This document shows, piece by piece, positions 1 through 64,000 of a stretch of 64,000 nt of DNA. The DNA comes from an uncultured Eubacteriales bacterium (GTDB lineage Bacteria; Bacillota; JAAYKD01), in NCBI GenBank assembly GCA_964425745.1, contig CAYRNW010000012.1, positions 250-64,249 of the forward strand, read 5' to 3'. Position 1 is the first letter of the stretch. Every line of letters starts with the position of its first letter. The notes under the pieces are model-generated. The model was not told where the DNA came from. It worked only from the letters and a program-made list of their open reading frames with translations, and did not search any database. Made by a program: the position numbers and the translations under genes.

Positions 1-3000
1 CTTCTAAAAGTCCCATCGTTTCTTAACGTTGGTGGAGAAAGCCAAGCAATAGTCGCAATATATTGATCTGTTTCATTCACTGTAGAATCTGGTGTGTTCT
101 TCCATGACGGAGCCGTTATTCCGCTAATTGCTGCAATGTCGATCGTCTGCAAGATTGTTGTCGTGGGACTGCTCAGAACGGCTGATCCTGGGGTGATTCC
201 GGCACTTGCAACAGGTGTTACTTGGAATCTAATGGTTTTTCCGCGTTCATTCGTTGTTAAGGTATAGGTTGTTGAAGTAGCTCCCGGTATTGCTTCATCA
301 TCAGCATACCATTGATATGAGGTGGCGCCTTCGCCATCTAAATCATCATCACTGTACTCATAACTGCCATCAAGACGTTGACCTACCCGTAAGGTTCCCG
401 AAATGCTTACATTGCTTGCCACCGGTGCGTGTTGTTCGGTTACGGTTAAAGTGGCAGTCTCAGTCGTCTGCAAAGTAGCATCATGAGTTATCGTGACTGG
501 TTGCCCATTATGCAAGGCCGCTGTTAAGGTAGAACCGTTCGCCGGGGAAGCATTGAAACCAATTGCGACACCGTCGATGAATTCCACTACCACTGTACTA
601 CCATCGTTATAGGTTTCCGTAATGACCAGACCAACTAATGATAAAATCTCAGTCATCTCTTTGTAAACCAGTTTACTTGGTTGTGTGGTTGCTTCAATTG
701 AAACCAGTTGCAATGCGACAGTTGCTGGGAACTCCGCTAAAAAGGTCACAGTATTGCCCGCTCCATTACCACTCCGTACCGTGTTCGAAATCGTTGAAGC
801 ACCAACAATACTAGGTCTAAACGGAGTCGCAGAAAATGCTGTTCCGTTCTTAGAAGTTAGGGTAATCGTTGCTGTGTAAGCCGTATCAGCAGCGTACTTT
901 CCGCCTGTTGTCAGAGCAGGACTCCAACTTAAGGATGATACTGTAAAGTTCGGATCAGAGGTTAACGTTTCCACATCCCCCGAATTCTCCGGCGTTGCAC
1001 CAACTACAGGAGTGGTCATGTTAACTGTCGCAGCTGAGAGCGCGGAGGTTGCAACAGGCAAGGATTCTGCACTACTTACAACAGACCCCGTCAAAGTACC
1101 ACGTTCTGCTACAGGAGTAACTTTGAAGAAAACTGTTTTACCGGCATTGGCAGCAGTTAACAAATAAGTCAAGTAGCTGCTACCGGCCCCAGAGGATACC
1201 GATACTGAATCGACAATCCATTCATAATACGTAGAATCCGTATCTACTTCATCGCCATTGACATCAGAATAAACATAGTAACCGGTGAGGGTTTCACCTT
1301 TGACAAGTTCACCTAATATACTTACATTGGTTGCTTTCGGTGGCGCTTCTACTGAGAGCGGAGCGGTTCCAATTGTTACATTGCTATCAGTATGTGTAAT
1401 GCTAACTTCGTAAAGGTGATTATCACCTGTTAAAGCGCTTCCATTCATTGGCGAAGTTTCGTATCCTGCTGGTGTTCCAGAAGCAAAACTAACTGTGGCT
1501 GTACTGCCATCGTTGTAAAGCTCAGTGAATTCTAAGCCAGACAAATCTAAGACATCATCGGACCCTTCGGTATAGCTGAGCTTCGTTGGCTGACTCAGTA
1601 TTGTTAGACTTGACACTTTCAAAGGTTCAGTAGCATCATAGTTTACGGTAAACTCAACCGTATTCCCTACTACACCAGTATCAGACACTGTTATGTCGGA
1701 TATTGAAGAGGAACCTGAAACAATCGGTGCAAAACTTGGCACAAAGGTTTTCATGTTCTTGGATTCCATGGTTACCGTAGCAGAGTAGCTTGTATCAGTG
1801 TTAAATTTTCCTAAAGGTGTCATGGGTTCGTTCCAGACCACATTGGTAACCACAAAATCAACCGAGGAATTCACCCCTTCAACTTGAGAAGTAGTCTGTG
1901 GTGTAGCTCCTACCACAGGAGCAACCATACTGATGACAGGAGACTCGATCAGTCCAATCACAACTGTATCGGTTTGAGCTGAGACCTGACCGGTATACGC
2001 TCCGCTTCCAGTTGCAATGACTTTCATATAGTAATTGTATTGATTCGGTTGAAGCGCATACGAGGACGAAGTAGCTCCCGGAATATCGGCATAAACTCCA
2101 TCTGCTGCGGTGAAAACTTGCCACTGGTAGGTTGCCGTTGCTCCTTCAGGCAAGAGGTTTGCTGCCGTAAGTGTTTCTCCTACCTGAATGATGCCACCAA
2201 TATCGACATGGGTCAGCGCGGTCGGTGACAAAGTGACTGGACCGGTATAATTACTCATGATTGTACCGGAATAGCTTTCCGAGCCAGTGACCTCCACCTT
2301 GAAATAGTAATCTTCTGCTTCACTATCAGCAAAGGTGTAGGCATTTGATGTAGCTCCTTCAATAGCAGTATACTCTCCTGTTGGAATTGTTGTGTTCGAC
2401 TTATACCACTGATAGGTCACCTCTGCACCGAGCGGCGTTACAACACCCGCTGTTAACGTAATATTTGAAGCCTTAGTAGTATAAAGAATATCAGAAATCG
2501 CTAAAATTGGAATGGCTTCCCCAAAACCTACAACCGGTCCTTTCACACTTGATGTCACAGTTCCTGAATAAGAACCACTCCCTGTAGCAACAACCTTGAA
2601 ATACATACCTAAGTCGCTTTCTTGAACCATATATTGATTGTTGGTAGCTCCGGCTATGTTTTCAAAAGTATCTTGTGGATTCATTGCTCTTTGCCACTGA
2701 TATGTTACAGTTGCTCCTAATGGCAATACAGTCCCTGCAGTTAAGGTTTGCCCAGGTGACGTAGTTCCTTGGATAGCGCCAATGGAAGTTAAAGGGTTCA
2801 CCGGCTCTTCCTCAAGAATGTAGCCAATTGTTTTTTGTTGGCTACCACTATAAGCCCCTGTTCCGGTAATGGTTACACGAATTTGACGGTTTACGGTTTT
2901 CCAATTCAATAAACCAAGTTTTTCTGGAATTAAAACTGAATTCGTTGTAATTCCTGTATCTGTCCAACCAAGAATCGCAATATTAATCTCCCATTTGTAG

Positions 3001-6000
3001 GACACTGTGGCATCTGCCGGGATGGGAACACCAGCAACAAGAGATTGGCCGATTCTAAGTGAACCGCTCCACTCACCAATTCCTGTAATGATGCATGGCT
3101 GTATTGGTCCCTGAACTCCACTATAGACTTCTTTTGAATATGCTCCTGCACCTACCGCTTTTACACGGATATATTGTAAATAATCATCAACAGTCAAAGT
3201 GTATGATGTTTCAGTAGCTCCTGGAATATCTTGGAATGGCCCATCCTCCTCAACTCCGCGTTGCCATTGAATCGTTGCCTGTGCACCAGCGGGTGACAGA
3301 GTGTCCTTATTAACTGTTAATGGAGAATTGACTCTCAGGGTTCCAGTAAATGCGCCAATCGAAGTCAGCTCTATTGCAGAACTCTCAACCACCGGTCCAA
3401 CTGAATCACTAAGCCGCGAACCAGTATAAGCTCCAACGCCTGTTACCTGTACTTTGAAAGAGCAATTCAAATCATCCTCTGTTAGGGTAATAGCAGCTTT
3501 GGTAGCACCTGACACTTCAACAAAGTCGGTGCCTGAAGTATTAGATTTCAGCCATTGATAATTCACTGTTGCGCCTAGCGGAATTACTGTACCTGCATGC
3601 AAGGATTGACTGACTACAGTTGTTCCAACAATGGAAGAGATCGAGGATAAATTGCTTGGCTGAATCTGTGATGTAGGTGCACTTTCGACCCAACCTGTAT
3701 ACCCACCTGACCCTGTTGCAACAACTTTTAAAATTGAATTGTAATCTGAAGCTTGAAGCAAATAGGTTTTTGAAGTTGCACCTGGAATTTCACTATAGGT
3801 TTCTGCACCCGGCGATTTTCTTAACCACTGATAGGTTATTGAAGCCCCATATGGAGTTGTATTACCCGCGGTTAACAAACTTCCGACTCTTGTACTTCCA
3901 GTAATATCGGCGATAGCAACAACTTTATAAGGTGACGAATTAATCTCCCCAAATTTCTGACTCGTAGCACCCCCACTATAAGCAGACCCAGATGCTGCTG
4001 AGACTATTACATCGATAAAATGATCCTGATCATCCTCTGTTGTCGTATAATAATAGCTATTTGCATCATCTATTGTTTCAATTTGCCAGCCTAACAAAGG
4101 ACTATATTTATGTCTTCTCCATTGGTACGTGACGTTTGCTCCTTCAGGAACAACGGGTCCACTCGTAACAGTTCCACCAACATTGGTGCTACCTGTGATG
4201 TTGCCAACCGAAACAATGCTTTGACGGCCGGTGACCAAGAGATTTGACCCCGTCTTCGTATCAGTATAAATTCCCGTTCCGGTGACGACAGGGCGAACAT
4301 AAAAGTTATAATCGGCTGCTGTCAACGTGTAAGTCGAGGAAGTGGCTCCCGGTATATTCGTGTAATTCGTCCCAGCAGAATCGGATCTTTGCCACTGAAC
4401 AGTATAGGTCGCTGCTCCTGGATCCACTGATCCAATCGTCAAATTCTGACCGACCGTGGCAGTTCCGGTCGTGTTTGTAATCGAGTTCAGTGCAATTAGA
4501 GTTGTTCCACTGGCAGAGATGATGTTGGTGGCAGGGCTCTCGTACGAACCTTCATACGACCCTGTGCCTGTAACAACCAAGCGAATTGTTTTTCCTTCAT
4601 CTGTGGTCGTTAAAAGGTAGCTATTCAATGTGGCACTAGGGATATCTTGGAATCCGCTGCCATCGTTGCGTTGCCACTGATAACTCACAGAGGCCCCTAC
4701 GGGTGTAATGCTTCCCGCCACCAATGTTTGGTTGACAATGGTTTGACCTTGAGGTGCTAAAACCTGGCTAATGATTCCTTTAGAGATGAAATCCGTAGGG
4801 CTACTGATGACTTCACCAAAATACGTTCCAAACCCTGTTGCAATAACTTTCATGTATTTGGCTTGGTCATTTTCAGTTAACGTATACTGGCTGTATGTGG
4901 CTCCAACAATTGCCTCGTAAGTGCCATCTACTTCTGCCGATCGTAGCCACTGGTAAGAAATCGTAGAACCATGAGGTAATACCACCCCAGCGGATAAGGT
5001 TTGTCCTACTCGAGTCACACCGGTGATATCGCTAATGGAAGAGATGGCGTTGGGGCTTCCAACCGGACCGGTGTTGTTGCTATATAAGGTGTCAGAATAA
5101 CCATTTTTGCCGGTAACAGAAACACGAATAAATCGATTGTTCACATCGGTTGAAATCATATAGGTATTGGATGTTTCACCAACAATATTCACGTAGGTTG
5201 TTCCGTTATAGTATTGCCATTGGTAATTCACTTCCGCCCCAACCGGTAAAACAGTGCCTGCCGTGAGAACCTGGCCTACCTGTGCTTTACCAATCACATT
5301 AGATATGGACGTAATGGGTCTCGTTACAATAGGACCAAATGGAGGACTCGATACACCCCCTATATTAGTGTAATACGTTCCTGCTCCATATACTGTTAGA
5401 ATTAAGTGCTTGTTTAAGTCTTGATAAGTAGTTGTATACGATGAAGTGGTTGCTCCACTTATTGAAGTATACGGTCCAACAGCGAAATCCGCACGCTTCC
5501 ACTGATAGGTTACGGTTGCACCAATGGGGTTTGTCACTCCTGCTTGTATAGTTTGACCAATTTGTGGGTACCCGTTTATAGCCCCAATCGCTGTCACTTC
5601 TACGGGTTGTGCCAGAACTGGGCCGGAGAATGTGCTTAGTCGGATCCCACTGTATAAATTTGTTCCTGTGACTTGAACTTTTATAAATCTCCCAATATCG
5701 TCATTGCTGACTACATAGATATCTGATGTTGCACCGGCAATGGGTAAGTAATTCTCTCCGTTGGTATCTGAGATCAGCCACTGATATATCACAGTGGCAT
5801 CTGCTGGGGTCACAGCCCCGGCTGTTAAGACAGAAGTCACGGAAGCGGTACCACTAATCGTACCAATGGCAGTAAGGGGAGCCGTTGCAATCGGCCCAGC
5901 AAATCGACTAGTAACGGAACCCGTATAGGATCCGGAACCGGTAGCAATCACTTTAAAGAAATAACCTTTATCTGCCCCGGTGAGCACCAACGTTTTTGCA

Positions 6001-7742
6001 GTAGCTCCATTTATGGGAAGGTATGACCCATTCAGGGTCTCGCTACGAGTCCACTGATACGTAACCGATGCGCCATACGGTGAAACGGTTCCGGCTGTCA
6101 GGGTTTGGAACACCTGGGTAATTCCAATGCTGTCAGCAATGGAAGTAAGAGAGGTTAAGGGCTCTGTATCGGATACAGGCACTACATAACTGCTGTTTAC
6201 CGTTCCGGTATAAGCCCCGGTGCCTGAGACAGAAACTCGAACATACTTGTTAACGTCGGTCGCAGTCAAATCGTAAGTAGAAGTTGTAACACCCAGATTA
6301 CTATAGGGACCATTTGGCGAAGTTGCTCTCTGCCATGAATATACCACGGTCGCTCCTGCTGGTAAAACACTACCGGCTGTTATGGTTCGCCCTTCTACAG
6401 CAGAACCACTAATGTTCCCAATCGATTGCAGTGATCTTGGAGCAATGGGTCCATGAGCATCGCTTTCTTTGCTACCGGAATACGACCCGGAACCAACGGC
6501 AATTACCTTTAAATAATCTCCGACATCATCAGGAGCAATGGTATAGGTTTGGTTCGCAGCTCCACTGATGAGGTTCCATGGCTCATTACCATCTTCCGAT
6601 TGATACCACTGATACGATGCAGTAGCTCCAACGGGTTCTAAAACACCTGCTGTGACTGTTTGCCCCACTTGAGCACTTCCTACGATGGTGCCAATAGATT
6701 GTAAAGATATACCTGCCGCTGCAGCTACAACCCGTCCACTACGAACTGAAGTCACGCTCCCGGAATATTCCCCGGTAGCCGTTGCCACCACACGTAAATG
6801 ACGATTGAGATCATTTAATTCAGCCGGTTCATCATCTGGAACGTAAGTAGGCGAATTAGCACCAAGAATATCTGTATAGATACTTCCTGAAAGGTCGGAG
6901 CGCTGCCATTGATACGTTACTGTTGACCCCAAAGGGGTTACAGTTCCCGCAGTAAGGGTTGTCCCAATTGTGGTCGTTCCCATAATGGCACCTATACTGG
7001 TAATTGGTGTCTTACTGCTTCGTATAGGGCCCAATTCTGCATAGACCGTATTACTGTAGGTATTGGAGCCGGTGGCATAGACTCGAACAAACTTATCCAC
7101 CATGCTTTCTGTTAGTGATAAGCTGTTCGTGGCTGCACTGCTAATATTGCTGTAATCTCCATTCATAGAATCGGCTATTTTCCACTGATAGGTTGCTGTT
7201 GCTACAGAAGGAGTTAACGCCCCTGCAAAAAGTGTTTGACCGGTTATGGGTTCTCCAACTATATTGGCGATGCCTGTAATGGGTGTCGCAGCAACAACAA
7301 CGGGACCTGCCTCAGCACTATAGATGGTGTTGATGTAATCACCGGTACCTTTTGCTGCAACGCGAATGTATCTGTTGTTATCATCGAAAACCAAGGTGTA
7401 TTTTTCCTGATTCGCTCCGGGGATGTCAATAAATACACCAGTTCGCGAATTCGCTCTTTGCCACTGGTAAGTAAAAGTCGCTCCACTTGGCAACACAACC
7501 CCAGCTGTTAGTTCTTCGTATTGTTTGGTTGTTCCGGAGATGTTCCCAACCGATTCCAATCGAAGCCCCATATTTCCAGAGACAAAGGACAATTCGGTCT
7601 GAATCGTATCGAGGACATACTTCGAAGCTGTAGGGCTCGAGGCAATGATTGCCGTAACTAATACTGTAGCAAGTAAGATTAATGCGAATAAATTATTAAG
7701 AGGTATAGAAGATTGTTGAACGTTCTTTCGTTTAAGTCTCAC
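1..7742 (-). CDS. Giant secreted Ig-like repeat protein B (putative adhesin), partial: 3' end lies beyond the left window edge; at least 2580 aa
   Basis: Not in the ORF track because it has no stop inside the window. GTG at 7742 follows SD GGGAGG. N-terminus reads MRLKRKNVQQSSIPLNNLFALILLATVLVTAIIASSPTASKYVLDTIQTELSFVSGN. Manual translation at ~7500, ~2050 and 3-120 stays in one frame and is paralogous to 8049..15695. About 20 YQW-type repeats are followed by APV/Big/AIR9-like modules. Confidence 0.92.
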   Translation of the reverse strand, partial: MRLKRKNVQQSSIPLNNLFALILLATVLVTAIIASSPTASKYVLDTIQTELSFVSGNMGLRLESVGNISGTTKQYEELTAGVVLPSGATFTYQWQRANSRTGVFIDIPGANQEKYTLVFDDNNRYIRVAAKGTGDYINTIYSAEAGPVVVAATPITGIANIVGEPITGQTLFAGALTPSVATATYQWKIADSMNGDYSNISSAATNSLSLTESMVDKFVRVYATGSNTYSNTVYAELGPIRSSKTPITSIGAIMGTTTIGTTLTAGTVTPLGSTVTYQWQRSDLSGSIYTDILGANSPTYVPDDEPAELNDLNRHLRVVATATGEYSGSVTSVRSGRVVAAAAGISLQSIGTIVGSAQVGQTVTAGVLEPVGATASYQWYQSEDGNEPWNLISGAANQTYTIAPDDVGDYLKVIAVGSGSYSGSKESDAHGPIAPRSLQSIGNISGSAVEGRTITAGSVLPAGATVVYSWQRATSPNGPYSNLGVTTSTYDLTATDVNKYVRVSVSGTGAYTGTVNSSYVVPVSDTEPLTSLTSIADSIGITQVFQTLTAGTVSPYGASVTYQWTRSETLNGSYLPINGATAKTLVLTGADKGYFFKVIATGSGSYTGSVTSRFAGPIATAPLTAIGTISGTASVTSVLTAGAVTPADATVIYQWLISDTNGENYLPIAGATSDIYVVSNDDIGRFIKVQVTGTNLYSGIRLSTFSGPVLAQPVEVTAIGAINGYPQIGQTIQAGVTNPIGATVTYQWKRADFAVGPYTSISGATTSSYTTTYQDLNKHLILTVYGAGTYYTNIGGVSSPPFGPIVTRPITSISNVIGKAQVGQVLTAGTVLPVGAEVNYQWQYYNGTTYVNIVGETSNTYMISTDVNNRFIRVSVTGKNGYSDTLYSNNTGPVGSPNAISSISDITGVTRVGQTLSAGVVLPHGSTISYQWLRSAEVDGTYEAIVGATYSQYTLTENDQAKYMKVIATGFGTYFGEVISSPTDFISKGIISQVLAPQGQTIVNQTLVAGSITPVGASVSYQWQRNDGSGFQDIPSATLNSYLLTTTDEGKTIRLVVTGTGSYEGSYESPATNIISASGTTLIALNSITNTTGTATVGQNLTIGSVDPGAATYTVQWQRSDSAGTNYTNIPGATSSTYTLTAADYNFYVRPVVTGTGIYTDTKTGSNLLVTGRQSIVSVGNITGSTNVGGTVTSGPVVPEGANVTYQWRRHKYSPLLGWQIETIDDANSYYYTTTEDDQDHFIDVIVSAASGSAYSGGATSQKFGEINSSPYKVVAIADITGSTRVGSLLTAGNTTPYGASITYQWLRKSPGAETYSEIPGATSKTYLLQASDYNSILKVVATGSGGYTGWVESAPTSQIQPSNLSSISSIVGTTVVSQSLHAGTVIPLGATVNYQWLKSNTSGTDFVEVSGATKAAITLTEDDLNCSFKVQVTGVGAYTGSRLSDSVGPVVESSAIELTSIGAFTGTLRVNSPLTVNKDTLSPAGAQATIQWQRGVEEDGPFQDIPGATETSYTLTVDDYLQYIRVKAVGAGAYSKEVYSGVQGPIQPCIITGIGEWSGSLRIGQSLVAGVPIPADATVSYKWEINIAILGWTDTGITTNSVLIPEKLGLLNWKTVNRQIRVTITGTGAYSGSQQKTIGYILEEEPVNPLTSIGAIQGTTSPGQTLTAGTVLPLGATVTYQWQRAMNPQDTFENIAGATNNQYMVQESDLGMYFKVVATGSGSYSGTVTSSVKGPVVGFGEAIPILAISDILYTTKASNITLTAGVVTPLGAEVTYQWYKSNTTIPTGEYTAIEGATSNAYTFADSEAEDYYFKVEVTGSESYSGTIMSNYTGPVTLSPTALTHVDIGGIIQVGETLTAANLLPEGATATYQWQVFTAADGVYADIPGATSSSYALQPNQYNYYMKVIATGSGAYTGQVSAQTDTVVIGLIESPVISMVAPVVGATPQTTSQVEGVNSSVDFVVTNVVWNEPMTPLGKFNTDTSYSATVTMESKNMKTFVPSFAPIVSGSSSISDITVSDTGVVGNTVEFTVNYDATEPLKVSSLTILSQPTKLSYTEGSDDVLDLSGLEFTELYNDGSTATVSFASGTPAGYETSPMNGSALTGDNHLYEVSITHTDSNVTIGTAPLSVEAPPKATNVSILGELVKGETLTGYYVYSDVNGDEVDTDSTYYEWIVDSVSVSSGAGSSYLTYLLTAANAGKTVFFKVTPVAERGTLTGSVVSSAESLPVATSALSAATVNMTTPVVGATPENSGDVETLTSDPNFTVSSLSWSPALTTGGKYAADTAYTATITLTSKNGTAFSATPFRPSIVGASTISNTVRSGNGAGNTVTFLAEFPATVALQLVSIEATTQPSKLVYKEMTEILSLVGLVITETYNDGSTVVVEFIDGVAIGFNASPANGSTLTAALHNGQPVTITHDATLQTTETATLTVTEQHAPVASNVSISGTLRVGQRLDGSYEYSDDDLDGEGATSYQWYADDEAIPGATSTTYTLTTNERGKTIRFQVTPVASAGITPGSAVLSSPTTTILQTIDIAAISGITAPSWKNTPDSTVNETDQYIATIAWLSPPTLRNDGTFR

Positions 7743-7808
7743 ACATCCTACCTCCCGACGTCAGCACACATTTAGCTTGAATGCATAAATTTCTATAGGC
7801 GGAACAAT

Positions 7809-7912
7809 AAAAAAACCGACCGCATTCCTGCGGTCGGACGGTCATCACTTCAACAGTGTTCAGACTCCAGACTTTGCGTCCTACTCTTTCAAGTAGTTTG
7901 CCAATAAACATC
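7809..7912 (-). ncRNA. c-di-GMP-I (GEMM) riboswitch with overlapping intrinsic terminator
   Basis: Minus strand reads GGCAAACTACTT-GAAA-GAGTAG-GACGCAAAGTCTGGAGTCTGA...ATGACCGTCCGACCGCA-GGAA-TGCGGTCGG-T7. It has the GGCAAAC, GAAA tetraloop, GACGCAAA and tetraloop-receptor motifs of class I. Confidence 0.9.
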
Positions 7913-7939
7913 ATAATTTGTCAAATTTAATCTGCCGAT

Positions 7940-7968
7940 ATTGTAACTTCTATTCAGACATATGTCAA
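7940..7968 (-). promoter_or_regulatory. Sigma-A promoter for giant protein B
   Basis: TTGACA (7968-7963), 17 nt spacer, TACAAT (7945-7940), directly upstream of the riboswitch. Confidence 0.8.
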
Positions 7969-8002
7969 GTATAATTTTTCACAAATTTCGAATTTTGCAA
8001 AC

Positions 8003-8035
8003 AAAAAGCCATCTCTTGATTTGAGATGACTTTTT
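8003..8035. terminator. Intrinsic terminator after giant protein A
   Basis: AAAAAGCCATCTC...GAGATGACTTTTT hairpin with A/T tracts on both sides, 14 nt past the stop at 8049. Confidence 0.75.
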
Positions 8036-8048
8036 ATTTTTTACTTAC

Positions 8049-11000
8049 TTAATTAGGAACCACTGCTTCAGTCGGATCACTCTGAACGGGATTACCTGGT
8101 GTTAGTCCAGTTGCTGCAAACGGTGTAACTTCAAAGCGAATCACCTTTCCTACATCACCGGCTTGCACCACATAGGTAGTTGTCGTTGCACTTGGTATTT
8201 CAACTGCATCTGCGTACCATTTGAAGGTGGATGTTCCTTGTGAATCACTGTTGGCGTCATAATATTCGTAAGACCCATTCAAGGGTTGTCCTACTTGAGC
8301 CGTTCCGCTGATGCTTACAGAACTTGCTACCGGTGCCACCTGCGCTTGTACCGCAAGGTTGCTGGTCGTAGCTGTTTTGGATGAGTCTGTGTGGGTGATT
8401 GTTATTGGTTGCCCATCATGATCTGCATTCGTCAATACAGTTCCATGAGCCGGATCAGCGGTATACCCTGCTGCTACTCCATCGGTAAAGGGGACTTGAA
8501 TTTGTGACCCATCGTTATGAGTAGCGGTAACAACTAAACCGTTAAGGGATAAGGTTGCATCCGTCATTTCAACATAGCTCATATCGGAGGGAGGTGCTTG
8601 AATGCTTAAACTATCAACCGCCAAAGCTCCGGTTTGCGGAAAGGAAACTGTGAAGGTAACCGTATTACCAATACCCAATCCGCTGGTGGTTGTAGTTCCT
8701 ACTGAACTCGCAGTTGTCACCGTGGGTGTAAAGAAAGTCCATTGGAACGTAGAATCATTCTTAGATGTCAAGGTGACCGTCGCTGTATACACCGTGTCCG
8801 CTTTGAATTTTCCAGCCGCAGTCAACGCTTCGTTCCAGGTAAGACCCGTTACCGTATAATCGTCATTTGCAGTTTGGGTTTCTACATTTTCTAGAGTATC
8901 GGGTGTAGTACCTAAGACCGGAGCAACAATGTTTACCGAAGCACTGGTGATGGTATTCGTTGCAACCGGTAAGGTTGTAGTGCTTGTAACCGCAGCACCG
9001 GTTGAACTTCCGCTTGCCGCAGCAGGGGTGACTTCTAAGAGAACCGTTTTACCGATATCGGCTGCTGTCAATGTATAGCTTAAATAACTACTTCCCGCAC
9101 CAGCAGAAACCGATACTGAGTCGATAAACCATTCATAATATGTAGTATCCGTATCTTCTGCATCACCGTTGACATCATAGTAGGAGTAGTTTCCTGTTAG
9201 TGCCGAATTTGCCGCTGCAGTCCCTGTTATAGTAACATTGCTCGCACTGGGTGGAGCTTCTACGAAGAGGTTGGCGGTAGTTGCTGTTTTCCCCGAAGCC
9301 GTATGAGTGATAGTCACGGAGCTATCGTGCTGAGCTCCCGTGAGGGTAGATCCATCTTCTGGAGAAGCGGTATATCCTGCTGCAGTGCCATCGGTGAAAA
9401 TTGTTGTGGTAATAGTACCATCATTGTTGGTTTCAGTAACCACCATTCCATCGAGTGCCAAAACACCATCGGTAGTTTCTACATAGACTAATTTGGTCGG
9501 TTGGGTTGTTACAGAGATAGAGGTTGGCATGAGAGCCCCGGTTGGTGCAAAGGTAGCAGTGAAGGAGACTGTATTTCCCACATCGCTACCGGAGGTGGTG
9601 GTCGTGCCAACCGAAGCTGCACTGGCTACCATGGGTGTAAAGGGAGTTGAAACAAAAATCTTGGTATTCTTGGAGGTCAAGGTCACGGTGGCAGTATACG
9701 CGGTTCCTGCTTTGAATTTTCCAAGGGGAGTTAATGCTTCGTTCCACACGAGGCCCGTCACTTCATAATCCGGATGATTGGTAGTGCTTTGCACCTGAGC
9801 TGCTGTTTGAGGAGTGGCCCCCAAAACTGGAGAAGCCATCGTAACTTGAGCCGAACTCAACAAGCCAATAATCTTGGATGTGGTATCTGCAAATTTAGAC
9901 CCCGTATATGCTCCACTACCGGTTGCAATCACCCGAACATAGTAGTTATATTGAGCTGGTTGCAGTGTATAGGTAGAGCCTGTTGCACCCGGTATGTCGG
10001 CGAAAACTCCTCCGGGACCGGTAAAGACTTGCCATTGGTAGGTTGCAGTTGGGTATGTGTCACCTGGCCATAAATTCTCAGCGGTTAAATTCACTGCGGA
10101 TAACGTCTCTCCCACTTTGTTAATCCCACTTACTTGGACACTAGTTAACTCTTCAGGTGTAACTACTACCGGTCCGGTTGCATTGCTTAAAGCCGTTCCG
10201 GAATAGCTACCTGAGCCGGTAACTTCTACTTTGAAGTAAGATCCCAAAGCTTGGTTCACCGGGATTGTATAAACACTGGATGTGGCTCCTGAAATGTTCG
10301 AGTAGGTTCCACCGAGTGAAGATGCAACCTTCCACTGATAAGTTACCGTTGCTCCCATGGGAGATACTGTTCCGGCAGTCAAAGTTAATTGCGGGACCGT
10401 TGTGTATAAGATATCCGATATAGAAGCAATTTGTATAAATGAACCGGAGGAAATAACCGGTCCGGTGGATGCTGAAGTCAATACCCCTGAATAATTTCCT
10501 GTTCCAGTAGCAACAACCCTCAAGTAGTAGTTCAAGTCCCCCGCTGGAATGGTATAACTGTTCGTTGTAGCACCCGCTATGTTCTGGAATGTTCCACTTG
10601 GAGTTAAACTTCTTTGCCATTGGTAATCTACAAATGCTGAAGCTCCGCTTGGTGTTATTGCACCGGCTGTTAAGGTTTGACCAACTGCTGAAGTACCAAC
10701 AATTGAGCCCATGGCTTCCAGCGTTTCTAAGGAACTATATGCTACGATATCTACGGTAGTTCCAGTCGTTCCTAGCGTTCCGGTATAAGCTCCCGTTCCG
10801 GTGATAATGACACGAATATCCCGTCCCACCGTGGAAGCATTATTTCCGGGTTGCCTGTCTGGAATCAATACCGACTGTGTTGAAACACCGATATTGTTCC
10901 AGCCTCCGCCTCCGCCTCCGCCTTGAGAAATCTCCCATTGGTAAGTCACCGTTGCTTCTGCAGGGTCAATGGAGAACGCAACCAAGGATTGATTGACTGA

Positions 11001-14000
11001 TTGCTCCCCTGCCGGGGTATATTCTCCAACTCTTGTTATGGGCCTTTTCCCAATCTGAGCGGTGGCATTTGATCTGAATACTCCACCAAAATTCCCGGTA
11101 CCAGCAATCTCGACCTTAATATACTTTAGATAATCTTCTACCGTTGTATAATATGTAGAAGCTGTAGCTCCGGGTATGGGGATATAAGTACCCCCAGAGG
11201 TATTTGATCTATACCATTGGTACGTCACAGTTGCTCCGCTTGGCGAGACCGACGTGGCGTTCAACGTCCGATTCACTTGGAATCGATTTCCGGATTCGGT
11301 TATCACCACATTCGTAACACTCGTCAGAGGGGTGTCTATCACTGGACCAATAGCACTACTTGTGATGGTGCCGGTATAGAAACCCGTTCCTTCTACCTTC
11401 ACTTTGATATAAGAAGTTAGATCCTCGGTTGTTAAGGTATACGTTTCTGTATTGGCTCCATCAATGGCTGAATAACTACCTTCCAGAGTCGAAGCTCTCA
11501 TCCATGTATAGGTTGCAGTTGCCGATACAGGGGTAATCGCTCCCGCCGTTACAACTGAGCCAACCGTTCTACTCCCACTTATAGAAGACAACGCAGCTAA
11601 AGCTCCCTTACCGATGAGTGAAGTCGGTTCACTCTCGGCCCAGCCATAATACCCTCCCGAACCTGTAATTACGACCTTTAAATAATGGTTAAAATCTTGA
11701 TCCGTCAAACGATACGTTGAAGCAGTCGCACCTAAGATTGCTGAATACGTCTCGGCATTGGCTGCGCGACGATACCATTGATATGTTACCGAAGCACCAA
11801 AAGGAGTGGTTGTTCCTGCGCTCAATAAGTTGCTTACGGTTGGATCTCCTACGATAGGACTAATCGCCGTGATTTTGCTTGGGTCTTCTTTCAGGGGACC
11901 GAAGAAATAACTATCGACTGAACCAGTGAATCCTTTCGATTCATCCCCACTGACTCTGACTTTGTAATAATATTTCTCTTGACCTGTAGGAGTTGTGAAC
12001 TCGTCTGGAAATTTGTAATAATAGTCTGTTGCTCCGGTTATATCGTAAAAGGTAGCTGTTAATGGAGTTCTAGAACTGGTATACATCCACTGATAGGTAA
12101 CAGCGGCACCAGCAGGAGTTACTTCTCCGGCGAGCACTAACTCACTTAGAGCCGGTGTACCAATAATGTTTGCAACAGCTGTTATGGTTTGCATTCCCGT
12201 TACTAGCCTGCCTGTTACGGTTACGACACCTGTATAAGCTCCTGTTCCGGTTACCACGGGTCGAACGTACTTCTCAAAGTCATTTGCTGTTAAAACGTAG
12301 GAAGTATTAATGGCACCGCTGATGTTGCTAAAGTTGATATTATCTTCCGATCGTTGCCATTGAACACTATAGGTTGCACCGCTCGGTCCTACGGTACCGA
12401 TTGTAACCGTATCCCCTACCGATAAGGTTCCACTTGGAGTGAATCCTCCCATGGTGATCGTTTGCGGGACTGTACCACTGGGTTGAATCGCAAGAGTTGG
12501 TTGACTTTCAGCGGTTCCTTCATAGGAGCCGGTTCCGGTCACAAATAACTTAATTGTTTTCCCTAAATCATCTTCCGTCAGTAAATAACTACTCAGCGTT
12601 GCTCCGGGAATGTTGGTATAAGAAACCCCATCACTGCTTCGCTTCCATTGATATGTTACCGTGGCACCCACCGGAAGAATCCCACCGGAAGAAAGGGGTT
12701 GACCAACAATTGTTTGTCCCAAAATATTGCCCACAGAATCCACGGTTCCCAACATGATTTTATCGGTTGCATTACTTCTGACTTCATCGTAATACAACCC
12801 AAATCCGGTTGCTATAACTCTCATGTACTTGTTGTGGTCTGCACCGGTCAATGTATACGTCTTTTGAGTAGCTCCCGAAATCGCCTCGTAAGTACCATCG
12901 ATTTCTCCCGAACGTAACCATTGATAAGAAACCGTTGCTCCATAGGGGAAGACGACCCCGGCGGTTAAGATTTGACCCACTTGGGTTATACCGGTGATAT
13001 CACCTATGCCTTGAATCAAATTAGGATCTCCGGTTACGACCGGTCCTGTACTAATACTCGAAACGGTGTCAAAATAACCCTGATTACCCGTGACTGAAAC
13101 TTTGATACTCTTACCAAGATCAGCAGAGGTTATGATATATGTATTTGAAGTCTCTCCAACAATACTCGTATTATCGCTATACTTCCATTGATACGAAACA
13201 TTTGCACCGATTGGAAGTACTGTTCCTGCGGTTAACACTTGGCCCACTTGCGTCTTACCGATGACATTCGATATAGATTCGAGTGGTCGAGCCAGAACAG
13301 GACCAAAGAAAGCACTCGTAATTCCGCTTGGGGGGGTTGCATAAACTCCGGATCCCCAAACCGTCACTTTAAAGTACTTGTTTAAGTCCGCTGCTGTTGT
13401 GGTGTAAGTAGCTGAATTCGCACCACTAATTGCTGTATACGGTCCTCCGCTTACGTCGGCTCGTGACCATTGGTAGGTTACTGTTGCACCTAAAGGTGTC
13501 GTGTTTCCGGCTGTTAACATTTGACCCACTTGAGCGGTTCCACTAATAGTACCTACTGCAGTGATATTGGTAGGGGTAAGAACCACCGGACCAGAATATT
13601 GGCTTGTGACAGTTCCACTGTATAAATTGATTCCCGTGGCTTGAACTTTAATGAATAAACCGATGTCCGTCTCTGTCACTTGATACGTATTCGAATTTGC
13701 TCCTGCAATCGGGATATAGTTTTCACCATTGATATCTGATCGTAACCACTGGAAGTTCACAGTTGCTCCCGAAGGTAATACGGTGCCAGCAGTCAGAAGC
13801 TGACCGTTCGTTGCTGTTCCACTAATATTGCTAATGGACATCAAAGGAGCCGCAGTAATCGGTCCGGCATATCTACTTGTGACGGATCCGGTATATAATC
13901 CTGAACCTGTAGCGGTAACTTTGAAGTAAAATCCTTTGTCTGCTCCTGTTAGTACCAATGTTTGAGAGGTTGCACCTGAAATAGGTAAGTATATCCCATC

Positions 14001-15695
14001 CATCGAACTACTCTTCAACCATTGATATGTTACAGTTGCACCATAAGGGGAAACCGTTCCTGCTGTCAAAGTTTGAAATACCTGAGTTAAGCCAATACTA
14101 TCTGCAATTGAAGATAGATGGGTAAGTGTAGTCCCAGCGGCTGAGGGAACAATGTATTGACTTAGCACTGTACCATTATAAGCACCGGTTCCGATTGCTG
14201 CCACACGAATATAGGTATTGACATCGGAAGCACTCAAGGTATAGGTACTACTATTTGCTCCAATAACGGTGTATGATCCACTAGGATTCGTCGTGCTATA
14301 TCTTCTCCACTGATAATCTACCGTCGCTCCACTCGGTAAAACGGTACCGGCTGTTACAACTTGCCCTTGTATTGCGGAACCACTAATATTTCCAATGGAT
14401 TGTAATGGCATAGCAGCCACAGGTCCGAGAGCATTGCTGTCTAACGTGCCGGTGTAAGATCCGGAACCCGTCACAGTAACTCTAAGATGCTTTCCAAAAT
14501 AACTAGCTGCTATGGTATAGGTATTACCGGTTGCACCAGATATTATGTTCCATGGAGCACTTCCGTTATCGGAAAAATACCATTGATACGAGGCAGTTGC
14601 TCCACTAGGAGCAAGCGCTTCTACCGTAAGAGTCTGTCCTACTTGTGCCGTGCCGGTTATCGTTACAGGTGCCGTTAGAGAAATACCTGCTGTTACTACC
14701 GGTCCACTTCGTACCGAAGTGACCGTTCCAGAATAATCCCCGGTTCCGGTAGCAACGACTCGTACATATCGGTTTAGGTCTTCTGGATTCACTGGCACAT
14801 AGGTGGAACTCGTTGCACCTTCAATGTTGCTAAAAATACTACCACTGGTATCGGATCGTTGCCACTGATAGGTCACCTCTGCTCCTGAGGGAGTCAAAGG
14901 TCCCGCAGTTAAAGTATTCCCAATGGTGGTGGTTCCAACAATGGGGTCAAGATCGGTGATTTGAATTTTATCGCTGATAATAGGACCCATGCTGGCAAAT
15001 TCAGTTCCACTATAGGTGTTTGACCCGGTTGCATAGACACGCACAAATTTATCGATCATGGATTCGGTTAACAAGAGCGTGATATTGGTCGCTCCACTTA
15101 TATTGACGTAAGTCCCATTGAGAGTATCGGCAATCTTCCATTGGTAGGTAGCGGTGGCACCGGTGGGAAGCAAGCTGCCCGCAGTGACCGTTTGTCCTAC
15201 TACCGCATTGCCCTGGATAGCACCCATGGACTCCAAATCTATGGCGGCAACGACAACCGGGCCAACTGTAGAACTGTAAACAGTGCCGGAATACTCTCCG
15301 GTTCCTTTGACTGCGACTCGAATGTAATGATTATTGTTCTCAATATCCAAGTAGAACGTTTCTAACGTCGCATCAGGAATATCAATAAATTCTCCCTCCA
15401 GAGAATTGGCTCGTTGCCACTGTATCGTATAAGTGGATTCTTCATCCGTTACTACAGTGGCAGTCAATGTCTCATACTGGCGGGTTGTGCCTAATATGCT
15501 AATCTCCGCAACAAGTTCTTGTGCAAAATCAGCGGAGAAGAATGTCAAATCTGCCCCAACCGAATCCAAAACATATTTCGACAAAGAGGGACTGGAAGCA
15601 ACAAAAGAAACGATGAGTACAGTAGAAGTAAGCAGAAGCCCTAAAGCTCTGCCAAGTTTTGAAGAATGGTTGATCACCGTTCTACGTAACCTCAT
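8049..15695 (-). CDS. Giant secreted Ig-like repeat protein A (putative adhesin), 2548 aa
   Basis: SD AAGGAGG then ATG; hydrophobic signal ending SLS|KY. Twenty ~90-aa repeats (G-x-L-T-A-G...P-x-G-A-T-V-x-Y-Q-W...I-x-G-A-T...Y...D...Y-x-x-V...G-T-G-x-Y-x-G) resemble AIR9/A9-type Ig folds. Then 2x [APVLGATP domain + bacterial Ig group-3-like domain + AIR9-like domain]. No C-terminal LPXTG, SLH or TM segment. Confidence 0.92.
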   Translation of the reverse strand: MRLRRTVINHSSKLGRALGLLLTSTVLIVSFVASSPSLSKYVLDSVGADLTFFSADFAQELVAEISILGTTRQYETLTATVVTDEESTYTIQWQRANSLEGEFIDIPDATLETFYLDIENNNHYIRVAVKGTGEYSGTVYSSTVGPVVVAAIDLESMGAIQGNAVVGQTVTAGSLLPTGATATYQWKIADTLNGTYVNISGATNITLLLTESMIDKFVRVYATGSNTYSGTEFASMGPIISDKIQITDLDPIVGTTTIGNTLTAGPLTPSGAEVTYQWQRSDTSGSIFSNIEGATSSTYVPVNPEDLNRYVRVVATGTGDYSGTVTSVRSGPVVTAGISLTAPVTITGTAQVGQTLTVEALAPSGATASYQWYFSDNGSAPWNIISGATGNTYTIAASYFGKHLRVTVTGSGSYTGTLDSNALGPVAAMPLQSIGNISGSAIQGQVVTAGTVLPSGATVDYQWRRYSTTNPSGSYTVIGANSSTYTLSASDVNTYIRVAAIGTGAYNGTVLSQYIVPSAAGTTLTHLSSIADSIGLTQVFQTLTAGTVSPYGATVTYQWLKSSSMDGIYLPISGATSQTLVLTGADKGFYFKVTATGSGLYTGSVTSRYAGPITAAPLMSISNISGTATNGQLLTAGTVLPSGATVNFQWLRSDINGENYIPIAGANSNTYQVTETDIGLFIKVQATGINLYSGTVTSQYSGPVVLTPTNITAVGTISGTAQVGQMLTAGNTTPLGATVTYQWSRADVSGGPYTAISGANSATYTTTAADLNKYFKVTVWGSGVYATPPSGITSAFFGPVLARPLESISNVIGKTQVGQVLTAGTVLPIGANVSYQWKYSDNTSIVGETSNTYIITSADLGKSIKVSVTGNQGYFDTVSSISTGPVVTGDPNLIQGIGDITGITQVGQILTAGVVFPYGATVSYQWLRSGEIDGTYEAISGATQKTYTLTGADHNKYMRVIATGFGLYYDEVRSNATDKIMLGTVDSVGNILGQTIVGQPLSSGGILPVGATVTYQWKRSSDGVSYTNIPGATLSSYLLTEDDLGKTIKLFVTGTGSYEGTAESQPTLAIQPSGTVPQTITMGGFTPSGTLSVGDTVTIGTVGPSGATYSVQWQRSEDNINFSNISGAINTSYVLTANDFEKYVRPVVTGTGAYTGVVTVTGRLVTGMQTITAVANIIGTPALSELVLAGEVTPAGAAVTYQWMYTSSRTPLTATFYDITGATDYYYKFPDEFTTPTGQEKYYYKVRVSGDESKGFTGSVDSYFFGPLKEDPSKITAISPIVGDPTVSNLLSAGTTTPFGASVTYQWYRRAANAETYSAILGATASTYRLTDQDFNHYLKVVITGSGGYYGWAESEPTSLIGKGALAALSSISGSRTVGSVVTAGAITPVSATATYTWMRASTLEGSYSAIDGANTETYTLTTEDLTSYIKVKVEGTGFYTGTITSSAIGPVIDTPLTSVTNVVITESGNRFQVNRTLNATSVSPSGATVTYQWYRSNTSGGTYIPIPGATASTYYTTVEDYLKYIKVEIAGTGNFGGVFRSNATAQIGKRPITRVGEYTPAGEQSVNQSLVAFSIDPAEATVTYQWEISQGGGGGGGWNNIGVSTQSVLIPDRQPGNNASTVGRDIRVIITGTGAYTGTLGTTGTTVDIVAYSSLETLEAMGSIVGTSAVGQTLTAGAITPSGASAFVDYQWQRSLTPSGTFQNIAGATTNSYTIPAGDLNYYLRVVATGTGNYSGVLTSASTGPVISSGSFIQIASISDILYTTVPQLTLTAGTVSPMGATVTYQWKVASSLGGTYSNISGATSSVYTIPVNQALGSYFKVEVTGSGSYSGTALSNATGPVVVTPEELTSVQVSGINKVGETLSAVNLTAENLWPGDTYPTATYQWQVFTGPGGVFADIPGATGSTYTLQPAQYNYYVRVIATGSGAYTGSKFADTTSKIIGLLSSAQVTMASPVLGATPQTAAQVQSTTNHPDYEVTGLVWNEALTPLGKFKAGTAYTATVTLTSKNTKIFVSTPFTPMVASAASVGTTTTSGSDVGNTVSFTATFAPTGALMPTSISVTTQPTKLVYVETTDGVLALDGMVVTETNNDGTITTTIFTDGTAAGYTASPEDGSTLTGAQHDSSVTITHTASGKTATTANLFVEAPPSASNVTITGTAAANSALTGNYSYYDVNGDAEDTDTTYYEWFIDSVSVSAGAGSSYLSYTLTAADIGKTVLLEVTPAAASGSSTGAAVTSTTTLPVATNTITSASVNIVAPVLGTTPDTLENVETQTANDDYTVTGLTWNEALTAAGKFKADTVYTATVTLTSKNDSTFQWTFFTPTVTTASSVGTTTTSGLGIGNTVTFTVSFPQTGALAVDSLSIQAPPSDMSYVEMTDATLSLNGLVVTATHNDGSQIQVPFTDGVAAGYTADPAHGTVLTNADHDGQPITITHTDSSKTATTSNLAVQAQVAPVASSVSISGTAQVGQPLNGSYEYYDANSDSQGTSTFKWYADAVEIPSATTTTYVVQAGDVGKVIRFEVTPFAATGLTPGNPVQSDPTEAVVPN

Positions 15696-15745
15696 CGGTG
15701 CCCCTCCTTTCTTTGTTTTGTTAGGCCGATTGACTGCGGAAGAAG

Positions 15746-16261
15746 CTAATCGATTTGTTCCGCGTTAATGGTAATACGAATGGTCTGAGTTTTATTTGCA
15801 TATTCACTTCCTGTTTCTAATTCGTTCCAAACGATATTGAGCGTGTAGCTGTGAGTGATGTTTTCACCCATTCCTAAAATTGTCCAACCGTCTCCATCAG
15901 AAGGATACGATCCTACTAAGTTCTTAGTTAATGGTAGCACGTTTTCTGGCTCAACACTCACTTCAATCTTATATCTCAACAGAACCTCGTTCCTTATCTC
16001 GATCAAGTCCTCATTCTTAAAGTTACGAATTTGAAATTGATAAGCTACGGCATCCCCCGGCTTCACATTTTCAAAAGAAAGGCTTTCTTGCTGTAACCCA
16101 TTATACGTAGCTATCCCCGGAACATACTCCAGTACAGGCTTTGCAACCCTAGCCGTATCGGTTCCGTCGACTATGGTTCCATATTTCGAAAAGGATACGC
16201 CTGTCACCACGAGAGTGACAATAATTAGATAGACTAAATATAAAGGTAGCATTCGCCTCAT
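15746..16261 (-). CDS. SipW-cognate exported protein, TasA/camelysin-like minor subunit (putative)
   Basis: Signal ...VTGVSFS|KYGTIVDGTDTARVAK shares GTDTARVAK exactly with 18407..19234. It has VKPGD-x-x-x-Y-x-F and a C-terminal IRITINAEQ strand, and lies next to sipW. Confidence 0.75.
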   Translation of the reverse strand: MRRMLPLYLVYLIIVTLVVTGVSFSKYGTIVDGTDTARVAKPVLEYVPGIATYNGLQQESLSFENVKPGDAVAYQFQIRNFKNEDLIEIRNEVLLRYKIEVSVEPENVLPLTKNLVGSYPSDGDGWTILGMGENITHSYTLNIVWNELETGSEYANKTQTIRITINAEQID

Positions 16262-16285
16262 TTATCACAACCACATTTCTATTGC

Positions 16286-16789
16286 TTAAGAGTTTGATTT
16301 TCGTTTGTTGAGAAGATTGGGGACTTCCACCAGTGCAATCGCCGTTAGGGCAATCAATAGCAACCCGAAGGGAGTCTTCAAAAATAGTATAAAATTACCA
16401 AATCCCGGTATGGTGAAAACCACTTTCCCGTTAATTAGAGCTAATGGTGTTGGCTCATCGGTCGTATTGTTAGCATCGCCCTTGGTAATCATCTGGTCTC
16501 CTTCTATGGAAACGATACGATGTGTACAAAGACTGTTACCCCATTCATAGGTGACGATGTCACTGACCTGGTATTGGTTTTGCTCACGGATGATCAGCAA
16601 ATCACCTGCTGAAATCGTCGGTTCCATGCTTCCGGAGATGACAATGACTTGGCCGAATCCAAAAATGGTGGGCAACTCTTGTTTGAAAACTAACTGCATA
16701 GTAAGTAGATAAAGGTTACCGATCAAGATTATCGCAAGCATAGCTACTACAATTTTCTGACCGATACTTAAGATTTTATTCAAATTCAT
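16286..16789 (-). CDS. sipW: Signal peptidase I, SipW (S26B, ER-type)
   Basis: ISGSMEP (catalytic Ser), THRIV (His general base rather than Lys), TKGDANN; N- and C-terminal TM segments. Confidence 0.92.
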   Translation of the reverse strand: MNLNKILSIGQKIVVAMLAIILIGNLYLLTMQLVFKQELPTIFGFGQVIVISGSMEPTISAGDLLIIREQNQYQVSDIVTYEWGNSLCTHRIVSIEGDQMITKGDANNTTDEPTPLALINGKVVFTIPGFGNFILFLKTPFGLLLIALTAIALVEVPNLLNKRKSNS

Positions 16790-16804
16790 CGCATTCCTTA
16801 CCCG

Positions 16805-18265
16805 TTATTGTCCCGTAATCAAGATTTCTAAAATATACATGGGCGGATCGATTTGATTGCCTATGGCGGTATCGAGGGTGTTATTGGAAGCATCCCACTC
16901 CCACTCCAAGGTATAATACACCGAAGAGCTACGGGGTAATTGTGCAAACTCTACGATCTCAGATGCGGTTCTCCAAGCATTCCCACCTACATAATCATCG
17001 CCCACGATTCCTCGTTTTAATCGGTAAATCATGGGAATATTGGGCACGTTTGCATCGGAATCCTGAAGATCTATGGTGATATCTACATCAAACATTTGCG
17101 GATTACGGATTTTGAAAATAAATTTCCCATTGGATCCTGGAGCAATGACATTCTTTCCGTCAATACTCTGAACACCGTTGTTTCCTGCTCTCGGTGCAAA
17201 GATATCGACCGAGGTTACTTTCTGCCAAGTGCGACCGATCATGGTGTAATCATCGGAAACATAAATCCGAGGAGTCGTATCTTCTGGTGGATCCGGAGGT
17301 GGAGGCGGAGGTGGAGGCGGAGGGGGCGGATCAACTGGATCCGTTGGATTTGTTGGATCAGTGGGGTCTTCCGGATCTGTCGGGTCGGTTGGATCCGTTG
17401 GGTCCGTAGGATCTGTAGGATTGGTTGGATCTTCTGGTTCAATGGAACCACCTGGATTATCTGGATCGACCGGATCTTCAGGCTCTACAGGTTCTTCCGG
17501 ATCTGTCGGGTCCGTTGGATTGGTAGGATCAGTGGGGTCGGTCGGGTCTTCAGGTTCAATGGAGCCCCCAGGTTGATCCGGATCGTCTGGGTCTGCAGGG
17601 TTTACAGGATCCGTTGGACTAGTAGGTGTTTCAAAATCATTATCGAAGTCAAACTTGATAACTAAATCATCTCTGTTCTCTTCCCCTATACTAGTTCCGT
17701 TTTCTCTATTTGGGTCGATTTCTAAAATCACATTCAGAACTTGGACCTCTAAGGGGATTCGAATTAAATAACCACCGGCATCGAGCTTAATAATTTGTTT
17801 TACATTAATGAAGGCATCGAGAAGGAAGTTCACTTTGGTTGTTGCAAGAACAACACCATCGCTCACAACGCTAATCGTATGACTACCTTCTTCAACATCT
17901 AAAAATTCGAAACGACCAAGGGAGTCTGTTTCGGTGTAGCGAGGTTCACTACGCAACTCAATTGTGCCGTTGGCATAAGGTGTTCCATCTGTATATTGAA
18001 CGATTCCCACAACGTTAATCTGATAAATCGGCGTTGGATCTGGGGTTACCGTAGGTTGGCCAAAGTCAATGGTGATGGTATCGATAATCTGACCGGTGTA
18101 GTAGTCTCTATAGACGATTCGTCCGATTAAGTAACCAATCATGGAGGAGGTTAACATTAAAGAGAAAACGAGTAAGAGGATGAATCTGCGAAGCCTTCTG
18201 CGACGAATCTGTCCTGTCGTCTCTTCGGCTTCTTCATAGAGCGCTTCTTCCCAAAAAAACCTCAT
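16805..18265 (-). CDS. Membrane-anchored protein: N-terminal TM, carboxypeptidase-regulatory/prealbumin-like domain, Pro/Asp/Thr stalk, C-terminal TasA-like domain
   Basis: RRRRLRR followed by a TM helix; GxVxYTDGTP..RYTETDxxGxFxFxxVxxGxHxI motif; PTD repeats; C-terminal NVIAPGSNGKFIF, YTLEWEW and DTAIG match motifs of the 18407..19234 protein. Confidence 0.75.
   Translation of the reverse strand: MRFFWEEALYEEAEETTGQIRRRRLRRFILLLVFSLMLTSSMIGYLIGRIVYRDYYTGQIIDTITIDFGQPTVTPDPTPIYQINVVGIVQYTDGTPYANGTIELRSEPRYTETDSLGRFEFLDVEEGSHTISVVSDGVVLATTKVNFLLDAFINVKQIIKLDAGGYLIRIPLEVQVLNVILEIDPNRENGTSIGEENRDDLVIKFDFDNDFETPTSPTDPVNPADPDDPDQPGGSIEPEDPTDPTDPTNPTDPTDPEEPVEPEDPVDPDNPGGSIEPEDPTNPTDPTDPTDPTDPTDPEDPTDPTNPTDPVDPPPPPPPPPPPPDPPEDTTPRIYVSDDYTMIGRTWQKVTSVDIFAPRAGNNGVQSIDGKNVIAPGSNGKFIFKIRNPQMFDVDITIDLQDSDANVPNIPMIYRLKRGIVGDDYVGGNAWRTASEIVEFAQLPRSSSVYYTLEWEWDASNNTLDTAIGNQIDPPMYILEILITGQ
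17294..17630 (-). repeat. Imperfect 9-bp (Pro-Thr-Asp) tandem repeats, two GGSIEPEDPT modules and a 12-Pro run within the anchor gene
   Basis: Repeating gga-tc/ggg-tc units are visible in the DNA; the 12 consecutive Pro codons lie at 17294-17329. Confidence 0.9.
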
Positions 18266-18303
18266 ACAGATTCACCTCTCTTCTCGTGCCTTATGTAGAA
18301 TGA

Positions 18304-18339
18304 AACCCCGGCAGCTGGTTATAAACCTTTGCCGGGGTT
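18304..18339 (-). terminator. Intergenic stem-loop after the major subunit gene (partial terminator or mRNA stabiliser)
   Basis: 10-bp stem AACCCCGGCA/TGCCGGGGTT with only a short U tract on the minus strand. Confidence 0.55.
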
Positions 18340-18406
18340 ATTTGTTCCAGCTTCTTAATAACTCACCTGCATAGGGCTCGTTATAGGGGAGCTTAGTTTT
18401 GTTTAG

Positions 18407-19234
18407 TTAGTTGATTTGAGTAGCGGTGATTCGTAAATTCAAGGTCAATGACGGTGCATCATCAGTTAGGAACAAATCTCCCAAATCAGTATCTGCTTTG
18501 TCATAAGCAGCCAACTTAATTGTAGAATGTGGTACAACTACAGTCGCTGCAGAATCAGAATAGTATGTAGTTGCTGGGTTGTAAGGATTAGTGGCCAAAG
18601 TGGCTGGAGCAGTATAATACATAGCCACATTTGCTTTTGCAACTTCAACTTCTGACCAAGCTAAATATGTGCTGGACCATTCAAAAGGCCATTCCCAACC
18701 AATCGTGTAAGTTGTAGCAATCGATGCGTTAGCAATATAATCAACAGTTAATGAACTTAATTCTGATTCTAAGTCTGCCAAAGTGAAATATGTTTTCGCT
18801 CCCCATGCTGAACCAGTCCAGTAATTAGTCCCATTATAAATAGTCCAATTGAGCGGTTCATAAGCCTTAGTTGATACGAGCCAGTTATCCTTTATAGAGG
18901 AAGCTCCAAAAGAAACTCTTACGGCTACTTCAGGAATACCAGCTAAAGTAAAGGTATAACTCCCAGAAGTTCCTGGGGCTACTACATTCTCTGTTGATAT
19001 CACGGAATTTGGACCAAGCATGAAGGTTGCATCATCCTTGACATAAGTTAAGTCAAACATACCATCACCAGCAGAGTCAGCAGTAATGGTCACTCCCCAC
19101 TTCGCCACTCTGGCAGTATCTGTTCCGGTTGCTTCCGTCACATACTTAGCATAAGTGCTGGAAACCATAGGCATCGTCACTAAGGTCAATACCATAGCGA
19201 GTAAGCCTAATCTTAAAACCCAATTTTTTTTCAT
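18407..19234 (-). CDS. SipW-cognate exported protein, TasA/camelysin-like major fibre subunit (putative)
   Basis: SD GGAGGT then ATG at 19234 (ORF track starts at 19249). Signal ...VSSTYA|KYVTEATGTDTARVAKW resembles TasA TWA|AF and CalY TFA|FF. NVVAPGTSGSYTF, YTIGWEW and terminal LRITATQ motifs; directly follows sipW. Confidence 0.8.
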   Translation of the reverse strand: MKKNWVLRLGLLAMVLTLVTMPMVSSTYAKYVTEATGTDTARVAKWGVTITADSAGDGMFDLTYVKDDATFMLGPNSVISTENVVAPGTSGSYTFTLAGIPEVAVRVSFGASSIKDNWLVSTKAYEPLNWTIYNGTNYWTGSAWGAKTYFTLADLESELSSLTVDYIANASIATTYTIGWEWPFEWSSTYLAWSEVEVAKANVAMYYTAPATLATNPYNPATTYYSDSAATVVVPHSTIKLAAYDKADTDLGDLFLTDDAPSLTLNLRITATQIN

Positions 19235-19302
19235 TTTTCTTACCTCCATCTAATTTTTCTATTTGGAGACCGAATTATCGGTCAAATCCCCATGTGTCTT
19301 GT

Positions 19303-19950
19303 TTATTCTTGTTTGGTTGAATCTTCTTTGATAGAATTAGCTTCCAATTGTTGGCGCATGCTTTCCAATTCGGCTTCCAGTTCTTTTGTGCGTTGGGCCT
19401 TCTTGCGTTCAAACAGGGTTCGTCTCAAAATGTCATAAAGGATGAATGATAACAAGGGTAATGCGATGAAGAGTGCCATGCCGACCGGGGTTTGCATAAA
19501 CATGGCAAAGTTGCCCAGTTTTGAGATACGATATAAGTAGACACCTTCGAGTTGTTCTACTGTTACCGGTCTGCGGTCGTTCACGTTGTTGTTATCACCT
19601 TTGGTGATGAAGCGAAGTTCTTGATCTGCTCCCTCAACTTGAACGATTCTGTGTGTAATCACTGCGGTGCCTTCTCTGAATGCAATCACATCGCCGACCT
19701 GAAGGCTATCTGCCTCTACCTCCTTCACCATGACTAAATCGCCTGAATAAAATACCGGTTCCATGGACCCTGTTAAGACAATGAAGGGTTTGTAGCCCAT
19801 GAAGCTGGGCACTTCCTCCGGGTAGAGAAACGACTTTACGATGAGAGTAATGTTTACAACTAAGGCAGGGATGAGAATGATGCAGAGGATGATCCCGAAG
19901 ATGGTTCCGATTCCCACCCTGCTCTTCTTATTGCTCTCCGTTTCACTCAC
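19303..19950 (-). CDS. sipW: Signal peptidase I, SipW (S26B), with C-terminal coiled coil
   Basis: LTGSMEP, ITHRIV, TKGDNN; TM segments; tail KELEAELESMRQQLE. GTG at 19950 follows SD GGGGG (ORF track uses TTG at 19971). Confidence 0.9.
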   Translation of the reverse strand: MSETESNKKSRVGIGTIFGIILCIILIPALVVNITLIVKSFLYPEEVPSFMGYKPFIVLTGSMEPVFYSGDLVMVKEVEADSLQVGDVIAFREGTAVITHRIVQVEGADQELRFITKGDNNNVNDRRPVTVEQLEGVYLYRISKLGNFAMFMQTPVGMALFIALPLLSFILYDILRRTLFERKKAQRTKELEAELESMRQQLEANSIKEDSTKQE

Positions 19951-20001
19951 ATATAAAACCCCCTGTTCCAAAGTTTGTTTTGAATACTCCGGCAGCTAAT
20001 T

Positions 20002-20112
20002 AAAAAAAGTCCGACCGCAAGAAGATTGCGGTCGGACGATCATGACACAATTTTGTGCTTTAGATTCCAGACTTTGCGTCCTATTTTTTCAAATAGTTTG
20101 CCAAAAGTTAAA
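20002..20112 (-). ncRNA. c-di-GMP-I riboswitch with overlapping terminator, upstream of the sipW operon
   Basis: Minus strand reads GGCAAACTATTT-GAAA-AAATAG-GACGCAAAGTCTGGAATCTAA...ATGATCGTCCGACCGCAA-TCTTC-TTGCGGTCGGAC-T7; nearly identical to the copy at 7809. Confidence 0.9.
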
Positions 20113-20150
20113 TTCAATTTTGATTCTATGACGTTTAGTTCCTTACTGAG

Positions 20151-20179
20151 ATTGTATATCAGTTGAGAATAAAAGTCAA
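20151..20179 (-). promoter_or_regulatory. Sigma-A promoter for the sipW operon
   Basis: TTGACT, 17 nt spacer, TACAAT. Confidence 0.7.
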
Positions 20180-20330
20180 TAGAATCTTGTGTAAAGTTCT
20201 AGAAAAATTTTCTGCATCCCCTGCTTTTTTTGTAACCTACTCTCAATAGGCCTTTTTGTATAACTCCCTACAAATTCTCCAGTGAATTGGTATTTCCTTC
20301 CTCAATTTTTGAAAATTTTGAAAATATTTT

Positions 20331-21035
20331 TCAAATCGTACTTTGCTGATCTTTACGAAATGTAGCTGGCGGTTGCCCTACCGTTTGAGCAAAAGCACGG
20401 GTAAACGCAGCCGGGTTCTGATACCCCACTTGTAAAGCAATTTCGAGCATGGAATACTGCGTTGTCAGCAACAATTCCTTGGCTTTTTCCATGCGGACTT
20501 TGCGAATGTATTGTCCCGGACTAATTCCGGTTTGATGTTTGAACCATTCATTATAATAAGAAAGATTATAATTTTCCAATTTCGCCAGCTGGGAAACGCT
20601 AATATTTTCATCGTAATGCTCCCTTATATAACGAAGGGAGTCGGGTCTGTGGTATTCTACGAGTTTATCGTACAAATAGTAAAACAAATAGCGAATTGTG
20701 TTGCCGGTTGGACCGTTAGAAATCTCGTCCTTGATCAGTTCAATTAAATTTACGAGCGGTCCTAAGACCGGGAAAACGATTTGATTGGTCAAACTCTGCA
20801 TGTCTTCTTTCTTGATCATATCGGGCGGGATGTTGATAATCAAGACTCGATTTTTACACAAACACAAATGTTCGATGTTCGGTGGAATAAAAGCAAGTTC
20901 ATTCGTACGAATCATATGGGTAGAACCATTGCAATAAAGTTCTAACGTATCATTCAAGGGCAAGAAGATCTGAGCATGTTCATGTTTGTGACGTTCCGAA
21001 GAGTCACTTAAAATGTAACAATCAAGCTTTGTCAT
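20331..21035 (-). CDS. AraC-family transcriptional regulator
   Basis: Cupin-like N-terminus (HKHEHAQ); C-terminal double HTH with YIRKVRMEKAKELL and IALQVGYQNPAAFTRAF. Confidence 0.92.
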   Translation of the reverse strand: MTKLDCYILSDSSERHKHEHAQIFLPLNDTLELYCNGSTHMIRTNELAFIPPNIEHLCLCKNRVLIINIPPDMIKKEDMQSLTNQIVFPVLGPLVNLIELIKDEISNGPTGNTIRYLFYYLYDKLVEYHRPDSLRYIREHYDENISVSQLAKLENYNLSYYNEWFKHQTGISPGQYIRKVRMEKAKELLLTTQYSMLEIALQVGYQNPAAFTRAFAQTVGQPPATFRKDQQSTI

Positions 21036-21049
21036 GCCCTCACCTCACA

Positions 21050-22102
21050 CTACCCCAAATACTGCTCTAAATCCTTTTTATTGGTCGCTGCAGCATACGC
21101 GCTGTTGCGGCTAATAATCCCTTCACGCACCAAACGTGCTAAATCGCTGTTCAGCGTATGCATCCCTAAAGCAGCCCCACTTTGCATTTGCGAATCCAAT
21201 TGATGAATTTTATTTTCTCGAATCATGTGGGCAACTCCTTCGTTCACCACCAAAATTTCAGTAGCCACGACACGACCATTGCCATCTTGACGCGGAATGA
21301 GCTGTTGGGTAATCACGCCCTTTAAGATTCCCGACATTTGGGTTCGGATTTGCGATTGAGCCGCCGGGGGGCAAGCGTCGATTACACGATCAATGGTTTG
21401 GGCAGCACCAATGGTATGCAAGGTGCTCAGTACGAGATGCCCGGTTTCGGCAGCGGTAACAGCCGCCGAGATGGTCTCATAATCGCGCATTTCTCCTACC
21501 AACATGGCATCCGGATCTTCCCGCAAGGCAGAACGCAGGGCTTTCGCAAAGGAAGGGACGTCTTTGCCCACTTCGCGTTGGTGGATCAAACTCCTTTTGG
21601 GTTCATAGACATATTCAATGGGGTCTTCTACGGTTAAGACATGGTGGCTTTTGTTTTGGTTCAGAAATTCAATCATGGCAGCTAAGGTTGTTGATTTACC
21701 ACTTCCGGTGGGTCCGGTCACCAAAATCAGCCCTCTTGGTTCTTCTACCAGAGTTTGTAAAACATTTGGTAAGCCAAGGGCTGTTAATGAAGGAATCTTT
21801 TGATTGAGCAAACGGATCGCCGTGGTCGCTCTCCCCTGCTGCTTGTAGACATTGGCGCGGTGTCTAAATTCGCCTAAGGTAAAAGCAAAATCATGGTCGG
21901 TCAAATTCTCTAAGGCTTCTTGGGTATCGAATTGCAACATCTCACGGATCATGGCTTCGCTTTCGGCAGAAGTCACTTCAAAAGGGGCCGGTTGTAATTG
22001 ACCGTTGATTCGATACACCACCGGTAACCCTACCGAAATATGAACATCGGAGCTGCCCATTTGGCGTGCTACCGAAATAACATGAGCTAAATTAACAGAC
22101 AT
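21050..22102 (-). CDS. pilT: Type IV pilus retraction ATPase PilT
   Basis: [48 protein letters not shown]; full length (350 aa). Confidence 0.93.
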   Translation of the reverse strand: MSVNLAHVISVARQMGSSDVHISVGLPVVYRINGQLQPAPFEVTSAESEAMIREMLQFDTQEALENLTDHDFAFTLGEFRHRANVYKQQGRATTAIRLLNQKIPSLTALGLPNVLQTLVEEPRGLILVTGPTGSGKSTTLAAMIEFLNQNKSHHVLTVEDPIEYVYEPKRSLIHQREVGKDVPSFAKALRSALREDPDAMLVGEMRDYETISAAVTAAETGHLVLSTLHTIGAAQTIDRVIDACPPAAQSQIRTQMSGILKGVITQQLIPRQDGNGRVVATEILVVNEGVAHMIRENKIHQLDSQMQSGAALGMHTLNSDLARLVREGIISRNSAYAAATNKKDLEQYLG

Positions 22103-22114
22103 GGTTTCTCCCCC

Positions 22115-23602
22115 TTAGACATAGTAGATCAGTTTCAGCACTTCTTCATAGGGAATAATCCCTTGACGTAAGAGATCCAAGCCTTGTTCCAACAAGGTTT
22201 TCATTCCCTGAACGTTGCGGGCGTAGGCGTCCACTTCATCCATGGGGGCATTGCGAGCGATCATCCCGCGTAATTCTTTGTCAATTCCCACCACTTCGTG
22301 CACGGCAATGCGTCCGGAAAAGCCTGTGTTTTTACAGCTGGGGCAGCCTTTGCTGCGGTAGGTGTGTTGAATTCCGGGAGGCAACCATTTGCGCTCCAGC
22401 GGGGTTACTTCGAATTCCTCTCTGCACTGCACACAGTTTTTTCGCATTAAGCGCTGCGCCACTAAGCCAACCAATGAGTTTGCAATCAGATAGTTTTCTA
22501 AGCCCATATCACGCAACCGCACGATGGAGGAGGTGGCATTGTTGGTATGCAAGGTTGAAAAGACAACGTGACCGGTAATGGCCGCTCGGACCGAAATTGA
22601 AGCCGTTTCAGCGTCTCGAGTCTCCCCAACCATGATGATATCGGGGTCTTGCCGCAGTAAAGCTCGCAACCCGGTTTCAAAGGTCAGTCCTGCTACAGGA
22701 TTGGTTTGAGTTTGGTTGATGCCCCTAATGTTCTTCTCTACCGGGTCCTCTATGGTAGAAATATTCACATTACGGCGCGATAAATATTCCAATACCATAT
22801 AAAGCGTCGTGGATTTACCCGAACCGGTGGGTTCGGAAATGTCCGTCTTGAGGCAGGCGCTTTTCGGTGATATCTAAATTGGCCATAATTTTTATGCGTG
22901 CCATGAGGGAGGGGTGAAGGGATTTCTGCAAGTTCATGTATTCAATCATCACGCCATCGACCCTCATACGCACAGCCGTTTCTTCCTCAAAAGGCTCAAT
23001 GTGAATATCACTGGCCTGCATGGTGTAAGCACGTTGGATGAGGCTGTCAATCAGGCGAATGGTGGGAGCATCGCTGGTTTCAGCATCGGTAATGACCATG
23101 GCTTCCGATAAAAATTTACCGGCATCCACCACCGTGGTTTGGTTCGCCGTTTGCATGGCTCTCCGGGCGTAACTTCTGAATAGTAATATTCAATGGATTT
23201 TTTCAAAGGAGCGCTTTCACCAATTTGCACATCCAGCGTTTTTTCAGTGATTTGACGAATATCTTCTAAGGCATAGAAGTTCAAAGGATCACTGGTGACA
23301 ATGGTCAAGACATTGGCGTTGACCTTCACGCCTAAAATAACGTATTTCTCTGCCAATTGGCGGGGGATAAGTTGCACTGCCTCAATATCGATGCTTAAGC
23401 GTTCCACCTCGGCAACTTTGAGCTCTAATTGTTGTGCCAATGTTTGCATTAATTGCTTTTCAGTAATAAAGCCCAATTCAATTAGGGCAGCACCAATGCG
23501 CAAGTGAGTATGGACCTTTTGGTATTCTAGGACCTCACGCAACTGATATTCCGAGATATACCCTAAATTCTTCAGTAATTCTCCTAAGGGTAAATTTTTC
23601 AT
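22115..23602 (-). pseudogene. pilB: Type IV pilus assembly ATPase PilB, disrupted
   Basis: Three fragments. A frameshift near 23165 (EVT then out-of-frame RRAMQ). A frame-shifting deletion near 22830 joins PQDGHFRT directly to PTGSGKSTT, removing the segment normally between them. C-terminal TIEDPVE and [12 protein letters not shown] are intact. Confidence 0.88.
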
Positions 23603-23617
23603 AAAAACCTCTTCTCG

Positions 23618-24232
23618 CTACTTACGAAACATATAAATTGCAAACGACCCTTGAATAGTGCCAATAAAGTCGGGGTCAAAGCTTGCGTTATTGGTTAAAT
23701 CTTCTTGAAAGCTATAGTGTAGGACTCGCAAATATTTATGATTTTGTTCAATCCCTTGTAGCATATCAAAGAAATTTCGGGCAGAACCTTCACAAACAAA
23801 ACGCACTTCGGCCATGGGCAACGTTCCTTTGTTGGCAGCAGTTGCTGCTTCGGAGAACTGGTAGGCAACCACCGGCTTTTCAACAGCTTCTGTTAGAATA
23901 AGGTTTTGAGGAGTTAAGCCATATTGTTGAAGCAACGTTGTTACTAAATGATCCATTTGATCGGTGCTCATGGGGTCGGGCAAATCAGCTCGGAATGCGG
24001 CTAATTTTTCCTGGACTTTTTCTAATTGCACTGGTACATCTTTACCACTGTTAATCGTCAATTCCATTTGACGCACGCTGGCTTGGGCGCTGCCAAGCTC
24101 ATCTTTGAGCTCCTGATTTCGATTCAAAAAGGGTAAAAGAACAAAATTCGTCCAAGCCGCTAAGATTAAAACTGCGAGTAGCAAGGCCAACATAATTTTG
24201 TCACGAGAAGTGATGCGAAGATCAATCTTCAT
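23618..24232 (-). CDS. PilO-like type IV pilus assembly protein
   Basis: N-terminal TM, coiled coil, then a ferredoxin-like domain; position between a pilN-like gene and pilB. Confidence 0.65.
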   Translation of the reverse strand: MKIDLRITSRDKIMLALLLAVLILAAWTNFVLLPFLNRNQELKDELGSAQASVRQMELTINSGKDVPVQLEKVQEKLAAFRADLPDPMSTDQMDHLVTTLLQQYGLTPQNLILTEAVEKPVVAYQFSEAATAANKGTLPMAEVRFVCEGSARNFFDMLQGIEQNHKYLRVLHYSFQEDLTNNASFDPDFIGTIQGSFAIYMFRK

Positions 24233-24256
24233 TCCAGCACCTCCTTGCCTGCGTTG

Positions 24257-24625
24257 CTACGCAAGACACACTGAAAAAATCTGCTGTAGTAGATACCAGT
24301 TAGCTCTTGGATAGGACTCCATGGCGGAAAATGCATCCATAAGATTGGTTACCTGGATATTGGCCTCTTGCAGTTGCTCTCTATTGCGAACTACTTCACT
24401 TTGCGTTGCCACTAGGGTCGGATTTTCCAAATATCCTTGAACCAATGCGTTTAATTCGAGTTCTAGAGCTTGATTCTGAGTGTAAAGCCAATAGCTGACA
24501 CCGCTGGCGACAATGACAAATAAAACCATAAGCAAGGAGTAAATGGGCCAAAAGCCCCATTTCTTTGCTGGTTTTTGTTGGTATCGTTGATAAAAATTAA
24601 AATCCTTTTTCTGCAAGGTAGCCAT
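24257..24625 (-). pseudogene. PilN-like protein, apparently C-terminally truncated
   Basis: K-D-F-N-F N-terminus, TM and coiled coil typical of PilN, but it ends at 122 aa just where the PilN core domain should begin. Confidence 0.55.
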
Positions 24626-24629
24626 GGCT

Positions 24630-25418
24630 TCACCTCCTCATGAAATCTCCAACCAGATAAACAATATCGCTGAAGCGCTTGCCGTAGGTATTTTTTTTGA
24701 ATTGTATTCGCGGATCTTCCGGGAGAAGCTGAGCATTCAAGCCAAGATTCTGAACTCCTGGTCTGCAGAAATCCACTACTTCCTCGCTACAACCGCAAAA
24801 ATAAGCGTCGGTAATGGTAAAGCCATTGCTGTCAACCGCTTAGAATTGCTGAATCGATGAAACGGCGCGCTGAATGGCGGTGGCAAATTCATCGTTATTG
24901 GGTTGAGCCAACAGCCTTGTTCGGCTTGAATATTTGTAAAATCCATTCTCCAATAAGATGGTAAGCAGATTATCGCCATTAAAAATCAACAAAAGGCATG
25001 TTCTTTTCTGAAAAATGGGCAGAAAGCTGATCAGTTTCAAAATTCCCCCAAGGGCGGTATCGATACTTCTCACTTGCAGCTTTGCTTGACGGAACAGTTC
25101 TACATAGCTGTGAATAAAGCTACGCTCGACACCACAGCACAAAATATCTTGCATTTTCGGGTTTGAGGGAGTATCGCGCAAAACCATATAATCAAAAATT
25201 GGCTCGTTATACCGTTCGTTTCCGGAAAACTCATTTTTTACCAACGCCTGCATGGCTGTATCTCTCAGTTTTGGTAATTGTGCATTTTTCAGCTGAAACT
25301 GAGTGCTATCGATCACAATTTGGAGTTTCCCACGAGACAAATGATGATTATCCCAAAGATGCTTTAGACTTTCTAAAACCATCATCCGTTGATTCGACAT
25401 AAATAAGACCGTACTCAC
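24630..25418 (-). pseudogene. pilM: PilM-like protein with in-frame stop
   Basis: In-frame TAA at 24840-24842. The same frame continues AVDSNGFTITDAYFCGC...GDFMRR to TGA at 24630-24632. The N-terminus also looks shortened. Confidence 0.7.
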
Positions 25419-25435
25419 TTGATCACTTCCTTTTG

Positions 25436-26576
25436 CTATTGAATACTACCATACATCTGAAAGATCGGCATCATGACAGCCAACATGACAAAGCCAATGA
25501 TTACCGCCATTATGATTAACATAATCGGTTCAACCATGGTCGTCATTTTAGATAACGAAATCTCACTTTCGTAATCTAAACTTGCTGAAATCACATTCAG
25601 CATATGTTCTAAATTTCCGGTTTCTTCTCCTACAAAAATTGTGGAGGTCAGTTTTTGCACAAATCCATCGATTTTTCCTACCGCGTCCGCTAGAGTTCCT
25701 CCGCGTCGTACCGCAATAATTACATCTTCAAATTGAGCCGAAATGAAACGGTTTCCCACCGTTGTTTTGCCTACTTGTAAACACAACAATACCGGCATCC
25801 CACTGGAATAGAGCGAACTCAAAGTTCTGGCAAAACGGGCGGTATAGATCGTGCGCATTAAACGACGAATCGGTTTGAACCGAATCTTGAATTCGTCCAT
25901 TTCATATGCCACTTGCGGTAACCGCATGAAGGCTTGAAATAAGAAGACAAAAACTGCAGAAGCTGCAATGGCGATATACCAGTAATGACTCATAAACTCA
26001 CTAGCATTCATGACCACGCGGGTGGGCAAAGGTAACAATGATCACCACGGCAGCCAAGGTCAATAAGCCTAAAATCATGGGGTAGGTCATAGCACCACTG
26101 ATTTTTTGATTCATGCGATGATCTTTTTCAAAATATTCCCCCATGCGAGCAAGGGTTTGATCGAGGCTGCCGCTGATTTCCGCAGCTGCGACCATTTGCA
26201 CCAGCAGTTCCGGAAAAGCCGGAGCTTAGGAGCCCATGGCAACCGATAAAGCAACGCCCTGGCGAATTTGTACCTGCAGTTCATCATAGACTGCACGGGT
26301 TGATTCGGGTAGCTCTTCTTCCAACGATAAAATGTTTAAAGCACGCACTAAGGATACACCTGCGTGGAGCAAGGTTCCCATTTGCGTGCAAAAAGAGACC
26401 ACCGCCGGAAGCTTAAGTCGCTGATGACCGCTTCGCTGTTGGACCGGTTCGATGGACGTTGCAAAGATGCCTGTTTCTTGCAATTTTAAATAAAGTTGGT
26501 GGTCGTCCATGGCGTCCGCGGTGCCTTTAAGGGCTTTGCCAGCGGAGTTATAGCCATTGTACTGAAATTTCGGCAT
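25436..26576 (-). pseudogene. pilC: Type IV pilus platform protein PilC (GspF family), disrupted
   Basis: In-frame TAA at 26226-26228 (AMGS*APAFPELLVQM) and a frame-shifting deletion near 26030. The motifs GEISGSL-type, YPMIL, LPLPTR and GEETGNL are present. Confidence 0.88.
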
Positions 26577-26611
26577 GACGTCTCCCTACTTTGCTGGAGT
26601 ACTCTCCCGCC

Positions 26612-26674
26612 GCAAAAAGATCCTTCCGGGCACTCATGACCAAGGTCAAAGGTGCCCTTCAGGAAGCTTTTTGC
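26612..26674. repeat. Dispersed ~65-bp palindromic element, copy 1 (in the pil operon leader)
   Basis: GCAAAAAG-ATC-CTTCC-GGGCAC-TCA-TGACC-AA-GGTCA-AAG-GTGCCC-TTCA-GGAAG-CTTTTTGC; colinear with the reverse complement of 63716-63783. Confidence 0.7.
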
Positions 26675-26738
26675 TTATTTAGCTTTCTAATTAATTTTCT
26701 TCCTTTTAATGACAGGGAATTTTATCCTCGTACAATGA

Positions 26739-26767
26739 GTTATACAAGCATAATTGTATGCTGTCAA
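26739..26767 (-). promoter_or_regulatory. Sigma-A promoter for the pil operon
   Basis: TTGACA, 17 nt spacer, TATAAC. Confidence 0.65.
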
Positions 26768-26900
26768 CGTTTTTTTTGATAATTGAGAAGGATTTTCGGA
26801 TTTTATTGAGTAAATTTAGCTAATAGTAGTCATTCCTATTTATGGTAATTGAAATTAAAATAACATTAATGTAACTTGTAAAGTAACTAATTTTGTACAC

Positions 26901-26927
26901 AAAAAAACCACCGCACTTCTGCAGTGG
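26901..26927 (-). terminator. Terminator of the tRNA-Met operon
   Basis: CCACTGCA-GAAG-TGCGGTGG followed by T7 on the minus strand. Confidence 0.8.
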
Positions 26928-26940
26928 AACGTATGTCGTT

Positions 26941-27016
26941 TGGTAGCGGAGGTCGGATTTGAACCAACGACACAGCGGGTATGAACCGCTTGCTCTGCCA
27001 GCTGAGCTACTCCGCC
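26941..27016 (-). tRNA. tRNA-Met(CAT), elongator type
   Basis: GGCGGAGTAGCTCAGCTGG...CGGTTCATACCCG...GGTTCAAATCC...CTACCA cloverleaf. Confidence 0.92.
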
Positions 27017-27026
27017 AAGAGTAAGA

Positions 27027-27103
<77 letters not shown>

Positions 27104-27121
27104 ATTTCTACTGGCCTGTGT

Positions 27122-27150
27122 ATTATACGATAAGTTGGTTACGATGTCAA
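27122..27150 (-). promoter_or_regulatory. Sigma-A promoter of the tRNA-Met pair
   Basis: Consensus TTGACA, 17 nt spacer, TATAAT. Confidence 0.8.
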
Positions 27151-27241
27151 GTGTGAGCACAAATTTCTTTTACTATGAAAAAATACGATTCCCTCTCTTT
27201 ACAAGGGCGGTTGATTGTGCTAAAATACTCCTTGTTCTCAC

Positions 27242-27317
27242 GGGTCATTAGCTCAGCTGGTAGAGCAGCTGACTCTTAATCAGCCTGTCCGGGGTTCGAA
27301 TCCCTGATGGCCCACCA
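27242..27317 (+). tRNA. tRNA-Lys(CTT)
   Basis: GGGTCATTAGCTCAGCTGGTAGAGCAGCTGACTCTTAATCAGC...GGTTCGAATCCCTGATGGCCCACCA; preceded by TTTACA-17-TAAAAT and followed by a hairpin plus T tract. Confidence 0.95.
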
Positions 27318-27369
27318 AAACTCTCTTTGCACATGCAGAGAGAGTTTTCCTTTTTTTTGAAATTTCCTC

Positions 27370-27398
27370 TTGACAAATGAAATCGTTGCCTTTATACT
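27370..27398 (+). promoter_or_regulatory. Sigma-A promoter of the ABC importer operon
   Basis: TTGACA, 17 nt spacer, TATACT. Confidence 0.8.
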
Positions 27399-27430
27399 GA
27401 CACAAACACTAAGGCAAGGGGGAAACCACA

Positions 27431-27538
27431 ATGAGTAAGAATTTACAAAATTCTTCTTTCGCAGGTTTCTATTCCTATGCCTATTTTTATTATTTTAGCA
27501 GCACCGGGCGGAATCGACGGATCCAGCCTGTTCGTTGA
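27431..27538 (+). CDS. Tyr/Phe-rich attenuator leader peptide (35 aa)
   Basis: SD GGGGGA; MSKNLQNSSFAGFYSYAYFYYFSSTGRNRRIQPVR*; 5 Tyr and 4 Phe within residues 10-22; lies between the promoter and a terminator. Confidence 0.8.
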   Translation: MSKNLQNSSFAGFYSYAYFYYFSSTGRNRRIQPVR

Positions 27539-27559
27539 GCTACCTAAAAAGGAGCTAAC

Positions 27560-27594
27560 AACAGCCTCGTCGGTTTCGACGGGGCTGTTTTTTT
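27560..27594 (+). terminator. Attenuator terminator
   Basis: AACAGCCTCGTCG-GTTT-CGACGGGGCTGTT followed by a T run, upstream of the first structural gene. Confidence 0.85.
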
Positions 27595-27675
27595 ATACTT
27601 TTTTAGACGTTGTTACCTGATCCGGTCTGGCCAGACGGATTTAGATAAAAAAATTAATGAGGAGACGATTTTATC

Positions 27676-28659
27676 ATGACTCAAAAGAAAAATCTTGTTT
27701 TAGCAATGCTTGCTCTCATCCTCGTATTCATGCTCAGTGGTTGTAACACCCCGGCACCCGCCCCTACTCCGACCCCCGAGCCCAAAACCGTATTTAAAAT
27801 TGGCATTGTACAGTTAGCAGAATTTCCGGCTTTAGATGCTGCCACCCAAGGATTTCAAGATGCCTTGACCGAGAAACTCCCGGATCAGGTAGAATTCGAT
27901 CTGCAGAATGCTCAAGGGGAGCAAACCAATGCCACGACCATTGTCAACAAGTTTGTCAATGATAAAGTCTCTCTAATCATGGCCAATGCTACCAATTCCG
28001 TAAAAGCGGCTCGCGAAGCCACTTCTACCATTCCCATTGTCGGCACTTCCGTAACCGATTATGTAAAAAGTGGCTTAGTGGAATCCAATGAAGCCCCCGG
28101 GGGTAATGTTACCGGCGCTTCCGATAACAATCCGGTCGATGTCCAGGTTGAACTCTTGGCGGCCTTGGTTCCCGATGCCGAAGTAGTTGGCATTGTCTTC
28201 TCTTCTGCCGAAGAAAATTCCGAGATCCAAGCCGTTGAAGCCAAAGCTGCATTAGAAGCAAAAGGGTATGAGGTAAAAATCTACACCGTTGCTGACTCCA
28301 ATGAGATTCAAACCGTAGTTACCAAAGCTTGCACCGAAGTCGATGCTTTCTATGAGCCCAGTGATAACTTAATTGCCTCCAATGTTCCCACCATGGCGAA
28401 CATCACCACAGCTGCCGGAATCCCGGTCATTACCGCCGAATCCAGCATGTGTGAAGCCGGTTTCTTGGCGACCTACTCGATTAGCTACTACGATTTAGGA
28501 CACAAGGCTGGAGAAATGGCCTTCGAAATTTTAGTCAATGGTGCAGATCCTGCAACAACCCCAATTTTCACCTTTGATACTTCCAATTTGACATTATTCA
28601 TCAATCAAGAAGTTGCCGATGCTTTGGGCATTGTCATCCCTGAAGGTCTTCTAAAATGA
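27676..28659 (+). CDS. ABC transporter substrate-binding lipoprotein (ABC_sub_bind/TrpX-like; likely aromatic amino acid)
   Basis: Lipobox LSGC; KIGIVQLAEFPALD, QNAQGE, PIVGTSVTD, VTGASD, PSDN motifs. Confidence 0.88.
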   Translation: MTQKKNLVLAMLALILVFMLSGCNTPAPAPTPTPEPKTVFKIGIVQLAEFPALDAATQGFQDALTEKLPDQVEFDLQNAQGEQTNATTIVNKFVNDKVSLIMANATNSVKAAREATSTIPIVGTSVTDYVKSGLVESNEAPGGNVTGASDNNPVDVQVELLAALVPDAEVVGIVFSSAEENSEIQAVEAKAALEAKGYEVKIYTVADSNEIQTVVTKACTEVDAFYEPSDNLIASNVPTMANITTAAGIPVITAESSMCEAGFLATYSISYYDLGHKAGEMAFEILVNGADPATTPIFTFDTSNLTLFINQEVADALGIVIPEGLLK

Positions 28660-29522
28660 TCATCTCATTTCTCAACGCACTGCCCGGATCCGTTGCGCAG
28701 GGTCTAATATGGGGGATCTTGGGCTTAGGGGTTGCTGTTTCCTACCAGATCATGGACTATGCAGATCTCACCGTCGATGGCAGTTTTGCTACCGGCGGTG
28801 CGGTTTGTGCCGTTAGTATCGCCGCGGGCTATTCGGCGGGTTTTTCTTTAGTCTTTGCAGCTTTGGCCGGTATGCTGGCGGGATTCGTGACTGGAACCTT
28901 GCACACTCGTTTAAAGATTCCTGCAATCCTCGCCGGTATCTTGAGCCAGCTCGCTTTATATTCAATCAACATGCGTATCATGGGCAAATCGAATATTACG
29001 ATTAGCCGCACCAAATACGCTTTATTGCTGAGCAGCGCCAACATCAGCCATGCACTCGTTGTAGCAGTGGCCATCACCATCGTTTTGGTGTTAACGTTGG
29101 TTTGGTTTTTTCGTACGGAAATCGGATATGCCGTGCGGGCAACCGGTAATAATGAAAAAATGGCCCGAGCACAAGGGATTGATACCGATGCCATGAAACG
29201 CTTAGGCTTAATAATATCGAACGGACTGGTCGGGATTTCGGGGGCTTTGTTAGCGCAATTTCAGGGAAATGCCGATATCAATATGGGCCGTGGCGCCATT
29301 GTCATTGGCTTAGCAGCGGTGGTCATTGGCAGCCGACTCATGCGTCATCATGAGCGTTTCGTTTTGCGCTTTTCCGGTACTTTATTGGGATCGATTTCAT
29401 ACTATGTGGTTTTGTCGGTCGTAATTTACTTAGGTCTTTCCACCGTTGATCTAAAACTATTCACGGCCTGTCTGGTCGCGCTCTTTTTAGCCAGACCCGG
29501 ACAAAAAAGGAGGGCTGCCTGA
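28656..29522 (+). CDS. ABC transporter permease
   Basis: QGLIWG, ADLTVDGSF, ILAGIL, GYAVRATGNN, ADINMGRGAIVIGLA. Confidence 0.9.
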   Translation: MIISFLNALPGSVAQGLIWGILGLGVAVSYQIMDYADLTVDGSFATGGAVCAVSIAAGYSAGFSLVFAALAGMLAGFVTGTLHTRLKIPAILAGILSQLALYSINMRIMGKSNITISRTKYALLLSSANISHALVVAVAITIVLVLTLVWFFRTEIGYAVRATGNNEKMARAQGIDTDAMKRLGLIISNGLVGISGALLAQFQGNADINMGRGAIVIGLAAVVIGSRLMRHHERFVLRFSGTLLGSISYYVVLSVVIYLGLSTVDLKLFTACLVALFLARPGQKRRAA

Positions 29523-30295
29523 TGCTAAAAATTGAAGATGTTACATTGCGTTTTTTTCATGGTACTGTTAACGAAAAAACTGCTTTAGATCAGATTTCTC
29601 TGCATATTCCCAAAGGGGAATTTGTGACTGTCATTGGCGGAAACGGTGCCGGAAAGTCCTCTTTATTGCAATTGGTGGCAGGCACTTGCCTACCGGATCA
29701 GGGAAAGATTAGTCTGAGTGGTCAAGATCTGCTCTCCATGCCGGAACATAGAAGAGCTTCGTTGTTAGGGCGAGTTTTTCAAGACCCCATGCAGGGAACC
29801 GCCTCGGAGTTGACTTTGGAAGAAAACTTAGCTTTAGCGGGGCGACGAGGGGAAAAGCACCGGTATCGTCGTGCTCTTTCCGGAGAAGATCGCCAGCGTT
29901 TTCGTCAGATTTTAAGCCGCCTAGAGTTGGGATTAGAAGATCGTTTGACGGTAAAAGTGGGCTTACTTTCAGGAGGTCAACGTCAAGCTCTCACCTTGCT
30001 GATGGCGGTCATGAAAGAACCTCAGCTCTTGTTGCTGGATGAACACACGGCTGCTTTGGATCCTAAAACAGCAGCTACCGTGATGAAGATTACGGAAGAG
30101 TTTGTTAAAAACAGCCAATTCAGCACTTTAATGATTACTCACAATATGCGTGATGCGATTCGCTATGGGGATCGCCTGATCATGATGAGTTGCGGTAAAA
30201 TCATTTTAGATGTAAAGGGCGAAGCAAAGCGCAACCTGACGGTGGAGCAATTGCTAAAAGAGTTTGAAAAAAACATCGGATTTCCAAGTTTCTAA
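29522..30295 (+). CDS. ABC transporter ATP-binding protein
   Basis: Walker A GGNGAGKS, LSGGQRQ signature, LLDEH, THN. Confidence 0.93.
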   Translation: MLKIEDVTLRFFHGTVNEKTALDQISLHIPKGEFVTVIGGNGAGKSSLLQLVAGTCLPDQGKISLSGQDLLSMPEHRRASLLGRVFQDPMQGTASELTLEENLALAGRRGEKHRYRRALSGEDRQRFRQILSRLELGLEDRLTVKVGLLSGGQRQALTLLMAVMKEPQLLLLDEHTAALDPKTAATVMKITEEFVKNSQFSTLMITHNMRDAIRYGDRLIMMSCGKIILDVKGEAKRNLTVEQLLKEFEKNIGFPSF

Positions 30296-30318
30296 TCTTG
30301 GAGATCCGATGTTTTATT

Positions 30319-30654
30319 TTATCGTTTGACGAACATGATTTCATTGGGAAGTAGCATCCCTAATTTGGAGCGGGCCATTTCGCGAATGTAAATGTCACTT
30401 TTCACAAACGTAAGCTCCTCTTTCAAGGCCTGTTGCTCATTCACTAATTGTTCTTTTTGATACAGCGCACTTCGGTAGGTTTGTTCGGTGCGTTTGATGC
30501 GTAATTCCATGTGCACAATCTGCCAAGACATCCAAACAATGACCAGGAGCAAGAGTACAATTGCTGCAATTTTCAAATACTGCTTTGATTTCGCTTCTTT
30601 GGAATCAGCATTGCCTAAAATTAACGATAATTTCAAGTTTCTTCTCAATTGCAT
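30319..30654 (-). CDS. divIC: Septum formation initiator, DivIC/FtsB family
   Basis: TM, coiled coil, YIREMARSKLGMLLPNE; ATG 30654 follows AGGAG. Confidence 0.85.
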   Translation of the reverse strand: MQLRRNLKLSLILGNADSKEAKSKQYLKIAAIVLLLLVIVWMSWQIVHMELRIKRTEQTYRSALYQKEQLVNEQQALKEELTFVKSDIYIREMARSKLGMLLPNEIMFVKR

Positions 30655-30722
30655 TGGCCTCACTCCTTCCTACTGAAAGTACTATTATCTTATCACGAAC
30701 TTCTATAGAAATCAATCCCTGT

Positions 30723-30995
30723 TTACCAATCAAAGGTCATCTCTTCCCGTGTTTCAGAAATCACTTTATACATTTCCGCTGCATCTTCCTTGCGATTCGA
30801 GGTCGTGATACTCAAGACCTCAACAGTAAGGGTTCGGCTGCCAAAGTGCAAAGCAATCGTATCACCGACTTTGACTTCGGCTGCCGGTTTTGCAACTCGG
30901 CCGTTCAACTCAATACGCTGCCCTTCTGCCACTTCTTTGGCCAGAGTGCGGCGCTTGATCAGGCGCGATACTTTTAAATATTTATCGAGACGCAT
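30723..30995 (-). CDS. yabO: S4-domain RNA-binding protein (YabO/RqcP family)
   Basis: MRLDKYLKVSRLIKRRTLAKE...KVGD. Confidence 0.92.
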   Translation of the reverse strand: MRLDKYLKVSRLIKRRTLAKEVAEGQRIELNGRVAKPAAEVKVGDTIALHFGSRTLTVEVLSITTSNRKEDAAEMYKVISETREEMTFDW

Positions 30996-31010
30996 AACGT
31001 TCTTCCCTTC

Positions 31011-31787
31011 TTAATGCTTTTTTACCTGTTGCCATAGGGCTTCTTGTTGCTCCAAGTTCAACTTGGAAAAATCCATCTGATTTTGCTTGGCGAGCTTTTC
31101 CATGGCAATGAATCGGGATTTAAATTTTTGATTGGCTTTCAAGAGTGCACTTTCCGGTTCTACATGGAGGAACCGGGCAAGATTCACTGCAGCAAAGAGA
31201 AAATCACCGACTTCTTCTTCCACTGCTTCTTGTTGCTCGGCTTGAAGCGCTTCTAAAATTTCTGCTTTTTCCTCTTCAAGTTTATCCCAGACGCCTTGAA
31301 CGGTAGGCCAATCAAAGCCGACTTTGGCTGCTTTGCTCTGGAGTTTATTGGCAGCCATGAGTGCCGGTAGATTCTTAGTCACACCATCTAAGGCGCTCTC
31401 TTTGGGTTTGTCTTTCCGTTCCAGTGCTTTAATGGCTTCCCATTGCGCCAGAACTTGAGCGCTGTTGTCGACATGGGTTTCAGCAAAGACATGCGGATGC
31501 CTGCGTTGCATCTTGGTGCAGACGGCAGCAACGACATCTTCCATGCTGAACTCCGCGTTTTCTTCACCGATAACTGCGTGGAAGACGACTTGTAATAACA
31601 AGTCGCCCAATTCATCGACCAGTGCCGAAAGATCGTGGTTGTCTACCGCTTCGGCAACTTCATATGATTCTTCTATGGCAAAGGGGCGAAGACTTTCATG
31701 CGTTTGCTCTCTGTCCCAGGGGCATCCTTCTGCGGAGCGCAGTTGATGCATGATATCGAGTAATGGTTTTAAGGTATCGTGATTCAT
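31011..31787 (-). CDS. mazG: Nucleoside triphosphate pyrophosphohydrolase MazG
   Basis: GCPWDREQTHESL, EESYE, ELGDLL, RRHPHVF, EEVGD; lacks the N-terminal methylase domain of YabN. Confidence 0.92.
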   Translation of the reverse strand: MNHDTLKPLLDIMHQLRSAEGCPWDREQTHESLRPFAIEESYEVAEAVDNHDLSALVDELGDLLLQVVFHAVIGEENAEFSMEDVVAAVCTKMQRRHPHVFAETHVDNSAQVLAQWEAIKALERKDKPKESALDGVTKNLPALMAANKLQSKAAKVGFDWPTVQGVWDKLEEEKAEILEALQAEQQEAVEEEVGDFLFAAVNLARFLHVEPESALLKANQKFKSRFIAMEKLAKQNQMDFSKLNLEQQEALWQQVKKH

Positions 31788-31796
31788 GGGATCCTC

Positions 31797-33401
31797 CTAT
31801 TTTATCCATCGTCCGGTAATTTTTAAGATCAATGGCCCGATTTTGGGAATTGCCTGTAATTCATCTTTTCTCAAACCTCCACTCAATAGGAGCACAAGGC
31901 CATATACAAAGATTCCCAACAGCACACTGATTGCAGTCGCTACCAGCATGGAAATGCGACCCGTCATACCATGATATGCCAGATATACGACCAGTCCCAT
32001 GAGTGAGGCGCTGATGATGGGCGAAATTACCAAGCCTTGCATGTCCACCGTCATTTCGGTGAACTGATACACTTTGTACAAATTATAACCAACGGCCACG
32101 GCGAAGCCCAACCCGGTAGCAATGGCTGCACCAAAGATATTCACATTGGGAATGGCGCACAAGACATAGGTCAACACCGTTTTGATGCCAATGCCAATCA
32201 ACATACTGACCACCGGCACTTGAATCTTGTTGATCCCCTGTAGAATACTGGCCGTTGTTTGGTACAACAACAAGAAGAGAATCACCCAGGAGTAGACTGC
32301 TATGATATTAGCTGCATCGGCAGAACCGTAAAGAATCTGGGCAACCGGTTGGCTTAAAAGATTTAATCCCAACGCTGCAGGTAGGGCGATTAGAGTGCTG
32401 ACCTTCAAAGCCAAATTGGCACGGCTGCGCATGGTTTCGACATCGTTTCTAGACATGGCATCGGTTATCGATGGAATCAACGACGCCGCCACCGCAACGG
32501 TGAGGATACTGGGCATGTTAACCAAAGGTCCGGCTTGCCCGGAATAGCGGCCAAACAATGCGGTAGCCTCTTCTACGGCGAATCCTGCCGTTTGTAATCT
32601 ACCACTGATAATCAGAGCATCGACAAATTGCATCAGTGGCCAGATCAATGAGCCCAAGGTAACGGGAATGGCCAACAAAACGATTCGTTTCAGAACCGTC
32701 ATACTGCTTTCTTCTTTCACACCCAAATCACCAATTACGGCAACTTGTTTGTGCTGGGTTCGTAAATACAGCATCAGCAAATAGATGAATGCAGCCATGG
32801 AACCCAAGGTCACTCCCAACGCTGCTCCGGTGGCCGCCGCTTCTAAGCCCCTGCCTAAGAGGATCATAGCAAGCGTTAAGATCATGATGACGCGCACCAA
32901 TTGCTCCATGGCATCGGAAATAGCACGGGGAATCATCTCTTGTCGGCCTTGAAAATAGCCGCGAAAGGGTGCCATGAGAAAGACAAAGAGCACCGCCGGT
33001 GAAATCGCGCGCAATGGCATAAGAGCACGCGGTTCTTTCAAGTTGGTTTCAACCCAAAAATTTGCCCCCAAGCCTAACATGGCCATGAGCAATAACCCTA
33101 AGGTGCCGGATAAGAGTAAAGAAAGCAATAAAACTTTGCGGGTGCTGCGTTCATCCTGAGCAGCTGTTTTCTCTGCTACCAATTTTGAAATGGATAACGG
33201 CAACCCGGTCATGCCCACCGTCATAAAGAGTAGGGCCAGATTATATGCCATTTGGTAAAGACCAATTCCCTCATCGCCGATGATTCGGGTTAAAAAGATA
33301 CGATACACAGCCCCCAAAACACGAGCAAAGGCTCCGGCCAAGGTTAAAATCATTGTATTCAACAAAAAAGACTTTTTGGTCTCTTGATTCATCGTAATCA
33401 C
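31797..33401 (-). CDS. yabM: Polysaccharide/lipid II flippase family protein (SpoVB/YabM, MOP superfamily)
   Basis: About 14 TM segments; IGDEGIGLYQMAY, RGYFQG, EQLVRV; conserved position before mazG. Confidence 0.85.
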   Translation of the reverse strand: MITMNQETKKSFLLNTMILTLAGAFARVLGAVYRIFLTRIIGDEGIGLYQMAYNLALLFMTVGMTGLPLSISKLVAEKTAAQDERSTRKVLLLSLLLSGTLGLLLMAMLGLGANFWVETNLKEPRALMPLRAISPAVLFVFLMAPFRGYFQGRQEMIPRAISDAMEQLVRVIMILTLAMILLGRGLEAAATGAALGVTLGSMAAFIYLLMLYLRTQHKQVAVIGDLGVKEESSMTVLKRIVLLAIPVTLGSLIWPLMQFVDALIISGRLQTAGFAVEEATALFGRYSGQAGPLVNMPSILTVAVAASLIPSITDAMSRNDVETMRSRANLALKVSTLIALPAALGLNLLSQPVAQILYGSADAANIIAVYSWVILFLLLYQTTASILQGINKIQVPVVSMLIGIGIKTVLTYVLCAIPNVNIFGAAIATGLGFAVAVGYNLYKVYQFTEMTVDMQGLVISPIISASLMGLVVYLAYHGMTGRISMLVATAISVLLGIFVYGLVLLLSGGLRKDELQAIPKIGPLILKITGRWIK

Positions 33402-33513
33402 CTTTTCTTTCCTTAAGGTTCAAACCCCGGGAAGTTTACAATTCTATACTGTTCTCTTTTGTGAATGCATTTCCCTTCAAAGCAGAACTCTTCTGTAAAT
33501 TTTCAAAGAAGGG

Positions 33514-33542
33514 TTGACATTGATTTCCACCTATGTTAGAAT
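33514..33542 (+). promoter_or_regulatory. Sigma-A promoter of the his operon
   Basis: TTGACA, 17 nt spacer, extended TGn-TAGAAT. Confidence 0.8.
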
Positions 33543-33573
33543 CCGTTTCAAAATCTATGAGGAGGATGCAACC

Positions 33574-33858
33574 ATGTTGACGACAACCCTTTTTAACGTC
33601 ATCACCACCGAAGCGATCATCATCGCCGCGGTTCTTTTGGCTTGCATCTCTTTCTTTGCGACCAATTTCAACACGTCCTTCAAGGCTATAGCTTCGGCTG
33701 TAGCCTTCTTTTTTATGCATCAACCCGTGGCATTGCATCTGCATCACCATCTTCATCATCACCATTGTGGTCATGAAATGGTTGCTTTGCCTACGGTTTT
33801 TGCATCAAAACACCCCGAAAGGTTACAATACCCTATTTTTAGAAGAAGCGTATTGTAA
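33574..33858 (+). CDS. His-rich leader ORF of the his operon (94 aa)
   Basis: SD GAGGAGG then ATG 33574; hydrophobic N-half, then MHQPVALHLHHHLHHHHCGHE (10 His in 21 codons); ends 28 nt before a terminator. Confidence 0.75.
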   Translation: MLTTTLFNVITTEAIIIAAVLLACISFFATNFNTSFKAIASAVAFFFMHQPVALHLHHHLHHHHCGHEMVALPTVFASKHPERLQYPIFRRSVL

Positions 33859-33885
33859 TGAACTAGATCCCTAAAAGGGTTCTTC

Positions 33886-33927
33886 GCGGAGTGGTTTTGC
33901 AAAAAGCAAAACCACTCCGCTTTTTTT
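33886..33927 (+). terminator. Attenuator terminator before hisZ
   Basis: Perfect 15-bp stem GCGGAGTGGTTTTGC-AAAAA-GCAAAACCACTCCGC plus T7. Confidence 0.9.
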
Positions 33928-33947
33928 ATTGAATAGGAGGGTTTCCC

Positions 33948-34442
33948 ATGGCTATCGACGGTTCGCTGCTCAGTTCTCGTGAAAAGGCAATTTTGGCATT
34001 ACGTCACGTGTTTCACCAATACGAATATCATCCATATTCGAAACTGCGCTGGGAAGATTATGATTTTTATGCTCAACATAAAGCGTTCTTACAAAACACT
34101 CCGATTTTGAGTTTCCACGATTACGACGGGCGGTTGTTAGCCCTCAGACCCGATGTGACGTTATCGTTGATGCGACGTTATCAGCCCGATGGTCTGATTC
34201 AAAAATGGTCGTACGAAGAAACGGTGTATCGCGTTCCGGAAGGGGCTCATGGATTTCAAGAGATGCTGCAAATGGGCGTGGAATGTTTAGGACCCCTGAC
34301 CGACAAAGAAGAGCTTGACTTGATTTGCATGGCGGGCGACACTTTAAAAGTTTTGAATGATGCTTTTCTGCTCGATATATCTCACACCACGCTTCTACCC
34401 GGTCTCCTGCTAAGCTTACAGCGGCTTCCATCGCTGGAGTAA
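33948..34442 (+). pseudogene. hisZ: ATP phosphoribosyltransferase regulatory subunit HisZ, 3'-truncated by deletion
   Basis: LLALRPDVTLS and EMLQMGVECLG motifs; homology stops near 34415 and an out-of-frame stop follows at 34440-34442. Confidence 0.8.
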
Positions 34443-35200
34443 CTCGGGTTTTTAAAGTTGGCGGGGCACAAGCCATTGCTGCTTTAGCCTATGGTACCGA
34501 AACGATCCCTAAGGTTGATAAAATCGTCGGCCCAGGCAATTGGTATGTTTCGGAAGCCAAGCGACAAGTCTTTGGGGATGTTGCGATCGATATGATTGCA
34601 GGTCCGAGTGAAATTGTGATCGTGGCAGATGAAACTTGCCCGGTTTCGCATATTGCGGCAGATTTACTTTCTCAGGCAGAACATGACCCGGCGGCGATGG
34701 CTGTTTTGATTACAGATTCCCCCACTCTAGCAGAACAGGTAAACCAAGAATTGCAGGTGCAATTAGAAGCGTTGCCCCGAAAAGAGATTGCCTCACAAGC
34801 AATGGAACGCTTCGGCAAGATTGTGGTCGTAACAGATCTTACCCAAGCAATGCAAGTGGCCAATCGTTTTGCACCAGAACATTTAGAGTTATGTGTCTCA
34901 AATCCCTGGCAAGCATTGGAGCAGGTTCGTCATGCGGGTTCAGTCTTCTTAGGAGCTTATACTCCGGAGCCGGTAGGCGATTACTGGGCGGGTGCCAATC
35001 ACACCTTGCCCACCGCCGGCAGTGCTCGCTTTTCCAGTCCTCTTTCCGTCGATGATTTTCTGAAGAAAACCCAATTCATGTATTATACGCAAAATCAACT
35101 AGCCCAGGTAGCTGAGAAAATATCCCGCTTTGCTGAATTTGAGGGCTTAGACGCCCACAGTCGCAGCATTCGAATCCGTAGCCATGGAGGACCAAAATGA
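34415..35200 (+). pseudogene. hisD: Histidinol dehydrogenase HisD, 5'-truncated
   Basis: The frame from 34415 reads [42 protein letters not shown]...DMIAGPSE...QAEHD...APEHLEL. The N-terminal part and start codon are missing. Confidence 0.88.
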
Positions 35201-36273
35201 GCCGTTATTTAAATGCGAACTATCAATCGTTGCGTCCTTATACCCCCGGCGAACAAGGGGTGCAAGGCATCCGCATTAAATTGAATACCAATGAAGCTCC
35301 CTTTGCTCCCTCACTTCATGTTCAGCAGGCGGTCGCAAAAGCTGCTGCCCAACTGCAAAGGTATTCCGACCCTGAAGGCAAGCGCTTGCGCTTGGCATTG
35401 GCGAAACGCTATGGGATTACTCCGGAGCAAATCATGTTGGGTAACGGTTCCGATGAACTTCTGTTCTTAGCCTTTTTAGCGTTCTGTTCTGCAGAATCCG
35501 GGGTGGCATGCCCCGCTGTCAGCTACGGATTTTATCCGGTCTATGCGCAAATGGCCGGTGCCCCCTACCATGGTATTGCTTTGACCTCTGATTTACAGAT
35601 TAATGGCAAGGACTTTTGCTCCCTGAATCAGCCCATTGTCTTAGCCAACCCGAACGCGCCAACCGGAACGCTTTTGAGTGTAGAAGAAATAGAACGCATC
35701 CTACAGACCAACCCCAACCATGTTGTATTAGTCGATGAAGCTTATGTTGATTTTGGTGGCGAGAGTTGCGTGCCACTCCTGGAGCGCTATGATAATTTGT
35801 TGATTTTACAAACCTTTTCTAAGTCGCGTTGTTTGGCCGGTGGCAGGCTTGGTTTCGCCATGGGAGGTGCAGGTCTCATCGCTGATTTGCAACGCTTACG
35901 CTACAGCCTCAACCCTTACAACGTCAACAGTATGACCTTGGCAGCCGCCGAAGCTGCCTTAGACGAAGAAAATCTCTTCCAGGAGCGCTGTTCTGAGATC
36001 ATCCGGGTTCGAGAATGGATACAAACACAATTGCTGGATCTCGATTTCCGTGTGATTCCGAGCAAGGGTAATTTCGTTTTTGTCTCTCCTCCCGGTGGTG
36101 ATGCGGCGGATTATGCTACTTACCTCAAGAGTAACGGGGTTTTGATCCGCTATTTTTCGCTCGACCCAATTTCCGAGTTTGTTCGAATCAGCATCGGCAA
36201 TCAAGAAGAGATGGAAATTCTGCTTGCTCTGACAGCTGAACGTTACCCAAAAATGAGGGAGGAAAAATCATGA
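35197..36273 (+). CDS. hisC: Histidinol-phosphate aminotransferase
   Basis: KLNTNE, NPNAPTG, DEAY, TFSK (PLP Lys). Confidence 0.93.
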
Positions 36274-36863
36274 TGACGCGTCAAGCATTCATAACCCGCG
36301 AAACCCGCGAAACCACGATTTCATTGAATGTCGAGCTTGATCAGAGCAACTCATCTGAGATTCAAACCGGAATCGGCTTTTTAGACCACATGCTGAGTTT
36401 ACTTGCCTTTCATGCTGGAGTTCGGCTCGAACTGCGCTGCTCCGGTGATTTACAGGTTGATGCTCATCACACAACTGAAGACCTTGGGTTGAGCTTAGGC
36501 ACGGCTTTGCGAACGGCCTTAGGCAACGCCAAGGGAATTCGTCGCTACGGTCAATCGCTGTTGCCCATGGACGAAGCCTTAGTTTTAGTTGCTCTCGATA
36601 TCTCGGGTCGGACCGGGTGTTACTGCAATCTGCAGATTCCATCTCCTCGCCTTGGCGATTTCGACACCGAATTGGTCGAAGAGTTTTTTCAGGCACTCTG
36701 CCGGGGAGGGCAGTTCACCCTTCATCTGCAGCAATTGGCGGGACGCAACAGCCACCACCTCTGCGAAGCCTGTTTCAAAGGGTTTGGCAGAGCTTTAAGG
36801 GAAGCCGTTGCCATCACGGAAAGCTCAGAGCAAATCCCTTCTAGTAAAGGAGTCTTGCTATGA
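36270..36863 (+). CDS. hisB: Imidazoleglycerol-phosphate dehydratase
   Basis: GFLDHML, VDAHHTTED, PMDEAL, NSHHLCEA. Confidence 0.95.
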   Translation: MMTRQAFITRETRETTISLNVELDQSNSSEIQTGIGFLDHMLSLLAFHAGVRLELRCSGDLQVDAHHTTEDLGLSLGTALRTALGNAKGIRRYGQSLLPMDEALVLVALDISGRTGCYCNLQIPSPRLGDFDTELVEEFFQALCRGGQFTLHLQQLAGRNSHHLCEACFKGFGRALREAVAITESSEQIPSSKGVLL

Positions 36864-37492
36864 TTGGCATAGTAGATTATGGGGTTGGCAATCTTTTTTC
36901 GTTACAATCTTCTTTGCAGCATTGTGGTATCGAACACCGTTTAGTACGAGATAAGAAAGAGATTCAGGCGTGTCAAGGGTTGATACTACCGGGTGTTGGA
37001 GCCTTCGCAGCGGCGATGAATTCGTTGCGCTCTCGCAATCTTGTTGAGGTGATTCAATCGGTAGCCCAACAGGGTATGCCACTTCTGGGCATCTGTTTGG
37101 GCATGCAGGTATTGCTGGAAACCGGTTATGAGTACGGCACACACGAAGGGTTGGGTTTAATCCCGGGAGAAATCCGCGCCTTGCAAGATTTGATACCGCA
37201 GCCGATGACCATTCCCCACATGGGATGGAACCAACTGCGCTTCCCTGCAGTTCAGCCAAAACATCCCCTTTTTCAAGATTTGGAACCCGGAGTCTGGGTC
37301 TATTTTGTTCACTCCTATGCGGCTACTCAAACCGGGAACCAAACCATTGCCACCTGTGAATACGGGACCTCGATTAGCGCTGCTGTTGCAAGAGAAAACG
37401 TAGCAGGAGTTCAGTTTCACCCGGAAAAAAGTGGGGCGACTGGCTTAAAGATTTTACGCAATTTTGCAGCTTGGACGGAGGTCTTACCATGA
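36860..37492 (+). CDS. hisH: Imidazole glycerol phosphate synthase, glutaminase subunit
   Basis: VDYGVGN, LPGVG, GICLGMQ, QFHPEKSG. Confidence 0.95.
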   Translation: MIGIVDYGVGNLFSLQSSLQHCGIEHRLVRDKKEIQACQGLILPGVGAFAAAMNSLRSRNLVEVIQSVAQQGMPLLGICLGMQVLLETGYEYGTHEGLGLIPGEIRALQDLIPQPMTIPHMGWNQLRFPAVQPKHPLFQDLEPGVWVYFVHSYAATQTGNQTIATCEYGTSISAAVARENVAGVQFHPEKSGATGLKILRNFAAWTEVLP

Positions 37493-38217
37493 AAATCTTT
37501 CCCGCTATTGATCTTTGGGAAGGTCAGGTTGTTCGCCTGACACAAGGAGATTTTACACAACAAACCATCTATGATGCCGATCCCCTTCGTGTTGCTCAAC
37601 GGTTCTTAGATTCCGGTGCAGAATATTTGCATGTGGTTGATTTACAAGGAGCCCGTCAAGGGAGCTCGGTGCAGCGAGAGTTGATCCAAAAACTAATCCA
37701 AGCAACCCCTTTGAAAATTCAAGTGGGTGGGGGCTTACGTAGCGATGAAGCCGTGGAAGAATTATTGCAGGCTGGAGCCTTTCGGGTGGTGCTGGGAACA
37801 GCTGCCGCACAAGATCCGAGTTTCTTAACGCGACTTGTGACTCGATTCGGGGCAAAGATTACGGTCGGTATGGATTTGAGTTTTGATAAAATCATGCTCG
37901 AAGGCTGGACGAAAGTTGCCGAGGAAAGTCCAATGAATTATTTGAAACGATTGCACGAGCTGGGGGTGCAAAGTATTCTTTGTAGCGATGTACAGCGAGA
38001 CGGCTTATTGCAAGGTTCGAACCGAGCGCTCTATGAAACATTGAGTTCACTCTACCCGAATACGATTGTCGCCAGCGGTGGTATTCACAATGAAGACGAT
38101 GTCAAAGCGCTACTAAAGCTTCCCCTAGAAGGCATGATTATTGGCAAAGCTCTCTACAGCGGGGCTTTAGATTTGAAGAGAGTCTTCTGTTTACAAAAAG
38201 AGGTGAAATCATGCTAG
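37489..38217 (+). CDS. hisA: ProFAR isomerase
   Basis: IFPAIDL, VRLTQG, LHVVDL, QVGGGLR, SGGI, IIGKALY. Confidence 0.93.
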   Translation: MKIFPAIDLWEGQVVRLTQGDFTQQTIYDADPLRVAQRFLDSGAEYLHVVDLQGARQGSSVQRELIQKLIQATPLKIQVGGGLRSDEAVEELLQAGAFRVVLGTAAAQDPSFLTRLVTRFGAKITVGMDLSFDKIMLEGWTKVAEESPMNYLKRLHELGVQSILCSDVQRDGLLQGSNRALYETLSSLYPNTIVASGGIHNEDDVKALLKLPLEGMIIGKALYSGALDLKRVFCLQKEVKSC

Positions 38218-38984
38218 CCAAACGGATCATCCCCTGCCTCGATATTAAAGATGGCAAAGTGGTCAAAGGAGTTCAATTTCGAGGGTTACAGGGTATCGGC
38301 GACCCCGTGGCTTTAGCCGAGTTTTACGGTGAGCAAGGAGCGGATGAATTGGTTTTTTACGATATTACAGCTTCTGTGGAAAATCGAGGACTGTTTCTTG
38401 ATCTCTTGCGTCAAGTCGCAGCAACCCTCTTCATTCCGCTAACCGTGGGAGGAGGCATCCAACGCTTGCAAGATTTTCAGCGAGTTCTAGAAGCCGGTGC
38501 CGATAAAGTTAGTGTCAACAGTGGTGCTCTAAAGAATCCGGCATTGATTCGTGAAGCTGCTGAGCGCTACGGGAACCAATGCGTGGTTTTATCGGTTGAC
38601 GTTGGCCAAGTGGGGGAAGCGTTTCATGTTTTCACCAAAGGCGGTCAAGTGGATACCGGCCGTTTAGCCCTTCCTTGGATCCTTGAGGGAGTAGGTTCAG
38701 GTGCCGGGGAAGTTGTGGTCAATACCATTGATACCGATGGTTGCCAAAAAGGCTACCACATCGAATTTCTTAAGCAAGTTTGCGCCGCCGTTCCTGTGCC
38801 GGTGATTGCGTCCGGGGGTGCCGGTTCTGTCGATGATTTTGTTAACCTGTTCCAAGAAATTCCCGTTATGAGTGGTGCTTTAGCCGCCTCAGTCTTTCAC
38901 CGAGGTTTGGTGGAAATTGAGCAAGTCAAAAATGCATTGGCAAGCCAAGCAATCTTGGTTCGCCGAAAGGAGAAAAAATCATGA
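38211..38984 (+). CDS. hisF: Imidazole glycerol phosphate synthase, cyclase subunit
   Basis: RIIPCLD, GADELVFYDI, TVGGGI, GADKVSVNS, IASGGAG. Confidence 0.95.
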   Translation: MLAKRIIPCLDIKDGKVVKGVQFRGLQGIGDPVALAEFYGEQGADELVFYDITASVENRGLFLDLLRQVAATLFIPLTVGGGIQRLQDFQRVLEAGADKVSVNSGALKNPALIREAAERYGNQCVVLSVDVGQVGEAFHVFTKGGQVDTGRLALPWILEGVGSGAGEVVVNTIDTDGCQKGYHIEFLKQVCAAVPVPVIASGGAGSVDDFVNLFQEIPVMSGALAASVFHRGLVEIEQVKNALASQAILVRRKEKKS

Positions 38985-39610
38985 TTGATACAATTAAATT
39001 CGATGCACAAGGGTTGATTCCAGCGATTGTTCAAGATGCAGAAAGCGACCAAATCCTGACGTTAGCCTATATGAACAAAGAAAGTTTAGAAATTTCTTTA
39101 CGAGAGGGCTATACCTGCTTTTGGTCCCGTTCCAGACAGGAACTTTGGCGTAAGGGGGATATCAGCGGTAATCGGCAACAGATTCTTTCCATCACTGCCG
39201 ACTGTGATCGCGATGCACTCCTTGTTAAGGTACGTTCTTTTGGGTCTGCTTGTCACACTGGGGAAATCAGCTGTTTTCACAACTCCCTGTTAGAGCAACC
39301 CCAGTCCCAAGGATTTCGGTTGCAAGGGCTTTACGAGAAAATTCTGCAACGCAAACAAGAAATGCCGGAAGCATCTTATACCACTACACTTTTCCAAAAA
39401 GGGATTGACCAAATCCTTAAGAAAATTGGAGAAGAATCCGGAGAAGTGATTATTGCAGCCAAGAATCAACGGAAGCCGGAAGCAGTTTGGGAGATTGCCG
39501 ACCTGACCTATCATCTTTTAGTGCTCATGGCTGAACTGGAGATACAACCCAAAGATATTCTTATGGAATTAGCACAACGACAAAAAATTGACAAACCTGT
39601 CACAAAGTGA
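38981..39610 (+). CDS. hisIE: Bifunctional phosphoribosyl-AMP cyclohydrolase / phosphoribosyl-ATP pyrophosphatase
   Basis: WSRSRQELWRKG, DCDRD, ACHTG; KKIGEESGE, ADLTYHLLV. Confidence 0.95.
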   Translation: MIDTIKFDAQGLIPAIVQDAESDQILTLAYMNKESLEISLREGYTCFWSRSRQELWRKGDISGNRQQILSITADCDRDALLVKVRSFGSACHTGEISCFHNSLLEQPQSQGFRLQGLYEKILQRKQEMPEASYTTTLFQKGIDQILKKIGEESGEVIIAAKNQRKPEAVWEIADLTYHLLVLMAELEIQPKDILMELAQRQKIDKPVTK

Positions 39611-39616
39611 TATAGT
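39588..39616 (+). promoter_or_regulatory. Sigma-A promoter of the thiamine operon, overlapping the 3' end of hisIE
   Basis: TTGACA, 17 nt spacer, TATAGT. Confidence 0.7.
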
Positions 39617-39624
39617 CAAGAAAA

Positions 39625-39717
39625 CATATTCGGGGGAGCTTGTAGTAGCAGGCTGAGAGGAAGTTCTCAAAACTTCGACCCTTTAACCTGATGTGGGTAA
39701 TGCCACCGTAGGGAGTA
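39625..39717 (+). ncRNA. TPP riboswitch
   Basis: GGGGAGC...GCTGAGAG...GACCCTTTAACCTGAT-GTGGGTAATGCCAC-CGTAGGGA. Confidence 0.95.
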
Positions 39718-39737
39718 AGGAATCCTTGCTTGCAAGC

Positions 39738-39769
39738 GGAGAATGCCCAAAAGGCGTTCTCCTTTTTTT
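39738..39769 (+). terminator. TPP expression-platform terminator
   Basis: GGAGAATGCC-CAAAA-GGCGTTCTCC plus T7. Confidence 0.85.
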
Positions 39770-39795
39770 GTTGCCCTGAAAGAAAGAAGGTTGCT

Positions 39796-40980
39796 ATGGA
39801 AGAACCCAAAACTTCTACTTTTTCTCATGGATTGCTTTGGTTTGGTGCCGGAGTATCCATTGCCGAAATCCTAACCGGAACCTTGTTTGCACCGTTGGGA
39901 TTTGAAAAGGGCTTAGTCGCCATACTGTTAGGCCACATAATCGGCTGTGGACTGCTGTTTTTGGCGGGACTCATGGGTGGACGCACCGGCAAAAGCGCAA
40001 TGGAAACGGTCAAGATGTCCTTTGGCCAAAAAGGCTCCTGGTTATTTTCCGGTTTGAATGTGTTGCAGCTCCTAGGTTGGACCGCCGTCATGATCTACAG
40101 CGGGGCTGTTGCCGCTCAATCCATAGCTCCGTTTGGCGGTTTATCCTTGTGGAGTATGGTAATCGGTGCTTTGATCTTGGTGTGGATTTTGATTGGCATC
40201 ACCAACTTGGGAAAAGTTAATCTTGTTGCCATGACTGCTTTGTTTCTTCTGACCCTTGTTTTAAGTTCAGTTGTTTTTGGTCAAGGGGTGGCCACCCCCC
40301 AGAGCACCGGGTTATCTTTTGGTGCAGCGGTTGAGCTCTCAGTAGCAATGCCCCTCTCTTGGCTGCCCTTGATTTCGGATTATACCCGCAAAGCCAAAAA
40401 GCCACTAGCAGCCTCTGCTGTGAGTGCGGTGACCTACTTTGTCACCAGCACCTGGATGTATCTTATTGGTTTAGGAGCAGCACTATTTACCGGTGAAGGG
40501 GATATCGCTGCGATTATGATCAAAGCTGGATTAGGAACCTTAGCGTTGCTGATCATTGTCTTCTCAACCGTGACAACCACCTTTCTCGATGTCTACTCTG
40601 CTGGTGTTAGTGCCGAGAGCATCTCAAAAAAGCTCAAGGAAAAACCCGTTGCCCTTAGCATTTGTATCTTGGGGACGGTTCTCTCGATTATGGTTCCCAT
40701 TACCCAATTTGAACATTTTTTGTATATGATTAGCTCCGTCTTTGCTCCCATGATTGCAATCCAATTGGTGGACTTCTTCGTATTAAAACGAGATCACTCC
40801 AAGCAAGCCGTTCATGGCTTAAACCTGTTTGTTTGGCTCTGTGGATTTGTACTGTATCGATTCTTACTTTCTCAAAATACAGCAATTGGTATTACAGTCC
40901 CCGTCATGTTTCTTACGGCCTTATTTCACTGGCTGATCACAAAAATCACAAGTATTATAGGAGGTAGAGCTCATGTTTAA
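39796..40980 (+). CDS. cytX: Putative hydroxymethylpyrimidine transporter CytX (NCS1-like)
   Basis: LWFGAGVSIAEI, QLLGWTAVMI, MPLSWLPLISDYT, STVTTTFLD; first gene after the TPP switch. ATG 39796 is preferred to the ORF-track start. Confidence 0.88.
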   Translation: MEEPKTSTFSHGLLWFGAGVSIAEILTGTLFAPLGFEKGLVAILLGHIIGCGLLFLAGLMGGRTGKSAMETVKMSFGQKGSWLFSGLNVLQLLGWTAVMIYSGAVAAQSIAPFGGLSLWSMVIGALILVWILIGITNLGKVNLVAMTALFLLTLVLSSVVFGQGVATPQSTGLSFGAAVELSVAMPLSWLPLISDYTRKAKKPLAASAVSAVTYFVTSTWMYLIGLGAALFTGEGDIAAIMIKAGLGTLALLIIVFSTVTTTFLDVYSAGVSAESISKKLKEKPVALSICILGTVLSIMVPITQFEHFLYMISSVFAPMIAIQLVDFFVLKRDHSKQAVHGLNLFVWLCGFVLYRFLLSQNTAIGITVPVMFLTALFHWLITKITSIIGGRAHV

Positions 40981-41794
40981 AGAATTACTCGGTAATGTTC
41001 GTGCCAAAACCCCTTTGATTCATAACATCACTAATTACGTCACGGTCAACGATGTTGCAAATCTACTAATTGCCTGTGGGGCGGCTCCCATTATGGCCGA
41101 TGACTTAGGGGAAGCCGAGGAAATCACAAGCATTTGCGGGGGATTGAATTTGAATATCGGCACCTTGAATCAACGCACCATTCCTGCTATGTTTGCCGCC
41201 GGTAAAAAAGCGAATCAACTACAGCACCCCGTGCTTTTAGATCCAGTGGGAGCCGGAGCTTCGCGTTTGCGCACCCAGACTGCTCTCGATTTACTAAAGC
41301 AGCTTCAATTCACGGTTATCCGGGGAAACAGCTCCGAAATTAAGACTTTAGCCTTAGGCGTAGGCAATACCCGCGGAGTCGATGCCAATGCCGCCGATGC
41401 AGTCAACGAGAATACACTGGATGCTACCGTTAATTTGGCCAAACAGCTCAGCGCCAAAACCGGTGCAATTGTGGTCATCACCGGCCCCATAGATGTGGTT
41501 GCCAATGAACAGAGTGCCTACTGCATACGCAACGGTCACGCCATGATGAGCCAGATCACCGGTAGTGGTTGCCAGTTGTCTGCCTTGATCACGGCTTTCA
41601 TCACGGCGAACCCGGAGCGTTCCTTAGAAGCTGCAGCGGCTGCCGTATCTGCTATGGGTTTATGCGGAGAAATTGCCTTTGCACGCTTAACAAAAGCCGA
41701 TGGCAATTCAAGCTACCGAAATTACATCATCGATGCCATGTTCAACCTAACCGGCGAAGCATTGGAAGCGGGGGCTCGTTATGAAATTCGATAA
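40973..41794 (+). CDS. thiM: Hydroxyethylthiazole kinase
   Basis: ITNYVTVNDVAN, LNIGTL, LDPVG, IRGNSSE, ITGSGC. Confidence 0.95.
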   Translation: MFKELLGNVRAKTPLIHNITNYVTVNDVANLLIACGAAPIMADDLGEAEEITSICGGLNLNIGTLNQRTIPAMFAAGKKANQLQHPVLLDPVGAGASRLRTQTALDLLKQLQFTVIRGNSSEIKTLALGVGNTRGVDANAADAVNENTLDATVNLAKQLSAKTGAIVVITGPIDVVANEQSAYCIRNGHAMMSQITGSGCQLSALITAFITANPERSLEAAAAAVSAMGLCGEIAFARLTKADGNSSYRNYIIDAMFNLTGEALEAGARYEIR

Positions 41795-43208
41795 CTCGTC
41801 TCTTCTGCTATACGCAGTCACCGACCGAGCATGGGCTGGCGAACAAACCCTGATTGAGCAAGTGGAGGATGCTTTACGAGGCGGGGTCACCTGTTTACAA
41901 TTACGAGAAAAAAACTTAGATGCTGCTGAGTTTTTAAAGGAAGCCCGAGAAATCAAGTCCCTGTGTGAACATTTCGCCGTTCCCTTCATTATTAATGATA
42001 ACGTTGAGGTTGCTTTAGCATGCCAAGCAACCGGAATTCATATCGGTCAGGAAGATCTTCCGGTAAGACATGTTCGATCCAGGGTGGGAAAGGAGATGAT
42101 CATCGGTGTTTCAGTACAAACGGTAGCACAAGCCAAAGAAGCCGAAGCCGGTGGCGCCGACTATTTGGGGGTCGGAGCGGTCTTTCCTACCTTAACCAAG
42201 ACCGATGCCGAAGCAGTTTCGTTCGAGACCTTGAAACAAATTTGTGAGGTAACCTCGTTACCGGTCGTTGCAATTGGTGGAATTACTGCCCAAAATCTAT
42301 TGCAATTATCCGGAAGTGGGATTGCTGGGATCGCTTTGGTTTCGGCGATTTTCGCACAAAAGAACATTGAAGCCGCTTGCCGTGAGTTGAAAGTTTTAAG
42401 TGAGCTTGCAACCCGCCAAAGTTCCCTCAGAAAAGTTTTGACCATTGCCGGTTCCGATTGCAGCGGTGGGGCCGGAATCCAAGCAGATTTGAAAACGATA
42501 GCGGTGCACAAGATGTATGGGATGAGTGTGATTACCGCTTTGACCGCCCAAAATACCACCGGTGTTACTGAAATCATGGATGTAAGTGCTGACTTTGTTG
42601 GTCACCAACTCGACAGTATTTTTACCGATATCGTGCCCGATGCTGTCAAAATCGGCATGGTATCCCGCAGTGAAGTCATAGAGAAGATTGCAGAGAAACT
42701 GATTCAATATAAAGCAAGGAACATTGTCGTAGATCCGGTCATGGTATCGACCAGTGGTCACCAACTGCTTTCAGATGAAGCTCTAGACTCTTTAAAACGA
42801 AGCCTTCTCCCCTTAGGTTGTATCATTACCCCTAATCTTCTTGAAGCCCAAGTTTTGTGTGGATTTGAAATTCATAATGAAGAAGATATGAAGCAGGCTG
42901 CTCGTATCTTAAGTGAAGACTACGGTAACGCAGTGCTGATTAAAGGAGGTCACCTCAACAAGGAAGCCACCGATTGGCTGTATGATCAGGGAACGTATCA
43001 TCGTTTCACAGCTCAAAGAGTGGATAACCCCAATTCCCACGGTACTGGTTGCACCCTATCTTCAGCAATTGCCTGTAATCTGGCGAGGGGAAAGAATTTA
43101 GTAGAAAGTATTGAACTTGCCAAAACTTATCTCACCGGTGCCCTGAGAGCCCAATTAAACCTTGGCAAGGGACGTGGTCCCCTAGACCACACCTACCTCT
43201 TACCGTAG
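41781..43208 (+). CDS. thiE-thiD: Fused thiamine-phosphate synthase (ThiE, N-terminal) and HMP/HMP-P kinase (ThiD, C-terminal)
   Basis: QLREK, IINDNV, GIHIGQED, PVVAIGGI; then TIAGSDCSGGAGIQAD, VDPVMV, ITPN, HGTGC. Confidence 0.92.
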   Translation: MKFDNSSLLLYAVTDRAWAGEQTLIEQVEDALRGGVTCLQLREKNLDAAEFLKEAREIKSLCEHFAVPFIINDNVEVALACQATGIHIGQEDLPVRHVRSRVGKEMIIGVSVQTVAQAKEAEAGGADYLGVGAVFPTLTKTDAEAVSFETLKQICEVTSLPVVAIGGITAQNLLQLSGSGIAGIALVSAIFAQKNIEAACRELKVLSELATRQSSLRKVLTIAGSDCSGGAGIQADLKTIAVHKMYGMSVITALTAQNTTGVTEIMDVSADFVGHQLDSIFTDIVPDAVKIGMVSRSEVIEKIAEKLIQYKARNIVVDPVMVSTSGHQLLSDEALDSLKRSLLPLGCIITPNLLEAQVLCGFEIHNEEDMKQAARILSEDYGNAVLIKGGHLNKEATDWLYDQGTYHRFTAQRVDNPNSHGTGCTLSSAIACNLARGKNLVESIELAKTYLTGALRAQLNLGKGRGPLDHTYLLP

Positions 43209-43225
43209 AACGGGCATTGTAGTAC

Positions 43226-43265
43226 AAAAAAAGGGAACCGATGGTGCAAACCTTCGGTTCCTTTT
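43226..43265. terminator. Bidirectional terminator between the thi operon and prsA
   Basis: A-run GGAACCGA...TCGGTTCC T-run between convergent genes. Confidence 0.75.
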
Positions 43266-43275
43266 CGCAATTCTC

Positions 43276-44376
43276 TTATTCGCCTTTTGCGATTGAAATC
43301 ATGGTTGTCTTGGTGGCTTCCGGACTAATCTTTGCGGCTTCCACGACTTTAACCAGTTCGGCATTGATCTTGCTGGTTGTAATATCTTGCTTAATCTGCT
43401 CTTTTACAGCATCCAATTCAATGGTCCTTGTATCTTCCAAACGAATGATATGATACCCAAAACTGGTTTTCACCGGTTGACTGATCTGACCATTCTCAGT
43501 TAAAGCAAATGCCCCGGTAATATATTCTGTGACCAAACCACCGGTGCGGGGAAAATAGCCAATATTTCCACCGGAAGCTTTGGCCGCTTCATCGGTACTG
43601 TAAGTATCGGACATTTCTACCCAATCGGCACCGGCCATAAGTTTTGCATAGACATCATTTGCAGTCGCTTCATCTGCAACCAAAATGTGACTGGTGTCTT
43701 TTTCAATGTATTTTGCTTCGAGATTTTCATCATAATACGCTTGAATCTCTTCATCGGTGAAGACGAGACCCTCTTTCACCTTTGATTTCAAAGCTTCAAT
43801 TGTTAATGCAGAAGCCGATACTTTGGTGAAATAGTCGCGAGTCAATTGAGCAGCAGTCAGTTTTTCATCTAACATGACAGCACCGGTTTTTCCCAACGCG
43901 GTTTCAAGGCGGGTCTTCTCTTCTAATGCTTTATCTTCATCGGTACCAAATAGAGCTGCAGAATCCATTTCCATTTCAGCGGCATTGGCTGCCTCATATA
44001 AGAAGTAGACTTCCAAATATTTTAGAGTGTTCTCAGCATCTTCGGCAATAACGCTATCTTCAATGGCGATGCCTTGTTTGGCAGCTTCTTGTAATAAAAG
44101 ACGATCATAAGCAACATAAGGGGCAATGTGATCTTGATAATAGACATTATCAATTTCTACGGTATCATCGTAGAGGGAATATTGACCTAACTGTTCTTTA
44201 ACATCATCGATGGTGATTTTTTCACCGTTGACCACCGCTAAAGTGCCTTTTTGATAAAGTGCAAACATGACTACACCGGCAAGAATGGCTACTACCAAGA
44301 GTGCGGCTCCCCATTTCATCCAGGGGGCGAGCACCGGGCTTGCCATTTGATTATTTTTCTTGTTCAATCGTTCCAA
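43276..44376 (-). CDS. prsA: PrsA/SurA-like parvulin peptidyl-prolyl isomerase
   Basis: AVVNGEKIT, SHILV, YSTD...SGGNIG, SQPVKTSFGYHII; downstream of mfd. N-terminal TM without a lipobox Cys. Confidence 0.85.
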   Translation of the reverse strand: MERLNKKNNQMASPVLAPWMKWGAALLVVAILAGVVMFALYQKGTLAVVNGEKITIDDVKEQLGQYSLYDDTVEIDNVYYQDHIAPYVAYDRLLLQEAAKQGIAIEDSVIAEDAENTLKYLEVYFLYEAANAAEMEMDSAALFGTDEDKALEEKTRLETALGKTGAVMLDEKLTAAQLTRDYFTKVSASALTIEALKSKVKEGLVFTDEEIQAYYDENLEAKYIEKDTSHILVADEATANDVYAKLMAGADWVEMSDTYSTDEAAKASGGNIGYFPRTGGLVTEYITGAFALTENGQISQPVKTSFGYHIIRLEDTRTIELDAVKEQIKQDITTSKINAELVKVVEAAKISPEATKTTMISIAKGE

Positions 44377-44422
44377 CTCCCATTCTTCTTCAGTTCATAC
44401 AACCGCTATTATACGTGTTTAT

Positions 44423-47400
44423 TCAACTTTTGGCAATACGCTGAAAGCCGGCAACAAAAATTTCAATTTGCTGTAACATCGCTGACGCAGATAACCCGGA
44501 CACATCGATTAAAAACGGGGTGCTTTTTCCGGCTTGGTGCCGCAATCGTCCGTCCATGGCCATTACTAAAAGTGCAGCATCATTTAAGGAATAACTCACA
44601 CCTTCTACCCGTATTGCAACCACTTCACCAGGCTTTTGGCTGATCAGTTTAATGCCAGCAACCGATGCCTTTAGACGCAATTGCGCGATCTGTAACAGAT
44701 TACGAACCTGCAGCGGAATATCTCCGAAGCGATCGATCAATTCATCTTGTAGTTCAACCAATTCCTCTAAATCGGCTTGCTGAATGCGTCTGTAAAAATC
44801 GACTTTGTGTCCAACGTCATTGATATATTCCGATGGGATAAAGGCATCTACTTGCAATTCCAATACCGTCTCCACCTTCTTGACTTGGACAACACCTTTC
44901 AGATTTTCAACAGCCTCTTTAAGCATCATGGAATAGAGCTCAAAACCGACCGCTGCCACATTACCATGTTGCTCCGCTCCCAAAAGATTGCCGACTCCCC
45001 GCATTTCCAAGTCTCGCAATGCAATTTTGTAGCCTTCCCCCAACTGACAAAACTCTTTCAGGGCAATCAGGCGTTTTTCGGAGAGCTCGCTGAGCTGTTT
45101 ATCTCGTGTATACATAAAATAGGCATAGCCAATGCGACTACTTCGACCGATTCGCCCTCGTAATTGGTGTAATTGACTTAAGCCATAGCGGTCCGCGTCA
45201 CAAACAATCAGGGTATTGACATTGGGCATATCGATACCGGCTTCTATAATGGTGGTTGAGATGAGGACATCATACTCTCCGCTTAGGAAATCGCTCATGG
45301 TTTCTGCTAATTTACCTTCCGGCATTTGACCATGTGCAATCACAAAGCGCCCTTGCGGGACCAATTGTTCTAATTGATCGGCTAATATTGGCAAGGCGGC
45401 GATTCGATTATGCACCACGAAGACTTGTCCTTGACGTTCCAATTCTCGTTGAATCGCCTCTCGCACCAACTCCGGATTCCATTCCATGACATAGGTTTGC
45501 ACCGGGAATCGATTTTCCGGCGGGGTCTCGATCATACTCATATCGCGAATGCCAACTAAAGACATGTGTAAAGTACGAGGAATTGGTGTCGCAGAAAGCA
45601 TGAGAACGTCTACATTGGTTTTCAACCTTTTGAGCTTTTCTTTGTGCGCTACTCCAAATCGTTGTTCCTCATCGATAATCAATAACCCTAAATCTGCAAA
45701 TTCCACGTCTTTCGATAACAACCGATGCGTGCCAATCACAATATCGATTTGCTTCGCTTTCAATTTTTCAACGGTTGCCAGGTTCTCTTTATTGCTTCTG
45801 TAGCGGCTCATGAGGGCAATATTGACGGGAAAATTCGCTAACCGCTCTCGAAATGTAGCAAAATGCTGTTGTGCCAAAACGGTGGTCGGCACCAAAACCG
45901 CCACTTGTTTACCATCGGTTACTGCCTTGAACGCGGCACGAATCGCAACTTCGGTCTTGCCAAAACCCACATCACCACAGAGTAACCGTTCCATGGGCTG
46001 AGGTTGTTCCATATCTTGCTTGATTTCTTCAATACAGCGCAACTGATCTTCGGTTTCTTCATAAAAGAAGTCATCTTCCATTTCAGCTTGCCAAGCACTG
46101 TCTTTGGAAAAAGGATAGCCCAAGTTGCTCTGCCTTTGTGCATACAACTTCAACAAATCCTCGGCCATGTCTTCGACCGCTTTTTTAACTTTACCGGTAG
46201 TTCGGCTCCACTCTGTGCTGTTCAGTGAAGTCAGTCTGGTAGTCTTGTCTTCTCCACTACCAATGTATTTTTGAATATAGCCAATTTGATCAATCGGCAC
46301 ATAGAGTTTATCCTCACCGGAATATTGAATATGCAGATAATCCTTTTGCAGCCCTTCTAAAATCATGGAGGTCACGCCGACATAGCGTCCAATTCCATGG
46401 TGGATATGCACAACCAAATCGCCGGGCTTCAGCTCGCGGTAGGTTCGGAGTTTGCGACTGTCACTGCTTTTCTTAAACTTACTCTTCTTGGCTTTACTGA
46501 AAAACGTACTGTCCGGTAAAACTACAAAACGGCTGGAAGAGATCTCCAGCCCTTCACTTAAAAACCCTAAACGAATCAAAGGGTGCGCCGCAGACTCCTC
46601 TGCTTCTTCTGATTGAATCGTAGCTTCAAAGTGGTACTCTCGGAGCAACTGTTTCACCTGCTGTGCGCGTTCTTCGTCTTCTGCCATAATCAAAACTTGA
46701 ACTTTATGACTACGCCATCGCTCGAACTCTTCGATTAAAACGGGTAAAGAGCCCCGATATAAGGGCAAAGATTTCATGGGATTGTCGATAATCTCTACCG
46801 GTTTGAGCCAAACCGGACGTCGTAACACCATGGTCAGCGAAACCGAGGCTTCTTGTTGAAACAACGGCTGCAAATCGGCAAAGCCAATCGTATGCTTTTG
46901 TCTTCCTCTCAACATTTCTCCACGAGCAAAGCTTTGAATGCAGTAATCTATAACTTCACCTTGGCGATGCTCCATCGATTCCTGAATACGCGAAGGCTCA
47001 TCCAACCAAAGCAGCGGTTCTTGTTTAAAATAATCCCAAAGCGTTTTCTTTTCAGGATAAAAATAGGGCAAATAAGGGGTCCACGATTCATCGATTTGAT
47101 TGCTTTCCAAGCGTTGCATCATCTCATCAAAGCGATCTTGTAATCCTTCTGCCAAAGCAGGGGTATCGGTTGCCCGAAGTCGTTTGATGCTGTCGTTGAA
47201 ATCGGCTTGCAACGCTTTTTTTCCATGTTCCAAAGCTTCTTTAGTCAGCATGACTTCTGAGCCCGGCGACACGATATATTCCTGGATTGGATCAAACGAT
47301 CGCTGGTTGACCGGATCAAACAATCGAATTGAATCAATTTCGTCATCAAATAACTCAATGCGTACCGGTAACGGATCCATGGGGGCATACAAATCTAGAA

Positions 47401-47941
47401 TCCCGCCTCGCCGTGCAAAGGTTCCCGGTGTGTCTACTGTAGCGGTCCGTTCGTATCCTTGACGGATTAAGGAAGTCATCCACTCCTGAAGATCAAGTCG
47501 GTCGCCTAAGCGCAAAGTTTTGATTTGAGATGCGATGATTTCCGGGGGCATCACCGGCAGCATGAGCGCTTCGGCCGTTGTTACGACACCCTGTAATTTG
47601 GAGTGAAGCAGGTCCAAAAGCACTTGCAAGCGCTGGTTCGATAGCTCATCACTGGCAGCCGCTACGTCGTAAAAGGCACTTTCGTTCGCTGGGAAAAAGC
47701 CAATTTTATGATCTGGCAACAGTCCTGAAAGATCATCGAATAATTTCTGAGCTTGACTGTGCCCATAGGTGATCAACAAGAAGGGCCGTTGCTCGACTGC
47801 TGCTAATAAGGCAATATATAACGCCTTTTGGCTAGCTGAGGTCAGTCCGTACAGACAAACAGGCCCACGTCGTCCTTGAACGACCCGGGTCAGTTGTTGG
47901 ATTTGTTCAGTTTGGTAGAGGGGTACAAATCCCTTCAGCAT
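44423..47941 (-). CDS. mfd: Transcription-repair coupling factor
   Basis: RGGILD, GDLVVHIHHGIG, CGDVGFGKT, DEEQRFG, SATPIPRTL, QLRGRIGRS. Confidence 0.97.
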   Translation of the reverse strand: MLKGFVPLYQTEQIQQLTRVVQGRRGPVCLYGLTSASQKALYIALLAAVEQRPFLLITYGHSQAQKLFDDLSGLLPDHKIGFFPANESAFYDVAAASDELSNQRLQVLLDLLHSKLQGVVTTAEALMLPVMPPEIIASQIKTLRLGDRLDLQEWMTSLIRQGYERTATVDTPGTFARRGGILDLYAPMDPLPVRIELFDDEIDSIRLFDPVNQRSFDPIQEYIVSPGSEVMLTKEALEHGKKALQADFNDSIKRLRATDTPALAEGLQDRFDEMMQRLESNQIDESWTPYLPYFYPEKKTLWDYFKQEPLLWLDEPSRIQESMEHRQGEVIDYCIQSFARGEMLRGRQKHTIGFADLQPLFQQEASVSLTMVLRRPVWLKPVEIIDNPMKSLPLYRGSLPVLIEEFERWRSHKVQVLIMAEDEERAQQVKQLLREYHFEATIQSEEAEESAAHPLIRLGFLSEGLEISSSRFVVLPDSTFFSKAKKSKFKKSSDSRKLRTYRELKPGDLVVHIHHGIGRYVGVTSMILEGLQKDYLHIQYSGEDKLYVPIDQIGYIQKYIGSGEDKTTRLTSLNSTEWSRTTGKVKKAVEDMAEDLLKLYAQRQSNLGYPFSKDSAWQAEMEDDFFYEETEDQLRCIEEIKQDMEQPQPMERLLCGDVGFGKTEVAIRAAFKAVTDGKQVAVLVPTTVLAQQHFATFRERLANFPVNIALMSRYRSNKENLATVEKLKAKQIDIVIGTHRLLSKDVEFADLGLLIIDEEQRFGVAHKEKLKRLKTNVDVLMLSATPIPRTLHMSLVGIRDMSMIETPPENRFPVQTYVMEWNPELVREAIQRELERQGQVFVVHNRIAALPILADQLEQLVPQGRFVIAHGQMPEGKLAETMSDFLSGEYDVLISTTIIEAGIDMPNVNTLIVCDADRYGLSQLHQLRGRIGRSSRIGYAYFMYTRDKQLSELSEKRLIALKEFCQLGEGYKIALRDLEMRGVGNLLGAEQHGNVAAVGFELYSMMLKEAVENLKGVVQVKKVETVLELQVDAFIPSEYINDVGHKVDFYRRIQQADLEELVELQDELIDRFGDIPLQVRNLLQIAQLRLKASVAGIKLISQKPGEVVAIRVEGVSYSLNDAALLVMAMDGRLRHQAGKSTPFLIDVSGLSASAMLQQIEIFVAGFQRIAKS

Positions 47942-47961
47942 CAAAGTCCCCCTTTTATGGT

Positions 47962-48534
47962 CTATTGGCCGTTGAAACCATTATACCGGTTCATAGCAGC
48001 CACCGTTCCTTCACGGATCCAGGTTTCGGCAACATCGGGCATTTCTGCCAAAACTCGTTCCACAACTTCCCATTCTTGAGGTTTAAATGTTTTCAAGACG
48101 TGTTCTGCAGAATCCATTCCGGCCGGTTGTGGACCAACACCTAAACGGATACGGGCAAATTCTTCGCTTTGTAAATGAGCAATCATCGATTTGATGCCAT
48201 TGTGTCCACCGGCGCTGCCTTGAGGACGAATTCGAATGCGACCTACCGGTAAATCAATATCATCATAGAAAACCAGGAGATTGCTTAGAGGCAGCTGATA
48301 AAACTTCATCCAGGCACCTACGGCTCTCCCACTATCGTTCATAAAGGTCAGGGGCTTGACAAACAAAACCTTTTCTCCATGCACAATTCCTTCACCATAA
48401 ATCGAACTGAATTTCTGACCCGTCATGGTAATTTTGTACGCAGAAGCCACCCGCTCTACCGCTTTGAATCCAAAGTTGTGGCGGGTTGGCGCGTATTTGA
48501 TGCCGGGATTTCCTAATCCGACCAGCACTAACAT
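47962..48534 (-). CDS. pth: Peptidyl-tRNA hydrolase
   Basis: VGLGNPG, TRHNFG, KPLTFMNDSG, DDIDL, GGHNG. Confidence 0.97.
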   Translation of the reverse strand: MLVLVGLGNPGIKYAPTRHNFGFKAVERVASAYKITMTGQKFSSIYGEGIVHGEKVLFVKPLTFMNDSGRAVGAWMKFYQLPLSNLLVFYDDIDLPVGRIRIRPQGSAGGHNGIKSMIAHLQSEEFARIRLGVGPQPAGMDSAEHVLKTFKPQEWEVVERVLAEMPDVAETWIREGTVAAMNRYNGFNGQ

Positions 48535-48539
48535 ACGTT

Positions 48540-49172
48540 TTATTCCTTTACGATTTTCTTTTCGCGAATCATTTCCGGTTCTGCTACTACAGCAGCTTCG
48601 GCATCTTCAGCATCTTCATGTACTTCATTAATGGTGGTCAATACCAGCATTAACTCGCTGTCTAAAGTAATGTTTTCCGGTAAAACCAAGTCTCTCGCAT
48701 AAACAACATCGCCTAAGCCCTGACTGCTGATGTTATGCTCGATTTTCTCGGGCAGATCGTTCGGCAAGCAGGAAATTTCAACGTGATGGTTTTGAATTTC
48801 CAAGATGCCACCTTCTTTGACGCCAACCGGATTGCCAATGAAAACAACCGGAACACGGAAGGTTTGAACCATGTTCATTTCGATTTGATGTAAGTCAACG
48901 TTTAAGAACGTGCGTTTGACAGGATGTTTCTGGATTTCAGAAATATGCACGGTGAAAACATGCTCACCAACCGATAAGTCAAATAAGCCATCGGCAGAGT
49001 TTTTGGCGATTGCTCTTTCGAATGCATAATTATCCAATGAAATTTCCATGGAACCATTGGGAACGGCTTCGCCGTATACGACGGCCGGAATCATGCCGGT
49101 TTTGCGCAATGCGCGGGAGGCGTTACTGCCGATGTTTGATCGGACTACTGCTTCTAATTTTGCTCTTTCCAT
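48540..49172 (-). CDS. rplY: 50S ribosomal protein L25 / Ctc
   Basis: LRKTGMIPAVVYG, EIQKHPV, VGVKEGG, PNDLPE; ATG 49172 follows AAAGGAG. Confidence 0.92.
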   Translation of the reverse strand: MERAKLEAVVRSNIGSNASRALRKTGMIPAVVYGEAVPNGSMEISLDNYAFERAIAKNSADGLFDLSVGEHVFTVHISEIQKHPVKRTFLNVDLHQIEMNMVQTFRVPVVFIGNPVGVKEGGILEIQNHHVEISCLPNDLPEKIEHNISSQGLGDVVYARDLVLPENITLDSELMLVLTTINEVHEDAEDAEAAVVAEPEMIREKKIVKE

Positions 49173-49343
49173 TATAAAGAACTCCTTTCGTTTTACAGAG
49201 AGTTGTCTTTGACAAGGTGGTTTTATCACCGGACGAAAGTTTCGTCGTACCTGCAAAGCGTTGGCGTCTTTCTTGGGTATCGATAAACGCCTATGACTAA
49301 GGAATTATAGCGTACAATTCACAAAAAAGCAAGATAGGTTTTG

Positions 49344-50204
49344 CTAATCCTTTGCAGAATCTACATACTTTAGGTCTAAAATACCGCTTTCATTCACCCA
49401 ATCCCCCGGACGGATGATCAGCGTTTTACTCTCGTAATCGACTTGGTCTAAGGTCAGAAGCGAGGTGTAGGCGTCAATGGCTTTGCGGCTACTGCTATCG
49501 CTCACCAAAAAGCCCATGCCTACGCATTTTGCTTGAAACTCTTGCATCAGGTCAAGAATCCCTTTGGCGGTTCCGCCACCTCGCAAGAAGTCATCTAAGA
49601 AGAGAACCCGGGCTCCGGGTTTCACAGCCCGTTTGGGTAAGGACATGGTTGCTAATCTTCGTTGACTATTGGAAATGTAATTGATACCAATGCTGGTCCC
49701 TTCGCTAATGCGACTATCACTCCGTACAATGACTAAGGGTACATTTAACTCCCGGGCCGTCATTAACCCTATGGGAATTCCCTTGGTTTCTACTGTAGCA
49801 ATAAGATCTGGTTTGAGATTACGAAAACGCTGGGCAAAAAACAAACCCACTTGTTGCATTAAAGACGGATCCCCAATTAAATCGGTAAGGTATAAAAACC
49901 CCCCCGGTAAAATGCGTTCCGGTTGACGGATCATTGCACACAACTGATCCACCAAGGCTATCGCTTGCTCACGGCTGAAATTCGGTGTATATAACACCCC
50001 ACCGGCGGCTCCGGTTTGTGTCTCGACTGTTCCCAATTTCATGGTTTGAAAGGTTTCTTTTATTAATGTCAAATCCTCACTGATACTGGATTTGGCAGAA
50101 TTCAACAATTGGGTAAATTGAGACAATGGAATCAGTTGCCCCGGGTGGTCTAAAAGATATTTGGTGATCATCACTATACGATCATTTCTGCGGATTTTTT
50201 CCAT
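49344..50204 (-). CDS. purR: Pur operon repressor
   Basis: RNDRIV, AKSSISED, GAAGGV, RILPGG, VETKGIP, DDFLRGGGT. Confidence 0.95.
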   Translation of the reverse strand: MEKIRRNDRIVMITKYLLDHPGQLIPLSQFTQLLNSAKSSISEDLTLIKETFQTMKLGTVETQTGAAGGVLYTPNFSREQAIALVDQLCAMIRQPERILPGGFLYLTDLIGDPSLMQQVGLFFAQRFRNLKPDLIATVETKGIPIGLMTARELNVPLVIVRSDSRISEGTSIGINYISNSQRRLATMSLPKRAVKPGARVLFLDDFLRGGGTAKGILDLMQEFQAKCVGMGFLVSDSSSRKAIDAYTSLLTLDQVDYESKTLIIRPGDWVNESGILDLKYVDSAKD

Positions 50205-50256
50205 TGATATTCTTTCTCCTCTCAGGGTTTCCGTCCGTTCTTATAAATTCACTAGA

Positions 50257-50300
50257 CGAACATTCGTCTACTATTATACTAGAAATGTCCGGAAAGTCAA
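50257..50300 (-). promoter_or_regulatory. purR promoter with a flanking inverted PurBox-like pair
   Basis: TTGACT-16-TATAAT on the minus strand; CGAACATT (50257-50264) and AATGTCCG (50284-50291). Confidence 0.55.
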
Positions 50301-50306
50301 GAAAGC

Positions 50307-51473
50307 TTAGCCTTGCTTTCTAGCCTCGGCAAATTCCTTTTTTACTTGTTTCAGCAAGGATGGGTCCGTAATCAGTTGGTAAACACTGCCTGCAAGAATC
50401 TTTGCTCCCACAATGACGGCCGTTTTTGCGGCTTCACCCTTCCCCGCAGCCAAGTAGGCTTCGGAATGAGACGGAGTACCGAGGGGAACAAAATCCATGC
50501 GCAAACAACTGCCCGGTACTCGTACCATGACATTGCCAAAATCGGTCGAACCCGTTTTCTCCCGAGGTGGACAAAGGTGAGGAGCTCCAACTTCCGTCGC
50601 ATTTTGCATCAGCAAATCATTGAGTGTAATCACGGGGATTTTGGCATCGATTTCCTTTTCTGAAATGATTTCCGCTTTCGTATCCGTCATCAAACTGGCA
50701 CCCTCCATGACCTGATAAAACCTTCGTTTCAAGTCTTTGAGCGTGTGACTGTCGTAACTGCGTAAATAAAAATGACCTACTGCTCGAGCTGGAACGCTGT
50801 TGGCCGCCCCACCGGCATCAATGACTGTATAATGCATCCGCACATCATCCGCTACATGTTCACGTAAAAATTCGATTCCCTGAAAACTTAAAAGCAGACC
50901 ATCGAGCGCACTTCGTCCCGCCTCGGGTTTGACGGCAGCGTGTGAAGTAATGCCATGAAAAATCACGGTAAAGGTCGCAAGTGCCATCGATTTCACGTCC
51001 ACAGTCGTTCCCGGATTAGCGTGAATCATCAAGGCGGTGTCGAGTTCATCGAAATACCCTTGCTGTAACATAGCGATTTTTCCACTGGTGGTTTCTTCTG
51101 CCGGAGTACCATAGATCACCAGAGTATAAGGATGGTCCTTGATGTGCTCTTGGATCGCCAAAGCGCAAGCAAGAACTGCCGGTCCTTGGAGATGATGCCC
51201 ACAAGCATGACCCAGTTTTTCCAAAGCATCGTATTCGGTCAAAAGGCCAATCACTGGCCCTCCATTCCCATGGCGATATTCAGCTCGAAATGCGGTAGCT
51301 AACCCTGCAATGTTTCGTTCAATGGTAAATCCAGCTTCCTCCAATGGTTCTATGAGGCGGGAACAAGCCTGGAACTCTTGATTTCCCAATTCGGGGTGAT
51401 CAAAAATCCAATCGGCCAATTCGGTCCAACGCGTAGAACCTTGCTCTATCGTTTCCCAGATCTGTTGTTTCAT
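50307..51473 (-). CDS. M20 family amidohydrolase (ACY1L2/AbgB-like)
   Basis: HPELGNQE, EYDAL, HACGHH, GTPAEE, HAAVKP, GSTDFGNV. Confidence 0.9.
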   Translation of the reverse strand: MKQQIWETIEQGSTRWTELADWIFDHPELGNQEFQACSRLIEPLEEAGFTIERNIAGLATAFRAEYRHGNGGPVIGLLTEYDALEKLGHACGHHLQGPAVLACALAIQEHIKDHPYTLVIYGTPAEETTSGKIAMLQQGYFDELDTALMIHANPGTTVDVKSMALATFTVIFHGITSHAAVKPEAGRSALDGLLLSFQGIEFLREHVADDVRMHYTVIDAGGAANSVPARAVGHFYLRSYDSHTLKDLKRRFYQVMEGASLMTDTKAEIISEKEIDAKIPVITLNDLLMQNATEVGAPHLCPPREKTGSTDFGNVMVRVPGSCLRMDFVPLGTPSHSEAYLAAGKGEAAKTAVIVGAKILAGSVYQLITDPSLLKQVKKEFAEARKQG

Positions 51474-51543
51474 TTTCAAAACTCCTTTCAAAGAAAGAGC
51501 ATCGATGCCACACTCTTTAGAGGTTGCTGATGCTCTCTTGTTC

Positions 51544-52440
51544 TTATTCTTCGATTTCCTCTTCTACAAACTCACAACCGACAGGTGTGGTGTAACAAAC
51601 GCTACTCCACCAACCGGGGGGCGTATGCTCGGCCACCAATTGCTGTGCCACCTCTGCATCACGGGTAATTGCAAAAACGGTTGGCCCACTGCCACTCATC
51701 ATCGCTTTCTCAGCACCTGCAAAGATTAAGTTCTCTTTCAATTGCAGCAATTCCGGCATCATGGAAAAGGTTACACTTTCCAAATTATTGCCCATGAGTT
51801 CGGGGAGTTTGTTTTGATCTCCAGCTCGAATACTCCGGACCAATAACTCGGTGACCGGTGCCGGTACCTTGTTGGTTTGTAAGGAAGTATAGACTAACTT
51901 GGTTGAGATGCCTTGCGGGGGTTTAAACAGCGCTAAATGCCAGAGGCCCACAAAAGGGAGTTGCTGTATGATCTCACCACGACCACTTGCTTCGGCTGTG
52001 CCTCCTTGAATGCAAAAAGGCATATCGGAACCCAAATGGGCTGCAATCTCCATGAGGTCTTGATCACTGTAATTGAGTTGCCACATCTTGTTTAGGCCAA
52101 CCAGGGTCGCTGCACCATCGGCAGAACCTCCCCCTAATCCGGAGGCAATTGGCAATTGTTTATCTAACCAGATCGCCGCTCCGCGACGGCTGCCACTGAT
52201 TTCTTTTAGCAAACGCGCTGCCCGTAAAATATCGTTGCTTTCATCTAAAGCTAACATGGGTGGACGACTTCCCCGCGGATCCCAAATCAATTCCAAATTA
52301 TCACTGGGTTGAAACGACAAGATATCATGCAGAGAGATGCTTTGCATCACCATGGAGACTTCATGAAATCCATCGGGGCGTTTTCCCAATACATCTAAGG
52401 TAAAATTAATTTTCCCTCTGGCTCGCACCACTACAGACAT
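51544..52440 (-). CDS. ispE: 4-diphosphocytidyl-2-C-methyl-D-erythritol kinase
   Basis: KINFTL, PIASGLGGGSAD, GSDMPF, MSGSGPT. Confidence 0.95.
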   Translation of the reverse strand: MSVVVRARGKINFTLDVLGKRPDGFHEVSMVMQSISLHDILSFQPSDNLELIWDPRGSRPPMLALDESNDILRAARLLKEISGSRRGAAIWLDKQLPIASGLGGGSADGAATLVGLNKMWQLNYSDQDLMEIAAHLGSDMPFCIQGGTAEASGRGEIIQQLPFVGLWHLALFKPPQGISTKLVYTSLQTNKVPAPVTELLVRSIRAGDQNKLPELMGNNLESVTFSMMPELLQLKENLIFAGAEKAMMSGSGPTVFAITRDAEVAQQLVAEHTPPGWWSSVCYTTPVGCEFVEEEIEE

Positions 52441-52467
52441 TTCACCAGCTCCTTTGTTCTTGACTTG

Positions 52468-52704
52468 TTACTTTTTATCGTGTGAATCCGGAAAAAATTT
52501 ACGGCGTAGGGCAATGATGATGATCCCCAGCAAGAAGGGTGCAAAGGCCCCATAACGTGTTATGATGTCGTTAAAAGAGGGGCTTCCGCCATCGACTGAG
52601 GTGACTGTTTCTTGAGCCATGAGTAGCAGGCCATCCACTTGGATTAAAATCAATAGAAAAAGGGATAACCAAAGCATGGGTAGGATTCTTTTTTTTATAC
52701 TCAT
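52468..52704 (-). CDS. Small membrane protein of unknown function (start uncertain)
   Basis: MSIKKRILP signal-like N-terminus, short spacer, TM helix, RRK tail; translationally linked to ispE. Confidence 0.55.
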   Translation of the reverse strand: MSIKKRILPMLWLSLFLLILIQVDGLLLMAQETVTSVDGGSPSFNDIITRYGAFAPFLLGIIIIALRRKFFPDSHDKK

Positions 52705-52862
52705 GGGCACGATCTCCTTTACCGACTGTTTTTTGAATTTCACAGGTTCATTGTACACTTATTTTCATAGTTTCGTCAATAGCAAATACCTGAGGTTTTG
52801 ATTGCAAGAGCTGATTTTCTTTGTTATACTGACCCTATTATGGGCAATATGGAGGGATTTCT

Positions 52863-53567
52863 ATGGAGCGTTTGATCTTTGTTCTGACTGGTGTCCTCCA
52901 GGGAATCCTTTCGATTCAGTTCTTAAATTGTTTTCCAAATTCGTGGTTCACAGAATTCGATGAAGACCCTACCGATGCAGTTACATCGTACCCTCGGTGG
53001 CCGGTATTCTCATGGTCTGCTCTAAGTTGCTCTATTTTAGCCGGTGCCGCTTGGTTTAGCTCTGGCAGCACGAGCTCCACCTTTTCCATTTTGATTACAA
53101 TGCTTCTGATTCAAATCTTGTGGATGTTGGCGTTAAGCGATGCAAAATATCAGATCATTCCAGATCAATTTAGCCTGCTTCTGGGTGGAATTGGGCTACT
53201 GGCCTGGCTTTCTTACCCCTTAGGGCTGCTGACTTCAGTTCTGCCTGCAATCGCCATTACAGTAGGACTGCCTTGGTTGGTCGGTGCCCTTTGGAGTTAT
53301 TGGAGAAAGCAAGTAGCTTTAGGCATGGGAGATATCAAATTGCTGATTGCTTTTTCCATAATCTTTGGTTGGCCGAAAGCCGGATTTGTTTTATTTACCG
53401 GTATTATGCTGGCCGGTTTCTATTTTGCGATCTTGCTGTTGCTACGCAAACTCCAACTGACCGATCATTCTCCCCTGGGACCGTTCTTGAGTCTCGCTGC
53501 TGCGCTTTGGCTATTAGGAGAATCCCAGTTCATGCAAGTCGTACAATGGTATCTATCCTTGTTTTAA
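52863..53567 (+). CDS. Prepilin peptidase (A24 family)
   Basis: SDAKYQIIPD (first Asp), LGMGDIKL (second Asp), PLGPFL; promoter TTGCAA-17-TATACT at 52802-52830. Confidence 0.85.
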   Translation: MERLIFVLTGVLQGILSIQFLNCFPNSWFTEFDEDPTDAVTSYPRWPVFSWSALSCSILAGAAWFSSGSTSSTFSILITMLLIQILWMLALSDAKYQIIPDQFSLLLGGIGLLAWLSYPLGLLTSVLPAIAITVGLPWLVGALWSYWRKQVALGMGDIKLLIAFSIIFGWPKAGFVLFTGIMLAGFYFAILLLLRKLQLTDHSPLGPFLSLAAALWLLGESQFMQVVQWYLSLF

Positions 53568-53622
53568 GCAATATAATGATTCATAGAAATAACCGCTGCC
53601 TTCACAAAAAGCAGCGGTTATT

Positions 53623-54546
53623 TTATTCGGCTTTAGGAACAAAAAGAAAAACTAGATACCTCACTAGCACAGTGGTCGTAAAAACAGTTGCGATCCAAAA
53701 TGTCGCTTGTTGAAGTGTAGCAAAGAGCACATGCTCTATCCCCTGCGCTTTAAGCCATATCACACTGCTCTTTGCAGCGATGGCTGAAATCACAAAGGGA
53801 AAGGTGTACGCAGAAAAAGCCGGGCTAAAGGTTCCACGAAACAAGCGCAAAGACCTCGGTAAGACAAACAAATAGCATAACAAAGATGTGATTTGTAGCC
53901 CGAAAATCAAAATCGGATGCGGATTTGTAATACTCGCCAGAGCACCTGCTAAGCATAAAGAAGCAGGAGCTGCGAAAATCATGACAGTGGGTTGCAATGG
54001 CTCCGGTAGAGGTTTCCCCTTCAATACCCGCACGATCATCAGCGGTAGTAATACCGTTAGTGCAGCCGTGGCGAAATAGACAGCAATCGTTCCAATCGCT
54101 TTCTGGCCTACAGTAGGCGCTGTGACTCCAGCGCAAGCGATGCCCACATAGAGCACAAACCAAGTAGGAGATAAATTTTCGATTTTCAGAGGGGCTGCAT
54201 GTTTTAATCTGAACCACAAAATCCAAAAAACATGCAATAGAAAGCCGCTCCACCACCAAATCGTGGCGAGAGACGGAAGCCACTGTTTAAAATAAGTAGC
54301 GAAGATCATCATACTCATGGGCAATGCTGCAAAAATGGTGGCCATGACCGAATGATCCATTTCTTTCAATGCTTTCTTTGGATCAAACAGTAATCGAAGG
54401 ATGTAGGCAAGAAAAAGGGTGAAGGCTAATCCACCGAAGATCGTTCTTATAAGAGGTGATGTTGTTGTCCAGAGGTTACCCAAAGCAGCAAGGCCCAAAA
54501 TCAAAGCTGCCATGGGGATAGGTATTTTTTGCAGAAATGTTTTCAT
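53623..54546 (-). CDS. TDT family (tellurite-resistance/dicarboxylate) transporter
   Basis: KIPIPMAALILGLAALGN, PTWFVLYVGI, IFAAPASL, FSAYTFP. Confidence 0.85.
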   Translation of the reverse strand: MKTFLQKIPIPMAALILGLAALGNLWTTTSPLIRTIFGGLAFTLFLAYILRLLFDPKKALKEMDHSVMATIFAALPMSMMIFATYFKQWLPSLATIWWWSGFLLHVFWILWFRLKHAAPLKIENLSPTWFVLYVGIACAGVTAPTVGQKAIGTIAVYFATAALTVLLPLMIVRVLKGKPLPEPLQPTVMIFAAPASLCLAGALASITNPHPILIFGLQITSLLCYLFVLPRSLRLFRGTFSPAFSAYTFPFVISAIAAKSSVIWLKAQGIEHVLFATLQQATFWIATVFTTTVLVRYLVFLFVPKAE

Positions 54547-54556
54547 TGTTGCCTAC

Positions 54557-55033
54557 TTACTCTGCTGTAACGATAGTCCATCCCTTTTCACGGGCGACCA
54601 TTTCAGCAACTTTTCGTGCGACTTCTCCGGTGAAAGAAATGCATTGGCTTTTATGTTCTCCGGAAGCCATATCCATACCCCGAGTCAATATACGACAGCA
54701 GAGCACCCCATGTTGAGTCTGAAAGAAGTCGTGTAATTCTTTGGTTAGCGTAAAGGTTTTTTGGACTTCATCAGCTCCGGGAGTAGAGGGGCCACGACGT
54801 CCAAAGAAGTAACCCAAGACCATAACTCCACCTGAAACAGCCCCACAGAGGCATTTGGCACGGCCAATACCAATGGGAAAACCTGCTGCCATAGAAACCA
54901 TTTCTTCCGGCATGGGCAAGCTTAGCGTATTGCGAAAGGCTGCGACCACGGCTTCCGAGCAGTAATATCCTCCCGAACGAAATAATTCTTCTGCAGCAAG
55001 GCCGATTTTTTCAATATCGATGCTTGTATTCAT
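54557..55033 (-). CDS. C_GCAxxG_C_C family putative redox protein
   Basis: YYCSE, CLCGAVSG, LCCR and QC motifs. Confidence 0.88.
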   Translation of the reverse strand: MNTSIDIEKIGLAAEELFRSGGYYCSEAVVAAFRNTLSLPMPEEMVSMAAGFPIGIGRAKCLCGAVSGGVMVLGYFFGRRGPSTPGADEVQKTFTLTKELHDFFQTQHGVLCCRILTRGMDMASGEHKSQCISFTGEVARKVAEMVAREKGWTIVTAE

Positions 55034-55215
55034 AAAAAAATTCCTCCCAAACGTTTTGTCATCAAGATACTAACAACTTGAGCAAAATCGGTCAAGGGAG
55101 GAAATGTAGGTTCGCGTCACTTGATTGCTTTATGAAAAAACTTCATAGTGTCAATATTTTTCATAACGAAATCCTATAAAGCAAGACGGAGATTCCTTCT
55201 CGGTTCTCCTTTGAA

Positions 55216-56178
55216 TTATCTCTCTTCGCGGTCGTAGTTAATCCCACAGCCACTGGGTTGTTGGATTTCCTTCGAGTTATAAACGGATGTGAGAATGATG
55301 ACCAAAGCAGTAACCACAAACGGTAATGCTCCGTAGAGCGAATTGGGAATGTCGACAACCTGCTTCGGAATATAGAAACGCAGTACGCGCAATGCACCAA
55401 AGATTACGGAGCCCATAATGGCTTTGTAAGGATTCCAACCGGCAAAGATGACCAATGCGACAGCGATCCAACCTAAGCCGCTGACCGAATTTGCGGTCCA
55501 GGTTCCACCAGCTGTAATTACAGCAATGTAAGCCCCAGCCAATCCACTCATTGCTCCCCCGAAGCCAATGGCCAAATATTTGGTTCGAGCAACGTTGATG
55601 CCTGAAGCATCGGCTGCAGCGGCGTTTTCACCAACCGCACGTAAGTTCAACCCATGGATATTGCGGTAAAGAAACCAGCCGGCAGTGATTGAAATCAGCA
55701 ACGACGCATACACAAAGCCATTGTATTGAAACAGGAGCTTGCCCAGAATTGGTATACTGCTTAAACCGGGAATTGAAGCGGGCTTGAAGAAAGACATGAA
55801 CTGCGCGTCCAAAACTGCGGTGCGGGTCGGAGAATTGGTGGTAATCGTTTCTCCAACAAAGTTGGCAAAGCCAGTACCAAAAATCGTTAAGGCAAGGCCA
55901 GTCACCGTTTGGTTCGCTTTTAACGTTACGGTGAGGAGTGCATAAATCATGGAAGCTAATACCCCGGAACCTACGGCTGCCAGTATGAATAAAATGGGGT
56001 TCTTCGTGTAGTAGGCTACTGTAAAGCCACTGGCAACTCCGATATACATCATACCTTCGACCCCTAAATTTAAGTTTCCACCTTTTTGGGTGATAATTTC
56101 TCCCAGAGTCGCAAACAAAAGCGGAGTTCCGGCCACAACAACGGCAAAAATAAAACTGGAAATGTAATTGATATCCAT
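55216..56178 (-). CDS. Nucleoside ABC transporter permease
   Basis: GTPLLFATLGE, NLGVEG, LRAVGEN, GLGWIAVAL. Confidence 0.9.
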   Translation of the reverse strand: MDINYISSFIFAVVVAGTPLLFATLGEIITQKGGNLNLGVEGMMYIGVASGFTVAYYTKNPILFILAAVGSGVLASMIYALLTVTLKANQTVTGLALTIFGTGFANFVGETITTNSPTRTAVLDAQFMSFFKPASIPGLSSIPILGKLLFQYNGFVYASLLISITAGWFLYRNIHGLNLRAVGENAAAADASGINVARTKYLAIGFGGAMSGLAGAYIAVITAGGTWTANSVSGLGWIAVALVIFAGWNPYKAIMGSVIFGALRVLRFYIPKQVVDIPNSLYGALPFVVTALVIILTSVYNSKEIQQPSGCGINYDREER

Positions 56179-56181
56179 TGT

Positions 56182-57279
56182 TTACTCCCCTCTGTTCCGC
56201 AAAACAATTCGATATCGAATGAAGAATTCAAACCCTAAAACGAAGAAGAGGATAATCCCCTGCAGGACATCTGCGGCGCTGGCCGAGATCTTGAACATCG
56301 ATTGAATATAGCCGCCGCCCTTTTCCAAAACAGCAAAAATCATGGATACCATTAAGATCACCGGTGAACTCAAATTTGCCAACCAAGCCACAATAATTGC
56401 GGTAAAGCCAACGCCTCCGGCAACGGTATCGGTTAGAGTCCGATCGGCTCCGGTCGCCTGTAGCATACCGGCTAAGCCAGCCAACCCACCGCTGATAAAC
56501 ATGGTGCGCATAATAATCTTTCGCACATTCATTCCGGCATATGTTGCAGTTTTTTCGCTTTCACCAACGACGGCGATTTCGTATCCGTGTTTACTGTATT
56601 TCATATACACATAAACGGCAGGAATCAACAAAAGAGCAATAATCCAACCAAAATGAACTCCCAAAGGTAAGCTCAAACGAGCATTGGCGGCAAAACGTGC
56701 AATCTGCGGGAAACCTTTGGCACCCGGATCTTTCCAAGCACCCTCTCGCAAGAATTGCACCACATAGAGCGCGATGTAATTGGCCATTAAGGTCAAAAGT
56801 GTTTCATTGGTTGAAAATCGTGCTTTGAAGAAAGCGGGGATCAACCCATATAATCCTCCCGCGACGATGCCGGCAACGGCCATGACACCAAGTAACACAA
56901 AATGCGGCCAGTCGGAATGAAACAAGGCGAAATATGAGGCAGCAACTGCACCTACGATCATTTGCCCTTCGGTTCCGATGTTCCAGAATTTCATCTTAAA
57001 AGCCAAACTGACAGCCAAGGCGTTGATTAACAATGGAATGGCGATTTTAACGGTCCCTTGGGTACTCATCACCGAACCGAAGCTACCTTTCCACATGGCA
57101 GCATAGACTTCAAGGGGTTGATGCCCTAAAGCCCAGAGGAAGATTCCTCCCGCCAACAATGCTGCTACGACTGCCAAGATTCGTAAAAGAATGCCTCTGG
57201 TTTCGTTCTCTTCTCGAATTCGGACGATTCTTAATAGGGGTTCTCTTCCCCCAACATTGTTAGGACTTCGTCGAAGCAT
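56182..57279 (-). CDS. Nucleoside ABC transporter permease
   Basis: WNIGTEGQ, NETLLTLM, GYEIAVVGES, GVGFTAII. Confidence 0.9.
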   Translation of the reverse strand: MLRRSPNNVGGREPLLRIVRIREENETRGILLRILAVVAALLAGGIFLWALGHQPLEVYAAMWKGSFGSVMSTQGTVKIAIPLLINALAVSLAFKMKFWNIGTEGQMIVGAVAASYFALFHSDWPHFVLLGVMAVAGIVAGGLYGLIPAFFKARFSTNETLLTLMANYIALYVVQFLREGAWKDPGAKGFPQIARFAANARLSLPLGVHFGWIIALLLIPAVYVYMKYSKHGYEIAVVGESEKTATYAGMNVRKIIMRTMFISGGLAGLAGMLQATGADRTLTDTVAGGVGFTAIIVAWLANLSSPVILMVSMIFAVLEKGGGYIQSMFKISASAADVLQGIILFFVLGFEFFIRYRIVLRNRGE

Positions 57280-58816
57280 GTTGGTCCCCCCTTACTTGGT
57301 CAAGTTTCTGTCCGGTCATCAGTAACCCCAGCATCTCTTTGGTGGCTTCCTCAGCGGGTAAAACGGCTTGAACTTTGCCGTCAAATAACACCATGATGCG
57401 GTCACACAATTCCAACAAGACATCTAAATCTTCCCCGATGAATAGCACTGCTACCCCGCGGGCTTTTTGTTCGTTCAGCAAATGATAAATCGTGTAGGAG
57501 GAATTGATGTCCAACCCTCGCACCGGGTAAGCGGTAATCAATACATTGGGTTGGGATTCGATTTCTCTACCCAGTAAAACTTTTTGTACATTACCGCCCG
57601 AAAGTTTTCGCACGGGGGTCTCGGTATCGGGAGTAATAATCCCTAGGCGTTGAATCAAGGACAGCGCTTGATCTTTGGCGGGTTTGCGATTCACAATTGG
57701 TCCTTTGGCATCACGATACGTTTTGAGCAGCATATTATCGGTCATGCCCATGGAAGCGACCAAACCCATGCCAAGGCGATCTTCCGGAACAAAACTCATA
57801 CTGATACCCAAGCGTATGATTTCATCGGGAGTTTTACCAACGATATTTTGCTTGTAGTAAAGAATCGCACCCTTTTCCACCTTGTGTAATCCGGCCATGG
57901 CTTCGCAGAGCTCTTTTTGTCCGCTTCCAGCAATCCCAGCAACGCCTAAGATCTCGCCTTTGCGCAAATCAAAATTGACGTCTTTCAACGCCTCAATCCC
58001 TTCCGCATTGCGCACTCCCAAATGTACGATTTCAAGAATCGGTTCCGATTTCTCGGTAACCGGTCGTTCAATCGATAAATCTACTGCGCGACCGACCATG
58101 AGTTCCGTCAACTCGGCCGCGGTTGTTTCCGATGTTATGACCGTGGCTACGCTTTCACCTTTACGCAAAACAGCCACCCGGTCGCTGACTTCCATAACTT
58201 CATTCAGCTTATGGGTAATGATGATAATCGAATTCCCTTCGTCACGCATACGACGAATAATCGCGAATAGCTTCTGACTCTCTTGGGGGGTAAGAACCGC
58301 TGTTGGTTCATCCAAGACCAGAACTTTTGCTCCGCGATATAAAACTTTGACGATTTCTACCGTCTGCTTCTCGCTGACGGACATGTCATATACTTTTTTA
58401 TTGGGGTCTACTTCTAACCCGAAGTGTTCACTGATGCTTCGTACCTTTTCTGCGAGGACTTTGGTACTTTGTCCTTGTGTGCGGGTCCCTAAAACAATAT
58501 TTTCGGTAGCTGTTAAATTCTCCACCAGTTTGTAATGTTGGTGGATCATACCGATGCCCAATGATAAGGCATCTTGGGGGGAAACGATATGCACCTCTTG
58601 TCCATAAACAAAAACAGAACCGCTGTCGGGGTGATAAATCCCCGACAGCATGTTCATGAGCGTGGTTTTGCCCGAGCCGTTTTCTCCCAGTAGCGCAAGT
58701 ATCTCGCCCGGCCTTACGGTTAGGTCTATATTTTTGTTTGCGACAACGGTGCCGAAGGATTTGTTAATACCTTTGAGTTCAATTGCATTAACAAGCTTGG
58801 CCTGCCCTTTCTCCAT
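57260..58816 (-). CDS. Nucleoside/sugar ABC transporter ATP-binding protein (two ABC domains)
   Basis: GENGSGKT, LDEPTAVL, VPEDR, LSGGNVQK. Confidence 0.93.
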   Translation of the reverse strand: MEKGQAKLVNAIELKGINKSFGTVVANKNIDLTVRPGEILALLGENGSGKTTLMNMLSGIYHPDSGSVFVYGQEVHIVSPQDALSLGIGMIHQHYKLVENLTATENIVLGTRTQGQSTKVLAEKVRSISEHFGLEVDPNKKVYDMSVSEKQTVEIVKVLYRGAKVLVLDEPTAVLTPQESQKLFAIIRRMRDEGNSIIIITHKLNEVMEVSDRVAVLRKGESVATVITSETTAAELTELMVGRAVDLSIERPVTEKSEPILEIVHLGVRNAEGIEALKDVNFDLRKGEILGVAGIAGSGQKELCEAMAGLHKVEKGAILYYKQNIVGKTPDEIIRLGISMSFVPEDRLGMGLVASMGMTDNMLLKTYRDAKGPIVNRKPAKDQALSLIQRLGIITPDTETPVRKLSGGNVQKVLLGREIESQPNVLITAYPVRGLDINSSYTIYHLLNEQKARGVAVLFIGEDLDVLLELCDRIMVLFDGKVQAVLPAEEATKEMLGLLMTGQKLDQVRGDQHASTKS

Positions 58817-58832
58817 CACGCACTTCCTTTTC

Positions 58833-58870
58833 TATAACTCTTATTGAACAATATAACTCTTATTGAACAA
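58833..58870. repeat. Perfect 19-bp tandem duplication spanning the BMP gene stop codon
   Basis: TATAACTCTTATTGAACAA occurs twice, head to tail. Confidence 0.9.
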
Positions 58871-60002
58871 TGATATTGGATACAAACCACATCATGGAGT
58901 CAACGCCTTCGCGGTCCAGAACTTCGCCTTCGGCTACAGCAACGTTTCCTTCGTTATCGGTAATCGGGCCGGAGAAAACAACCAAAGAGCCGTCTAAAAT
59001 CGCCTCTTTGGCGGCATTGACTTGTTCTTCGGTACCTTCGGCACAATTTTCGGTTAAGGGAGAAAGATTGACTAAGCCATCTTTCATGTTGCCAAAGTAG
59101 TTATCGGGAGCCCAAGTGCCATCGATAACCGCTTGCACGGAATCGGTATAGAAACCACTCCAGTCCCAAACCGGTGCGGTCATATGGGCTGCAGGAGCAT
59201 CTTCGGTCATATCAACATGGTAACCAATGCTGAATACACCGCGTTCTTGAGCGGCAATTTGCGGCATGGTGGTATCTTGATGTTGAGCAATGACATCGCA
59301 ACCCTTGTCTAACAAGGAGATGGCAGCCGATTTTTCAAGATCCGGGTTGAACCAAGTTTGAGTTTCGGTGAAGAGGATCTCAGCATCCGGGTTCACAGAA
59401 GCTACACCTAAAGCAAAGGCATTGGCGCCGGAAATAACTTCAGGATTTTTGTATGCGCCGACATAACCAATTTTGTTGGTTTCGGTTTTCAAACCGGCAG
59501 CAATACCGGAAAGGTAACGGGCGTCATTGATTGCGCCGAAATAGTTATTGAAATTGATACCGTTGTTTTTGTAACCGGAGCAATGAGAGAAGATGATTTC
59601 CGGATATTCTTCTGCCATTTCTTCCATATAATCCATGTAACCCCAACTGTTTGCGAAGATGATTTGGCAACCGGCTTCAACGAGTTCACGTAAAGCGGTT
59701 TCGCAGGCACTGTCTTCGGTGATGAATTCTTTTTTGATAACCTGGCTATCGTCCAATTCCAAGGTTGCTTGCATAGCCAGCATTCCTTGATCATGAGAAT
59801 AGGTCCAGCCTTTATCGGTAGCAGAACCAATGTAGATGATACCAACTTTTAAGTCTTCTTTGGCGACCGGGGCAAATCCGGTTTCTTCCGGTTGCGGATC
59901 GGGAGTCGGAGTTGGTGTCGGAGCAGGTTGGTTACAGCCGGTTAAGGCTAAGACCGTCATCAACGCCAGGGCAAGAATCAGTAATTTGGATAATTTTTTC
60001 AT
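58860..60002 (-). CDS. BMP family ABC substrate-binding lipoprotein (purine nucleoside, PnrA-like)
   Basis: Lipobox LTGC; DKGWTYSHDQG, FANSWG, KIGYVG, DVIAQH. Confidence 0.9.
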   Translation of the reverse strand: MKKLSKLLILALALMTVLALTGCNQPAPTPTPTPDPQPEETGFAPVAKEDLKVGIIYIGSATDKGWTYSHDQGMLAMQATLELDDSQVIKKEFITEDSACETALRELVEAGCQIIFANSWGYMDYMEEMAEEYPEIIFSHCSGYKNNGINFNNYFGAINDARYLSGIAAGLKTETNKIGYVGAYKNPEVISGANAFALGVASVNPDAEILFTETQTWFNPDLEKSAAISLLDKGCDVIAQHQDTTMPQIAAQERGVFSIGYHVDMTEDAPAAHMTAPVWDWSGFYTDSVQAVIDGTWAPDNYFGNMKDGLVNLSPLTENCAEGTEEQVNAAKEAILDGSLVVFSGPITDNEGNVAVAEGEVLDREGVDSMMWFVSNIIVQ

Positions 60003-60051
60003 TCTTTGAGTTCCTCCTTCGAAATGTTGGCTTTGGGGTGGATTAGATTTT

Positions 60052-60639
60052 CTATTTCACAGCATTATCTTGGTGAAAGAGAACGCTACCGTTCTCAATT
60101 GCCGCAATAATGGCTAATGAACAAAGGGGTATGCCCATTTCTCTTAATTTTTTTCCACCGTCTTGGAATCCTTTTTCAATCGCGATACCGACTCCCACCA
60201 GTTGGGCCCCGGCTTGATCCACTAAATCTTTGAGTCCTAAGACGGCGTTTCCCGATGCCAGGAAATCATCGATGATTAAAATTCGATCATCTGCCTGCAA
60301 AAAATCTTTGGAAACACTGATCTCAGTAGATTTGCCACGCGTATAAGAGAAAATTTCGCTCCGGTAGACGTTACTTCCTTGGGTCCGGACTTGACCTTTT
60401 TTGGCATAGACGACCGGCACTCGGAAGACCAAGGCAGCCATACAAGCAAGAGCGATACCCGAGGCTTCCGCTGTGAGAATTCTCGTTACTTGTTTGTCAC
60501 CAAAATACCGATAAAACTCTTCTCCCAATTGGGCTAAAAGTCCCACATCGATTTGATGATTTAAAAACATATCTACCTTGACAATGTCATGATCTACCAC
60601 CTGCGCACTGTGGCGAATGCGTTCCTCCAGAAGTTTCAT
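60052..60639 (-). CDS. xpt: Xanthine phosphoribosyltransferase
   Basis: KVDMFLNHQ, TAEASGIA, YSYT, IIDDFLASG. Confidence 0.95.
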   Translation of the reverse strand: MKLLEERIRHSAQVVDHDIVKVDMFLNHQIDVGLLAQLGEEFYRYFGDKQVTRILTAEASGIALACMAALVFRVPVVYAKKGQVRTQGSNVYRSEIFSYTRGKSTEISVSKDFLQADDRILIIDDFLASGNAVLGLKDLVDQAGAQLVGVGIAIEKGFQDGGKKLREMGIPLCSLAIIAAIENGSVLFHQDNAVK

Positions 60640-60679
60640 ACGTCAGCTTCCCTTTCTTGTTGGCAAGAATCTACTTTTT

Positions 60680-60759
60680 ATTGTAACAGATAAACCAAAA
60701 ATTTCAAGTATCTTGGTAATTTTTCCGAATGTTTTTTTGCTTTCTAACGAAAATGTTCG
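60680..60759 (-). promoter_or_regulatory. xpt promoter with an upstream PurBox-like inverted pair
   Basis: TTGAAA-16-TGnTACAAT on the minus strand; CCGAATGTT (60725-) and AATGTTCG (60752-60759). Confidence 0.55.
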
Positions 60760-60824
60760 CGAAAAAGCGCCCTCCTACCAAAGGCGGCAAAAGGGCGCCT
60801 TATTCCTTGAGAAAGATTGGCAAA

Positions 60825-62168
60825 TTAGAAGGTTGTATTACCGGTAAAGGTGAAGTCACGAATCTTCATAGCCGGGACCAACATGGTGAAGGTAAACCAC
60901 CAGTCCTTGACCAGATACTGCTGTTTACTCAAACTGTCAACATTGGCAAAGACGCGGATCATGCTGTCGGTGTAGCGTAAGTTTTTCAAACGAGCCACGA
61001 TTTCACCATTTTCAATCAAGAAGGTGCCGTCGCGGGTGGTTCCGGTTGCAATAACCTGCATCGGTTCTGGGCAGTGGGTATAATGGAACCGAGTTACGTA
61101 GACGCCTCGTTTGGTATTGCGAATCATCTCTTCAATAGAAGATTGTCCGGGAGCGATGATCAAATGGCTGGGATTCGGTCCACCACGACGGCCTTGGGTT
61201 GCATGTCCGGTGCTTTCTTTACCGGCTCGCACTGCTGTGGCGTGGTCGAATACCACTCCTTTAGCAATCCCGTTTTCAATAATCATCACTTTTTGCTTTG
61301 GCATGCCTTCGGCATCCATTGGCATAGGAATATGTCTAGCATCATAGGCATCATCGTATACCGTAACTTTTTCGTCGAAAACCTGTTGACCCATGGATTT
61401 CGCCATAAAGGAACGGCCATCGAGGAACGATTGACCTTGGAAAGCGATATAGCCCGGGAAACGAATCAAGTCTGCGACCGCTTGCGGTTCAAAAATAGTA
61501 TCATAACTGCCGAGCTCTAACGTAAGACTTTCTTCGGCTTTGAGTTTGGATTTCCATAATGCATCTTTGGCGACTGCAACAAAATCGATGTCACGAACAT
61601 CGGTTGCCATCGCTTCGGAATATCCGGTTTGTAAACCATTGGCCATAATGCTACGGATACGCAGGTTATTGCCGGCATGATATGCCATAACCCCTTTGGA
61701 GTTGGCCACTGCAATACTTCTCAATTCATTGGAGAAGGAACCCGATGCATCGACATGATTGACTTTGGCGACATCAATCATGGAAGCGACTAAATCAGCG
61801 CGGTCCATGTCACTCAAGTTTAAGGTGTTCAAATTGATACCATCAATTTCGCGAATCGGTTTCGGATCCGGCAACGAGACCAAATTAGGATTCGGCTTAA
61901 CAAAACTAGCATTATGCATCGCATCGGCTACACCTTTGCGTAAAGAGGCTTCGTCCAAGCTATTGACAGTTGCGATACCGACTCGATTCTGATGAATGAC
62001 TTTGATCTCAACAGAATAGGTCTCGCGGAACAAATGCTGGTGAATCCAGTTATTGTTGAACCGGGTTTGGCATAAATCTTCGCTTTGCAAAACAACTTGA
62101 GTCTCATCGGCAGTTGAAGCCTGTAAGACGGTTTTTAGAATTTTCTCTGCTTGTTCTCGTTGAATCAT
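60825..62168 (-). CDS. pmbA: TldD/PmbA family protein, PmbA(TldE)-like partner
   Basis: TRFNNNWIHQ, FEPQAV, DAEGMPK, TGHA, TRDGTFLIENGEI; lacks the HExxxH motif. Confidence 0.85.
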   Translation of the reverse strand: MIQREQAEKILKTVLQASTADETQVVLQSEDLCQTRFNNNWIHQHLFRETYSVEIKVIHQNRVGIATVNSLDEASLRKGVADAMHNASFVKPNPNLVSLPDPKPIREIDGINLNTLNLSDMDRADLVASMIDVAKVNHVDASGSFSNELRSIAVANSKGVMAYHAGNNLRIRSIMANGLQTGYSEAMATDVRDIDFVAVAKDALWKSKLKAEESLTLELGSYDTIFEPQAVADLIRFPGYIAFQGQSFLDGRSFMAKSMGQQVFDEKVTVYDDAYDARHIPMPMDAEGMPKQKVMIIENGIAKGVVFDHATAVRAGKESTGHATQGRRGGPNPSHLIIAPGQSSIEEMIRNTKRGVYVTRFHYTHCPEPMQVIATGTTRDGTFLIENGEIVARLKNLRYTDSMIRVFANVDSLSKQQYLVKDWWFTFTMLVPAMKIRDFTFTGNTTF

Positions 62169-63601
62169 TCACCAACACCTACCTTTACATTACGGAATCG
62201 AACTTGGGCTGCACCATGACCGGGATGAACCACTTGCACCGGTTCCCCTTTCGCACAATTGGTATTCCCCCAGACTTCCCATTCACCTTTCTCTTTTCCG
62301 GCTACAGCATCACAAGAGCCCCAGAATTCGGGAGTGATGGCTGTATAGGCTGGGTTTTTGACCATGCGGACGATTTCGCCATCTTTGATTTCATAGGCGA
62401 TCTCACCACCGAAGTGGAAGTTGACTCGTTTATCATCCAGAGACCAACTCTTGGGTGTGTCTACCAAAACACCTTCTTTGGTGTCGCGGATCATTTCTTC
62501 TTCAGACCAATCTCCGGGTTCTAAATTGATGTTGGTCATTCGAATCAAGGGGATGTTGGCCCAATTCATAGCAATATTGGTACCGTTGGAGGTGAGTCCA
62601 AAATTGCCGGCGGTCTCGCGGGAGGTCAAATAATTCTTAAAGATGCCCTTATCTACAATGGTTGTGCGTTGAGCAGGAACACCATCGTCATCGTAGAAAA
62701 ACGAGCCATTTCCACCTTCGATCGTGGCATCAGCAGTCATGTTGACCACGTCGGAACCATAGCGATATCCTTTTCCATAGAGGTCGGGTGTCAAAAAGCT
62801 CTTTCCGGCATAGGTATCTTCCGAACCCAAAACGCGGTCCAGTTCAATGGGATGGCCACAGGATTCGTGCACTTGCAGCTGGGCAATGTCCCCACCCAAG
62901 ATGAGGGTGGTTCGGCCTTTGGGGCATTCGGGAGCTTTCAACAACTCGGCTGCTTCTTTCGCCAGCTTAGACGCCCTTGGCACTAAATCCAGCATTTCAA
63001 TGGTTTCGTATCCGGCTGAGCGGCCGTTGGCATAGGAGCGACGTTGAACATCGCCTTCACCTCTGGCATACGCTTCAATATTGGCACCGGTGCGAGTGAT
63101 TTCCTGTTCAATCCAGGAGCCTTCGCTGCTGGCAAAAGTCTTTTCCATATTCTGCATGGTGATCATCCCGGATGTGACTTTGATTTCCGGAACTTGGACC
63201 ATGGCATCGTGGCATTGACGCAATAAAGCACTCATGTCGTCGACCGAAACCTTGAAAGGATCTTGCACGACTTTGACTTTTTTGCAATCTTCTACCGGGG
63301 TCAAGGGGGTTAACTCAATATCTCTGATTTTACAACGAGCACTGGCTTTGGCAATGGAGATGGCTCTCTTGACCGCAACCTCTAAGTCCTTGGGATCATG
63401 GCTGGGCGTTGAAGCAAAGCCCCAGCCTCCGTCCACAATCACGCGAATCCCATAACCCTTGTCCTCGCTGACCGTAAAGTGGTCCACTTGTCCGTTGCGC
63501 ATGACCAAGGGGCGACTCATCTGCTTGGTATACCGAACATCGGCATACGTAGCACCCAGTCGCTTGGCCAGCGCCAGAATCTCTTGAATTTGATCTTTCA
63601 T
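62165..63601 (-). CDS. tldD: TldD family metalloprotease
   Basis: YADVR, GYGIRV..GGWGFAS, HESCGHPIELDR (HExxxH), RMTN, CAKGEP; ATG 63601 follows GGAGG. Confidence 0.92.
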   Translation of the reverse strand: MKDQIQEILALAKRLGATYADVRYTKQMSRPLVMRNGQVDHFTVSEDKGYGIRVIVDGGWGFASTPSHDPKDLEVAVKRAISIAKASARCKIRDIELTPLTPVEDCKKVKVVQDPFKVSVDDMSALLRQCHDAMVQVPEIKVTSGMITMQNMEKTFASSEGSWIEQEITRTGANIEAYARGEGDVQRRSYANGRSAGYETIEMLDLVPRASKLAKEAAELLKAPECPKGRTTLILGGDIAQLQVHESCGHPIELDRVLGSEDTYAGKSFLTPDLYGKGYRYGSDVVNMTADATIEGGNGSFFYDDDGVPAQRTTIVDKGIFKNYLTSRETAGNFGLTSNGTNIAMNWANIPLIRMTNINLEPGDWSEEEMIRDTKEGVLVDTPKSWSLDDKRVNFHFGGEIAYEIKDGEIVRMVKNPAYTAITPEFWGSCDAVAGKEKGEWEVWGNTNCAKGEPVQVVHPGHGAAQVRFRNVKVGVGE

Positions 63602-63715
63602 CCTCTTCCTCCCTTTCATTTTATCTACTTCCAAATATTATGCGGTCTTTTGCTCACCCACCCGCGATTTTTCAAGGTAGGGACAGTCCCCTCCTTGAAA
63701 AATCCCAGCAGAAGA

Positions 63716-63783
63716 GCGAAAAGTTTCCTGCAGGGCGACTTTTGACCGAAGGTCAACTTGAGCCCGAAAGGATCTTTGAGCGC
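63716..63783. repeat. Dispersed ~65-bp palindromic element, copy 2
   Basis: GCGAAAAG-TTTCC-TGCA-GGGCGA-CTTT-TGACC-GAA-GGTCA-ACT-TGAGCCC-GAAAG-GAT-CTTT; colinear with the minus strand of 26612-26674. Confidence 0.7.
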
Positions 63784-64000
63784 TTACTCTCCTACACCAA
63801 TTTTAATGTTGCGGAAACGAGCCGGAGCAACGCCGTGACCGGGACCAATGGATTGAATTGGTTCTCCTTTGGCACAGCTGATACTACCCCAGATATCCCA
63901 TTCACCTTTGGCTTTACCCGCAACCGCGTCACAGGATCCCCAGAATTCAGGAGTCAATGCGGTGTAGGCTGCATTTTTCAAGGGTCTGGTAATCTCTCCA
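63784..64000 (-). CDS. tldD: Second TldD family protein, C-terminal fragment (gene starts beyond the right edge)
   Basis: GEITRPLKNAAYTALTPEFWGSCDAV...CAKGEP...GHG...RFRNIKIGVGE, paralogous to the C-terminus of 62165..63601. Confidence 0.88.
   Translation of the reverse strand, partial: GEITRPLKNAAYTALTPEFWGSCDAVAGKAKGEWDIWGSISCAKGEPIQSIGPGHGVAPARFRNIKIGVGE

Follow-up and report, generated by a model that had tools for sequence, protein, structure and literature searches.

A probable ribosome-mediated attenuator with a tyrosine- and phenylalanine-rich leader peptide upstream of an ABC importer in uncultured Bacillota

In DNA from an uncultured Eubacteriales bacterium we identified a short leader open reading frame (ORF), rich in tyrosine and phenylalanine codons, that is probably the sensing part of a ribosome-mediated transcription attenuator of the trp, phe or his type, controlling an ABC importer encoded by three genes that would take up tyrosine, and possibly phenylalanine as well. 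The stretch analysed, here called the window, comprises 64,000 nt of contig CAYRNW010000012.1 (assembly GCA_964425745.1, positions 250 to 64,249). The comparisons below give good support to viewing this as a known mechanism in a new setting, not a new mechanism: a previously unannotated attenuator that is restricted to a small clade. The sequence elements, their conservation, their covariation and their constant spacing are read directly from the DNA of the window and its relatives.

The elements of the locus are collected in Table 1. A promoter, a Shine–Dalgarno sequence, an aromatic ORF of 35 amino acids and a strong terminator had been proposed by a first-pass annotation of the window, and all four were recovered at the same positions. 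The leader is a separate transcription unit, because the tRNA-Lys gene upstream has its own terminator. Downstream, a consensus scan of the + strand between the terminator and the start of the importer (27590-27676), which an unusual promoter could escape, detected no promoter-like site; this is consistent with the proposal of the same annotation that the leader controls the importer. Metatranscriptome contigs covering 27460-27653 and 27624-27704 (run X26; assembled, depth 3-6, no read ends) cross the terminator, so read-through RNA can join the leader and the operon. The palindrome in the intervening gap (P5) has flanks that, read by eye, are clade-dependent yet still complementary (GGTC/GAC versus GGAA/TTC).

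Table 1 Features of the leader and importer locus, in window coordinates
Feature	Position	Strand	Basis or remark
tRNA-Lys gene, upstream neighbour	27242-27317		Own terminator, 27317-27348
Promoter, sigma-70-type	TTGACA 27370-27375, 17 nt, TATACT 27393-27398	+	11 of 12 matches
P1 helix	27412-27482	+	Predicted fold; Shine–Dalgarno region 27412-27427 with codons 12-17 (G-F-Y-S-Y-A, 27464-27482)
Shine–Dalgarno sequence of leader ORF, AAGGGGGA	27416-27423	+	ATG 7 nt downstream
Leader ORF	27431-27538	+	Translation: 35 codons and TGA (27536-27538), product MSKNLQNSSFAGFYSYAYFYYFSSTGRNRRIQPVR*
Regulatory codon run, F-Y-S-Y-A-Y-F-Y-Y-F	27467-27496	+	5 Tyr and 3 Phe in 10 codons
Region 2, putative antiterminator 5′ strand	27497-27520	+	Duplex prediction and conservation
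P2, local hairpin predicted to sequester region 2 without a ribosome (anti-antiterminator, analogue of trp 1:2)	27505-27530	+	Predicted fold
P3 hairpin, 27528-27541 with 27553-27564 plus apical CCU/AGG stem	27527-27564	+	Covariation
Intrinsic terminator	27560-27596	+	13-bp stem (27560-27589), 8 of 13 bp G-C; GUUU loop; U7 tract
P5 hairpin or palindrome, terminator–importer gap	27621-27639	+	Read by eye; invariant TGGCCA centre
Substrate-binding lipoprotein, PF04392	27676-28659	+	E = 3e-66
ABC permease, PF02653	28656-29522	+	
ABC ATPase, PF00005	29522-30295	+	

The regulatory run, in which eight of ten codons are aromatic, is the sole 10-codon stretch with at least seven Phe, Tyr or Trp codons in any of the six frames of the window. 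Related loci were collected mostly with the binding protein or the terminator core as anchors, and not with the aromatic codons. They provide nine distinct leader variants including that of the window (Table 2), from four sub-lineages of uncultured Bacillota with binding proteins 71-100% identical to that of the window; one variant-bearing record is labelled Negativicutes. All variants belong to one narrow clade, which limits their phylogenetic independence. The ORF, the terminator and the alternative stem described below were found again in the eight further variants, all on other contigs, and the complete set of nine retains TTGACA and TATAC[TA]-like boxes and a purine-rich Shine–Dalgarno sequence 6-9 nt ahead of the ATG. 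Two loci (L002 and L021) that might have been taken as leaderless are not, because their leader is located about 400 nt further upstream, past a tandem-repeat insertion.

Table 2 Predicted leader peptides of the window and related loci
Locus	Leader peptide
Window	MSKNLQNSSFAGFYSYAYFYYFSSTGRNRRIQPVR
L019	MLKNLRNSSFAGFYSYAYFYYFSSTGRNRRIQPVR
L010 and L011	MLNTLQSCSFAGFYSYAYFYYFSSTGRNRRI
L001 and L020 (two DNA variants, same peptide)	MLNALRNVSVVGFLSYAYYYFYFSSFRRNRRI
L012	MHALPTDYLVAVAAKACNSSASLFSYTYFYYFSSLLKNRRRVPAN
L017 and L023	MHAIPTNKLDTVAKKTCNTFAGLFSYTYFYYFTSLARNRRREPAN
L022	MSGNLVLQQKRQALSVCNKALVSLTNSFYYFSKTGRNRRF
L002	MTDILLSKNSHAAALNTKLEASLAFVSFYFSSTGRNRRF

Conservation of the leader is visible in its reading frame and in its codons. 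Over the ORF span, the nine variants contain no stop codon in the ORF frame and 16 in each other frame. The ORFs range from 31 to 45 codons and their N-termini diverge freely in sequence and length; within the run, the variants differ by Tyr/Phe exchanges and by one in-frame indel of 3 nt, a whole codon. This is the pattern expected if only the identity of the codons in the run matters. Every variant retains both Tyr and Phe codons and a core of the form [Y/F]-Y-F, which is the constant part of the run because L022 and L002 are reduced to four aromatic codons, with only one Tyr codon in L002. Outside the run, the residues S, N, R and R are invariant. The annotation had proposed conservation of the aromatic codons in orthologous leaders as a check and had named failure of orthologues to conserve the ORF as evidence against its reading; both the codons and the ORF are kept across the nine variants.

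The leader RNA folds much more stably than dinucleotide shuffles of it (z = -6.7; 0 of 200 shuffles as good). The terminator is nearly invariant, paired in 99% of alignment cells, and its core is unchanged even in orthologues whose binding proteins have only 71% identity, as fits a strand that is obliged to serve two partners. One candidate partner, an alternative stem (27528-27541 with 27553-27564) taking the 5′ arm of the terminator, had been put forward in the first-pass annotation. The stem exists as written, overlaps the leader stop codon and shows compensatory changes; extended by an apical CCU/AGG stem, it forms the P3 hairpin. Among the 15 pairs of P3, 7 have changed in both partners, as in CUGUU/AACAG, CUGCA/UGCAG and CUGCU/AGCAG, 90.8% of alignment cells are paired, and the observed covariation score was reached by no shuffle. 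What P3 has in common with the terminator is only its 3′ base, AACAG, 5 nt that make up the lowest 5 of the 13 bp, and in the minimum-free-energy fold of the window P3 and the terminator coexist. We therefore rejected the stem as the sole antiterminator: P3 is insufficient alone and is not the whole of the structure.

The missing strand is probably region 2. Its segment CGGAAUCGACGG (27509-27520) has its complement in the loop and upper 5′ arm of the terminator, UCGUCGGUUUCG (27567-27578), and AGCAGC/CCG (27497-27506) can additionally pair with the terminator 3′ arm (27580-27589). In all eight modelled variants the terminator 5′ arm forms its best duplex with region 2, at -17 to -21 kcal/mol compared with about -14 kcal/mol for shuffled upstream sequence. 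The helix 27509-27520/27567-27578 is 94.8% paired and all changes in its core preserve pairing (A-U to G-U, G-U to A-U and U-G to U-A); double-sided covariation was found at none of its pairs across the compared variants. Constraints on RNA and on peptide are inseparable at region 2, because the strand also encodes the conserved N-R-R. The full antiterminator is, on these predicted pairings, a long composite hairpin in which the region 2 helix is stacked on P3, and the extended form with the AGCAGC/CCG pairing is the minimum-free-energy fold in L019 and L010.

Two further predicted structures involve the 5′ part of the leader. P2, which would hide region 2 in a local hairpin, is present in the minimum-free-energy fold of the window, L001, L020 and L022; L012 and L017 fold differently there. 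P1 pairs the Shine–Dalgarno region with the first regulatory codons and encloses a hairpin in the N-terminal coding region. The pairing probability of the Shine–Dalgarno region is 0.72-0.95 in all eight modelled variants despite their sequence differences, and its partner lies at or just before the aromatic run.

The distance between codons and RNA structure is fixed. Counted from the first base of its last codon, the run is 18 nt ahead of the AAUCG core of region 2 in all nine variants and 15 nt ahead of the 12-nt helix strand, so a ribosome stalled on the run should not quite reach region 2. The stop codon occupies one of two positions. It lies 12 nt past the AAUCG core in five variants (L010, L001, L020, L022 and L002), in which a terminating ribosome would cover region 2, and 24 nt past the core in the other four (window, L019, L012 and L017), in which it would cover the 5′ strand of P3 and barely region 2. 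The later stop of the window reflects a change of TAG to CAG relative to L010 and use of the next in-frame stop, which is also present in L010.

From these elements we infer ribosome stalling, its timing and a response to Tyr and Phe, as follows. Transcription would start at about 27405, and the leader would be translated as it emerges from RNA polymerase. If both Tyr-tRNA and Phe-tRNA are charged, the ribosome would pass the aromatic codons and region 2 and reach the stop codon, where it would make region 2 and the 5′ strand of P3 unavailable (masking one or the other according to the position of the stop); the terminator would then form, and transcription would end ahead of the importer genes. 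If either tRNA is poorly charged, the ribosome would stall within 27467-27496 with its footprint ending just before 27509, leaving region 2 free to pair with 27567-27578 once that strand is made. The region 2 helix would stack on P3, which would hold the base of the terminator 5′ arm, and the antiterminator, having formed first, would block the terminator and let RNA polymerase read into the operon. An untranslated leader would be off by default, with the Shine–Dalgarno sequence hidden by P1, region 2 hidden by P2 and the terminator formed.

Such a switch would have to be kinetic, because equilibrium energies favour the terminator, by a few kcal/mol, in most states. In ribosome-free RNA, the terminator and antiterminator folds are about 0-7 kcal/mol apart, and the antiterminator is the minimum-free-energy fold in L019, L010 and L012. 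With a ribosome mask placed near the end of the run, equilibrium folding favours the terminator by 2-12 kcal/mol. Some forced-pair folds assigned the same energy to both states (L019 and L012), and ribosome-mask folding alone did not predict the switch; we use the energies from these two procedures only to show that the alternatives are near-isoenergetic. Attenuation of the trp operon of Escherichia coli is likewise kinetic and not an equilibrium process.

Because none of the nine variants has lost either codon type, sensing of both Tyr and Phe is plausible. A broader reading, which we hold only tentatively and regard as rather doubtful as a whole, is that the leader is a true dual sensor of Tyr-tRNA and Phe-tRNA, that P1 is a feed-forward element and that the attenuator arose in a small Bacillota clade, in the slot of a Tyr/Phe T-box. 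In the feed-forward part of it, the Shine–Dalgarno sequence would be sequestered by the first regulatory codons, and only a ribosome stalled there would keep the leader open for the loading of more ribosomes. If true, the locus would illustrate how, in nature, a sensor based on the ribosome can replace a tRNA-binding RNA sensor on the same transporter. An element of the P1 type is absent from textbook attenuators.

The attenuator has to be weighed against readings in which the ORF, the RNA or the peptide acts in another way. The ORF followed by a strong terminator resembles a complete transcription unit, its residues S, N, R and R are invariant outside the aromatic run, and it was called by a gene caller in two public data sets, all of which would suit an independent small-protein gene with its own terminator (whose product might be, for instance, an accessory or membrane-associated peptide that combines an aromatic core with a basic RNRR tail); expression of the importer would then depend on leaky read-through or on an unrecognised promoter, without amino acid sensing. 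However, the N-terminal sequence and the length are unconserved, the hydrophobic stretch falls short of the length of a membrane helix and is mostly lost in L022 and L002, and neither of the two relatives matched by a profile of the peptide carries a Pfam family or a source name. The strand of RNA that pairs with the terminator is also where the invariant N-R-R codons lie, the scan for promoter-like sites ahead of the importer was negative, and the alternative pairing of the terminator and the constant codon-to-helix spacing would be left unexplained. We consider this reading very unlikely. The related idea of a type I toxin or small membrane protein was rejected, because the hydrophobic segment is short and unconserved.

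A structured RNA recognized by a factor in trans (a TRAP-like or PyrR-like protein, a tRNA or a small molecule), with the UAU- and UUU-rich strand as its site and the ORF incidental, would agree with the strong folding of the leader, with the T-box RNA sensors of orthologues and with a highly conserved UAU-rich stretch that is predicted to be unpaired and in which UAU triplets recur at a spacing of about 6 nt, loosely recalling TRAP sites. It does not sit well with a start codon, Shine–Dalgarno sequence and open frame that survive indels in nine variants with the other frames closed, nor with a run that changes by Tyr/Phe exchanges and a whole-codon indel and that has only one or two UAU triplets left in L022 and L002. 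No T-box or riboswitch was matched by Rfam models in 26500-28500 at E up to 10 or in the whole window at gathering scores, and the Rfam leader families (Phe, Trp, His, Leu, Thr and leu/phe) gave no match in the same searches; the PyrR site (RF00515) reached 21.2 bits (E = 5.6; gathering score, 54) and, like the weak sroB and McaS matches, was dismissed as noise. A trans-acting factor is thus likewise a very improbable explanation. The nascent peptide could also be the sensor, as in TnaC, its aromatic core and C-terminal RNRR causing ribosome arrest when free tyrosine or some other signal, and not tRNA charging, is sensed: the conserved RNRR[I/F/R] adjoins the stop codon in five of nine variants, and conservation is wider than a simple codon run requires. 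Yet the RNRR codons are accounted for by RNA pairing, the stop codon shifts by 12 nt among close relatives (TAG to CAG in the window), which arrest at the stop would tolerate poorly, and such an arrest, by covering region 2, would favour termination just as unimpeded translation does; we regard a peptide sensor as extremely unlikely. Attenuation by a ribosome stalled on Tyr and Phe codons remains the reading that we prefer.

The proposed signal can be compared with the predicted substrate of the importer. The binding protein matches Protein Data Bank entries 3lft, 6hni and 3lkv, which hold Trp, Tyr and Phe, respectively (PMC6816091). In the 6hni protein, CD0873, tyrosine specificity comes from Glu-263, which hydrogen-bonds the hydroxyl, and Tyr-279, which excludes tryptophan (PMC6816091); in our alignment, Glu and Tyr occupy these positions in the window protein and in all leader-bearing orthologues examined. 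The position that admits indole, Gln in TrpX, is Tyr in the window protein, as in Tyr and Phe binders, and the score against the TrpX model NF041285 (270 bits, cut-off 390) is below equivalog level. The substrate is therefore most likely to be tyrosine, as judged from these predicted pocket residues, with phenylalanine possible. This agrees with the suggestion, made from the leader codons in the first-pass annotation, of Tyr and/or Phe as the substrate. Codons and pocket agree independently, which provides a substrate prediction for an otherwise generic ABC importer of uncultured Bacillota from anaerobic digesters and sludge.

Orthologues beyond the clade have a different leader. Those with 60-70% identity have T-boxes: RF00230 scores 94-111 bits at L003, L004 (two copies) and L007, and the same motifs were recognized by inspection at L013-L015. 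The annotation had stated that aromatic amino acid importers of this family in Firmicutes are usually under T-box control, and these distant orthologues bear it out. In Streptococcus suis, T-box control of the PF04392 importer operon trpXYZ has been demonstrated experimentally (PMC9382623). The specifier loops read GAAG-UUC-N or GAAG-UAC-N. We read the specifiers as UUC (Phe) or UAC (Tyr) because of the Rfam consensus NNC at the same columns, the known aromatic ligands and a match between the paralogues of L004; the alternative register, GAA-GUU/GUA (Val), is possible. L004 has two tandem binding-protein paralogues with one T-box each, and at the position that contacts the hydroxyl the copy with UAC has Glu and the copy with UUC has Val. 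As a general rule, tracking of the T-box codon by this pocket residue was rejected, because Glu accompanies a UUC reading in L003 and L007.

Several described systems resemble the leader in part. As in the E. coli class of pheL (pheA), pheM (pheST), trpL and hisL, a short ORF close to the promoter contains a series of cognate codons and is followed by an intrinsic terminator ahead of the structural genes, the antiterminator 5′ strand is immediately 3′ of these codons and would be overrun by a ribosome that reaches the stop codon, and the fold without translation favours termination, with the same kinetic logic. In contrast to that class, the leader here mixes Phe codons with Tyr codons, the latter prevailing in most variants, its target is an importer and not a biosynthetic or tRNA synthetase gene, and the host is an uncultured member of the Bacillota. 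The predicted long composite antiterminator hairpin and the sequestration of the leader's own Shine–Dalgarno sequence by the first regulatory codons (P1) are further differences.

The nearest case in codon content is aroR of Corynebacterium glutamicum, a Gram-positive attenuator upstream of aroF (DAHP synthase; Neshat et al. 2014) whose mixed codons, Phe-Tyr-Phe, have the same core as [Y/F]-Y-F and which, as far as the account in PMC11802643 goes, responds to Phe limitation and not to Tyr. The likeness considered here is one of codons: aroR belongs to the Actinobacteria, serves a biosynthetic gene and has three regulatory codons, compared with up to eight here. The nearest case in evolutionary pattern is a set of predicted His-leader attenuators in the Bacillus cereus group, Peptostreptococcaceae and Erysipelotrichales (PMC9413887). 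These are also lineage-restricted, fill a slot in which relatives use a T-box or a repressor (HisR) and are not matched by proteobacterial Rfam models, but they have histidine codons and serve mostly biosynthetic his operons, unlike the aromatic codons and the transporter here (PMC9413887). They qualify the earlier remark that ribosome-mediated attenuation is typical of Proteobacteria: it is not confined there, being predicted in several Firmicutes lineages (PMC9413887). The T-box leaders of PF04392 importers (S. suis trpXYZ, L003, L004, L007 and L013-L015) share the transporter family, a tRNA-charging signal and relief of a terminator with the leader described here; they differ in that the RNA binds tRNA directly, in place of a translating ribosome.

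How widely the element occurs was assessed in two ways. A metagenome scan with the terminator core returned only four contigs, all from the same clade; the organism itself is abundant where runs X1-X8 were sampled. A leader-peptide profile, searched against 5.8 billion proteins, retrieved only two called but unnamed ORFs, with no Pfam family or source name on either, whose peptides are identical to those of L017 and L019. Because gene callers and Rfam both miss the leader, elements of this sort are probably under-counted in Bacillota. A literature search on leader peptides with tyrosine codons returned nothing relevant to a described Tyr-dominated leader peptide, and the present case adds a tyrosine-rich one to the short list of amino acid attenuators. 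It is also a further case in which one clade has a leader peptide and its relatives have a T-box on the same transporter family, and may be useful for studying regulatory replacement.

Two stop positions coexist among the variants of the Tyr/Phe leader peptide, one lying 12 nt and the other 24 nt past the antiterminator core (AAUCG, in region 2). At the codon that is a TAG stop in the orthologous importer loci L010, L011, L001, L020, L022 and L002, the window (27519–27538 region) and L019 carry CAG, and their leader thereby runs five codons longer, ending at a second in-frame stop, TGA. This second stop is TGA in the window and TAA in L010; the leaders of L012 and L017 likewise end five codons later.

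Downstream of the leader terminator lies a conserved palindrome or hairpin (TCCGGTCTGGCCAGACGGA), with the importer Shine–Dalgarno sequence a further ~35 nt downstream. As read by eye, its TGGCCA centre is invariant in the window, L001, L010, L012, L017 and L022, and its flanks vary by clade with complementarity retained. No Rfam family matched the palindrome in a scan of the window. The element could be an RNA stabiliser, a processing site or a DNA operator.

On the 5′ side, a tRNA-Lys(CTT) gene with its own terminator adjoins the leader promoter at window-type and L001-type loci (the window, L001, L010, L011, L019 and L020), and in the window the two tRNA-Met genes are divergent from it. The upstream genes of L012, L017 and L023 instead encode a peptidase M20 and an AraC-type regulator.

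In L002 (~620–1000) and L021 (1–250), an insertion of tandem repeats (4–5 copies of a ~70-nt unit) separates the leader terminator from the binding-protein gene. Every copy carries TTGACA followed by a TAAAT-like box, and the repeats might provide promoters bypassing the attenuator.

Importer orthologues with neither leader peptide nor T-box are found at L016, L005, L006 and L008. The L016 leader (860–970) is short, with a terminator-like hairpin immediately 5′ of the Shine–Dalgarno sequence. L005, L006 and L008 (~2800–3000) share a GATTGAAC...CTTCAA hairpin with L007, in which it sits 3′ of the T-box. At L004 (1146–3879), the binding-protein genes are two tandem paralogues with one T-box apiece. 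The specifier loop reads UUC in one T-box and UAC in the other, and the proteins have Val versus Glu at the tyrosine-hydroxyl-contacting position, making them a natural pair for probing the pocket specificity rule.

Features of the window outside the leader and importer genes.
Feature	Position	Strand	Remark
c-di-GMP-I riboswitch	7826–7912	−	61–63 bits for the two copies
c-di-GMP-I riboswitch	20024–20112	−	61–63 bits for the two copies
2548-codon ORF	8049–15695		
ORFs with T2SSF (type II secretion/type IV pilus protein F) domains	25436–26576	−	
tRNA-Lys(CTT) and two tRNA-Met genes	26941–27317		upstream of leader
Hairpin/palindrome	27621–27639		between leader terminator and binding-protein start; read by eye
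TPP riboswitch	39622–39731	+	68 bits

One of the two c-di-GMP-I riboswitches stands before a block of minus-strand ORFs, and an ORF (39730–40980) lies directly downstream of the TPP riboswitch.

Follow-up and report, generated by a model that had tools for sequence, protein, structure and literature searches.

The leader described here comes from an uncultured sludge Bacillota bacterium and precedes histidine biosynthesis genes on the plus strand of contig CAYRNW010000012.1. It lies within a window of 64,000 nucleotides, i.e., the whole stretch of DNA analysed, and all coordinates below are window positions. Downstream of the leader, the genes in the window read hisZ'/'hisD-C-B-H-A-F-IE; the his operon of this strain has been broken by a deletion and the switch may therefore no longer matter in it. 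The full hisZGDCBHAF... operon is present in relatives. Gene callers annotate an orphan 'hypothetical protein' at this position or, in the strain of the window, a spurious antisense ORF; the latter (112 aa, 33436-33774, minus strand), called on window-type contigs, is not conserved and was rejected. The leader region folds far more stably than shuffled sequence (z = -9.1) and contains the following features:

33514-33542, plus strand: sigma-70-type promoter (TTGACA 33514-19, 17-nt spacer, extended -10 element TGtTAGAAT 33534-42)
33559-33565, plus strand: GAGGAGG, the Shine-Dalgarno (SD) sequence serving the leader ORF, separated by 8 nt from the ATG at 33574 and nearly invariant in alignments
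33574-33858, plus strand: leader ORF of 94 codons plus TAA, comprising a 'runway' (codons 1-36), passage through T1 (codons 37-47), the His tract (codons 48-68), and the antiterminator strand with hairpin Pa (codons 69-94)
33637-33654, plus strand: anti-SD segment UUGGCUUGCAUCUCUUUC (codons 22-27, 'LLACISF'), predicted to pair with the SD and start region 33559-33574
33682-33714, plus strand: T1, a hairpin of the intrinsic-terminator or pause type within the ORF (AAGGCUAUAGC-UUCG-GCUGUAGCCUU, then CUUUUUU; -16.8 kcal/mol)
33710-33810, plus strand: His hairpin (segments 1:2), its base formed by 33716-33731 with 33789-33804 and the U-tract 33710-13 pairing with AAAA 33807-10
33715-33777, plus strand: His tract with 10 His codons (7 CAU, 3 CAC) in 21 codons
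33802-33817, plus strand: 5' strand of the antiterminator (segment 2), GCAUCAAAACACCCCG, predicted to pair with 33887-33900
33822-33883, plus strand: two hairpins that the antiterminator helix encloses, Pa (33822-33859; its 3' arm contains the stop codon 33856-58) and Pb (33865-33883)
33886-33927, plus strand: T2, the putative attenuator terminator (segments 3:4), with a 15-bp perfect stem, loop AAAAA and U7
33935-34442, plus strand: SD AGGAGGG (33935-41) and truncated first his gene hisZ' (ATG 33948, 164 aa)

The promoter, with 11 of 12 consensus matches plus the TG, is the sole promoter-like site within 33000-34500 and places the predicted transcription start at about 33549. Its boxes are kept in the ten close versions of the leader described below; in the most distant version, L018, the TTGACA box is kept and the -10 element has diverged. 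A first-pass annotation of this DNA had begun its interval at 33514. The interval does hold a real feature, but this position belongs to the -35 box and carries no start codon. The end of T2 and the ATG of hisZ are separated by 20 nt, leaving no space for another promoter.

Several elements that the first-pass annotation had described in the ORF were confirmed, i.e., its strong SD (33559-33565), ten His codons within 21 (33715-33777), and a stop codon (TAA 33856-58) followed by a perfect 15-bp hairpin, which begins 27 nt downstream. The His residues occupy codons 49, 55, 57-59, 61-64, and 67; by comparison, across the long ORFs of the window about 1.4% of codons (171/12403) are for His. Initiation only at the internal ATG at 33715 had been named as an outcome that would contradict the attenuator reading. 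This ATG lacks an SD and lies right on the U-tract of the T1 hairpin, and the SD and the ATG at 33574 are kept in all 11 versions.

Genome and metagenome scans plus protein searches recovered 11 distinct leader versions in all. The search for homologs upstream of hisZ in relatives that had been proposed as a check found the leader before hisZ or hisG in 10 metagenomic loci (L007-L012, L014, and L016-L018); five to six homologs called as ORFs lie ahead of hisZ or hisG. The family is tiny and always stands directly in front of his genes. One further match, in a Desulfovibrionaceae sequence (L013), proved to be a spurious His-rich antisense ORF and was rejected. The leader ORF is open in every version (91-108 aa), all indels are in frame, and no other frame is open throughout. 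The His tract is conserved, with a pN/pS of 0.27 and synonymous CAU/CAC changes; relatives carry 9-14 His residues in the whole leader peptide, and the tract of L018 has 7 in 17 codons. The C-terminal residues diverge (tail pN/pS 0.87), yet the close versions keep the stop column. Even L018 refolds into the same SD:anti-SD, T1, 1:2, 2:3, and 3:4 scheme.

Three of these elements were missing from the first-pass annotation, namely the anti-SD segment, T1, and the long hairpin joining the start of the His tract to the antiterminator strand. In each of the 11 versions, the best runway partner of the SD segment is the anti-SD motif, located at +61 to +77 from the AUG and pairing with -14 to -21 kcal/mol. 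The alignment shows no strict column-by-column covariation in the SD:anti-SD helix, because the pairing registers shift between lineages. T1 (hairpin 33682-33707 plus CTTTTTT) directly precedes the His codons and lies inside the leader ORF in 11/11 versions, at an AUG-to-T1 distance of 105-123 nt; L014 carries a tolerated natural runway allele with 15 additional nt. The stem of T1 has 9-11 bp, including GC pairs, and is capped by a UUCG loop, and eight of the nine nucleotides past the GC core are U. All 11 of its pairs are kept in nine aligned versions and L017 and L018 add two further G-U changes, such that all changes are wobbles. Synonymous divergence is also strongly depressed across T1, with a pS of 0.084 vs 0.38 in the flanks and 0.65-0.86 in hisZ. 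A conserved RNA partner for the T1 5' arm was sought in the alignment and none was found, in keeping with a terminator that would be relieved by a ribosome, and an RNA antiterminator for T1 was accordingly discarded as a candidate. The U-tract of T1 has a second use in the base of the His hairpin (UUUU:AAAA; 11 bp in L018). With runway codon adaptation at an unremarkable 13th percentile, the idea of a 'fast-codon runway' was rejected.

Consensus folding with RNAalifold returned T1, the His hairpin, Pa, and T2, with the antiterminator appearing once the 3' arm of T2 was removed. The pairing of CAAAACACCCCG (33806-17) with the T2 5' arm (33887-99) that the first-pass annotation had proposed was thereby recovered, and with covariation. 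Alignment column 320 (33812) varies with column 409 (33892) as GC in five versions, AU in three, and GU in one; column 409 in turn pairs with column 431 in T2 as CG/UA/UG, and thus covaries with both its terminator and its antiterminator partner. There is one compensatory A-U/U-A pair in the His hairpin (A3 alignment columns 226:304, split 5/4; the L018 equivalent of this hairpin is 326-336:412-422) and two in Pa. About 96% of alignment cells are paired in this scheme, vs 34-49% when the partners are slid. These covariation statistics are thin, since there are only 11 distinct versions, representing about six independent lineages with few variable pairs.

The predicted energies describe a competition between the helices. 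The fold of the His hairpin (33708-33812) has -34.8 kcal/mol and its 3' strand overlaps the antiterminator strand; the T2 hairpin (33886-33920) has -27.4 kcal/mol and shares its 5' arm (33887-33900) with the antiterminator. The antiterminator itself is modest, with 12 bp in four 3-bp blocks and about -8 kcal/mol vs -27 for T2. It nevertheless stabilises the nascent RNA by 6-11 kcal/mol in 10/10 close versions, and masking the His codons during folding gave a longer antiterminator. The helix is predicted to form in part even when no ribosome stalls, and energetic discrimination is weak; kinetics or steric effects must therefore provide the discrimination. The stop codon of the ten close versions follows the end of the antiterminator strand by 38-42 nt and precedes T2 by 26-33 nt. 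With the stop 38 nt past the strand, a terminating ribosome does not cover it, unlike in the E. coli trp and his leaders.

We also searched for known regulators of his genes. A covariance-model search (cmscan) of 33300-34100 at E<=10 gave no match to the His_leader family (RF00514), which has not been found in Firmicutes (PMC9413887). The T-box model (RF00230) likewise had no match there at E<=10 and none at the gathering score in the 64 kb, in agreement with the first-pass annotation that the leader has no T-box. For the HisR operator (cacTTTAn6TAAAgtg; PMC9413887), only one site with a single mismatch was located, about 65 nt ahead of the -35 box at 33435; window counts of this motif are below chance, and it was rejected.

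Taken together, the promoter, SD, ORF, His tract, T2, covarying alternative helices, and relatives argue for a leader-peptide attenuator of the his/trp kind: the leader is probably a His-sensing, ribosome-mediated transcription attenuator of the his operon. It has the components that define this class, i.e., a leader ORF with SD and start codon, cognate codons, a terminator with a mutually exclusive antiterminator, and a 1:2 helix overlapping the His codons. At 91-108 codons, all versions lie beyond the short peptides of about 14-30 codons that are usual for it, and the long leader is a point of variation rather than of mechanism. The first-pass annotation had proposed a two-state switch, in which stalling at His codons frees the antiterminator strand and read-through covers it. 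The His-codon attenuator and the covarying antiterminator of this proposal are supported; it omits the His hairpin (1:2), the SD-masking helix, and T1.

We infer from this arrangement how the leader would respond to histidine and what T1 (as checkpoint or pause) and the anti-SD segment would contribute, as follows. Transcription would start at about 33549 and a ribosome would load at the strong SD. After about 80 nt of ORF, the CU-rich segment 33637-54 could pair back onto the SD and restrict the entry of more ribosomes. T1 would form a first gate, passed only when a ribosome that has moved past the runway of about 36 codons melts the hairpin; otherwise, the polymerase would pause or terminate. 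By the time the polymerase reached the His codons, a ribosome would consequently be immediately behind. At the second gate, scarcity of charged His-tRNA would stall the ribosome within 33715-77 and hold the His hairpin open, allowing 33802-17 to pair with the T2 5' arm (33887-33900), including its loop-proximal GUUUUGC. T2 could then not nucleate and the polymerase would read into hisZ. With plentiful His-tRNA, the ribosome would cross the antiterminator strand and finish at the conserved TAA, which lies in the region otherwise enclosed by the antiterminator; the His hairpin would re-form behind it, T2 would fold, and transcription would end 20 nt before hisZ. We offer the role of T1 as a coupling checkpoint tentatively, giving it somewhat less than even chances. 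Its stricter form is possible though doubtful, namely that T1 is an obligatory checkpoint, an efficient terminator overridden only by a ribosome right behind RNA polymerase, combined with one-shot loading through the anti-SD segment.

The metatranscriptome evidence consists of a handful of short contigs from RNA runs (Logan), two of which begin at 33561 and 33566. These RNA contigs continue through T1. The ends of two of them, at 33812 and 33814, were not taken as mapped 3' ends, because breaks in low-depth contigs are scattered over this region. The contigs are compatible with read-through under scarce charged tRNA, with the reservation that contig ends here are unreliable.

A simpler alternative, which we consider rather unlikely, is a classical attenuator with one gate, in which T1 is only a pause site, comparable to the 1:2 pause hairpin of trpL/hisL or dependent on NusA/NusG, or a structural spacer, and the long ORF merely carries the anti-SD and pause elements. 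Pause hairpins synchronise ribosome and polymerase in classical attenuators (PMC9291695, PMC4824070), the double use of the T1 U-tract in the base of the His hairpin could alone explain the conservation of T1, and the continuation of RNA contigs through T1 would fit such a pause. However, T1 has all features of an efficient intrinsic terminator and equals the true terminators of the window in quality. The one-gate and two-gate readings differ only in how frequently polymerase is released at T1, which is not decidable from sequence. A much more distant alternative, to which we assign very little probability, takes T2 as the plain terminator of an orphan small gene, with the his operon either constitutive through read-through or under the control of HisR or a T-box. 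A small ORF followed by a terminator is indeed the default reading of a gene caller. It is countered by the 20 nt between T2 and the hisZ ATG, with no room for a promoter and a single promoter-like site in the region, by the lack of a T-box or His_leader match, and by the lack of a HisR-like box near the promoter beyond chance. Neither would it account for 10 His in 21 codons before his genes, covarying alternative helices, and a conserved stop position.

The hydrophobic N-terminal half raises a further alternative, that the ORF encodes a small membrane protein with an N-terminal TM helix and a His-rich, metal-binding cytoplasmic tail, acting in trans or in the manner of MifM, with attenuation secondary or absent. 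The hydrophobic character noted at first pass is present: 33 of the first 48 residues are A/C/F/I/L/M/V, two are charged, and the maximum 19-residue Kyte-Doolittle (KD) mean is 2.38 (2.2-2.8 across the ten close versions). The enrichment of T/C in the leader is specific to codon position 2, and the length of 94 aa and overall layout resemble MifM (PMC4423224). Among the ten close versions, runway hydrophobicity is kept somewhat better than random drift predicts (P 0.002-0.27 by pair); against the most divergent group, it is kept over 46% amino acid divergence better than in simulated drift (P 0.002-0.09). Some selection on peptide character may have acted within this clade. On the other hand, the N-half evolves near neutrality (pN/pS 0.5-1.05 vs 0.14-0.44 for hisZ), and its invariant blocks coincide with the anti-SD segment and T1, both of which encode hydrophobic residues. 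The N-half of L018 is polar (mean KD -0.38, seven charged residues, maximum 19-residue KD 0.38), yet this version keeps every RNA element and the AUG-to-T1 distance. Moreover, the C-terminal tail is not conserved, a Pfam search of the leader peptide gave nothing above noise, the family is small and confined to positions directly before his genes, and the genes downstream encode cytoplasmic enzymes and no insertase. The polar L018 N-half and the near-neutral evolution make a membrane or metal-peptide role unlikely as judged from sequence, and the membrane protein reading as a whole is improbable. The coupling of attenuation to membrane targeting and the functional metal-binding membrane peptide suggested at first pass are disfavoured on the same grounds. 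Most likely, the hydrophobic look of the N-half is largely that of a reading frame over pyrimidine-rich RNA (the anti-SD segment, T1 stem, and U-tract) together with lineage-specific drift.

Leader-peptide attenuation is textbook knowledge for enterobacteria. It has been thought hard to achieve in Bacillota, in which RNA polymerase tends to outrun the ribosome and his genes are usually controlled by T-boxes or repressors. The leader described here may show how one Bacillota lineage solved this timing problem, by combining a translated runway, an SD that closes, a terminator passed with the help of a ribosome, and a classical His gate. If a coupling checkpoint does operate, it would amount to a design principle that makes ribosome-mediated attenuation by amino acids available to bacteria whose transcription is otherwise uncoupled ('runaway'), and it would take over the 'superattenuation' role of helix 1:2. 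Upon confirmation, the leader would be a compact natural part for studying and engineering transcription-translation coupling in Gram-positive bacteria. The locus offers two warnings as well: pyrimidine-rich RNA elements can make a small ORF look 'membrane-like', and gene callers can render such a leader as an orphan hypothetical protein or, as in the strain of the window, as a spurious antisense ORF.

Among known systems, the leader is most readily compared with hisL and trpL. It shares with them a leader ORF rich in cognate codons, three competing helices (1:2, 2:3, and 3:4), a terminator right before the first gene, a distance of over 20 nt between the stop codon and that terminator, and probable masking of the SD after the first round of translation, which is also probable for trpL. 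It differs from them in its length (91-108 codons vs 14-16), with the regulatory codons starting at codon 49; in the extra terminator inside the ORF; in a stop codon that lies beyond the antiterminator strand rather than on it; in its Bacillota host; and in having no RF00514 match. Attenuators with his leaders have been predicted in other Firmicutes (PMC9413887). Those of the Bacillus cereus group, Peptostreptococcaceae/Lutispora, and Erysipelotrichales, known from comparative genomics only, likewise pair a His-codon ORF with a terminator and antiterminator and have no T-box or HisR (PMC9413887). As far as their descriptions allow comparison, these are short peptides with 3-5 consecutive His codons directly upstream of the hairpins, and no long runway, internal terminator, or anti-SD is described for them (PMC9413887).

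For T1, the closest parallels are the leaders of E. coli pyrBI and B. subtilis bmrB (yheJ), whose terminators lie inside translated leader ORFs of 44 and 53 codons, respectively, and are decided by a close or stalled ribosome (PMC4824070, PMC4191407); T1 too lies inside a translated leader ORF, and bmrB provides a Bacillota precedent (PMC4191407). More generally, a ribosome close by represses terminators that lie within a translated ORF or shortly behind it, and stop-to-terminator distances of more than 27 nt result in full termination (PMC4824070). In pyrBI and bmrB, the in-ORF terminator is itself regulated, by UTP or an antibiotic, and BmrB has an RNA antiterminator; in contrast, no RNA strand competes with T1, and a second, classical amino-acid gate would follow it. 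The arrest peptides MifM, CliM, and SecM resemble the leader in their size of about 95 aa, an N-terminal hydrophobic segment, a C-terminal stalling region before a regulated gene, and occurrence in Bacillota (PMC4423224, PMC13183943). However, they sense insertion or secretion and control translation of an insertase or translocon, whereas the present leader would act through a codon-starvation stall on termination ahead of genes for cytoplasmic products. Its hydrophobic, TM-like segment occurs in the ten close versions but is absent from L018, and hisZ or hisG, rather than an insertase or translocon gene, lies downstream. Finally, the mgtCBR leader of Salmonella is likewise a single long leader with more than one ribosome-read element that integrates more than one signal (PMC3641672); it uses two separate short ORFs, whereas both gates proposed here would be read by a single ORF.

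Ahead of hisZ, the leader region outscores shuffled sequence in predicted folding by a wide margin (z = -9.1) and comprises the following features.

Features of the leader region (window positions, plus strand)
33514 (-35 box): near-consensus promoter, TTGACA, 17 nt, TGtTAGAAT (11/12 matches)
33559-65: Shine-Dalgarno (SD) sequence of the leader, GAGGAGG
33574 (ATG) to 33856-58 (TAA): leader ORF, 94 codons
33682-33714: T1, a terminator-like hairpin inside the ORF, AAGGCUAUAGC-UUCG-GCUGUAGCCUU then CUUUUUU, -16.8 kcal/mol; codons 37-47, abutting the His codons
33822-59: Pa, a hairpin whose 3' arm contains the stop codon
33886-33927: T2, the putative attenuator terminator, a perfect 15-bp hairpin plus U7, -27.4 kcal/mol; starts 27 nt after the leader stop
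33948: ATG of hisZ, with its own SD, 20 nt past the T2 U-tract

The promoter is the sole promoter-like site within 33000-34500. Ten His residues lie in leader codons 48-68, whereas His codons make up 1.4% of the window's long ORFs, and residues 1-48 are strongly hydrophobic. The first-pass annotation had described an SD, a hydrophobic half, a His tract, a stop codon and a terminator, all of which the leader sequence bears out in every particular; the position reported as the start, 33514, falls on a real feature, but this is the -35 box rather than a start codon. The claimed absence of a T-box agrees with Rfam searches, which matched neither T-box nor His_leader in the leader region, even at E<=10, and found no T-box anywhere in the 64-kb window. 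The leader peptide matched no Pfam family.

Homologs of the leader peptide were found upstream of his genes in relatives, as the first-pass annotation had suggested checking. Five to six are called (91-96 aa), all on metagenomic contigs of uncultured Bacillota (sludge, wastewater and bioreactor), and each is flanked by a divergent spoVB/murJ-like gene on one side and by hisZ (in L011, hisG) on the other. A single distant member, P0007 (108 aa), ahead of hisG on L018, was gained by searching 1.8 billion representatives with a profile. The leader ORF is open in all 11 distinct versions and is the sole frame open throughout, and none of its indels shifts the frame (L014 has +15 nt; -9 nt and +3 nt are among the others). 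His codons are retained with CAU/CAC interchange (pN/pS 0.27). In the ten close versions the stop codon lies 38-42 nt past the antiterminator strand and 26-33 nt ahead of T2, and the last 14 residues are unconserved (pN/pS 0.87) despite this conserved distance. In L018 the gap from stop codon to T2 is 60 nt, versus 27 nt in the window, and ~57 nt separate T2 from the start of hisG; in both L011 (298-1297) and L018 (181-694), hisG directly follows the leader and no hisZ lies between.

Gene callers on this strain's contigs call a 112-aa antisense ORF (33436-33774, minus strand) and not the leader ORF. The antisense ORF is an annotation artefact, neither open nor conserved in relatives, and its Met/Val runs arise from reading the His codons on the opposite strand. 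A further candidate relative from the genome scan, in a Desulfovibrionaceae locus (L013, 3001-3066), was spurious: the matching stretch, rich in His, lies within a 282-aa gene but in an antisense frame of high GC content.

RNAalifold applied to an alignment of nine versions finds T1, a His hairpin (segments 1:2), Pa and T2 (3:4). At the base of the His hairpin, 33716-31, at the start of the His tract, pairs with 33789-33804; its column pair 226:304 flips between A-U and U-A (split 5/4), and Pa carries two compensatory pairs. With the T2 3' arm removed, RNAalifold recovered the antiterminator (2:3) that the first-pass annotation had proposed, in which GCA/AAA/CRC/CCG (33802-17) pairs with the entire T2 5' arm (33887-33900) and encloses Pa. 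Pair counts gave ~96% of cells paired, compared with 34-49% in slid controls. Column 409 (33892) covaries both with column 431 in T2 (CG/UA/UG) and with column 320 in the antiterminator (GC 5, AU 3, GU 1). The antiterminator strand and the His-hairpin 3' strand overlap at 33801-10, and masking the His codons to mimic a stalled ribosome gave a longer predicted antiterminator. The predicted leader helices follow the 1:2 / 2:3 / 3:4 logic of trp and his attenuators.

The antiterminator is worth just ~6-11 kcal/mol, part of it is predicted to form even when no ribosome is present, and a terminating ribosome stands 38 nt beyond its strand, so the switch must discriminate kinetically or sterically. 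Helices 1:2 and 2:3 would compete for a toehold, the loop-proximal GUUUUGC of T2, and the stop codon lies within the domain that the antiterminator would need to enclose. Beyond a certain stop-terminator distance a terminating ribosome no longer represses the terminator, with which the 27-nt gap here agrees (PMC4824070).

The switch as first proposed overlooked T1 and a putative anti-SD. T1 is nearly invariant, with only four transitions across the 11 versions taken together, each exchanging a Watson-Crick for a G-U pair, and a synonymous divergence of 0.084 versus 0.38 in its flanks and 0.65-0.86 in hisZ. Its quality equals that of the window's true terminators; only about nine perfect stems of at least 10 bp with a U-run exist on the two strands (128 kb in all), the remainder lying after genes or riboswitches. 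The T1 U-tract forms the bottom of the His hairpin (UUUU:AAAA in the window; 11 bp in L018), and no conserved RNA partner was found for the T1 5' arm. In 11/11 versions the strongest partner of the SD/start region within the runway (codons 1-36) is the CU-rich UUGGCWUGCAUCUCU, 61-77 nt past the AUG, pairing at -14 to -21 kcal/mol and forming a 15-bp helix in the L018 MFE structure. Strict column covariation of this helix was not found in the alignment because registers shift, and masking of the SD by this conserved motif is suggestive only.

The N-half was first proposed as possibly a functional membrane peptide. In the ten close versions T/C makes up 85% of codon position 2, an enrichment that position 3 lacks. 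Hydrophobicity in these versions is held somewhat better than under simulated drift that ignores RNA constraints (P 0.002-0.27), and this clade may have its own preference for uncharged peptides. Against a membrane function, N-half residues are near neutral (pN/pS 0.5-1.05 versus 0.14-0.44 for hisZ), whereas the nucleotides are conserved above hisZ synonymous sites, and the invariant residues, VLLAC and KAxASAVAFFF, are the in-frame reading of the anti-SD and T1. In L018 the N-half is polar, with seven of its 39 residues charged, a mean KD of -0.38 and a max KD19 of 0.38, yet this locus retains the promoter and SD, the anti-SD, T1, the His tract, 1:2, 2:3 and T2, with an AUG-to-T1 distance of 117 nt (105-123 nt in other versions). 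Together, these comparisons argue that the conserved feature is a fixed-length translated runway bearing RNA elements rather than a transmembrane helix. The runway also has a polymorphic 15-nt tandem duplication, in frame, ATCACCACCGAAGCG ('ITTEA') at 33600/33601, which is carried by L014 (2528-2542) and one RNA-run contig (X25), with a variant in X28; the AUG-to-T1 distance thus tolerates +15 nt.

From the observed elements, their conservation and their covariation we infer a histidine response and roles for T1 and the anti-SD, whereby one ribosome would read two gates. Polymerase would pause or terminate at T1 unless a ribosome past the 36-codon runway melts the hairpin; the ribosome arriving at the His codons would then be tightly coupled to polymerase, the alternative helices there would make the second decision, and the anti-SD would restrict loading behind this first ribosome. 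Metatranscriptome contigs are weakly compatible with the two-gate model: two independent RNA runs yielded leader-only contigs (33561/66 to 33812/14) that cross T1 but lacked any contig for hisZ, and one run yielded a contig that extends from 33708 through T2 into hisZ. The leader-only contigs could represent a stable decay intermediate trimmed to the His hairpin, or their ends an assembly break, as low-depth contigs break at many sites in this region. Beginning at the SD, they cover T1 and stop 2-4 nt beyond the His-hairpin base; none ends at T1 or T2.

In the window strain, hisZ is cut after codon ~157 (164-aa ORF) and fused to the 3' half of hisD (region 33948-35200), reflecting a deletion of ~1.6 kb, all of hisG included, relative to L007 and to the intact L014 (97.7% nt identity). 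The junction (34403-34420) lies at an imperfect 18-nt direct repeat, TCTCCTGC(TAA/CCT)GCTTACA. Intact hisZ (311-312 aa) and hisG (214 aa) are found in L014, L007, L008 and L017, as is an intact hisD (427 aa) in those loci long enough to include it. The deleted allele occurs on 15 sludge-metagenome contigs, and hisC-B-H-A-F-IE is still open. Given the fusion and the loss of hisG, the strain is probably a natural histidine auxotroph, in which an intact switch probably controls a dead pathway. Directly past the his operon lies a TPP riboswitch (39622-39762, plus strand, 68 bits), which has a terminator of its own at 39738-39762 and precedes a PF02133 (cytosine/purine-type) transporter gene; two c-di-GMP-I riboswitches (20009-20112 and 7816-7912, both minus strand) each end in a strong intrinsic terminator.

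Attenuation of his operons by a leader peptide is textbook. The leader family was tested for membership in RF00514, the T-box and the MifM class and belongs to none of them. In three other Firmicutes groups, which likewise lack RF00514, His-leader attenuators predicted in silico have short peptides with 3-5 consecutive His (PMC9413887). In contrast, the leaders described here span 91-108 codons, their sensing codons begin at codon 49, and they carry a putative anti-SD and an in-ORF terminator without an RNA competitor. T1 resembles the in-ORF terminators of pyrBI and B. subtilis bmrB (PMC4824070, PMC4191407), and the family suggests a route to ribosome-mediated attenuation where transcription and translation are normally uncoupled.
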